This document shows positions 1 to 24,000 of a DNA stretch of 24,000 nt, piece after piece. The notes under the pieces are model-generated. The model did not search any database, was not told the origin of the DNA, and was given only the letters and a program-made list of their open reading frames with translations. The stretch is from an uncultured Eubacteriales bacterium (GTDB taxonomy: Bacteria > Bacillota > Clostridia > TANB77 > UBA1234). The position numbers were made by a program, and so were the translations under genes. Numbering within the stretch: position 1 is the first letter of the stretch; every line of letters begins with the position of its first letter. The stretch spans positions 9,184-33,183 of the forward strand of contig CAYNRR010000015.1 of the NCBI GenBank assembly GCA_964400015.1, read 5' to 3'.

Positions 1-16
1 TCTTGAAAGAATTCGG

Positions 17-673
17 ATGGAGCGTGACAATATTTTCGTTTTAGTGAAGGCATCTGAACTTGCTGTTACAGACGAATTCTTACAGTATGTCCCACGAACA
101 GAAAAGCAAGCTAACCTGAAAATTGCAATAATGCAAGGTATTCTTGCAGGCTACAAAGACTTCTGGAAACCGATAGTAGATCCGTCATTCGATGCATACG
201 GCGATGGAATTCGCTATGAATTTGGAAAAAAACCTGCTGTAGGTAAAAACTTTGAATGGTGGAAAGATGTTGCTGATAAATTTTGGCCAGAAAGAAAAAG
301 CCGTTTAGGAACTAAAGCAGAGTACATTTCGTTCTTGGGGGTTTTGCTAAAAGAACTTGTTGCTTCTGGTGTTGAGCTTGAAAAAGCATGGTATCAGGTT
401 TGTGATAATTCCGAAGAATTAGGAATGTATTTTGGTGTACAAGGCTTAGAAATTGCAATTGGAGAAACTGGTATGTTCCCGGTATGTGGTTTTTATGATT
501 TTGCAAACACATACAAAATCGTCGAAAATGCTGAAGAAGAAAAAGTTTTTTCCTTTGTTGGTGGTGCCTATGATACTAATGGAATGGTTTCTCCATTAGC
601 TCAGTTAGGCGATAGAGTATGCAGTACTAATGCACAAGAAAGAGCGACAGGCTGGATAATTCTAGAAGAATAA
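17..673 (+). CDS. hypothetical protein, 218 aa, family not recognised; the frame is open back to the window edge, so it may be 5'-truncated
   Basis: ORF track. No stop in frame between position 2 and the ATG at 17. A hairpin terminator follows. The ORF looks more G+C-rich than the genes to its right. No motif I can name. Confidence 0.5.
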   Translation: MERDNIFVLVKASELAVTDEFLQYVPRTEKQANLKIAIMQGILAGYKDFWKPIVDPSFDAYGDGIRYEFGKKPAVGKNFEWWKDVADKFWPERKSRLGTKAEYISFLGVLLKELVASGVELEKAWYQVCDNSEELGMYFGVQGLEIAIGETGMFPVCGFYDFANTYKIVENAEEEKVFSFVGGAYDTNGMVSPLAQLGDRVCSTNAQERATGWIILEE

Positions 674-690
674 TATTTAAAAACTAAAAT

Positions 691-727
691 AAAGCGTGGA
701 TTGTTATAATTCACGCTTTATTTATTG
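691..727 (+). terminator. rho-independent terminator
   Basis: AAAGCGTG (691-698) pairs with CACGCTTT (712-719), followed by a T-rich run. Confidence 0.6.
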
Positions 728-791
728 TATCTCTTGTTTATAATAAAAAAGATTGATATTATATAGAAAAGCGAATGAAAGGAAAATAAAT

Positions 792-1358
792 ATGAAGAAG
801 AGAAAAATCATTAGTATTGCTGGAGATTTAAGTAGTGGAAAAACAACAGTTACAAAGCTTATGCAAGAAACTTTAAAATATGAAATTTATAGAAATGGAG
901 AATATTTTAGAAAACTAGCTGCTGAAAAAGGAATGAGTGTTACAGAATTTAATGTTTATGTAAAAGATCATCCGGAAATAGACCAACAAATAGAACAAAG
1001 TGCAAGAGAATATGCAGCCGAACGTGAAAATTTGATTATAGATGCAAGGCTTGGATGGTATGCAGTTCCAGATTCGTTCAAAATATATTTAAGAGTAGAC
1101 ACAGATGAAGCTGCTAGAAGAGCTTTTGGTGATCCAAACAGAAAAAAAACAGAGAACTTTTCAACAGTTGAAGAACAAAAACAAGACATGATAAAACGTT
1201 TCACACTTGAAAATGAGCGTTATTTTAATTTGTATGGCGTACATAAAGAAGATATGTCAAATTATGATTTTGTATTAGATACAACAAACTTAACACCGGA
1301 AGAAGTAAATCAAAAGATAATCGAAGCTTATGAAAAATGGTTAACAGATACATTGTAA
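792..1358 (+). CDS. cytidylate-kinase-like P-loop NTPase (AAA/CMP kinase family protein)
   Basis: ORF 753..1358. I prefer the ATG at 792 (MKKRKIISIAGDLSSGKTT), which has AAAGGAAAA upstream. It has a P-loop GxxSGKT at the N-terminus. Length and the IIDARLG...P.. segment fit small nucleoside-monophosphate kinases. Confidence 0.6.
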   Translation: MKKRKIISIAGDLSSGKTTVTKLMQETLKYEIYRNGEYFRKLAAEKGMSVTEFNVYVKDHPEIDQQIEQSAREYAAERENLIIDARLGWYAVPDSFKIYLRVDTDEAARRAFGDPNRKKTENFSTVEEQKQDMIKRFTLENERYFNLYGVHKEDMSNYDFVLDTTNLTPEEVNQKIIEAYEKWLTDTL

Positions 1359-1369
1359 AAACGCATAGA

Positions 1370-1396
1370 ACTTGCTTGAATTAAGCAAGTTTTTAT
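1370..1396 (+). terminator. rho-independent terminator
   Basis: ACTTGCTT (1370-1377) pairs with AAGCAAGT (1383-1390), followed by TTTTAT. Confidence 0.65.
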
Positions 1397-1432
1397 GCTA
1401 TACTCTGTTGAGCATGAAGGCCACATAAGGAG

Positions 1433-2494
1433 GTGAAAAAATTGAATTATTTGCTAAATAGAGATGAAAAAATCAAGGAATTACACAGAATATATAATGA
1501 TAATAAAATGATTCCAGATTTTATTGCAAATTTGTTAGAGATACCTGAAATCCAACGATTAAGTGGAGTAGATCAAAATTCGGGTGTTAATATGAGTGCA
1601 TTCAATATGTTTAATTACAAATATTCAATTTTGGATCATTCGTTAGGTGTAGCGCTTATACTTAATAATTTTGTAACAAATAATAATCAAATAATGGCAG
1701 CACTGTTGCACGATATTGCAACGCCAGCTTTTTTCAATAGTACTTACATAATTGAAGAAAAAAATTTTAATCCTAAAGAAGTAAAACTTACAGTGTATGA
1801 TGCGATAGTCGGTTCGGACAAATTGTTTGATTATATCACAAAAAATGAATTGTCTATAGACGAAATGTGTGACTATACTAAATATCCTCTTGGATATAAT
1901 TTTACGCCATGCTTAAGTGCCACTAAGTTAGAATATTTCTTACACACAATGTATTTAAATGAAATGTGTGATATAGAAAAAATAGAAGAAATATATAAAG
2001 ACATACTAGTTGTACCTAACGAGGAAAGTATGCCAGAATTTTGTTTTAACACTCCGGAAATAGCAAAAGAATTCTGTATAATGGCTTTAGAATGTGGAAG
2101 TATGTATCGTTCGTATGAAGCAAAAGCAACTATGAAATTTGTTTCAGATACAATTGCTGCAATGGTTAGAAGAGAAGTTATCTCAAGAAAAGATTTATAC
2201 ACGTATAGTGATCGTACAATAATGGAAATAGGGCTAAGCTGTAGCGATAAAAGAATAAGTGATAGATGGAAATACCTACCTTTGTTAAATAAAGTATATA
2301 TGCAATTTAACAAACTTGAAGATAAGACATGTAACAAACTGATTATGGAATTAAAATATATTGATCCACTAATAAGACTAAAAAACGGTAGAACTGTTAG
2401 AATGTCAGATTTTGATACAAGATGCAAAGAAAAAATAACTAGCTTTTTAAACTCTGATACAGATTTATATTTTTATATAGATTATGAAGATTAA
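1433..2494 (+). CDS. HD-domain phosphohydrolase family protein
   Basis: ORF track, 353 aa. H...HD signature (LDHSLGVAL ... AALLHDIATPAF). AAGGAGG lies at 1427-1433, so the real start may be the in-frame TTG at 1442. Confidence 0.6.
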   Translation: MKKLNYLLNRDEKIKELHRIYNDNKMIPDFIANLLEIPEIQRLSGVDQNSGVNMSAFNMFNYKYSILDHSLGVALILNNFVTNNNQIMAALLHDIATPAFFNSTYIIEEKNFNPKEVKLTVYDAIVGSDKLFDYITKNELSIDEMCDYTKYPLGYNFTPCLSATKLEYFLHTMYLNEMCDIEKIEEIYKDILVVPNEESMPEFCFNTPEIAKEFCIMALECGSMYRSYEAKATMKFVSDTIAAMVRREVISRKDLYTYSDRTIMEIGLSCSDKRISDRWKYLPLLNKVYMQFNKLEDKTCNKLIMELKYIDPLIRLKNGRTVRMSDFDTRCKEKITSFLNSDTDLYFYIDYED

Positions 2495-2537
2495 AAAACG
2501 AGCAATTCCTTTTGAGGGAAAAGCTCGTTTTTTATTT
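2495..2537. terminator. bidirectional rho-independent terminator between convergent genes
   Basis: AAAACGAGC (2495-2503) pairs with GCTCGTTTT (2523-2531). It has an A-run on one side and a T-run on the other. Confidence 0.7.
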
Positions 2538-2540
2538 TAA

Positions 2541-2816
2541 TTAGTATCTTTCAACCTTAAACAAGGCCGAATTAAATGTGGTTCCGCTGCCAGCACAGAA
2601 AGAACGGTAGAAGAACCGGTAGGTGTCACTTTCGTGGCACAAAATCGAAATTTTTACATTGTCGTTTTTCAGAAGAACCTGGCGTTCACCGGGTCTCAGA
2701 TTGCGAGGAAAAGAAAATCCGACTTCTTGGAGCTCATCTAAGCACAGTTGCACAAGCTGTTCCTCAGATTTCGTGTTGTTTTCACCGTTGACGAACTTGT
2801 AGCTGATGTTGCTCAT
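2541..2816 (-). CDS. small hypothetical protein (about 91 aa), compositionally atypical
   Basis: ORF 2541..2837. I prefer the internal ATG at 2816 (MSNISYKF...), which has GGTAGG about 9 nt upstream. It has its own consensus promoter and is visibly G+C-richer than its flanks. No family recognised. Confidence 0.45.
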   Translation of the reverse strand: MSNISYKFVNGENNTKSEEQLVQLCLDELQEVGFSFPRNLRPGERQVLLKNDNVKISILCHESDTYRFFYRSFCAGSGTTFNSALFKVERY

Positions 2817-2865
2817 AGAAAAAAACCTACCTTTCATTGTTACAAAAAGTATTTGTCACGTTTAG

Positions 2866-2895
2866 ATTATAACATTATATAGCAAATTATGTCAA
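2866..2895 (-). promoter_or_regulatory. sigma-A type promoter for the small minus-strand ORF
   Basis: On the - strand: TTGACA (2895-2890), an 18-nt spacer, then TATAAT (2871-2866). Confidence 0.5.
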
Positions 2896-2937
2896 TAAAG
2901 GTTTACGAAATTGTTCATAAAATTTTCACACAATATT

Positions 2938-2964
2938 TTAGCAATCGGTATTGACAAGTGCTAA
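2938..2964 (+). promoter_or_regulatory. CIRCE operator 1 (HrcA binding site)
   Basis: TTAGCAATC-N9-AAGTGCTAA versus the consensus TTAGCACTC-N9-GAGTGCTAA (2 mismatches). The -35 hexamer lies inside its spacer. Confidence 0.75.
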
Positions 2965-2979
2965 ACGTAGTGATATTTT
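2951..2979 (+). promoter_or_regulatory. sigma-A promoter of the hrcA-grpE-dnaK-dnaJ operon
   Basis: TTGACA (2951-2956), a 17-nt spacer, then TATTTT (2974-2979) preceded by TGA (extended -10-like). Confidence 0.55.
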
Positions 2980-2990
2980 TATTATAGTTT

Positions 2991-3017
2991 TTAGCACTCC
3001 GAAATTTTAAGTGCTAA
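2991..3017 (+). promoter_or_regulatory. CIRCE operator 2 (HrcA binding site)
   Basis: TTAGCACTC-N9-AAGTGCTAA, one mismatch to consensus. It lies between the promoter and the hrcA start. Confidence 0.85.
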
Positions 3018-3037
3018 ATATGGGGGAAGGTGATAAA

Positions 3038-4096
3038 ATGCTTTTAGATGATCGCAAAAAGCGTATTTTAGAAGCTGTTATCGAAGAATATAACGCCACT
3101 GCAGAACCGGTTGGTTCAAGCAAGATTGCAAACGATTACAACTTAGGTTTTAGTTCTGCAACCATCAGAAATGAGATGGCAAGCTTGGAAGAGCTTGGTT
3201 ACTTGGAACAACCACACATATCAGCAGGTAGAATACCTTCAAGTCAAGGATACAGGTTTTATATCGATTCGATAATGCAAGAAAAAAACTTGTCGGCTCA
3301 AGAAAAGAAAGTGATAGATGAAATCTTAAAAGAAGATGTAATAAAATTAGAAACTTTAATAAAAGATGCATCTAATATTTTAGCAAAACTTACAAACTAC
3401 GCTTCTATAGCAATTGGTCCGCAAATGACAAATTGTAAAGTAGAAGAAATTAAACTTGTAAAACTTGGGCATGATAGATTGATGATAGTTATTTTAGCAG
3501 ATAATGGTGTCATAAAAGAAAGTATTATCAAATATGATGGTATGCTTCCAGAAGAAAACATTGAGATTTTCAATACTTATTTAAATCATAGTCTAAAAGG
3601 AATGAATTTCGAGCAAATATATCAAAATATAAATGCATACGTTGAAAACGAACTATATAATATTAGCACGAATGTTATTCCATTAGTTAATGAACTAAAT
3701 AATTTATTGATAGACAAAGATGTAGAATTTCATATGGAAGGTGCTAAAAACTTATTAAGCTTGCCCGAAATGAAACAAGAAAATACATTGAAAAATTTTT
3801 TAAATATTATAGAAACTCAGGATGCGTTAAAAGAAATTGTTAAAAATGGTTATGACGGAAATATAAATGTTTATATAGGTCAGGAAAATGCATTTGAAGA
3901 TTTAAAAGATTTTACAATTATTACATATAAACAAAAGATAAATGACAAAGAGCTTGGTACAATTGGGTTAATTGGACCAAAAAGAATGGATTACAAGAAA
4001 GTTATTCCTGTAATTAAATATGTAGGCGATGTATTACAAGAGAAAATGAAACAAGGAGGAAATTTTGATGACGAACAAGACGGAACAAAACAATGA
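3038..4096 (+). CDS. hrcA: heat-inducible transcription repressor HrcA
   Basis: ORF 3011..4096. The ATG at 3038 (MLLDDRKKRILEAVIEEY) has GGAAGGTGA upstream. It has the N-terminal winged-helix pattern of HrcA, is the first gene of the CIRCE-controlled operon and is followed by grpE-dnaK-dnaJ. Confidence 0.9.
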   Translation: MLLDDRKKRILEAVIEEYNATAEPVGSSKIANDYNLGFSSATIRNEMASLEELGYLEQPHISAGRIPSSQGYRFYIDSIMQEKNLSAQEKKVIDEILKEDVIKLETLIKDASNILAKLTNYASIAIGPQMTNCKVEEIKLVKLGHDRLMIVILADNGVIKESIIKYDGMLPEENIEIFNTYLNHSLKGMNFEQIYQNINAYVENELYNISTNVIPLVNELNNLLIDKDVEFHMEGAKNLLSLPEMKQENTLKNFLNIIETQDALKEIVKNGYDGNINVYIGQENAFEDLKDFTIITYKQKINDKELGTIGLIGPKRMDYKKVIPVIKYVGDVLQEKMKQGGNFDDEQDGTKQ

Positions 4097-4580
4097 AGTG
4101 CAAAATGAGGAGGTTCAAGAAGTTTCAGTTGCAAGTCTACAAGAAGAACTTGAAAAACTAAAAGCTGAAAACGAAAAGTATTATGATCATTTGCAAAGAA
4201 CAGCTGCAGAATTTGATAATTACAAAAAAAGAGTGTCAAAGGAAAAAGAAAAAATTTATAATTTGGCAGTAGGGGATGTAATTACAAAATTCATTTCCGT
4301 ATTAGACAACTTAGAAAAAGCAACGTTAGCAGAATCAACAGATGAAAAACTTAAAGAAGGCGTTGAATTGATATACAAACAAATGGCTGATTTGTTTACA
4401 GGATTAAATGTTGAAAAAATAGCAACTTTAAAAGAAGAATTTAATCCAGATTTGCATGATGCAGTAATGCATGTTGAAGATAAAGAGTATGGCGAACAAG
4501 AAGTAATCGAAGAACTAAGAAGTGGTTACAAAATGGGCGATAGAGTGTTAAGACATGCAATGGTTAAAGTCGCAAACTAA
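4068..4580 (+). CDS. grpE: nucleotide exchange factor GrpE
   Basis: ORF 4065..4580. The ATG at 4068 lies 7 nt after AAGGAGGA. It has a coiled-coil N-terminus and a GrpE-like C-terminus (GYKMGDRVLRHAMVKV), and its operon position fits. Confidence 0.9.
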   Translation: MTNKTEQNNEVQNEEVQEVSVASLQEELEKLKAENEKYYDHLQRTAAEFDNYKKRVSKEKEKIYNLAVGDVITKFISVLDNLEKATLAESTDEKLKEGVELIYKQMADLFTGLNVEKIATLKEEFNPDLHDAVMHVEDKEYGEQEVIEELRSGYKMGDRVLRHAMVKVAN

Positions 4581-4593
4581 TAAAAATATATAG

Positions 4594-6477
<1,884 letters not shown>

Positions 6478-6495
6478 TTATAAATCTAAAATAAA

Positions 6496-6536
6496 GGGGA
6501 CGCTGTGATGAATTATAAAGTTCGCCATAGCGCCCC
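6496..6536 (+). promoter_or_regulatory. GC-rich intercistronic hairpin without a U-tract (dnaK-dnaJ)
   Basis: GGGGaCGCTGTG (6496-6507) pairs with CATAGCGCCCC (6526-6536): 11 bp, one bulge, one G-U pair. No T-run follows. Confidence 0.5.
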
Positions 6537-6562
6537 TAGACATGTATAAAGGAGAAAATAAA

Positions 6563-7699
6563 ATGGCTGAAACAAAACGCGATTATTATGAAGTCCTTGG
6601 TGTTGAGAAGTCAGCATCAGATGATGAAATAAAAAAAGCTTTTAGAAAACTTGCAAAGAAATATCATCCAGATGCTAATCCTGATAACAAAGAAGAAGCA
6701 GAAAGAAAATTTAAAGAAGTAAATGAAGCGTATGAAGTATTATCTGATCAAACTAAAAGACGTAACTATGATACATTTGGCCATAATGCCGGTGCAAATG
6801 GCTATAGCAGTGACTTTAGTGGATTTAGTGGATTCAACGGATTTCATTCTGCATATGGTAATGGATTCGAGGGTGATATAGACTTAAACGATATCTTTTC
6901 AGCTTTTTTTGGTGGAAGTTCAAGAAGAACTAATAAAAATGGTCCAGTAAAAGGAAGAGATATAAAAGCAAGAGTAGAGATTACATTTGAAGAAGCAGCT
7001 TTTGGAACTATAAAAGAAGTTACAATAAATAGAGATGAACAATGTACTACTTGTAAAGGTAGTGGTTGCAAACCAGGTACTTCAAAAGAAACTTGTAAAG
7101 TATGTGGTGGTTCGGGTCAAATTAGAGAAGGCTCAATGTTTATGCAAAGAATAAGAACTTGTGATCATTGTGGAGGCACAGGTGAAATTGTTTCTGAACC
7201 ATGTAGTGATTGTAAAGGAAGAGGCACAATCAGAAAACAAAGAAAAATAAAAGTATCGATCCCTGCAGGAATTGATAATGGACAAATAATTTCACTTAGT
7301 GGTGAAGGAGAACCAGGTCTAAGAGGTGGAACTTCTGGTAATTTGTATATAACTGTTTCTGTTAAAAAGCATCCTATCTTTGAAAGAAAAGGAGATAGCA
7401 TTTTTGGTAACGTGCATATTTCATTTGCACAAGCAGCTTTAGGAGCGATAATTGACGTTCCAACATTAACAGAGCCTGAAAAATACGATTTAGCAGAAGG
7501 AACACAAACAGGTTCTATCTTTACGTTAAAAGGTAAAGGAATAAAAAATGTTAACGGAAAAGGATATGGAGATTTATACTTTACTGTAATAGTAGATGTT
7601 CCTAAAAAGTTAAATAATACTCAAAGGGAAATTTTAAAACAATTTGCAGAGGCGAGTGGCGAAAGTTTTGAAACAGGTAGGAGAAGAAAATTTTTCTAA
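6563..7699 (+). CDS. dnaJ: co-chaperone DnaJ
   Basis: ORF 6542..7699. The ATG at 6563 follows AAAGGAGAA. It has a J domain with HPD ([10 protein letters not shown]), a G/F-rich linker and four CxxCxGxG motifs ([32 protein letters not shown]). Confidence 0.97.
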
Positions 7700-7712
7700 A
7701 ATAAAGTAAGAG

Positions 7713-8462
7713 GTGAGAAAAATTTCAACATTTTATATAAAAAAAACTCAAATAAATGGAAATGAAATACGTGTGATTGGTGATGATGTAAATCATATAA
7801 AAAATGTTCTAAGATATAAAATAAATGATAATTTAGAAGCGTGTGATGAGTATGGTGAAAGATATTTTGCCAAAATTAGTGAATTTTTGCCTAATGAAAT
7901 TTTGTTAGAAATTATTGAAAAACTAGATAAAAATACAGAATTACCTGTAAAAATAGATTTATTCCAAGGCCTTCCAAAATCTGACAAAATGGACTTGATT
8001 GTTCAAAAGGCTACAGAACTTGGTGTTTCAAGTGTTATTCCTGTTGTAACAGACAGGGTTGTCGTAAAAATAGAAAATGGCAACGAACGCAAGAAATTAG
8101 AACGTTGGAATAAAATAGCCTTAGAGGCTGCTAAGCAATCTGGAAGGCAGATAATACCCACAGTTGAAAATGTCATGAATTTGGAAAAAATTATTGAAAA
8201 ACTTTCGAAATATGATATAGTTATAGTGCCTTTTGAGTGCGAAAAAGATAGTACTCTAAAGAATATATTAAAAAACGAAATAAATAAAGTTGAAAGCATA
8301 GCAGTAGTTATTGGCCCAGAAGGTGGATTTTCAGATAAAGATATTGAAACTCTTGAAAGATGTGCAAATACCAAAAAAGTTTCATTAGGCAAAAGAATAC
8401 TTCGTACAGAAACGGCTGGATTGGCTACTTTGGCAATGTTACTTTATGAATATGAACTTTAA
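7713..8462 (+). CDS. rsmE: 16S rRNA (uracil1498-N3)-methyltransferase RsmE
   Basis: 249 aa. C-terminal SPOUT motif VIGPEGGFS ... LGKRILRTETA. It sits downstream of dnaJ as in other Firmicutes. The start is uncertain because the GTG at 7713 overlaps the Shine-Dalgarno sequence AAGAGGTGA. Confidence 0.85.
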   Translation: MRKISTFYIKKTQINGNEIRVIGDDVNHIKNVLRYKINDNLEACDEYGERYFAKISEFLPNEILLEIIEKLDKNTELPVKIDLFQGLPKSDKMDLIVQKATELGVSSVIPVVTDRVVVKIENGNERKKLERWNKIALEAAKQSGRQIIPTVENVMNLEKIIEKLSKYDIVIVPFECEKDSTLKNILKNEINKVESIAVVIGPEGGFSDKDIETLERCANTKKVSLGKRILRTETAGLATLAMLLYEYEL

Positions 8463-8499
8463 TTAGTAATGTTTTATGCAAGGAAGGGTAAGGATTTAT

Positions 8500-9213
8500 A
8501 TGAATTACAGAGAAAGAACAAAATTGATTGACGGATTATGTGGTGCTTTTTTAATGGCACTTTTAGTAGAAGCATTTTATGGATTAGCAGATTACGCATT
8601 TACAGTATATCATTTTAGTATAACTTCGGTTACTAATATAGTATACATACTTTCTGGTATAATGCTTGCTATTGCAATAGCAATACTTATAATTGCTTAC
8701 AAAAAAGAAAATGGAACAGCAGCTACATATGGTGCAGAACTTTTAACACTTGCAATTACAGCCACAATAATTCCAGGAACATATGTTAGTTTACCAAGTC
8801 CGTTCAATAAATTAAATGTGATTTTTCCATTAGCATTTGGTATATATTATTTAGGTAAAGCCATGAAATTACTTTCTAAAGGTAAAAAATCTAATATTGT
8901 ATGTATGGCTATAATTGAATCAATACTTGCTTTGATATTAACATATGCAGTATACAATATTACAAAACCTTTATTCTTTGTTGGTTCTTTCATTACATTG
9001 ATCACATATATTATTTCTATTAAGAAAAAAGATAAACAAGTATGGATGCACGGTCTAGAAATAATGATAGTATCTTTCTTAATGCTTATAATGACTTCAA
9101 AGACAGCTTTAATATTCTTAGCTGTAGCGTCTGGAATTTATTATATGGCAAAAACAGCATATAGATTTTTTAACCCAATAACTTCAAATAAGAAAGAAAA
9201 AAGGAGAAAATAA
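8500..9213 (+). CDS. polytopic membrane protein, unknown function
   Basis: ORF 8476..9213. I prefer the ATG at 8500. It has roughly six hydrophobic segments and a Lys/Arg-rich tail. Confidence 0.6.
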   Translation: MNYRERTKLIDGLCGAFLMALLVEAFYGLADYAFTVYHFSITSVTNIVYILSGIMLAIAIAILIIAYKKENGTAATYGAELLTLAITATIIPGTYVSLPSPFNKLNVIFPLAFGIYYLGKAMKLLSKGKKSNIVCMAIIESILALILTYAVYNITKPLFFVGSFITLITYIISIKKKDKQVWMHGLEIMIVSFLMLIMTSKTALIFLAVASGIYYMAKTAYRFFNPITSNKKEKRRK

Positions 9214-10088
9214 TGATTAAAAGTATGACCGGATATGGTCAGGGAAAATATATAAATGACGGTAGAGAATACACGGTAGAAATAAAAGCAGTTAATCATA
9301 GATATAATGATATTACGGTTAAAATGCCAAGATATCTAAACTTCTTAGAAGATAGCATCAGGAAATATATATCAAGTTCTTTAAATAGAGGTAAAATCGA
9401 TGTATATATATCATTAAGAAATATGAGCGAAAAAGGTAGAGATATAAAAATTGATACCTGTCTTGCTGGTATGTATATACGTGAACTTAGAAAAGTTGCT
9501 GAAGAATATGATATAAAAGACGATTTTACCACAACATCACTTTCAAAAATGCCAGATTTATTTATGGTTGAAAACGAAAATTTAGATGACTTGTATTGGA
9601 ACGAATTAAAAAATGCATTAGATATAGCATTAAATAATATAAATGAAGCTAGAATTTCTGAAGGTGAGCGTTTAGCAAATGATATCACCAATAGATTAAA
9701 TACAATATCTCAAAGTATTCCAGTTGTCGAAGAAGCTTCTAAAAAATTGTTAGAAGAATATAAAACTAAATTGAAAAATAGAATTTCAGAATTAGATGCA
9801 AATGATATAGTAGATGAAAGCAGACTTGGAATAGAAGTTGTATTATTTGCTGATAAATCAAGTATTTGTGAAGAAATTACAAGATTAAAAAGTCACATTG
9901 AAAGTTTTAAAGAAATGCTTAATGCAGAAGGTCCAGTTGGCAAAAAGATAGATTTCTTAATTCAAGAAATGAATAGAGAAACTAACACCATTGGTTCAAA
10001 AGCTAATTCTATAGGTATAACGAAATATGTTATTGAAATGAAAAATGAAATAGAAAACATCAGAGAACAAATTCAAAATATTGAATAA
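9213..10088 (+). CDS. yicC: YicC/YloC family endoribonuclease (stress-induced protein)
   Basis: N-terminal MIKSMTGYG and C-terminal FLIQEMNRETNTIGSKA signatures. The ATG overlaps the upstream stop (TAATG). Confidence 0.9.
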   Translation: MIKSMTGYGQGKYINDGREYTVEIKAVNHRYNDITVKMPRYLNFLEDSIRKYISSSLNRGKIDVYISLRNMSEKGRDIKIDTCLAGMYIRELRKVAEEYDIKDDFTTTSLSKMPDLFMVENENLDDLYWNELKNALDIALNNINEARISEGERLANDITNRLNTISQSIPVVEEASKKLLEEYKTKLKNRISELDANDIVDESRLGIEVVLFADKSSICEEITRLKSHIESFKEMLNAEGPVGKKIDFLIQEMNRETNTIGSKANSIGITKYVIEMKNEIENIREQIQNIE

Positions 10089-10163
10089 AAAGATGATAGA
10101 AATAAATTGATAATTAAGATATAATATCTATAAAATTTATTATTGATTTATGGAGAGGATTAT

Positions 10164-10415
10164 ATGAAATTTATAAATATTGGTTTTGGTAATATTATTT
10201 CTAGTACTCGAATGATTGCGGCTGTTAGCCCAGAGTCAGCACCAATAAAAAGAATAATACAAGATGCTAGAGATAATGGCAAACTTGTTGATGCTACATA
10301 CGGCAGAAAAACAAGAGCTGTTATAATAATGGATAGTGAACATGTTATTTTATCTTCAGTGCAACCAGAAACAGTTGCAGGAAGATTAGAGGAAGATGCA
10401 GAAGACGAAAATTAA
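10164..10415 (+). CDS. remA: DUF370 protein, RemA/YlzA family regulator
   Basis: ORF 10143..10415. The ATG at 10164 follows [18 protein letters not shown]...SPESAPIKR...[13 protein letters not shown] is the typical DUF370 pattern, and the gene follows yicC as in Bacillus. Confidence 0.85.
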
Positions 10416-10448
10416 GAACTAATATATTTTTATAGGGAGGTAAAATCC

Positions 10449-10640
10449 ATGATAATTAAACCATCATTTAGTGAATTATTAGCAAAAGGAAATGGAAAAT
10501 ATTCATTAGTAATAGGTACAGCTAAAAGAGCTAGACAAATAGCAGAAGGTAGTCCTAAACTAACAAATGCTAAAATGGAATCTGATGTTACAACTGCAGC
10601 AATAGAAATTGCAGAAGATAAGATTGTTATCGCAAAATAA
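10449..10640 (+). CDS. rpoZ: DNA-directed RNA polymerase subunit omega
   Basis: 63 aa with an YSLVIGTAKRARQI motif and GGGAGG upstream. Confidence 0.85.
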   Translation: MIIKPSFSELLAKGNGKYSLVIGTAKRARQIAEGSPKLTNAKMESDVTTAAIEIAEDKIVIAK

Positions 10641-10646
10641 TAAAAG

Positions 10647-10719
10647 TTAGAGCATAGAAGTCTCTACATTGAAGTGAACATGAAGTAACTTCGTGGGAAT
10701 TTCTATGCTCTAATTTTAG
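10647..10719 (+). terminator. long-stem terminator-like hairpin with a structured 41-nt loop
   Basis: TTAGAGCATAGAA (10647-10659) pairs with TTCTATGCTCTAA (10701-10713), followed by TTTTAG. An inner 7-bp hairpin CATGAAG/CTTCGTG is present. Confidence 0.5.
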
Positions 10720-10740
10720 TTACGAAAGGAAGAAATATAA

Positions 10741-13449
10741 ATGGGATTTTTAAAAAAATTATTTCCTTCATACAGTGAAAGGGAAATCAAAAAAATAAAG
10801 CATTACGTTGATGAAATCAATGCACTAGAGCCAACAATGGAAGCTTTATCAGATAAAGAACTACGTGCAAAAACAGATGAATTTAAGAAAAGATTACAAG
10901 AGGGCGAAACATTAAATGATATATTAGTAGAGGCATACGCAACTGTTCGTGAAGCTTCAAAAAGAGTATATGGAAAGAGACCATTTGATGTTCAGCTTAT
11001 GGGTGCAATAATATTACATCAAGGCAGAATTTCAGAAATGAAAACAGGTGAAGGAAAAACATTAACAGCTTCAATCGCCTTATATTTAAATGCACTAGAA
11101 GGAAAAGGTGCTCACCTAGTTACGGTAAATGACTATCTTGCTAAATCGCAAGGTGAAGAAATGGGTAAATTGTATAATTTCTTAGGACTATCTGTAGGTA
11201 TAATAATAAATGGATTAGAACCAAGAGAAAGAAAAGCTGCATATGCTGCTGATATTACTTATGGAACAAATAATGAATATGGATTTGACTACTTAAGAGA
11301 TAATATGGCTATATATAAAGAAAACATGGTTCAAAGAGAATTGAATTATGCGATTGTCGATGAAATAGATAGTATCCTAATCGATGAAGCACGTACACCA
11401 CTTATTATTTCTGGACCATCAGATAAAGCCAATGACTTATATAAAACAGCAGATGCATTTGTTAAAAAGCTAAAATTTAAAGTAATCACTAAAGATGATA
11501 CTAAGCAAGAAGAATCTGAAGAAGATAAAGAATACGACGCAATCGTAGACTTAAAAGCACGTAGAACTACTTTAACTTCAACAGGTACATCAAAAGCTGA
11601 AAAACATTTTGGTGTTGAAAATTTATCTGATATAGAGAATACGACTCTTTTACATCATATAACAAAAGCACTTGATGCTAATGGCATCATGAAGAGAGAC
11701 GTTGACTATATCGTAAAAGATGGCGAAGTACTAATAGTAGACGAACATACAGGAAGAATCATGTATGGTAGAAGATATAGTGATGGACTACACCAAGCTA
11801 TTGAAGCAAAAGAAAATGTAAAAATAGAAAACGAAAATAAAACACTTGCTACAATAACATTCCAAAACTATTTCAGATTATATAATAAATTATCTGGTAT
11901 GACTGGTACAGCATTAACAGAAGAAACAGAATTTAGAGAAATATACGCATTAGATGTTGTAGAGATACCTACTAATAAGCCAATGATTAGAAAAGATCAT
12001 AACGATGTTGTATACAAAACAGAAAGAGCGAAATTAAGACATGTTATAGAAGATATCAAAGAAAGCAATCAAAAAGGACAACCTGTATTAGTTGGTACAA
12101 CAACAGTTGAAAAATCAGAATACCTTAGCGATTTATTAAAGCGTGAAGGTATTAAGCATGAAGTATTGAATGCAAAATATCATGAAAAAGAAGCTGAAAT
12201 TGTAGCACAAGCAGGTAAATTTGGAGCTGTTACAATTGCAACAAACATGGCAGGTAGAGGTACAGACATAATGCTTGGTGGTAACACAGAAGCATTAGCA
12301 AAACACGAATTAAAGAAACGTGGCTATCCAGAAGATGCTATATTAGAAGCAGTTAGCTTAAATGATACAGAAGTGCCAGAAATACTAGAAATAAGAAAAG
12401 AATACAAAGAAATATATGACAAACTAGACCAAAAAGTTCAAGAGGATAGAAAGAAAGTTATTGAAGCCGGTGGATTAAAAATCATTGGTACAGAACGTCA
12501 TGAATCTAGAAGAATAGATAACCAGCTTCGTGGACGTAGTGGACGTCAAGGTGACGTAGGTGAATCAAGATTTTATATTTCGCTAGAAGACAAGTTAATG
12601 AAACTATTTGGTGGTGACCGAATTCAAATGGTTGCTAACGCAATAAAAATGGATGAAGACATGCCACTTGAAATGGGAATGTTAACAAGTACAATAGAAA
12701 CAGCACAAAAGAATGTAGAATCAATTCACTATAGTGCAAGAAAGAACACATTACAGTACGATGATATTATGAACGACCAAAGAAAGATTATATACACAGA
12801 CAGAAGAAAAGTACTAGATGGCAAAAACATGAAATCGGATATTATGAAAATGATAAGCCAAACAATTCAAAGTGCTGTAGACTCATATTTTGGAATAGAT
12901 GTAACAACTGAAAATGAAGAAGAATTCTTAATGTACGTAAGAAATCTATTAGGAATAGAATATACATTAGATTCATCAAAAACACCAGAGGCAATAGTTG
13001 AAGACTTAACTAATAAAGCAATCGAAATATACGAAGCAAAAGAAAAAGAAATTGGTGAAGCTCAACTTAGAGAAATAGAAAGAATCATAATTTTAAGAAC
13101 AGTAGACACAAAATGGATAGATCACCTAGATGCAATGGATCAATTAAAAGAAGGGGTTAGACTAAGAGGTTATGCACAAAAAGATCCAGTAGTTGAATTT
13201 AGAATGGAAAGTTATGATGTATTTAATGAAATGACTGCAGGAATAGCAGAAACAGTAGTAAGATCAATAATGCACATACAAAAAAGAAACGAGAACATGG
13301 AGAGAGTTAACGTTATCAAAAAAATGATAACAAACATGAATGCGGCAGCAAATGCAGCATCAGAAAAAGCAAAACCAAAAGTAAATTCAAGCAAAGAAAA
13401 AGTTGGTAGAAATGATCCATGCCCATGCCGGAAGTGGAAAGAAGTATAA
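10741..13449 (+). CDS. secA: preprotein translocase ATPase SecA; the C-terminal zinc motif is cut off by a 1-nt frameshift (the intact frame would end at 13474)
   Basis: MKTGEGKTL Walker A, VDEIDSILIDEARTPLIISG, TNMAGRGTDI and LRGRSGRQGD motifs. The ORF ends ...GRNDPCPCRKWKEV*, while the +1 frame from 13430 reads GSGKKYKKCCGKDE*. Confidence 0.95.
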   Translation: MGFLKKLFPSYSEREIKKIKHYVDEINALEPTMEALSDKELRAKTDEFKKRLQEGETLNDILVEAYATVREASKRVYGKRPFDVQLMGAIILHQGRISEMKTGEGKTLTASIALYLNALEGKGAHLVTVNDYLAKSQGEEMGKLYNFLGLSVGIIINGLEPRERKAAYAADITYGTNNEYGFDYLRDNMAIYKENMVQRELNYAIVDEIDSILIDEARTPLIISGPSDKANDLYKTADAFVKKLKFKVITKDDTKQEESEEDKEYDAIVDLKARRTTLTSTGTSKAEKHFGVENLSDIENTTLLHHITKALDANGIMKRDVDYIVKDGEVLIVDEHTGRIMYGRRYSDGLHQAIEAKENVKIENENKTLATITFQNYFRLYNKLSGMTGTALTEETEFREIYALDVVEIPTNKPMIRKDHNDVVYKTERAKLRHVIEDIKESNQKGQPVLVGTTTVEKSEYLSDLLKREGIKHEVLNAKYHEKEAEIVAQAGKFGAVTIATNMAGRGTDIMLGGNTEALAKHELKKRGYPEDAILEAVSLNDTEVPEILEIRKEYKEIYDKLDQKVQEDRKKVIEAGGLKIIGTERHESRRIDNQLRGRSGRQGDVGESRFYISLEDKLMKLFGGDRIQMVANAIKMDEDMPLEMGMLTSTIETAQKNVESIHYSARKNTLQYDDIMNDQRKIIYTDRRKVLDGKNMKSDIMKMISQTIQSAVDSYFGIDVTTENEEEFLMYVRNLLGIEYTLDSSKTPEAIVEDLTNKAIEIYEAKEKEIGEAQLREIERIIILRTVDTKWIDHLDAMDQLKEGVRLRGYAQKDPVVEFRMESYDVFNEMTAGIAETVVRSIMHIQKRNENMERVNVIKKMITNMNAAANAASEKAKPKVNSSKEKVGRNDPCPCRKWKEV

Positions 13450-13482
13450 AAAGTGCTGTGGAAAAGATGAATAATATATAAT

Positions 13483-13519
13483 ATTAAAGGCTAGTATAAC
13501 ATTCTATACTAGCCTTTTT
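13483..13519 (+). repeat. direct repeat copy 1, also the secA rho-independent terminator
   Basis: ATTAAAGGCTAGTATAACATTCTATACTAGCCTTTTT. The stem is AAAGGCTAGTATA/TATACTAGCCTTT plus a T-run. It is identical to 14380-14416. Confidence 0.9.
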
Positions 13520-13709
13520 GTATTGAGAAGAAACCAACAGTTGTACTGGTGGTAAAGAAGATTTAGAGCTATGCAGAGAAACTTAATGATGCAAGTAAAA
13601 TATTCAATCAATTATATGATACATGAGAATAATAGACTAATGATTTGTTATCATATATTTTTGTGAGAGTTAATACAGACACCAGAGATAAATAATTGGA
13701 ATTCTGATA

Positions 13710-13738
13710 TTGACATATAGTCCGTATATACTTATAAT
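13710..13738 (+). promoter_or_regulatory. perfect-consensus sigma-A promoter
   Basis: TTGACA (13710-13715), a 17-nt spacer, then TATAAT (13733-13738). It lies about 60 nt upstream of the ORF at 13802. Confidence 0.65.
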
Positions 13739-13801
13739 AAGAACAAAAGTTCTGCAAATGTTTTTTATACTTAAAAAGTTTAATCAAAAGAAGGTAGTAA
13801 A

Positions 13802-14191
13802 TTGCAATATATAACAAATTTAGATAGAAAGAAGTTAGGCATATATGAGAGTAAGTTAATAACAGAAGAAGTGATTTTAACAGACGAAAGATTATACAAA
13901 CACATTCTTTTGTTTCACGAAGAAGAGTATAAACAATTAAAGCCATATATAAAAAGTATAATTGAAGAACCAGATTACATAGTTGAAGATAATAGAAACG
14001 AAGATACTATGATATACTTAAAAGAAATTAGTGATATTGGTAAAAATGGCAGAGTTGTTGTAAAATTGGCATTAGGAAAAGATAAAACACATAATAAAAA
14101 TTCGATTATTACATTGATGAAATTGAATAAAAGAACATGGAATCAAACTATAAAAAATAGAGGAAATATAATTTGGAAGACTAGAAACTAG
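13802..14191 (+). CDS. hypothetical 129-aa protein, possibly a PBECR-type (Barnase-EndoU-ColicinE5/D-RelE fold) nuclease-like domain
   Basis: TTG start 5 nt after AGAAGGTAG. The pattern LTDERLYKHILLFHEEEY...IKSIIEEPDYIVED...NEDTMIYLK...GRVVVKL....KNSIITLMK resembles, from memory, small phage or conjugative-element PBECR nuclease-fold proteins. This is not verified by an HMM. Confidence 0.45.
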   Translation: MQYITNLDRKKLGIYESKLITEEVILTDERLYKHILLFHEEEYKQLKPYIKSIIEEPDYIVEDNRNEDTMIYLKEISDIGKNGRVVVKLALGKDKTHNKNSIITLMKLNKRTWNQTIKNRGNIIWKTRN

Positions 14192-14217
14192 ACAAAAGTG
14201 AATAAAAGATGTATAAT
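14189..14217 (+). promoter_or_regulatory. near-consensus sigma-A promoter overlapping the ORF stop codon
   Basis: TAGACA (14189-14194), a 17-nt spacer, then TGTATAAT (TATAAT at 14212-14217, extended -10). Confidence 0.55.
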
Positions 14218-14223
14218 AAAAAT

Positions 14224-14358
14224 ACACTATGAGTAGGTTATTTGAAGTGGACAATAGTGCCATCCACACACCCTAGTGGTCAAAAGAGATGCAGGATTTG
14301 GCACACCTGCCAAATAACCAGTATGATAAAAGAGCTATGATAACATAGCTCTTTTATT
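14224..14358 (+). ncRNA. candidate structured small RNA (about 130 nt), class unknown
   Basis: It has its own promoter. There is a 9-bp long-range helix (14236-14244 with 14311-14319), an inner hairpin GTGGA/TCCAC (14247-14251 with 14263-14267) and an alternative perfect 8-bp hairpin ATTTGGCA-CACC-TGCCAAAT (14296-14315). Intrinsic terminator AGAGCTATG-ATAA-CATAGCTCT plus a T-run (14328-14358). No credible ORF. Confidence 0.45.
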
Positions 14359-14379
14359 GAAGTGCAAACAATAGAAAAC

Positions 14380-14416
14380 ATTAAAGGCTAGTATAACATT
14401 CTATACTAGCCTTTTT
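14380..14416 (+). repeat. direct repeat copy 2 (terminator hairpin)
   Basis: 37/37 identical to 13483-13519. Confidence 0.9.
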
Positions 14417-14444
14417 CCTATTAAATTATATCAATAACAATTTA

Positions 14445-14726
14445 TCAAATCTCATCAGTAACACCAAGAAGAAAATCTGCTTCTTCTTGAGTTATTTGAC
14501 CTTGTTCTAAACAAGTATTTACAAATTCATTTTTCTCTTCTTCTGTTTGACCACTGGTATCCATGATCGTACGCAATTCGATTAAAGAATCTTTTTTAGT
14601 TTGAAAATGAAGCCCATCTTCGTCAAACATATAATTAGACATAAAGTGTGTTAGTACAAAATATCCAATAACTAAAAGTGCTAATACAATAATTATTATT
14701 GCTATAATAACGTTCTTTTTCTTCAT
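14445..14726 (-). CDS. small N-terminally membrane-anchored protein with an acidic C-terminal domain, unknown function
   Basis: ORF 14445..14735. The ATG at 14726 (MKKKNVIIAIIIIVLALLVIGYFVL) follows AAGAGGTGG. It has one transmembrane segment. Confidence 0.6.
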   Translation of the reverse strand: MKKKNVIIAIIIIVLALLVIGYFVLTHFMSNYMFDEDGLHFQTKKDSLIELRTIMDTSGQTEEEKNEFVNTCLEQGQITQEEADFLLGVTDEI

Positions 14727-14760
14727 AAATACCACCTCTTAGTTCAGTTTACTTATGTAA

Positions 14761-14789
14761 ATTATAACACTTACTATGCATATAATCAA
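14761..14789 (-). promoter_or_regulatory. sigma-A promoter for the 93-aa membrane protein gene
   Basis: On the - strand: TTGATT (14789-14784), a 17-nt spacer, then TGTTATAAT (TATAAT at 14766-14761). Confidence 0.5.
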
Positions 14790-14849
14790 TACAAATGGGA
14801 AAAAATGTATTTCATATACTGCTGTCATTTCTAAAATGTTTTTGTATGG

Positions 14850-14878
14850 TTGACCAAAACGATGCAAAAATATATAAT
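14850..14878 (+). promoter_or_regulatory. sigma-A promoter upstream of prfB
   Basis: TTGACC (14850-14855), a 17-nt spacer, then TATAAT (14873-14878). Confidence 0.55.
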
Positions 14879-14968
14879 TATGCAAATAGAAATAAAAATA
14901 AAAGAGCTAGTTAGACAATATTTTTATATAATATAAAAGGTATTATAAAAATGAAAGTGAGTGATAAA

Positions 14969-16073
14969 ATGTTTGAACTTGAAGAATTACTTCAACAAAT
15001 AAAAATATTTGAAAACAAATTAAAAGAATTGAGTGAATCTCTTTGACATAAAATCAAAGGAACAAGCATTAAAAGATTTAGAAACACAAACGCAAGAAAC
15101 AGAATTTTGGAATGATAGCGAAAATTCTACAAAAGTTTTACAAAAAATAAAAACATTGAAAGATAAAATCGCAGGTTTTATTTCTTTAAATAATTTAATA
15201 AATGACACAAAAGGAATAATTGAACTTAGTCTTGAAGAAAAGGAAGAATCTATGATTCAAGAAGTGAAATCATCAGTTAAGCAAATAGAAAAGCAATTAG
15301 AAAAATTAGAAATTTCAAATTTGCTTTCGGGCAAACACGATGCAAGCAATGCAATTATTACAATTCATCCAGGAGCAGGAGGAACTGAATCACAAGATTG
15401 GGCTGAAATGTTATATAGAATGTATTCAATGTGGGCAGATAAAAATGGTTATAAATTGGAAGAATTAGATTACTTAGATGGAGATGTTGCAGGAATAAAA
15501 AGCGTTACATTTAGTATTATAGGAGATAATGCATACGGTTATTTAAAAGGCGAAAGTGGAGTACATAGACTAGTTAGAATTTCTCCGTTCGATTCTGCTG
15601 GAAGAAGACATACATCATTTGCATCAGTCGAAGTAATTCCAGAAGTATCAGATGATTTAGATATTCAAATAAATCCAGAAGATTTAAAAGTAGATACATA
15701 TCGTTCAAGTGGTGCAGGAGGACAACATGTAAACAAAACAGAATCGGCAATCAGAATAACACACATCCCAACAAACATAATAGTATCTTGTCAAACACAG
15801 CGTTCACAAATTCAAAATAGAGAAAAAGCAATGAAAATGTTAATCTCAAAGTTAATGGAATTAAAAGAACTCGAGAACAAAGAAAAAATAGAAGACTTAA
15901 AAGGAGTACAAAGAGAAATCGCATGGGGAAGTCAAATACGTTCATATGTATTTTGCCCATACACACTAGTAAAAGATCATCGCACAAATCATGAAACAGG
16001 AAACGTAGAAGCTGTAATGAACGGCGAACTAAACGACTTCATCGACGCCTTCTTACGCAGGGACGTCCGTTAA
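14969..16073 (+). CDS. prfB: peptide chain release factor 2, programmed +1 frameshift: join(14969..15043,15045..16073)
   Basis: A short frame, MFELEELLQQIKIFENKLKELSESL, ends at UCU CUU UGA C (CUU 15041-15043, UGA 15044-15046). The main frame continues DIKSKEQ... It carries the SPF motif (RISPFDSAGRRHTSF) and the GGQ motif (SSGAGGQHVNK). Confidence 0.95.
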
Positions 16074-16110
16074 ATGTCTCATTTTTGCTAAAATATGGAT
16101 ATTTTTACAA

Positions 16111-16150
16111 TAAGGCTTTATAGTTTAAATACTATATAGCCTTATTTTTT
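16111..16150 (+). terminator. rho-independent terminator of prfB
   Basis: TAAGGCTtTATAGT (16111-16124) pairs with ACTATAtAGCCTTA (16131-16144), followed by TTTTTT. Confidence 0.7.
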
Positions 16151-16214
16151 GCATTAAATACTAGATAAATGTGCAAATCTAAAGCAGTCGTTTTAAATTT
16201 TGAATTTATTTTTT

Positions 16215-16456
16215 CACAAAAAGAAAACGCATACAACAGATTATCAGTTGCACGCGCTCCCTAGTTTTTCGAGCAGTACATTAACTTGCTCCTTCCACAT
16301 TAAATTTCATACTCCTAACAACTCTCCATACACACCAAGCACTAAAGTCGCATCCTCAACGGAATCTTCTCCTCAGAGCATAGCGCTTATCACCTCAGTA
16401 TCCGTGCGGCCTCCCACATCGTTACTGGTAACAATCTATACTTCAAGTTAGAGTAT
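16215..16456 (-). ncRNA. candidate orphan non-coding RNA (about 240 nt), class unknown; G-rich, C-poor and GGA-dense
   Basis: A minus-strand promoter lies at 16463-16491. There is a minus-strand intrinsic terminator: a 10-bp hairpin (16256-16247 with 16237-16228) followed by UUUUCUUUUU (16227-16215). The segment is G+C-richer than its flanks, has no plausible ORF and has no downstream gene on that strand. Confidence 0.5.
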
Positions 16457-16462
16457 AAAATT

Positions 16463-16491
16463 ATATTATCACAGTTTACATAAAAAGTCAA
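16463..16491 (-). promoter_or_regulatory. sigma-A promoter for the candidate RNA
   Basis: On the - strand: TTGACT (16491-16486), a 17-nt spacer, then TGATAATAT (TAATAT at 16468-16463, TGn extended -10). Confidence 0.5.
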
Positions 16492-16574
16492 GTAAAAATA
16501 ATTTATTTTATATTTTACCATTTCGATTCAATATGGTATTCTATTATAGATGAATTTATTTTGGGGGTAATATT

Positions 16575-19500
16575 GTGAATAATAACGAAATAAATTGGGA
16601 AGAGGTTGTCGATTTTTTTGCAAAAAAATATGTTTCAATTAAGGCAGCTCTTGCCGGTAGTAATATAGATGTTCAAGGAGATAATGTTTGTGTTAATTTG
16701 AAGTCTAAAAGCAAATTTATGCTTGAACAACGAAATTCTAATAAGTTAATTGAAGAATATATTAAAAATTCTTTTGGAAGAATTGTAAACGTTTCTTTTA
16801 AAGAGCAAGAAATTGTTGAAGATTCTTTAAGTAAGGAACAAGAAATTATTAGAAATTTAATGGAAAAGAATAAACAAGAACTTGCAGAAAGAGCCAAAGA
16901 AGCACCTAAAAAAGTGTCTCATTCATCAACGTCTAATCAATTACAAGGTACAAATTATCAATCAGCAAAAACGGTGCAAGGAAATTCAAGTGCACAGTCA
17001 TCAAATGTTCCGATGAGCTCGCTTGATTATGCTACATCTCAAGGTGGAACTAATTCAACTAATCAAGCCGATACTGCAAATGCTCCAAAAGATACTTTTA
17101 AAGGAAATAGCAAAAGAGGTATGCAATTTGTTAAAGATCCTGAAAAACTTCTTTTTAAAGGATGGAAAGTTCCTTCAAATCCGAGAGAAACAAAGATTGC
17201 AAATCTTTCGCCAGAACAAAATGAAATTATTTTAAACGGTAAAATTAGTAATTATGATAGTAGAGAAACAAAGAATGGTGGCTTTCTAATATCTTTTGAT
17301 ATGTATGATGGTACTAGTTCTATAAATATAAAGTCATTTTTGAAAGCAAATGAGTATGGTGAAGTACATCCAAAGATGAAAGGGCTTGCAGCAGCAAGAA
17401 TTGTGGGTACATATGAATATAATGCATTTTCAAAGGAGTTTGGAGTAATTGCGAGTATCATAGAGGAAAGTGAATATGAAGAAAAGAAAAGAATGGATAA
17501 TTCAGAAGAAAAACGTGTTGAACTTCATCTGCATACTCAAATGAGCCAAATGGATGCAATTTCATCTGCTACTGATTTGATAAAAACGGCTATAAAATGG
17601 GGACATAAAGCTGTTGCAATAACAGATCATGGTGTCGCTCAAAGTTATCCTGAAGCGAAGAAAGCTGCGAAAGATTCTGATATAAAAGTTATTTACGGTG
17701 TAGAAGCTTATTTGTGTCCAGATAATGTTACTTCGGTTTATGACGCGAAAAGCACGGAGCCTTTGGACGATTTAACATATTGCATTTTGGATATTGAAAC
17801 AACAGGTCTTTCAAGGCAAACAGAAAAAATCACGGAATTTGGAATTATGAAAATGAAAAATGGTGAAATTATAGATACATTTGAATGTTTTGTAAATCCA
17901 GAAAAACCAATACCACAAAAGGTTGTCGAAGTTACTCATATTACAGACGATATGGTTAAAGATGCCGAAACGATAGACAAGGTTATGCCAAAAGTAATTG
18001 AATTTGTTGGGGATAGTATAGTTGTTGCACACAATGCAAACTTTGATGTTGGATTTATAAGATATAATGCTGAATTGCTTGGTTTAAAATTTGATAATTC
18101 TTTCATAGATACAGTTGCACTGGCAAAGGAACTTTTCCCTGATATGAAAAAATACAAGCTTGGATACATCGCTGAGCATTTAAATATAAAGGTTGATGTC
18201 GCACACAGAGCATTAGCAGATGTTGAAACTTTAGTTGCTGTATTTAAAGTTATGCTTGATCATATTCGTGAAAAAGAAATTACTACTTTGAATGACATTG
18301 ATGTAAAGCTAGCTCAAGATGTTAATTTTAAAACATTGCCAACATATCATGCAGTAATACTTGCATCTAACAAGGTGGGACTAAAAAATTTATATAAACT
18401 AATTTCGTATTCTCATGTTGATTATTTTTATAAAAAGCCAAGAATTTTAAAAAGTTTGCTAATGAAACATTCTGAAGGTTTGATTTTAGGAAGTGCTTGT
18501 GAGCAAGGAGAACTTTTTAGAGCTATAGTTGATGGTAAATCAGAAGAAGATCTAGAATCTATTGCAGATTTTTATGATTATTTAGAAATTCAACCTATTG
18601 GCAATAATATGTTTATGGTTCGCAATGGAACAGTTCCAGATGTAAAAACATTGGAAGACTTTAATAAAAAAATTGTTGAACTTGGTGAAAAATTAAATAA
18701 ACCTGTTGTTGCAACTTGCGATGTTCATTTCTTAAATCCAGAAGATGAAATTTATAGAAGAATTTTGCAAGCTGGTCAAGGTTATGATGATGCTGATGAA
18801 CAAGCACCATTATATTTTAGAACAACTGAAGAAATGCTTAAAGAGTTTACGTATTTGGGCGAAGAAAAAGCGTATGAAGTTGTTGTAACAAATACAAACA
18901 AAATAGCAGATATGTGCGAAAAAATAAATCCAATTGCAGATTATAAAGCAACGCCACACATTGATGGTTGTGAAGAAACAATTAGAAATATAACGATGAA
19001 ACGTGCTATCGAATTATATGGTGATCCGTTGCCTGAAATTGTTCAAGCTCGTATAGATAAGGAACTTGAATCAATTATAAAAAATGGATTCTCTGTTATG
19101 TACATTATCGCACAAAAACTAGTTAATAAATCAAATGAAGATGGTTATTTGGTTGGTTCGAGAGGATCTGTTGGTTCATCATTTGTTGCTAACATGACGG
19201 GTATTACAGAAGTTAATTCACTTCAACCACATTACAGATGTCCAAACTGCAAATATTCGGATTTTACAGATTATAATATAAAAAATGGGTTTGACCTTCC
19301 AGACAAAGAATGTCCTAAATGTGGAACTATGCTAGAAAAAGATGGTATGGATATTCCATTTGAAACATTCTTAGGTTTCGATGGGGATAAAGAACCCGAC
19401 ATAGACTTAAACTTTTCTGGTGAATATCAAGCCAAAGCACATAAATACACAGAAGTAATATTCGGTAAAGGCACAACTTTCAAAGCTGGAACAATTGGTA

Positions 19501-20825
19501 CAATTGCCGATAAAACAGCATTTGGATATGTAAAAAAATATTACGAAGAAAGACATATACCGATAAACAATGCAGAAATTTCAAGAATTGCGATAGGATG
19601 TACAGGAGTAAAAAGAACAAGTGGGCAACATCCAGGTGGAATTATAGTAGTGCCAACAGGTAATGAAATATATGAATTCTGTCCAGTACAACATCCAGCA
19701 GATGATGCAGAATCAAATATTATCACAACACATTTTGATTATCACTCAATAGATCAAAACCTTTTAAAACTAGATATATTAGGGCATGATGATCCGACAA
19801 TGATAAGAATGTTACAAGATTTAACTGACGTGGATCCACAAAAAATTCCACTAGATGATAAAGAAACTATGTCAATCTTTTCATCAACAAAGGCATTAGG
19901 TGTTACACCAGATCAGATCCATTCAGAAGTTGGTACATTTGGTGTCCCAGAGTTTGGAACAAAGTTTGTTCGTGGAATGTTAGTAGACACAAAGCCAACA
20001 AAATTTGAAGAGTTGCTAAGAATTTCAGGATTATCACATGGTACAGACGTTTGGCTAAACAACGCGCAAACGCTTATTCAAGAAGGCACAATTACACTGG
20101 AAGACGCAATATGTACCAGAGATGACATAATGATATATTTGATAAAGCAAGGATTGCCACCAAAACCTTCATTTAAAATAATGGAGAGTGTTCGTAAAGG
20201 AAGAGGATTATCAGAAGAACAAGAAGCGTTGATGCGTGAAAACAATGTTCCAGAATGGTATATATCTTCATGTAAAAAAATAAAATATATGTTCCCAAAA
20301 GCGCATGCTGCAGCATATGTAACCATGGCATTTAGAATTGCGTGGTTTAAAGTTCATATACCTATAGCATATTATGCAGCCTTTTTCTCAATAAGAGCAG
20401 ATGAATTTGAAAGCGATTCAATGATTTATGGAAAAGAAAAAGTAATAAACAAGATGAGAGAAATAGATTTGCAAGGAAACAACGCTTCTCCTAAAGACAA
20501 AAATATGTACTCAGTATTGGAAATAGTGTTAGAAATGTATGAAAGAGGAATCGAATTTTTACCAATAGATTTATATAAATCCGATGCAAAAAAATTCTTA
20601 ATAGAAGATGGAAAAATTCGTCCACCACTAAATAGTATTGCCGGACTTGGAACGGTTGCAGCAGAAAATATACAACAAGCTAGAAACACAGGAGGACAAT
20701 TTATGTCTATCGAAGAATTAAAATTAAGATCAGGAGTTGGCAAATCAGTAATAGAATTACTAAAAAACGCTAACTGTCTAAAAGGAATGACAGAAAGTAA
20801 TCAAATGAGTTTATTTACATATTAA
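16575..20825 (+). CDS. polC: DNA polymerase III PolC-type (Gram-positive replicative polymerase with intrinsic 3'-5' exonuclease)
   Basis: 1416 aa. GTG start after GGGGGT. It has a PHP region (VELHLHTQMS), a DEDD exonuclease insert (ILDIETTGL ... VAHNANFDVGF ... HRALADV), a CPNC...CPKC zinc module and a polymerase core (GSRGSVGSS, DIDLNF). Confidence 0.97.
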   Translation: MNNNEINWEEVVDFFAKKYVSIKAALAGSNIDVQGDNVCVNLKSKSKFMLEQRNSNKLIEEYIKNSFGRIVNVSFKEQEIVEDSLSKEQEIIRNLMEKNKQELAERAKEAPKKVSHSSTSNQLQGTNYQSAKTVQGNSSAQSSNVPMSSLDYATSQGGTNSTNQADTANAPKDTFKGNSKRGMQFVKDPEKLLFKGWKVPSNPRETKIANLSPEQNEIILNGKISNYDSRETKNGGFLISFDMYDGTSSINIKSFLKANEYGEVHPKMKGLAAARIVGTYEYNAFSKEFGVIASIIEESEYEEKKRMDNSEEKRVELHLHTQMSQMDAISSATDLIKTAIKWGHKAVAITDHGVAQSYPEAKKAAKDSDIKVIYGVEAYLCPDNVTSVYDAKSTEPLDDLTYCILDIETTGLSRQTEKITEFGIMKMKNGEIIDTFECFVNPEKPIPQKVVEVTHITDDMVKDAETIDKVMPKVIEFVGDSIVVAHNANFDVGFIRYNAELLGLKFDNSFIDTVALAKELFPDMKKYKLGYIAEHLNIKVDVAHRALADVETLVAVFKVMLDHIREKEITTLNDIDVKLAQDVNFKTLPTYHAVILASNKVGLKNLYKLISYSHVDYFYKKPRILKSLLMKHSEGLILGSACEQGELFRAIVDGKSEEDLESIADFYDYLEIQPIGNNMFMVRNGTVPDVKTLEDFNKKIVELGEKLNKPVVATCDVHFLNPEDEIYRRILQAGQGYDDADEQAPLYFRTTEEMLKEFTYLGEEKAYEVVVTNTNKIADMCEKINPIADYKATPHIDGCEETIRNITMKRAIELYGDPLPEIVQARIDKELESIIKNGFSVMYIIAQKLVNKSNEDGYLVGSRGSVGSSFVANMTGITEVNSLQPHYRCPNCKYSDFTDYNIKNGFDLPDKECPKCGTMLEKDGMDIPFETFLGFDGDKEPDIDLNFSGEYQAKAHKYTEVIFGKGTTFKAGTIGTIADKTAFGYVKKYYEERHIPINNAEISRIAIGCTGVKRTSGQHPGGIIVVPTGNEIYEFCPVQHPADDAESNIITTHFDYHSIDQNLLKLDILGHDDPTMIRMLQDLTDVDPQKIPLDDKETMSIFSSTKALGVTPDQIHSEVGTFGVPEFGTKFVRGMLVDTKPTKFEELLRISGLSHGTDVWLNNAQTLIQEGTITLEDAICTRDDIMIYLIKQGLPPKPSFKIMESVRKGRGLSEEQEALMRENNVPEWYISSCKKIKYMFPKAHAAAYVTMAFRIAWFKVHIPIAYYAAFFSIRADEFESDSMIYGKEKVINKMREIDLQGNNASPKDKNMYSVLEIVLEMYERGIEFLPIDLYKSDAKKFLIEDGKIRPPLNSIAGLGTVAAENIQQARNTGGQFMSIEELKLRSGVGKSVIELLKNANCLKGMTESNQMSLFTY

Positions 20826-20842
20826 GCTAAAAGAAAAAAAGC

Positions 20843-20870
20843 TTGGAAATATCTAAGGTTATGTTATAAT
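20843..20870 (+). promoter_or_regulatory. sigma-A promoter for the DUF1294-hpf pair
   Basis: TTGGAA (20843-20848), a 16-nt spacer, then TGTTATAAT (TATAAT at 20865-20870). Confidence 0.45.
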
Positions 20871-20901
20871 AAATATGTAAGTGAGTTACGGAGGTGATAT
20901 C

Positions 20902-21288
20902 GTGATAGGAAATAGTTCGTTTTCAATTTTTGTCGATAATGTATTTGCTTTTATAGCAAAATTGTTTTCATCATTGCTTGAAAACGTAGTAAAAATAATT
21001 TTTTCTAATCATATAATAACAGTGCTTTTATTTTTTGTGTTTATAAACGCCATAGCTATTATATTGATGAAAAAAGATAAGGAGTATGCTCAAACTGGTG
21101 CAAAAAGAGTTCGCGAAAGCACATTACTTATAGTTGCATTAGTAGGTGGAGGATTAGGAGAATACTACGCGATGTACAAGTACAAGCACAAAACGTTGCA
21201 TAACAAATTTTTATATGGAGTACCAATTGCAATAATGCTTAATACGGCAATGATAACGTATTCAGTATCACTTGTACTATTTGCGTAA
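20902..21288 (+). CDS. DUF1294 family membrane protein
   Basis: ORF 20881..21288. I prefer the GTG at 20902, just after GGAGGTGA. It has the RVRESTLLIVALVGGGLGEYYAMYKYKHKTLHNKF pattern typical of DUF1294. Confidence 0.65.
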   Translation: MIGNSSFSIFVDNVFAFIAKLFSSLLENVVKIIFSNHIITVLLFFVFINAIAIILMKKDKEYAQTGAKRVRESTLLIVALVGGGLGEYYAMYKYKHKTLHNKFLYGVPIAIMLNTAMITYSVSLVLFA

Positions 21289-21314
21289 CTTATTACGATG
21301 AAGGAGGAATTAGT

Positions 21315-21851
21315 ATGAATATTAAAGTAGTAGGAAAAAATATTGAGATTACAGCAGCAATAAAAGAATATATTGAAAAAAGAGTTGAAAGACTTGAAAA
21401 ATTTGAAGGCGCTAATACTGAAATTACAGTAGTATGTAGTGTTGAAAGAGAAGAACAAATCGTTGAAATTCAAATCAATCAAAATGGCGATTTCATAAGA
21501 ATTGAAGAAAGAAACAATGACTTGTATGCATCAGTTGACTTAGCAATTGATAAAGCAGAAAGACAATTAAGAAAAGAAAAAGAAAAAAGAGTTGAAAAAA
21601 ATAGAGAAGCATCACTAAAAGAAAAAGTTTTAGGACTTTTCAAAAATGGTGGAGCAGACGACGAAAACAAAGGTAAAATAACAAAAACAAAAACTTTTGA
21701 TATTAAGCCATTAACAGTAGAAGATGCAAAATTAAAATTAGAAGACGAAAGAGACACACTATTCTTACCATTTGTAAACGTTGAAACAAATCAAGTAAAC
21801 GTTATTTATAAAAGAGATGATGGCTCATTAGGAATAGTTGTACCAGAATAA
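21315..21851 (+). CDS. hpf: ribosome hibernation promoting factor, long form (HPF/RaiA family)
   Basis: MNIKVVGKNIEIT.AIKEYIEKRV N-terminal S30AE domain, a charged linker and a C-terminal dimerisation domain (KTKTFDIKPLTVEDA...FLPFVNVETNQVNVIYKRDDGSLGIV). GAAGGAGGA upstream. Confidence 0.9.
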   Translation: MNIKVVGKNIEITAAIKEYIEKRVERLEKFEGANTEITVVCSVEREEQIVEIQINQNGDFIRIEERNNDLYASVDLAIDKAERQLRKEKEKRVEKNREASLKEKVLGLFKNGGADDENKGKITKTKTFDIKPLTVEDAKLKLEDERDTLFLPFVNVETNQVNVIYKRDDGSLGIVVPE

Positions 21852-21961
21852 AAATTTTCTAAAAAATACCATGATTAAAAAGCCGTTTTATGCACAATAT
21901 ATTATTGAAAAGATTTAAACATCTTTTTAAATAGTGTTTTAACTCTCGGAGGTGAAATAAA

Positions 21962-22162
21962 ATGGCAAAATCAACAGGTTATGAAGTTCCAGGTGCAAAA
22001 GAAGCAATGAACAAATTTAAGCAAGAAGTTGCTAGTGAAGTTGGTATTAACTTAAAACAAGGTTATAATGGAGACTTAACTTCAAAACAAGCTGGAACAA
22101 TCGGTGGAAACATGGTTAAGAAAATGATTCGCCAAGCAGAAAGCCAAATGTCTAATAAATAG
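21962..22162 (+). CDS. alpha/beta-type small acid-soluble spore protein (SASP)-like protein
   Basis: 66 aa. KQEVASEVGI and LTSKQAGTIGGNMVKKMI match the two conserved SASP blocks. CGGAGGTGA upstream. Confidence 0.8.
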   Translation: MAKSTGYEVPGAKEAMNKFKQEVASEVGINLKQGYNGDLTSKQAGTIGGNMVKKMIRQAESQMSNK

Positions 22163-22220
22163 TGTATTATTAGACCTAAGTTTGATAGGTCTATAGTATA
22201 AATTGGATAAAAAAGAAATA

Positions 22221-22260
22221 AAAGCCTAGTAAAATTATAAAAGATTTTGCTAGGTTTTTT
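22221..22260. terminator. strong rho-independent terminator (15-bp stem)
   Basis: AAAGCCTAGTAAAAT (22221-22235) pairs with ATTTTGCTAGGTTTT (22244-22258), including two G-U pairs. It has a T-run on the + strand and an A-run upstream. Confidence 0.7.
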
Positions 22261-22274
22261 CATGCGTTTCGATA

Positions 22275-22302
22275 CATTACACTAATGTTACAAATATATT
22301 AC
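22275..22302 (+). promoter_or_regulatory. three hexamer direct repeats at 11-bp phasing (possible OmpR/WalR-type response-regulator site)
   Basis: CATTAC-N5-TGTTAC-N5-TATTAC (22275-22280, 22286-22291, 22297-22302). This resembles the WalR consensus TGTWAH-N5-TGTWAH. It lies upstream of extended -10-like TGGTAAAAT (22337-22345). Confidence 0.35.
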
Positions 22303-22378
22303 ATTTTGCCATTGCTAAAAAAACATCAAACAAGTATGGTAAAATATGCGTGTATAAAAATAACATAGGAGGATTGTT

Positions 22379-22426
22379 ATGAAAAACAAATTTATAGCAT
22401 TAGTATTGATGGTTGTAACATTGATG
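22379..22426 (+). other. out-of-frame signal-peptide start of the Cys/His-rich protein gene
   Basis: AGGAGGA lies 5 nt upstream of the ATG at 22379. It encodes MKNKFIALVLMVVTLM. Removing one nt near 22427 joins it to GMTGVVYA|RQEAG in the 22431 frame. Confidence 0.6.
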
Positions 22427-22430
22427 CGGA

Positions 22431-23480
22431 ATGACAGGAGTTGTGTATGCGAGACAAGAAGCGGGAACAACAGTTGGTGGTGGAGGAAGTAGCACAACGC
22501 ATAAACATTCATATAGTTATAAGACGACGTCAGCCACGTGTACAACAGAAGGAAAAAGAGTAGGAACGTGTTCGTGTGGTGCGACTACAACAGAAACAAT
22601 ACCTAAAAAAGCTCATGTTAGTGATGGCAAGTGGCACCAAAATTCTACTAGCCACTGGAACTCGTGTACTACATGTGGTGCACAATTGAATTTTGGAGGG
22701 CATAGTGGAACTTGGTATGATGGCGGTGATGGAAAACATTATAAGAATTGTTCAACATGTGGTAAATCAAAATACACATCAGCTAATCATAATAAGGGAA
22801 GTACAAAGAAATATGAAAACGACGATAAGCACCATATGAAATGTTCTGATTGTACATATGTATGGCCGTCATCTCATGACGAAAAGCATAATTGGGCTCA
22901 TGCAGAAGGCGATCACACTTGTTCTAATTGTGGCTATGTACTATCAGGAATACATCATTATTATGATGTAGCAGGTGATGCAAAGGAATTGTATACTTGT
23001 AAGTATAATGAGAAAGGAAATCCTTGCTCATATACAATAAGTATAGATGGAACTTCTATTTCAGCTGGTTTGTCAGCTATGTGGTACTGTGCTTCTGATG
23101 CTATCGAAAAAATGAAACCCGTGCCGGCGTTTCCAAAGGGAGTACATACATTTAATTATAGTGGAACTTTATATGATTCGCCTACAGGAGGTCCATATAC
23201 AAATTTAAAAGCACCAGATTCATGGTTTAAGTTACTTGGTTGGGGACAAAAAAGTGTATACACTCACGCTATGCCTAATATAAACCGTATATATGAAAAT
23301 GCCCAAGACGAAAATGGTGATTATACTATATCTCGTGCAGAAGCAACTAGTTCTGTTCTTAATTCTTCTTATGTAAGGCTTATGCAAACAGGACCGGCTG
23401 GATATTGGGATCAGGCAGACTATAACGGTGCTCTGAATGTTGCACGAGCTCGGAATGGGAGAATTTATGCCGACCTATGA
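22431..23480 (+). CDS. Cys/His-rich tandem mini-motif protein, probably secreted; the N-terminus is disrupted by a frameshift (possible pseudogene or sequence error)
   Basis: ORF track, 349 aa. There is no Shine-Dalgarno sequence before the ATG at 22431. It has five units of the H-x(1-3)-C-x2-C ... H type, and the first unit, HKHSY...ATCTTEGKRVGTCSCGATTTETIPKKAH, matches a repeat I recall from clostridial surface proteins. Confidence 0.7.
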   Translation: MTGVVYARQEAGTTVGGGGSSTTHKHSYSYKTTSATCTTEGKRVGTCSCGATTTETIPKKAHVSDGKWHQNSTSHWNSCTTCGAQLNFGGHSGTWYDGGDGKHYKNCSTCGKSKYTSANHNKGSTKKYENDDKHHMKCSDCTYVWPSSHDEKHNWAHAEGDHTCSNCGYVLSGIHHYYDVAGDAKELYTCKYNEKGNPCSYTISIDGTSISAGLSAMWYCASDAIEKMKPVPAFPKGVHTFNYSGTLYDSPTGGPYTNLKAPDSWFKLLGWGQKSVYTHAMPNINRIYENAQDENGDYTISRAEATSSVLNSSYVRLMQTGPAGYWDQADYNGALNVARARNGRIYADL

Positions 23481-24000
23481 GTTTGATGGTAAAACATTTA
23501 AAGTAGATTATTCCTCTTTAGGAAATGGTGGATGGGGATTTAAAGGAAGTCCATTTTTCCCTAACGATGATTTATACAGAAATGGTTCAGTATCAAAAGA
23601 AGGACCAATTGAAATAAGAGCGAATGTATATTACTGTTACAGAACTAAAGACAAAAATGGCAAATGGGTAGAAATACCTAAAAATGGTTACCCTACTGGG
23701 CTTGTGAAACATTCTTCTGTAGTTATATATAGTTCAGGCTTTAAGACACAACAAGTTACAGTAAATGCAGACATGAATTTAATAGACAAAACAGGATATA
23801 GATATGTAGGGTATTCTAAGAGTGTAGGTTCGCTGAATAACATTAAAGTAGGTTCAAATCCAACGACTTATAAAGAATCTTTGGCTACAGTTACTTTAAA
23901 TGGTGATTATAATAATAATGCAACTGCCGCAATAATAACCTTTTATGTCGAACCCGTAAAACTATCATGGGGTCAACAAGCAATAAACTATAACGGAGAC
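23467..24000 (+). CDS. hypothetical protein, 3'-truncated by the window edge; overlaps the upstream gene by 14 nt
   Basis: The ATG at 23467 lies inside ATGCCGACCTATGA. The frame is open for 178 codons to the window end (MPTYEFDGKTFKVDYSSLGNGGWGF...). It is absent from the ORF track, probably because there is no stop in the window. No signal peptide. Confidence 0.55.
   Translation, partial: MPTYEFDGKTFKVDYSSLGNGGWGFKGSPFFPNDDLYRNGSVSKEGPIEIRANVYYCYRTKDKNGKWVEIPKNGYPTGLVKHSSVVIYSSGFKTQQVTVNADMNLIDKTGYRYVGYSKSVGSLNNIKVGSNPTTYKESLATVTLNGDYNNNATAAIITFYVEPVKLSWGQQAINYNGD

Follow-up and report, generated by a model that had tools for sequence, protein, structure and literature searches.

The interval between secA and prfB in this clostridial genome contains an islet of 860 bp, in which the gene of a PBECR-family RNase and a skipping-rope RNA form one conserved, strictly paired module. 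Judged by sequence divergence, the module is horizontally mobile, and the RNA is probably an antitoxin or immunity factor of the RNase. The islet adjoins the last codons of secA, which are an integration hotspot in gut Clostridia where elements stack in tandem and decay. It is bracketed by two identical copies of a 37-bp hairpin sequence (T2), and the reading of these as a junction that was duplicated when a recombinase-less remnant element inserted has about an even chance of being correct.

The window, i.e. the whole 24-kb stretch of DNA that was analysed, comes from a species represented by one NCBI assembly contig of 33,184 bp. Outside the secA-prfB interval it is occupied by housekeeping genes (hrcA-grpE-dnaK-dnaJ-…-yicC-remA-rpoZ-secA … prfB-polC-…-hpf). 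The interval and its two flanking genes comprise the following features:

10741..13474, plus strand: secA; the 0-frame ORF runs to 13449, the frame-corrected end is 13474
13483..13519, plus strand: T2 hairpin, copy 1, the intrinsic terminator of secA and the left direct repeat
13520..13706: stretch of 187 bp between T2 and the module, without an ORF; none of the fetched loci resembles it
13710-13738, plus strand: promoter of the PBECR gene, TTGACA-17-TATAAT, 12/12 matches to the sigma-70 consensus
13802-14191, plus strand: gene of a standalone PBECR2/PBECR3-family RNase of 129 aa with a TTG start codon, assigned by Pfam
14189-14217, plus strand: promoter of the skipping-rope RNA, TAGACA-17-TATAAT, 11/12 matches, overlapping the PBECR stop codon
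14237-14318, plus strand: skipping-rope RNA (Rfam RF02924), assigned by covariance model
14326-14357, plus strand: T1 hairpin, AGCTATG-loop-CATAGCT, terminator of the skipping-rope RNA
14358..14379: spacer of 22 nt between T1 and T2 copy 2, with a weak, not significant resemblance to the secA tail
14380..14416, plus strand: T2 hairpin, copy 2, the right direct repeat
14445-14726, minus strand: gene of a 93-aa protein whose N-terminus is hydrophobic, without a match in Pfam
14970..16073, plus strand: prfB, with a CTT-TGA-C +1 frameshift site at 15042-15048

The initial annotation had described two strong promoters, one ORF and one structured RNA in the 860 bp between the T2 copies, and all of them were recovered, together with the RNA's own terminator. 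The 93-aa gene on the minus strand was likewise present as described; it is lineage-specific, and homologues of its product (63-69% identical) occur in ICE-like surroundings with a serine recombinase. Neither an integrase nor a transposase is encoded in the 24-kb window, as had been stated before, and blastn and tblastx revealed no integrase or arm remnant in the 187-bp stretch and the region of the 93-aa gene. An exact look-up of the 93-aa and PBECR proteins of the window returned no contig. A weak match to the L20 leader on the minus strand (14373-14494; 25.6 bits, gathering score 58.7) was dismissed as hairpin-driven.

The product of the islet ORF matches the Pfam families PBECR2 (PF18810; 8.5e-10, 39.3 bits, curated cut-off 27.1) and PBECR3 (PF18812; 3.8e-8, 33.7 bits, curated cut-off 30). 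PBECR domains were defined by Iyer et al. 2017 as phage barnase/EndoU/colicin/RelE-like RNases (PMC5512222), and the islet protein falls into the same Pfam families as the published PBECR/MuF proteins (PMC5512222, PMC5576092). The family includes standalone and MuF-fused forms, the form in the islet being standalone, chromosomal and adjacent to secA. A total of 395 homologues was found, and residues E29, R30, H34, N100, S101 and T104 are invariant in an alignment of 16 sequences reaching down to 28% identity; from the description in PMC5512222 we infer that H34, S101 and T104 are the catalytic positions. The AlphaFold2 model of the protein, which bears on its predicted BECR fold, is weak (pLDDT 66, pTM 0.63), and with this weak query (pLDDT 66) Foldseek gave no match in the PDB at E ≤ 0.001. 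A profile search of the PDB and a search of the defence-system library PADLOC gave no match either, and the only match in PHROGs was a family of unknown function.

The RNA encoded downstream scores 65.4 bits with the skipping-rope model (gathering score 36.7, E = 6.6e-14) and covers model positions 1-80 of 80. The skipping-rope motif is among the orphan bacterial RNAs of complex structure that were reported in 2017; Weinberg et al. described it as structurally sophisticated, with a terminator downstream and in "compelling association" with one nearby protein, and left its function open (PMC5737381). The islet RNA shares with that description the strong full-length match, the terminator and the one specific nearby protein, whereas the partner is here identified as PBECR2/3, including phage MuF-PBECR fusions. 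No later work giving the RNA a function was found in a full-text literature search.

In all PBECR loci scanned, which span 28-94% protein identity and include phage contigs with PBECR as a C-terminal domain, a skipping-rope RNA is encoded on the same strand, no further than about 60 nt downstream, and PBECR without the RNA was not seen among these loci. In the phage form, this domain belongs to a Phage_min_cap2 (MuF-type) protein of 495 aa, and the RNA is located downstream. The promoter of the RNA is kept even in phage and distant members of the module, and the T1 terminator is kept together with the module in all close relatives. Two loci carry a damaged RNase gene and a full-scoring skipping-rope RNA: at one of them (L008) PBECR has a 27-aa in-frame deletion, and at the other (L009) only residues 69-128 are left, beside an rve transposase gene.

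This strict pairing, the retention of the RNA where PBECR is broken and its location in the place of an immunity gene suggest that the skipping-rope RNA neutralises the RNase. In MuF polymorphic toxins, the gene directly after the toxin domain usually encodes an immunity protein (PMC5576092), and it is this position behind PBECR that is occupied by the RNA. Both arrangements have a presumed protective partner directly behind a toxin domain, namely a small protein in MuF toxin systems but an RNA in the module. Alternatively, the skipping-rope RNA may serve as a substrate, cofactor or guide of the enzyme.

A comparison can also be made with type III toxin-antitoxin systems, in which the antitoxin consists of tandem RNA repeats that are processed by the toxin. 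ToxIN-like systems and the module have in common an endoribonuclease gene beside a gene of a structured RNA, and the constant retention of the RNA where the nuclease decays may be counted as a further likeness. On the other hand, the skipping-rope RNA is a single structured unit without tandem repeats, is located downstream and has its own promoter, and PBECR has no sequence relationship to ToxN. Thus, the module could act like a type III system, yet it stands outside the known type III families.

The PBECR protein of the window is 86% identical to that of the species represented by locus L001 (hereafter the L001-type species), while the SecA proteins of the two are 58% identical. From a locus of the same genus (L043), PBECR differs by a synonymous divergence of 0.26 and secA by one of 0.96. 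The horizontal mobility of the module follows from this synonymous divergence, far below that of the adjacent secA, and from the many contexts in which the module is found. The conserved DNA block extends from the -35 box to T1 (13707-14368) and is 85-91% identical among loci; its edges at the -35 box and T1 are sharp, and the flanks are unrelated in at least six contexts. The module is located between secA and thiE in the L001-type species, and in L043 the order is secA-…-module-NT5C-NUDIX. Elsewhere it is found between a radical-SAM gene and thyA (L008), beside an IS and a tRNA (L009), directly after an integrase pseudogene that abuts it (L054), or behind an unrelated ORF of 174 aa (L053). 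The proposed search for the cassette in other contexts thus found it at these loci; among plasmids there was no match, and phages contributed one weak match of 123 bp in a faecal phage contig.

The secA-prfB interval had been regarded as insertion-like, and comparison with relatives supports this, since the DNA between the two genes is lineage-specific. In the closest relatives (SecA 88-91% identical), gene order is the same on both sides of the interval, and homology breaks off exactly at 13474 and is found again from about 14941-14966 onwards, just upstream of prfB. The interval is filled differently in each case: with a 113-aa gene, NUDIX, MBL, acyltransferase and a second NUDIX in L036, with a 462-aa gene and CofD in L042, with the T2-bracketed module and the 93-aa gene in the window, and with yet other content in L043. 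The proposed alignment of this interval thus confirmed that each lineage has its own content, but an empty site with a single 37-mer was not found among these relatives.

Signs of integrase activity come from the L001-type species and from other related loci. In the L001-type species, three different tyrosine-integrase elements (L002, L046 and L047) are inserted between secA and the module, all with the same chromosome junction, immediately ahead of CTTGTGGTAGCCGG, within the zinc-finger codons of secA, and L001 represents the empty site for all three. A fourth locus with an intact integrase element at the secA 3' end, L044, has the order module, AT-rich arm, secA-like core, arm and integrase; its second arm contains iterated TTGTCCACG and CGTTGACAA motifs, and the integrase has an arm-binding domain. 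L043 contains three direct copies of a 48-59-nt secA tail, two of which flank the PBECR-RNA unit with no integrase between them, so that the module at this locus looks like a decayed integrative element of the CIME type. When viral contigs were searched for an attP with the secA-tail core, only unrelated proteins with a SEC-C motif were returned. No description of secA as an integration target was found in the literature searched.

The 3' end of secA in the window is itself unusual. The 0-frame product of 902 aa ends at 13449 and lacks the SEC-C domain (SecA domains were identified by Pfam, without PF02810), while the zinc-finger tail CPCGSGKKYKKCCGKDE, followed by the stop codon, becomes readable only when one C near 13429-13430 is skipped, which moves the end to 13474. 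The SecA proteins of relatives are 908-911 aa long and possess PF02810, and nucleotide homology of secA to these relatives extends to 13474. Programmed frameshifting was judged unlikely, because the extra C is located at different codons in two lineages; a slippery motif was not recognised on reading the sequence. A frameshifted SecA zinc-finger tail also accompanies the stacked and decaying elements at the secA hotspot in some cases.

The T2 repeat is the 37-mer ATTAAAGGCTAGTATAACATTCTATACTAGCCTTTTT, and the perfect repetition reported earlier proved exact: identical copies are located at 13483-13519 and 14380-14416, both on the plus strand and with the same spacer orientation, and none of 100 shuffles matched it. 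It occurs only twice in the 24-kb window, even with up to 3 mismatches tolerated. T2 folds as a hairpin in which 13 perfectly matched base pairs close a loop of 6 nt, and a T-run follows the stem (-18.5 kcal/mol, z = -5.9). Copy 1 begins 8 nt past the secA stop codon in the corrected frame (13472-13474) and 33 nt past the one in the 0 frame (13449), in accordance with its previous designation as the secA terminator. Copy 2 lies past the end of the 93-aa gene, which is convergent to it, at a distance of 28 nt from the stop codon. The ends of the islet contain no inverted repeats other than these hairpins. Among 185,579 species-representative genomes, T2 was found elsewhere at just 3 unrelated sites, two of them in Colwellia, which by a rough estimate is close to the chance expectation for perfect 12-bp-stem hairpins, and it had no match in the viral contigs, the phage collection or the plasmid collection searched.

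Target-site duplications of transposons are short (2-15 bp), lie outside terminal inverted repeats and come with a transposase. The earlier argument that 37 bp is too long for such a duplication holds, and this origin of T2 is ruled out by the length of the repeat and the absence of a transposase from the window. T2 was also rejected as an attC site: attC sites of integron cassettes have R boxes (GTTRRRY) and extrahelical bases, with IntI nearby, whereas the stem of T2 has no bulges, GTTRRRY is missing and no integrase is encoded in the window.

Repeats that bracket the module were found only at loci adjacent to secA, namely the two T2 copies in the window, the three secA-tail copies in L043 and two copies of T1 in the L001-type species, where the loops of the two T1 copies are reverse complements and the arrangement is fixed in 11 assemblies. 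By this distribution, the repeats are linked with recombination at the secA site and not with the module as such. The att core of relatives consists of the zinc-finger tail of secA; T2 begins 8 nt behind this tail, with no overlap, and has no similarity to the integrase arm motifs. T2 is neither the att core of relatives nor, in the window and the collections searched, a high-copy repeat. A secA-tail remnant ahead of T2 copy 2 was considered but is not significant, as the 17/21 match was equalled by 1% of shuffles but also by 9 of 133 control secA segments (7%). An ungapped extension of the T2 repeat by 13 nt, matching at 9/13 positions (p about 0.004), is suggestive only.

The reading of T2 as a duplicated junction starts from the hotspot, at which elements with tyrosine integrases enter the last secA codons, accumulate in tandem and decay. 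The module would have arrived on a circular intermediate that recombined at the secA terminator region, by which T2 would have been duplicated. The junction might then be the identity segment of attL and attR, perhaps a long attP/attB stretch spanning the secA tail and the terminator, or else the site of a Campbell-type crossover; in either case we infer that T2 marks the place of the crossover. The integrase and the arms would have been lost after the insertion, as in CIMEs. CIMEs and tandem accretion at the 3' end of a gene are known for elements related to ICESt1/ICESt3 (reviewed in PMC5704250). The islet resembles them as a small integrase-less segment at the 3' end of a housekeeping gene, flanked by direct repeats, with intact integrase elements and tandem arrays at the same site in relatives (L043, L044, L002, L046 and L047). 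Like a CIME, it possesses neither integrase nor transfer genes, PBECR being its sole ORF. It differs in that the repeat in the window is a terminator hairpin, whereas the att core of relatives is the secA tail. The suggestion of a small mobile module that has lost its recombinase thus stands with respect to mobility and has a concrete precedent in the integrase elements and att-flanked remnants at the same site in relatives, but the 37-mer does not coincide with the attachment sequence used there.

A serious rival, although an unlikely one, is a local duplication of the hairpin, in which foreign DNA was captured at a break or by a replication template switch on the palindromic terminator with no site-specific recombination. 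Survivors would have kept a working terminator on each side, the left one serving secA, the right one serving as insulation and as the terminator of the convergent 93-aa gene. That such outcomes occur is shown by a phage locus of the same module family (L034), in which an unrelated insertion, an IS at the RNA promoter, is flanked by a duplication of about 143 bp that leaves the PBECR 3' end and the promoter intact. The L001-type module is located between two copies of one hairpin with the loop flipped, as processing of a palindrome predicts, and the lack of any link between T2 and integrase sites fits as well. However, the sharp boundaries of a perfect 37/37 repeat are typical of crossover sites, and relatives provide evidence of integrases acting at this same locus.

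It is rather improbable that T2 is the recombination site itself, served by a recombinase encoded elsewhere, and that the islet of 860 bp is a cassette still able to move. The pdif modules that depend on Xer and the cassettes of integrons are small, recombinase-less, often carry toxin-antitoxin genes and have short palindromic sites as borders, and the islet shares with them the organisation of a small module without a recombinase between palindromes. The 13-bp inverted arms and the 6-nt asymmetric spacer of T2 have the layout of lox, dif and attC, the equal spacer orientation of both copies is what excision would need, the module is a discrete unit with a hairpin end in many contexts, and the hairpins flanking the L001-type module have inverted spacers. 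The same architecture, however, is found in any intrinsic terminator, T2 is absent from every other module locus found, a reading of its sequence recognised no dif-like or attC-like features, and no candidate recombinase is present in the window. The islet also departs from pdif modules and integron cassettes in having no IntI and a chromosomal site adjoining secA.

A further proposal, that T2 is one of a family of REP-like or generic terminators, two members of which recombined and captured the cassette, is very improbable. An unrelated Clostridium MAG (L004) does contain two hairpins 220 bp apart with the same 12-13-bp stem and different loops, but the low copy number of T2 in the window, its near-chance frequency in genomes and its absence from the viral, phage and plasmid sets are not those of a dispersed palindrome, so that the proposal has no support in the sequences searched. 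Least probable of all is an assembly artefact, i.e. a loop or chimeric join at the 37-bp repeat in a metagenome assembly: the sequence is indeed known from a single NCBI contig of 33,184 bp and all close relatives are metagenomic, but assemblers in common use finish with k-mers longer than 37 bp, the secA-module order was seen independently in other species and assemblies, and both junctions are flanked by unique sequence.

The islet combines things of known kinds, namely a recombinase-less remnant at a hotspot, a known RNase family and a known orphan RNA. With respect to its working, the sequence allows a model in which the PBECR RNase would be a toxin made at a low level from the TTG start codon, and the skipping-rope RNA, transcribed in excess from its own strong promoter, would neutralise it, acting either as an RNA immunity factor or like an antitoxin of type III. 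An island carrying such a module would be stabilised by it. In a broader and more tentative form, which we regard as possible but somewhat doubtful, the skipping-rope RNA would be a dedicated antitoxin or immunity RNA of PBECR in both chromosomes and MuF phages, and the standalone module would be a selfish, hairpin-bounded cassette that outlives the secA-targeting elements.

The 37-bp repeat alone is a modest curiosity, and its worth is in having flagged the RNase-RNA system; the identity of the ORF and of the RNA as a PBECR RNase and a skipping-rope RNA is more informative. Of greater interest than the repeat are the hotspot at the secA 3' end, for which no description was found, and the candidate function for the skipping-rope RNA. 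The locus and its relatives fix the PBECR RNase as the partner of this RNA and thereby provide a directly testable functional hypothesis. If it is true, this would be a case of RNA-based immunity for an RNase domain of the polymorphic-toxin type.

In the window, the secA reading frame shifts at 13420-13474, immediately 5' of the codons of the SEC-C zinc-finger tail, owing to one surplus C near 13429-13430 (TGC C GGA AGT…). The secA of the L001-type species, whose SecA is 58% identical to that of the window, is likewise frameshifted ahead of the SEC-C tail (L001 3809-3866), as it is in L002 and L045-L048; in the L001 type the surplus C lies two codons farther along (AGC C GGT AAG) and is fixed across many independent assemblies. 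Programmed frameshifting seems an unlikely explanation. The tail is intact in those relatives where the module of PBECR-family RNase gene and skipping-rope RNA is not directly 3' of secA (L036-L042, plus the native L043 copy). Both frameshifts fall within the att core, the part of the secA tail at which tyrosine-integrase elements of relatives are joined, and could be recombination scars or 3' ends supplied by such elements.

The secA terminator and the skipping-rope terminator of L001 (3869-3901 and 4528-4560) have stem and flanks in common, and their 7-nt loops are mutually reverse-complementary (TTTCTCA versus TGAGAAA). This 'flipped-loop' pair brackets the module, and the arrangement is identical in L002, L003 and L045-L052. 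An unrelated Clostridium MAG (L004) carries two hairpins (4594-4634 and 4816-4850) with different loops and the stem (GGCTAGTATA…TATACTAGCC) of T2, the terminator hairpin that brackets the window islet; they are spaced 220 bp and enclose a possible 26-aa ORF. The likeness of the stems may be due to chance, or to a local hairpin duplication of a similar kind.

The PBECR gene has a 27-aa in-frame deletion in L008 (2928-3239) and is truncated, with an rve transposase alongside, in L009 (5001-5180); the adjoining skipping-rope RNA is whole in both (66-68 bits). In the phage contig L034, an IS encoding a 623-aa DDE transposase sits directly 3' of the skipping-rope promoter's -10 box, and the duplication of about 143 bp that flanks it (5199-5341 and 7435-7578) leaves MuF-PBECR and the promoter each undamaged.

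Within the window prfB lies CTT-TGA-C, the classic programmed +1 frameshift site (15042-15048), and the gene has a promoter-like site of its own at 14850-14878. An 83-aa ORF (16200-16451) separates prfB from polC; it has no Pfam match, and its DNA is kept in relatives (87% identity to L036).

The cargo of the secA-prfB hotspot in relatives resembles conflict-system genes (L036 7820-10632; L046 850-4164). It includes, in L036, NUDIX together with an MBL-fold protein, the latter matching the anti-Pycsar Apyc1 family, then SLFN/AlbA_2 and HATPase_c_3 genes carried by the integrase element of L046, and a PemK toxin in L047.

The 93-aa protein encoded beside the islet (14445-14726, minus strand) has homologues in L055 and L056 (63-69% identical), the genes of which end in a terminator unlike T2. 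Since their neighbours encode a large serine recombinase, HTH_3 regulators and a TraG/VirB4-like ATPase, the window gene is probably a mobile-element leftover too.

Follow-up and report, generated by a model that had tools for sequence, protein, structure and literature searches.

A skipping-rope RNA downstream of a PBECR2-domain gene in an uncultured Eubacteriales bacterium: a candidate RNA antidote

The RNA antitoxins of type III systems are short tandem repeats that lie upstream of the toxin gene and are processed by the toxin, and the pseudo-ToxI of phages provides a precedent for a free-standing antidote RNA. In the polymorphic-toxin loci of MuF proteins, immunity genes are located directly downstream of the toxin domain (PMC5576092, PMC12226406), and MuF itself resides inside the phage head and enters the host by ejection (PMC5512222). 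Structured RNAs that accompany a single protein gene offer a further point of comparison. The main text of Weinberg et al. (2017; PMC5737381) describes several such orphan motifs, among them Drum and DUF3800-I to DUF3800-XI, and for the skipping-rope RNA it notes a 3' terminator, speaks of a 'compelling association' with a protein gene close by and considers the conservation characteristic of a 'sophisticated biochemical function'. Skipping-rope thus belongs to a group of well-conserved RNAs of bacteria and phages that have stood as orphans since 2017, and our literature search found no functional paper on either this RNA or PBECR2 proteins.

The window analysed here is a stretch of 24,000 nucleotides, in which an islet of approximately 0.86 kb between secA and prfB carries a short ORF followed by a skipping-rope RNA. 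From the viewpoint of annotation the locus is unremarkable, with a catalogued RNA family represented in its customary surroundings. The first-pass annotation had suggested that the arrangement, if functional, would be undescribed, which does not stand, since the RNA is Rfam RF02924, published in 2017 with its terminator and gene association (PMC5737381). The window copy possesses the same helices, pseudoknot, Rho-independent terminator and specific protein gene, shows no structural difference and, like the published examples, belongs to a distribution across phages and Firmicutes-type genomes. Relative to the main text of that paper, three points are additional: the partner is the Pfam family PBECR2, gene and RNA follow in that order on the same strand throughout the loci sampled, and a conserved promoter overlaps the 3' end of the coding sequence. 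The features of the islet are as follows.

13470-13519, + strand: left 50-nt direct repeat, containing the secA terminator hairpin; left edge of the islet
13710-13738, + strand: promoter-like site of the ORF, TTGACA-17-TATAAT (hexamers 12/12)
13802-14191, + strand: 129-aa stand-alone PBECR2-domain protein, a putative toxin (Pfam PF18810)
14189-14217, + strand: predicted RNA promoter, TAGACA-17-TATAAT (hexamers 11/12), its -35 overlapping the ORF stop
14237-14318, + strand: skipping-rope RNA core (Rfam RF02924 and covariation)
14237-14244/14311-14318, + strand: helix P1
14247-14251/14263-14267, + strand: helix P2
14257-14261/14300-14304, + strand: pseudoknot of the P2 loop with the P4 loop (GUGCC/GGCAC)
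14269-14273 with 14277-14280 and 14286, + strand: helix P3
14291-14295/14306-14310, + strand: helix P4 (GCAGG/CCTGC)
14326-14357, + strand: intrinsic terminator hairpin, perfect 14-nt arms (14326-14339/14344-14357) and an ATAA loop
14367-14416, + strand: right 50-nt direct repeat, in which the secA terminator hairpin recurs; right edge of the islet

An Rfam scan and a covariation test had been proposed from the first-pass annotation. The covariance model of RF02924 matches 14237-14318 (+) over its full length (model positions 1-80 of 80), with 65.4 bits (gathering score 36.7) and E = 6.6e-14. Other Rfam families gave only sub-threshold chance matches in the window (for example DUF805, 19.8 bits against 51.1), the same scan found no match to the Drum or DUF3800 motifs, and the window contains neither tRNA nor tmRNA. 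The proposal had been staked on Rfam holding no family that explains the RNA; RF02924 goes half way, in that it names the RNA but gives no function. In a MAFFT alignment of 24 diverse homologues, 93.7% of the cells in helices and pseudoknot are paired, with changes on both sides in 18 of 27 pairs; none of 500 shuffles scored as high, and controls with slid positions were 27–46% paired. The pseudoknot taken by itself is paired in 95% of cells, with both sides changed in three of its five pairs, while P3 is the weakest helix at 75%, partly through misaligned insertions. All helices and the loop-loop pseudoknot are backed by covariation, and the minimum-free-energy fold has z = -5.08, with 0 of 200 shuffles folding as well. 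The published consensus reportedly includes this pseudoknot between the P2 and P4 loops. The homologues also share many invariant unpaired nucleotides.

The fold as drawn before this comparison was correct in part. The 9-bp closing helix (14236-14244/14311-14319) and the GTGGA/TCCAC hairpin are both present, such that P1 and P2 had been seen, but P3, P4 and the pseudoknot had been overlooked. The motif CACACC does occur twice, at 14267-14272 and 14302-14307, although the second copy is not conserved as such. The suggestion of two mutually exclusive folds fails: the alternative hairpin at 14296-14315 can form in the window copy, but across homologues it is unconserved, pairing in 64.7% of cells compared with 65.2% in shuffles.

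A promoter overlapping the ORF stop codon had also been claimed, and indeed the TAG of its -35 hexamer is the stop codon; the bases just 5' of the -10 form no canonical extended -10. Promoter-like hexamers in this AT-rich window are no more frequent than chance (10 found, 9.9 expected). The RNA promoter, for its part, keeps its position and sequence across distant loci: it stands at the same place in most of 173 non-redundant loci, as TTTACA or TAGACA, a 17-nt spacer with GAATAAA, and TATAAT, and its DNA is conserved despite different ends of the reading frame (a TAG stop versus LYK codons). Transcription is predicted to start near 14224, and promoter and terminator prediction together point to a small RNA of about 135 nt. 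The intrinsic terminator claimed earlier proves to be a perfect 14-nt inverted repeat; its T-run in the window is short (TTTTATT) and partly taken into the stem, which is why a consensus scan did not list it, and in homologous loci the same hairpin follows the RNA with a longer T-run. No terminator was found between ORF and RNA, so the RNA should also form the 3' end of the gene's mRNA, and the hairpin at 14326-14357 is predicted to serve both the RNA and the read-through transcript from the ORF. With promoter 14189-14217 and terminator 14326-14357 of its own, the element can be described, as had been supposed, as a discrete structured non-coding RNA gene and not a cis leader.

The upstream ORF begins with TTG after a GAAGG ribosome-binding site, and this start codon is conserved in its clade. 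It matches PF18810 (PBECR2) with 39.3 bits (gathering threshold 27.1; E 8.5e-10), and PBECR3 is likewise above threshold (33.7 against 30); PBECR2, PBECR3 and MuF_C are its only Pfam matches. Across homologues H34, P57 and N100 are invariant and T27, H39, D58, T69, K74, S101, T104 and Y125 nearly so, with H34 in a predicted helix (28-55) and S101 and T104 in a strand (100-108), in agreement with the PBECR2 residue pattern. The AlphaFold2 model has a pLDDT of 95.1; its structural matches in BFVD are MuF, MuF-C and polyvalent proteins, whereas a Foldseek search of the PDB gave nothing significant (best E = 0.25, with a CDI toxin at rank 18 and probability 0.16). A sequence profile found nothing in the PDB, PADLOC and NCBIfam returned no match, and the PHROGs match is to a family of unknown function only. 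The ORF is a predicted BECR-type RNase, and the nuclease-like label of the first-pass annotation goes no further than a Pfam family that is itself computationally predicted.

To place gene and RNA in context we compared approximately 390 related loci, of which 146 (66 from genomes and 80 from phages) came from protein searches with closer subsets of homologues as queries; those from genomes span 33–90% protein identity. The RNA lies on the same strand, no more than about 80 nt beyond the stop codon, in 63 of the 66 genome loci, the remainder being two contig ends and one N-terminally truncated gene remnant. It is present in 78 of the 80 phage loci, many phage loci being near-duplicates of one another; of the two misses, one reflects the end of a contig and one an insertion of 2.2 kb that has displaced the RNA. 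The usual distance from gene to RNA is about 30–80 nt, and in total, with copies truncated by a contig end or a deletion included, 141 of 146 loci gave a detectable RNA. The specific tie to the nuclease-like ORF is thereby upheld, and the opposite outcome that had been envisaged, of ORF homologues never accompanied by the RNA, is not what these loci show.

The association is asymmetrical when approached from the RNA. Among non-redundant loci found by the RNA, PBECR2 is directly upstream in 38 of 66 viral and 35 of 62 metagenomic cases and was never seen downstream or on the other strand. Around 43% of RNA-found loci have no PBECR2 gene in the locus, a share that is only approximate because the loci come from a single sequence pattern and the PBECR2 profile may miss divergent partners. 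Several orphan RNAs retain the last codons of the gene together with the promoter, and orphans occur in many phage and chromosomal settings, after Bro-N, ThiF and other genes. At least ten truncated or internally deleted ORFs stand next to an intact RNA (approximately 53–98 bits with our own model), and no intact ORF without the RNA was seen among the loci compared.

In phage genomes the RNA comes after the PBECR2 domain at the C-terminus of MuF proteins and has a fixed place in the head-gene operon; MuF-PBECR2 fusions are common among the homologues, and in locus L001, for example, the RNA is preceded by an ORF of 495 aa that ends in a PBECR2 domain. It is still in place where the toxin domain has been replaced by DUF6883 or another domain. 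Three loci (L295, L077 and L238) have tandem arrays of two or three diverged RNA copies with one promoter and one terminator. The ORF in the window, in contrast to these fusions, is a stand-alone domain in a housekeeping region outside any phage.

Gene and RNA form a two-part module that, judging from sequence comparison, spreads horizontally. Its DNA is 81–87% identical between genomes whose SecA proteins are only 50–62% identical, similarity to the closest locus (L011) starts at 13707, and the segment 13521-13700 is not conserved in other loci. Of the left repeat, 37 nt (13483-13519) are identical in the right one. Insertion is read solely from this flanking repeat and the mismatch in sequence identity; a bridging pattern for an empty site without the islet had 0 matches in metagenome contigs, and look-ups of the exact proteins of the ORF and the neighbouring membrane protein found no record. 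The module has no recombinase of its own, and no ORF in the islet is credible as a protein antitoxin.

Comparison with type III systems (ToxIN, CptIN, TenpIN) reveals, on both sides, an endoribonuclease (here a predicted one) that has a pseudoknotted RNA of its own and lacks a protein antitoxin, an RNA that is expected in excess, carriage by mobile elements and phages, tandem RNA arrays at some of our loci, and free-standing antidote RNAs in phages. The differences are equally plain. By Pfam the protein is PBECR2 and not ToxN, CptN or TenpN, from which its fold family presumably differs, and PADLOC has no match for it; the RNA is a single four-helix fold of 80–100 nt in place of direct repeats of 34–45 nt; and in the window it is one non-repetitive copy of 82 nt that lies downstream, as do the two or three copies of homologues. 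The internal promoter at 14189-14217, in place of an intervening terminator, would set the ratio of RNA to protein. A type I arrangement differs in turn, given that the RNA is on the ORF strand, does not overlap the ORF and has no significant complementarity to its translation start. With the MuF polymorphic toxins (Jamet et al. 2017, PMC5576092) and polyvalent proteins (Iyer et al. 2017, PMC5512222) several features are shared: homologues of the ORF are MuF C-terminal domains, and the RNA comes right after the toxin domain, stays after domain swaps and forms arrays in the manner of orphan immunity genes, but the immunity position is held by an RNA instead of a protein, and the window copy is a free domain among housekeeping genes. 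The main Drum and DUF3800 motifs also have 3' terminators according to the main text of Weinberg et al. (PMC5737381), with other structures and other partner proteins.

Our preferred reading, to which we attach about an even chance, is that skipping-rope RNA acts against the PBECR2 domain as an antitoxin or immunity factor, on a principle like that of type III with a different layout; the comparative evidence fits the RNA-antitoxin idea put forward in the first-pass annotation. The PBECR2 protein would be a toxic endoribonuclease and the RNA its dedicated antidote, which would bind the protein directly and block it, as a type III antitoxin or the immunity factor of a polymorphic toxin does. 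The internal promoter would ensure that RNA molecules outnumber the protein, whose translation from a TTG start would be poor. In phages the RNA, as a self-contained unit within the late operon, would protect the lysogen from MuF-fused PBECR2 and guard against the same domain when injected by related phages, and copies without a gene would confer stand-alone immunity. The antidote is suggested by the near-constant company that the PBECR2 gene keeps with an RNA that often occurs without it, by one-sided decay in which ORFs degenerate and RNAs stay intact, and by the phage RNA occupying the position of an immunity gene and surviving swaps of the toxin domain. Arrays of two to three copies that resemble immunity-gene arrays, the want of a plausible protein antitoxin ORF in the islet, the expression logic given by a conserved RNA promoter and a TTG start, and the horizontal spread of the module as a unit all point in the same direction. 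As a counterpoint, the 'sophisticated biochemical function' ascribed to the motif in the text of Weinberg et al. may imply more than a simple inhibitor.

Of the alternatives, the one with most in its favour makes the RNA a positive partner of PBECR2, serving as cofactor, scaffold, guide or preferred substrate in a working complex, for instance by directing or activating the RNase or by being packaged with MuF in the phage head. Strict linkage and fixed geometry would follow, the invariant unpaired nucleotides and pseudoknot would suit a specific protein-RNA complex, and intermolecular pairing of the two complementary loops is conceivable, as in phi29 pRNA. The head-internal position of MuF and its ejection into the host (PMC5512222) are likewise in keeping. 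We nevertheless think this unlikely, since a cofactor without its enzyme should decay too, and roughly 43% of RNAs have no PBECR2 in the locus while decayed genes keep intact RNAs. Within phage late operons the RNA has a terminator and a constitutive-type promoter of its own, implying expression in the lysogen rather than at head assembly, and diverged-copy arrays suit immunity better. Orphan copies after Bro-N, ThiF and other genes, an own promoter and terminator, and the Rfam class of sRNA gene might instead indicate an independent trans-acting sRNA of mobile elements with host targets, merely linked to PBECR2. This we hold to be improbable: linkage alone does not account for a same-strand RNA within about 80 nt of the stop codon of essentially every PBECR2 gene of this clade, whether stand-alone or fused to MuF and over a range of 33–90% in protein identity; what is conserved is structure and a few junction nucleotides, not a long single-stranded seed; and the diversity of hosts argues against one shared base-pairing target.

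Two further explanations have very little probability in our estimation. Because the ORF mRNA ends with the RNA, with no terminator between them, and the alternative hairpin is formable in the window copy, the RNA could be conceived as a cis element of the ORF transcript, either a 3'-UTR stabiliser or a switch between P1 and the 14296-14315 hairpin acting on termination or expression, or else as a type I-like antisense regulator of the ORF translation start. The absence of covariation in that hairpin (64.7% against 65.2%), the conserved promoter and the persistence of the RNA without the ORF have already largely refuted this; complementarity to the ORF start (-26.1 kcal/mol against -20.5 ± 3.6) was equalled by 23 of 300 shuffles, and the text of Weinberg et al. 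(PMC5737381) places the motifs rarely in possible 5' UTRs and reports that no self-cleavage was seen. A role of the RNA or its DNA hairpins in islet mobility, as a structure recognised, or used for priming, when the islet inserts at terminators, would accommodate a module that spreads without a recombinase and sits between two terminator copies, and also loci L016 and L018, where secA is followed by a duplicate of the module terminator. Yet the phage RNA has a constant position in the head-gene operon and nothing there suggests that it inserted independently, the covariation is that of a folded, pseudoknotted RNA and not of a DNA site, and the duplicated parts are terminators, not the RNA core.

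Should the RNA prove to be an antidote, type III would be joined by a second kind of RNA antitoxin with an unrelated structure, PBECR2 proteins would acquire an assigned activity, and an RNA would have been shown to counter toxins borne in phage heads. More tentatively, and with somewhat less than even confidence, we suggest that skipping-rope RNAs are structured, non-repetitive antidotes of PBECR2 RNase toxins that would constitute a new class of module (toxin first, RNA second, internal promoter) and the first RNA-based immunity in phage MuF loci, their free copies being portable immunity against phage-injected toxins. The comparison reduces the question of function to co-expression of a protein of 129 aa with a roughly 135-nt RNA. 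Counting against the antidote, one large sub-clade of PBECR2 has a frameshifted C-terminus, NRRKNHMEK, and for this reason many of the 'toxins' may already be inactive.

The DNA directly 3' of the window ORF encodes a skipping-rope RNA, since positions 14237-14318 (+) match RF02924 along the full length of the model (positions 1-80 of 80) with 65.4 bits against a gathering score of 36.7 (E = 6.6e-14). This was the sole above-threshold match within the window when Rfam 15 was searched, a check proposed in the first-pass annotation, and it places the candidate sRNA described there in a catalogued family, not an undescribed one. The layout agrees with that annotation, the ORF stop overlapping TAGACA-17-TATAAT with an inverted-repeat terminator downstream. 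The identity and anatomy of the RNA are secure: it is an RNA gene bounded by a dedicated promoter and terminator.

Features of the PBECR2-RNA module and its flanks
13802-14191, + strand: ORF, 129 codons, stop TAG
14189-14217, + strand: RNA promoter-like site TAGACA-17-TATAAT (11/12), its opening TAG doubling as the ORF stop
14237-14318, + strand: skipping-rope RNA core
14326-14339 / 14344-14357, + strand: terminator hairpin, a perfect 14-nt inverted repeat with ATAA loop, then a short T-run
13470-13519 and 14367-14416: flanking copies of a 50-nt repeat carrying the secA terminator hairpin

Between promoter and terminator the RNA folds at -43.1 kcal/mol (z = -5.08), a value that none of 200 shuffles equalled. 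The family structure comprises three hairpins enclosed by a closing helix, P1. While P1 and P2 (GTGGA/TCCAC) had been found in the first-pass annotation, P3, P4 (GCAGG 14291-14295 / CCTGC 14306-14310) and the pairing of the P2 loop (GUGCC, 14257-14261) with the P4 loop (GGCAC, 14300-14304) had been overlooked. When 24 diverse homologues were aligned with MAFFT, standard pairs occupied 93.7% of cells and 18 of 27 pairs had changed on both sides; 0 of 500 shuffles matched either value, and slid controls paired in only 27-46%. The loop-loop helix was 95% paired, with compensatory changes at three of its five pairs. An alternative hairpin at 14296-14315, earlier offered as a second fold, paired in 64.7% of cells, no more than shuffles (65.2%); it is peculiar to the window copy, and we rejected it as a conserved switch. 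The 13 nt from the predicted start site to P1 are fairly well conserved (TACAATAtaAGtAG). A sub-threshold Rfam match to the DUF805 RNA motif (14176-14243; 19.8 bits against 51.1), which has UAUGAGUAGG just 5' of P1 in common, is probably due to chance.

Promoter-like hexamers occur at the frequency of shuffled AT-rich sequence (10 found against 9.9 expected), so the promoter call rests on conservation across loci. Most of 173 non-redundant loci retain TTTACA or TAGACA, 17 nt that include GAATAAA, and TATAAT, about 20 nt before P1. The TTTACA hexamer is read as Leu-Tyr-Lys codons at the protein end in most clades, whereas in the window's clade the reading frame ends at the TAG of TAGACA; hence conservation acts on the DNA, as a promoter predicts.

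The ORF product matches Pfam PBECR2 (PF18810, 39.3 bits), with weaker matches to PBECR3 and MuF_C. PBECR-type domains either stand alone as proteins or form the C-terminal part of MuF, portal and polyvalent proteins from phages (Iyer et al., PMC5512222). In the AlphaFold2 model (pLDDT 95.1), an invariant H34 lies in a predicted helix (28-55) and the nearly invariant S101 and T104 in a strand (100-108), a predicted placement that fits the pattern given by Iyer et al. The model matched MuF minor capsid proteins, MuF-C domains and polyvalent proteins in a viral structure library. Because Foldseek returned no significant PDB match (best E = 0.25), PADLOC and NCBIfam hold no model for the protein, and the only PHROGs family matched is one of unknown function, the 'nuclease' label stays a prediction; a sequence profile likewise found no match in PDB, and the BECR fold too is putative. 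Among 1.84 billion representative proteins there are 510 relatives, in which the PBECR2-like region is always C-terminal: it makes up stand-alone proteins of ~125-135 aa or closes MuF-type proteins of ~450-600 aa. In one sub-clade of homologous loci (L019, L021, L022, L024, L026, L029, L031, L032, L034, L036 and L040) the stand-alone genes end …NRRKNHMEK or …NRREDYLEK, not …NRGKIIWKK, through a frameshift that deletes the last predicted strand, including the nearly invariant aromatic at position 125; the RNAs of this sub-clade are intact (about 94-98 bits).

Gene and RNA are closely linked. We searched 66 genome loci found by protein (33-90% identity to the window ORF) with a covariance model built from 24 homologous RNA sequences, and found the RNA in 63, always on the same strand and starting within about 80 nt of the PBECR2 stop. 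Two of the three exceptions are contig ends; the third, locus L055, is what is left of a gene truncated at its N-terminus, and the same genome carries an intact module as well (L046). On viral contigs, 78 of 80 MuF-type loci found by protein carry the RNA; one miss is a contig end, and in the other (L213, on the same contig as L009) a 2.2-kb insertion parts gene from RNA. At this site (L009, region 3001-5692) the insertion interrupts a phage MuF gene within its PBECR2 domain and is followed by a second partial copy of residues 79-120, then by the RNA. For the converse we took non-redundant matches to one RNA sequence pattern with enough flanking sequence: PBECR2 lies directly upstream on the same strand in 38 of 66 viral and 35 of 62 metagenomic loci and is absent from the remaining 28 and 27, counts that depend on that one pattern and on how sensitive a single protein profile is. 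None of these RNA-found loci had PBECR2 downstream or on the other strand, and the place of PBECR2 before the RNA is the standard arrangement in the loci sampled. Orphan RNAs are preceded by genes for Bro-N, ThiF, MuF with DUF6883 or MuF with another C-terminal domain, and several retain the promoter and final codons of a gene that is otherwise gone. The RNA is intact after at least ten ORFs that are truncated or carry internal deletions, and no intact ORF lacked the RNA among the loci compared; in L030 one deletion took the ORF 3' end together with the RNA 5' half.

The first-pass annotation considered the arrangement undescribed, a claim that falls because RNA family, terminator and gene association were all in print in 2017. 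Weinberg et al. (2017, PMC5737381) list skipping-rope, in their main text, among four highly conserved motifs preceding Rho-independent terminators, rare in possible 5' UTRs and not seen to self-cleave; the gene association is stated there for three motifs jointly, and that text proposes no function for skipping-rope. Full-text literature searches found no later functional work on skipping-rope RNA or PBECR proteins. As far as could be checked, what goes beyond the published main text is the naming of the partner as PBECR2, the fixed gene-then-RNA order with a promoter embedded in the gene end, and a gene always accompanied by the RNA where the RNA is not always accompanied by the gene. Partner identity, geometry and one-way linkage together make the function of this orphan RNA class directly testable.

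We favour, tentatively, a role for the RNA as antidote to the predicted PBECR2 toxin, because the gene is never seen without the RNA while the RNA is often without the gene, and because dead genes retain live RNAs. The main rival, in which the RNA is a positive cofactor or substrate of the protein, accounts for the linkage of the two but leaves orphan RNAs and one-sided decay unexplained, and we regard it as unlikely. Further points favour an antidote: in MuF polymorphic-toxin loci the RNA sits where the immunity gene would be (PMC5576092, PMC12226406), and it persists when the toxin domain is swapped; RNA copies that have diverged form arrays like those of immunity genes; no protein antidote is present; and the dedicated RNA promoter, together with a conserved weak TTG start of the protein, would yield RNA in excess over protein. 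The closest working mode is that of type III toxin-antitoxin systems, to which the proposed pair does not belong: skipping-rope is not a repeat array and lies downstream of the protein gene, no terminator separates the two, and the protein is of a different family.

In two MuF loci, L110 (DUF6883) and L096 (unknown C-terminal domain), the RNA persists 167-225 nt downstream of the MuF gene, consistent with a toxin-domain replacement that left the old RNA behind. In loci L295 and L077, one promoter and one terminator serve two or three RNA copies that have diverged. Such tandem arrays (L295 550-858; L077 2452-2642; also L238, L240, L253 and L256) space their copies 12-30 nt apart, each with its own compensating pseudoknot sequence; the array transcript would either need processing or be a multi-domain RNA.

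The window is a housekeeping region (dnaK, dnaJ, rsmE, yicC, remA, then secA, the islet, a small minus-strand membrane-protein ORF, prfB and polC), and the flanking 50-nt repeats share 37 identical nt. Module DNA, taken from shortly before the ORF as far as the terminator, shares 81-87% identity with copies in other genomes, although the SecA of those genomes is only 50-62% identical and the PrfB 59-76%, so the module transfers horizontally as a unit. Many copies have secA upstream; in L016 (~3815-3840) and L018 (3886-3901) the terminator after secA duplicates that of the module, and in L040, L056 and L028 other repeats of 36-53 nt bracket the module. Modules are often bracketed by two hairpin copies. 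This suggests insertion at terminators; the islet holds neither a recombinase nor a plausible protein antitoxin, and no empty site without it was found.

Just upstream of the islet (13425-13474) the secA frame ends early (…DPCPCRKWKEV*, stop 13447-13449). If the frame is shifted by one base near 13430, after TGC-C, the zinc-binding tail usual for SecA returns (GSGKKYKKCCGKDE*, whose end is at 13472-13474). The apparent 1-nt insertion may be a true frameshift or come from an error in sequencing. Over its final ~80 nt (13398-13477) secA is, as DNA, 75-87% identical to the secA ends of L014-L038 and L061, whose SecA proteins are only 50-62% identical overall, and the rest of the ~150 nt of secA in the query had no blastn match. 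A similar piece of 48-56 nt lies downstream of the modules in L012 and L022. Either conservation of the zinc-finger codons or joint transfer with the islet could explain this similarity. Downstream, prfB has a classical programmed +1 frameshift site (CTT TGA C, about 15040-15046); its start codon is ATG 14970, where the mechanical ORF list gives GTG 15033. The conserved element TTGAATTTAATTTATATATATGATACAAT, which resembles a promoter, appears repeatedly beside modules (L016 3904-3921 and 4587-4604) and downstream of them in L032 and L036, where an ORF starting MDNA(D/N)GDIIIYQTDDGLTKI… follows it. The stretch after secA thus seems, in these genomes, to be a hotspot of small accessory genes.

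Follow-up and report, generated by a model that had tools for sequence, protein, structure and literature searches.

A structured orphan RNA candidate with a K-turn-like core and a 3' mini-ORF in uncultured gut and rumen Clostridia

Large orphan RNAs supported by covariation are, to our knowledge, rare, and each one so far (raiA/ModT, OLE) has led to unrecognised biology. RNAs of the CsrB/RsmY/RsmZ type bear as their hallmark multiple (at least 4-20) conserved GGA motifs, mostly in the loops of short hairpins. In leader-peptide attenuators (the ribosome-binding type of E. coli ampC, and erm/cat), a ribosome on a short ORF preceded by a Shine-Dalgarno (SD) sequence interferes with a terminator hairpin; in all the ampC- and erm/cat-type attenuators that we know of, the controlled gene lies downstream in the same direction, and they use regulatory codons or arrest peptides. 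The raiA motif folds into helices P1-P8 with two pseudoknots and typically lacks a terminator or SD-occlusion platforms (PMC10861870), and raiA occurs in more than 2,500 species (PMC10861870, PMC11706538). In mccA, which lies ahead of mccB-E and codes for seven residues with Asn as the last, ribosome binding to the mini-ORF governs termination and gives the short RNA its high stability and abundance (PMC4231749). Here we describe an RNA gene candidate on the minus strand between prfB and polC in the genome of an uncultured gut/rumen member of the Clostridia. Each of its modules is known by itself, one being a junction domain with a K-turn and the other a mini-ORF that leads into a terminator, and the arrangement that combines both has no obvious regulated gene.

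Locus, predicted promoter and distribution

In the window, that is, the whole stretch of 24,000 nucleotides (24 kb) that was analysed, the element has prfB, polC, DUF1294 and hpf as neighbours, and Pfam agrees with the flanking prfB and polC identities proposed in an earlier note on this DNA. The hpf/raiA gene lies two genes downstream of polC, and the surroundings are of a housekeeping kind. Every sequence feature that the earlier note had described was found in place on the minus strand. The segment is elevated in G+C as it had claimed, with 0.37-0.48 across ~16215-16450 compared to 0.18-0.28 in the flanks, and the GC skew of the + strand is strongly negative over the element, so the minus strand is G-rich. 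The RNAfold energy of the minus strand was -83.5 kcal/mol (z = -5.45), relative to a z of -2.5 for the + strand.

A predicted sigma-A-type promoter occupies 16463..16491 on the minus strand, with a -35 element TTGACT (16491-16486), a 17-nt spacer and an extended -10 element TG-n-TAATAT (16471-16463). This near-consensus promoter, already recognised in the earlier note, keeps its layout (-35 / 17 nt / TGnTAnnAT) in 12/12 homologs, together with an invariant spacer TTTTATGTnAA, while a regional promoter scan returned 5 promoters against 5.0 expected, i.e. not above chance. The element would be transcribed from its own promoter, as the sequence suggests, into a predicted transcript of ~245 nt (16215..16462, minus strand), whose putative 5' end lies a few nucleotides past the -10 element and whose putative 3' end lies in the U-tract at 16227-16218; the homologs recovered by nhmmer and a covariance model (CM) align across exactly this span. 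A functional coupling to the polC promoter was considered and rejected, as polC keeps its own conserved extended -10 element even at L085, a locus without the RNA, and IS genes inserted upstream of the RNA part it from polC in L093 and L089.

The nhmmer and CM searches recovered 12 further loci (E 4e-9 to 2e-53), and these 12 homologs, from MAGs of related Clostridia, represent 9 distinct sequences and ~7 lineages. The RNA was not found in 25 other Clostridia prfB/polC loci, and as far as could be seen the family does not extend beyond a single clade of uncultured Clostridia from gut and rumen. The convergent neighbour varies among the loci (prfB, divIC or a DUF951 gene), and the element retains its own promoter and position while its neighbours change. 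No co-directional downstream gene is present at any of the 13 loci, and on the strand side of the RNA a convergent gene comes next each time; the element is thus not the leader of a downstream gene, a role that the earlier note had considered unlikely. The cmscan check against Rfam 15 that the earlier note had proposed placed no credible family on the element, either at the gathering threshold or at E ≤ 10 (positions 16000-16700), and tmRNA, RNase P and Clostridiales-1 are among the families that scored nowhere near their gathering thresholds; the sole match in the window was skipping-rope at 14237-14318, off the element, and nothing credible or recurrent appeared at E ≤ 10 in the homologs L083, L087, L088 and L089. 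The RNA family is absent from Rfam and previously uncatalogued. A phage origin was also considered and rejected, with no matches in viral contigs.

The 5' domain and its K-turn-like core

The 5' domain measures ~155 nt. Its long interrupted helix P1, formed between the 5' end and position ~154, closes a three-way junction, from which P2 and P3 branch off, P3 ending in a nearly invariant K-turn-like hairpin. The same junction was obtained in 11/11 sequences with the K-turn as the only folding constraint. The 5' strand of P1, AUACUCU + AACUU (16445..16456, minus strand), pairs with 16324-16309 in RNAfold and constrained folds, where the 3' strand reads GAGUU-[GUUA bulge]-GGAGUAU (16309..16324, minus strand) and is also seen in the CM alignment; in upper P1, double-sided changes occur in 7/7 pairs. 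P2 (16393..16429, minus strand) comprises an outer stem CCAGUA/UACUGG, a conserved internal loop CGAUG...CACGGAUA and a variable capping hairpin, and it was found both with MAFFT plus RNAalifold and in the CM alignment; its compensatory changes are already visible in the structure-blind alignment, and in the CM alignment 7/14 pairs change on both sides with 96.7% of cells paired. P3 (16337..16388, minus strand) comprises an outer stem AAGCGC/GUGCUU and an inner stem, P3b, around the K-turn hairpin, and the strands of both stems covary across sequences (outer stem: AAGCUC/GAGCUU, AAGUUUA/UAAACUU; P3b: GUGCC/GGUAC, GUACU/GGUGC, CGCC/GGCG, GAAAU/AUUUC).

Over the whole CM alignment, which is biased toward the model and in which covariation rests on ~7 independent lineages, 93.3% of 386 cells pair and 26/38 pairs change on both sides; none of 500 shuffles reached these values, and slid controls paired at ≤49%. 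The CM, seeded from two sequences, was used for alignment because MAFFT alone failed on P1 and P3 of the divergent clades, and the structure-blind MAFFT alignment with RNAalifold displayed compensatory changes in 11/25 pairs. Fold z-scores of the RNA strand ranged from -2.2 to -5.4, and in 10/10 sequences this strand was 11-43 kcal/mol lower in absolute fold energy than the opposite strand. Conservation tracks RNA pairing, with G.U pairs workable only on the minus strand. With its own predicted promoter, 12 homologs, a minus-strand fold and covarying structure, the element fits the stand-alone minus-strand RNA gene that the earlier note had proposed, and it is conserved in relatives. The junction nucleotides, only moderately conserved, differ between the two main clades, which weakens a reading of the domain as a small-molecule aptamer and does not in itself speak for a protein partner.

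The family's most conserved block is the K-turn-like core, 5'-GA-GGA-GAAGAU-UCC-GUU-GA-3' (16356..16374, minus strand), near-invariant in 13/13 sequences. A K-turn is defined by a 3-nt bulge with a G.A and then an A.G pair on its 3' side and a Watson-Crick C helix on its 5' side (PMC4316175); GGA/UCC corresponds to the C helix and GUU to the 3-nt bulge, and the tandem G.A/A.G pairs would come from the GA dinucleotides on either side. The bulged strand reads UCC-G(U/A/G)U-GA-[P3b] and the opposite strand [P3b]-(G/U)A-GGA in 13/13 sequences, the -1b/-1n pair is C-G, and the 2n position is G or U, U also being what Kt-23, an accepted K-turn, most often has there (PMC4316175). The NC helix continues as a real helix, the covarying P3b. 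The block follows the K-turn sequence rules, and we infer that it folds as a K-turn. For the K-turn loop no covarying partner was found; a candidate pseudoknot between its GAAGAU and an AUCUUC 5' of P2, which fits L002, L091, L092 and L083 with no covarying column and misfits the window, L081, L082, L084, L088 and L089, is unsupported, and an ORF starting from an NUG within the K-turn was rejected, its length and frame not being conserved as judged by eye. The 24-kb window holds no L7Ae-family gene.

The 3' module and candidate functions

The earlier note had overlooked an SD-AUG mini-ORF module, yet it is present in every copy. In the window, the strong SD sequence AAGGAG (16289..16294, minus strand) lies 7 nt upstream of the AUG of a mini-ORF reading AUG UAC UGC UCG AAA AAC UAG (MYCSKN*; 16261..16281, minus strand). 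In 10/10 distinct sequences, an SD-like AGGAG or GGAGG is found 4-7 nt from an AUG, the mini-ORF has 5-6 codons, and the stop codon falls 0-4 nt from the terminal hairpin; the chance probability of this SD, AUG and stop arrangement is 0.0003-0.009 per lineage. The peptide varies between lineages (MYYSSM, MSCSN, MYHSV, MYYSL, MEVVM, MEASEM/MKASEM and MYCATM among the homologs), and it ends in Asn only in the window clade and L082. The SD, AUG and stop geometry suggests that the mini-ORF is translated; its AUG is predicted to be mostly unpaired and its SD partly sequestered (P unpaired 0.2-0.7), so that translation may be poor. The 3' hairpin and predicted intrinsic terminator (16218..16262, minus strand) begin their 5' arm at the stop codon and end in the U-tract at 16227-16218. 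The hairpin is as the earlier note had seen it, with a core CGCGUGCAAC / GUUGUAUGCG (16256-16247 / 16237-16228) followed by UUUUCUUUUU; RNAfold lengthens it to 16 pairs, its stem covaries, and a simple terminator scan missed it only because its loop is 9 nt. The corresponding hairpin of the L088/L093/L090 clade has no U-tract and is followed by a second terminator.

The element has a conserved gene, strand, covarying structure and SD/AUG/stop/hairpin geometry without a downstream gene. We favour, at a probability of roughly 45%, an independently transcribed orphan RNA of ~245 nt in which a partner-binding K-turn domain is joined to a ribosome-governed 3' module. The 5' K-turn domain would be the working part and would bind a partner, a protein being likelier than a metabolite (for instance an L7Ae-type K-turn binder). 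A ribosome would load on the SD and AUG of the mini-ORF, and at the stop codon it must cover the 5' arm of the terminal hairpin, so that loading would control how the 3' end forms and/or how long the RNA lasts, and the abundance of the 5' domain would be tied to the cell's translation capacity, much as in mccA. Judged by this analogy, the stability of the RNA or the formation of its 3' end is probably under the control of a ribosome-hairpin coupling. The likeness to mccA is one of function alone, as the Asn end is inconsistent and mccB is not nearby; the seven codons ending in Asn and the adjacent mccB of a microcin C-type mini-gene are not what the element has. Terminators under ribosome control normally act for a gene further downstream, and the lack of such a gene at the element counts against the favoured explanation. 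A bolder form of it, which we put forward as tentative and on balance doubtful, is an autonomous "ribosome-gated" regulatory RNA, in which the availability of a factor-binding K-turn junction would be set by a ribosome on a mini-ORF that serves as a decoy and extends into the 3' hairpin of the same RNA, with no target gene; such an RNA would sense translation capacity by itself and exert its output in trans, and RF1 may be involved, given the UAG bias.

The layout itself is of the leader type (structured domain, SD, mini-ORF, terminator from the stop codon), codons 3-5 often pair with the SD and leave the AUG in a loop, which resembles an SD-sequestering platform, and the element is always tail-to-tail with the neighbouring gene. 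These features would suit an orphan attenuator or riboswitch, in which a ligand-sensing 5' domain gates the SD, a ribosome on the mini-ORF close behind RNA polymerase blocks the terminator, and the output is read-through into the convergent neighbour, with antisense RNA or transcriptional interference as its effect; we regard this as unlikely. The convergent gene differs by lineage (prfB, divIC, DUF951), which leaves an attenuator no conserved target, in both the window and the L088 clade a second hairpin/terminator stands between the RNA and the neighbouring gene, a conserved antiterminator pairing was looked for and not found, and the junction shows only moderate sequence conservation from clade to clade.

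Retention of SD, AUG and in-frame stop in every copy, some synonymous third positions (UAC/UAU Tyr, UGC/UGU Cys, UCG/UCA/UCU Ser) and the precedent that 7-codon genes can be real, as in mccA (PMC4231749), would alternatively fit a tiny mRNA, whose product is a peptide of 5-6 residues (~M-Y-[CYH]-S-x-x) and whose 5' domain is a regulatory leader. This we consider quite unlikely, as the peptides diverge widely (MEVVM, MEASEM, MSCSN, MYCSKN), their length is not fixed (5 or 6 codons), modifying or export genes are not nearby, and the recurrent UCN codon may reflect RNA pairing, as an anti-SD that binds the SD. With its strong predicted promoter, a terminator and a single-stranded or weakly paired SD-like segment, the orphan gene could also be a base-pairing or other trans-acting sRNA, with the SD/AUG segment serving as an untranslated seed or decoy. 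A seed, however, would not need every lineage to keep an AUG at SD spacing and an in-frame stop beside the hairpin, the analysis suggested no target, and the RNA, being G-rich and C-poor, cannot pair with the SD sequences of mRNAs, which makes this reading decidedly improbable.

From GGA density, the earlier note had proposed a CsrB/RsmY/RsmZ-type RNA or an SD-mimic sponge; in the former, many GGA motifs would titrate CsrA or a different protein that binds GGA. Its count of nine GGA triplets is right for the window copy and exceeds the mean of 4.5 in dinucleotide shuffles (P = 0.005; P = 0.08 with mononucleotide shuffles), and the conserved SD AAGGAG could serve as a CsrA-type site. The homologs, however, contain only 3-5 GGA, with shuffle P values of 0.24-0.81 in the seven lineages outside the window's sub-clade, to which the enrichment is limited. 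The GAGGAUG that the earlier note had matched to the ARGGAUG core is present in the window copy and absent from all other lineages, and no more than two GGA recur in every copy, one of them paired within the C helix of the K-turn and the other in the mini-ORF SD. The element contains no array of GGA-loop hairpins, the Rfam Csr/Rsm models gave no match at E ≤ 10 in 16000-16700, and no CsrA or FliW domain was found among the ORFs of the 24-kb window. The CsrB/Rsm-like reading is thus unsupported, because GGA density is not a family trait and only the K-turn and SD GGA are conserved, and we rate it very unlikely; a GGA count in a single sequence is, as a caution, no evidence for a Csr-type sponge. 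Of the overall interpretation in the earlier note, the stand-alone, non-leader RNA stands, conserved in relatives and unclaimed by Rfam, and the GGA sponge falls away.

A divergent member of a known family (6S, SRP, raiA/ModT, T-box, ribosomal-protein leader or rRNA mimic) missed by the Rfam models is harder still to credit. Low-GC uncultured lineages can escape covariance models, and the setting among housekeeping genes, with hpf/raiA near polC, would be congenial, but no family recurs in the sub-threshold Rfam matches of the window and four homologs, the three-way junction with its K-turn misfits raiA and 6S RNA, the latter being a rod with a bubble, and the CM is silent on the E. coli rRNA operon. 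Mimicry of rRNA or a ribosomal-protein decoy was rejected on that last search of the E. coli rrn operon, a weak test. The chance that this is no RNA gene at all is negligible: the 83-codon TTG ORF on the + strand (16200-16451), a likely artefact according to the earlier note, falls apart into three frames in its nearest relative among the homologs, carries stops in the others, has no Pfam match and is rejected as coding because its frame is not conserved, and conservation follows minus-strand pairing, against both coding and a compositional accident.

Comparison with known systems

Ribosome gating, if true, would give abundant uncultured gut/rumen Clostridia a stand-alone read-out of translational status; if it fails, the family is still a well-defined new RNA-database entry. 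Like CsrB/RsmY/RsmZ, the element appears as a stand-alone RNA with a strong predicted promoter and terminator and, in the window copy, several GGA; unlike them, its homologs have no conserved or enriched GGA repeats, the conserved GGA lying in the K-turn stem and the SD. With leader-peptide attenuators it shares a short SD-preceded ORF that abuts the terminator (10/10 distinct sequences), and it differs from them in having no regulatory codons, conserved arrest peptide, conserved antiterminator or downstream gene.

The K-turn riboswitches and leaders (SAM-I, T-box Stem I, c-di-GMP-II, cobalamin) are likewise Firmicutes multi-helix junctions with a K-turn-bent arm (PMC4316175), the K-turn of the element being assigned by sequence rules; a terminator or SD platform comes next in them, and a terminator and a partly paired SD in the element. 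The element matches none of those families and regulates no downstream gene, its junction nucleotides vary, and its K-turn adjoins a 3-bp stem with a conserved 6-nt loop. At none of the 13 loci does it precede a co-directional gene as part of a 5' UTR, and there is no consistent gene association of that kind; of the features of an expression platform, a terminator and partial SD pairing are present and act only on the mini-ORF, and the junction is moderately conserved.

The resemblance to mccA lies in a few-codon mini-ORF with an SD and an intrinsic terminator directly after it (PMC4231749), whereas the element's ORF has 5-6 codons, encodes variable peptides with a terminal Asn in two lineages only, is preceded by a large structured 5' domain and has no mccB. 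From raiA/ModT of Bacillota the element is set apart by sequence and structure, with no match at E ≤ 10 in Rfam and with its three-way junction, K-turn, SD, mini-ORF and terminator, and by its occurrence in one narrow clade as opposed to more than 2,500 species. In other respects the two are alike, as both are orphan, independently transcribed (by prediction for the element) and highly structured RNAs of ~200 nt in Clostridia (PMC10861870, PMC11706538), with one copy per locus in a housekeeping setting and a role that is not cis-regulatory.

An orphan RNA gene between prfB and polC

The 500-nt intergenic gap between prfB (15033-16073 as listed, + strand, with PCRF and RF-1 domains) and polC (16575-20825, + strand, GTG start behind GGGGG) carries an RNA gene on the minus strand. 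The promoter, 3' hairpin and composition described in the earlier note were all recovered there: TTGACT, a 17-nt spacer and the extended -10 TG-n-TAATAT at 16491-16463; the terminal hairpin CGCGUGCAAC/GUUGUAUGCG followed by UUUUCUUUUU; and a G+C content of 0.37-0.48 versus 0.18-0.28 in the flanks, with a large excess of G over C in the minus-strand sequence. The fold energy of this strand is -83.5 kcal/mol (z = -5.45), compared with only z = -2.5 for the + strand, whose 83-codon TTG ORF, previously suspected to be an artefact, has no Pfam match and no conservation in homologs. As for prfB itself, it contains a programmed +1 frameshift site of the classical type (CTT TGA C, about 15041-15047, + strand), and its true start is an ATG at about 14970 (region 14970-15050, + strand), so that the listed GTG ORF represents its second frame only. 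Between secA and prfB, a 129-aa ORF (13802-14191, + strand) with PBECR2/PBECR3 barnase-EndoU-ColicinE5/D-RelE-like nuclease domains and, directly downstream, a skipping-rope RNA (RF02924, 14237-14318, + strand, 65.4 bits, E = 6.6e-14) are inserted as a pair (13802-14318); no function is known for this RNA class, so the association may be informative.

When GTDB species genomes were scanned with prfB, the nearest proved to be uncultured Clostridia MAGs, one of which (L002) has a homolog of the element at the same location. Collection of contigs via PolC relatives of 73-88% identity, together with one DNA-pattern scan of JGI metagenomes, brought the total to 12 homologous copies (9 distinct, ~7 lineages), establishing conservation in relatives. 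A covariance model seeded with only the window copy and L081 found all 12 (E = 4e-9 to 2e-53) and gave no match in 25 other Clostridia loci, nor did the DNA pattern match among viral contigs; the element was missing beside polC in three PolC lineages of 72-74% identity (L085/L086, L094 and L095). Every copy kept the promoter (TTGAC(T/A), 17 nt, TGnTAnnAT), and its spacer was nearly invariant in all lineages (TTGAC(T/A)(T/A)TTTATGTnAA), a degree of conservation not seen in ordinary sigma-A promoter spacers. The feature was noted in the promoters of the window (16463-16491, minus strand), L081, L002 and L083. Several copies can be read there as TTGAC(A)-N5-7-(T)GTCAA, an inverted repeat that suggests an operator or back-to-back -35 element.

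The RNA always lies tail-to-tail with a gene on one flank, whose identity changes between lineages (prfB in most, divIC in L083 and L092, a DUF951 gene in L088, L089, L090 and L093), and usually head-to-head with polC on the other. Because no locus has a co-directional downstream gene, the RNA is not a leader, as the earlier note had anticipated; it is a stand-alone RNA gene. An extended -10-like motif, TGGTATTCT, lies ~35 nt upstream of the polC GTG start (16514-16546, + strand, with a small hairpin at 16516-16538 before it) and recurs at the same position in L002 and L081-L085. Since L085 lacks the RNA, polC is apparently transcribed from a separate promoter that does not depend on the RNA gene, and we treat their linkage as inherited synteny, not functional coupling. 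In one clade, HTH/IS-type transposase genes just upstream of the RNA promoter (L093 2782-3756, minus strand; L089 627-2034, + strand) part the RNA from polC, with the RNA gene and promoter undisturbed. Long G+C-rich inverted repeats with arms of up to ~45 bp, resembling intergenic elements of the REP/MITE type, follow directly after the RNA terminator or prfB in relatives (L081 4400-4545, L001 7090-7250, L082 4545-4605); the window has none. Synteny in the clade extends over the block of polC, DUF1294, hpf (a hibernation factor of the S30AE/raiA type) and SASP (20881-21851, + strand; L081-L092). The raiA-motif RNA often lies beside raiA/hpf in other Clostridia; none was detected in the window.

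Architecture of the 5' domain and the 3' module

Conservation in the family peaks in the block 5'-(G/U)A-GGA-GA(A/U)(G/A)AU-UCC-G(U/A/G)U-GA-3', which is flanked by the covarying helix P3b and matches a K-turn by sequence rules only. K-turns are defined by a 3-nt bulge, with G.A and A.G pairs 3' of the bulge and a canonical C helix 5' (Lilley's review, PMC4316175). On this definition, GGA/UCC would form the C helix, with C-G at position -1; GNU would be the bulge, both GA dinucleotides would supply the tandem sheared pairs, and P3b would be the NC helix. The 2n position alternates between G and U, corresponding to standard and Kt-23-type K-turns. No covarying candidate emerged when a pseudoknot partner was sought for the hairpin loop.

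In a structure-blind MAFFT alignment, RNAalifold supported stem P2 and the terminator, with compensatory changes in 11 of 25 pairs. Single-sequence folds of the 5' domain with the K-turn as sole constraint (n = 11) gave one common architecture in 11/11 cases: a long interrupted P1/P1a stem takes in the 5' end, and P2 and P3 complete a three-way junction. In the covariance-model alignment, which is biased toward the model, 93.3% of 386 cells were standard pairs and 26/38 pairs showed double-sided changes, values reached by 0/500 shuffles; pairing was only 33-49% when 3' partners were slid by 1-3 columns. Because the blind alignment and independent folds agree, we argue that the covariation, which the earlier note had proposed as a check, is real despite this bias. 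Over all 10 sequences, the RNA strand had fold z-scores of -2.2 to -5.4 and absolute energies 11-43 kcal/mol below the opposite strand.

Following an A/U-rich linker, every copy keeps a 3' module that the earlier note had overlooked: a Shine-Dalgarno (SD) sequence (AGGAG or GGAGG), an AUG 4-7 nt downstream, four or five further sense codons, and a stop 0-4 nt ahead of the terminal hairpin's GC-rich core. The window mini-ORF encodes MYCSKN (16281-16261, minus strand), and its homologs MYYSSM, MSCSN, MYHSV, MYYSL, MEVVM, MEASEM/MKASEM and MYCATM. In shuffles of each 3' region, SD plus AUG arose with a probability of 0.005-0.13, and SD, AUG and a stop ≤4 nt from the hairpin with 0.0003-0.009; with values this low, retention of the arrangement in ~7 lineages is not due to chance. 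Predictions leave the AUG mostly unpaired and often pair part of the SD with codons 3-5, which can account for the recurrent UCN codon at the RNA level. The mini-ORF stop (16261-16263 in the window, minus strand) was UAG in 4/7 lineages, whereas only 13% of the long ORFs at these loci end in it (P about 0.008); as the lineages are related and so not independent, this bias is no more than suggestive. RF1 alone reads UAG, and the RNA often adjoins prfB (RF2). In the L088/L093/L090 clade, the post-stop hairpin has no U-tract and is followed by a second, classical terminator; since the hairpin is kept there, it seems to serve more than termination.

Proposed ribosome gating and relation to known RNAs

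The near-invariance of the K-turn hairpin, with junctions only moderately conserved, favours a protein partner or a tertiary scaffold over a metabolite pocket. When a stop codon occupies the A site, the ribosome covers about a dozen further nucleotides on its downstream side, and the stretch right after the mini-ORF stop is the 5' arm of the terminal hairpin, so ribosome occupancy and hairpin formation must interact. In mccA, a documented precedent for control of 3' end and stability by a mini-ORF beside a terminator, a ribosome on a 7-codon ORF controls the adjacent intrinsic terminator and gives the short RNA exceptional stability (PMC4231749). From this overlap and precedent we infer, and propose, that a ribosome would load on the mini-ORF and, at its stop, cover the hairpin 5' arm and affect hairpin formation; loading would thus govern 3' end formation and/or RNA lifetime, coupling the level of the K-turn domain to translational status.

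Among the alternatives, an orphan attenuator whose output would be read-through ranks highest, ahead of an mRNA for a micro-peptide and then a base-pairing sRNA. Still less probable is a Csr-type sponge, the GGA-dense CsrB/RsmY/RsmZ-like reading of the earlier note: its nine GGA triplets were indeed counted in the window copy, and the closest relatives are similar (8-9), but the remaining lineages have 3-5, which cannot be told apart from shuffles, and the GAGGAUG "CsrA core" is confined to the window copy. Since this density is not shared and the only two GGA conserved in all copies are those of the K-turn and the SD, the Csr/Rsm-like interpretation is not supported. Last in this order is a known family that escaped detection: in cmscan against Rfam 15, the sole gathering-level match over the whole window was the skipping-rope RNA, unrelated to the element, and at E ≤ 10 there was neither a credible match on 16215-16491 nor a family recurring across four homologous loci scanned likewise. 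No description of the RNA was found in Rfam 15 or in limited full-text literature searches, and we rate it a new family in which known modules are recombined in an unusual, orphan arrangement. Its closest comparators are the mccA transcript and raiA/ModT; the latter is likewise an orphan, structured Clostridial RNA, but it has another fold and lacks expression-platform-like elements.
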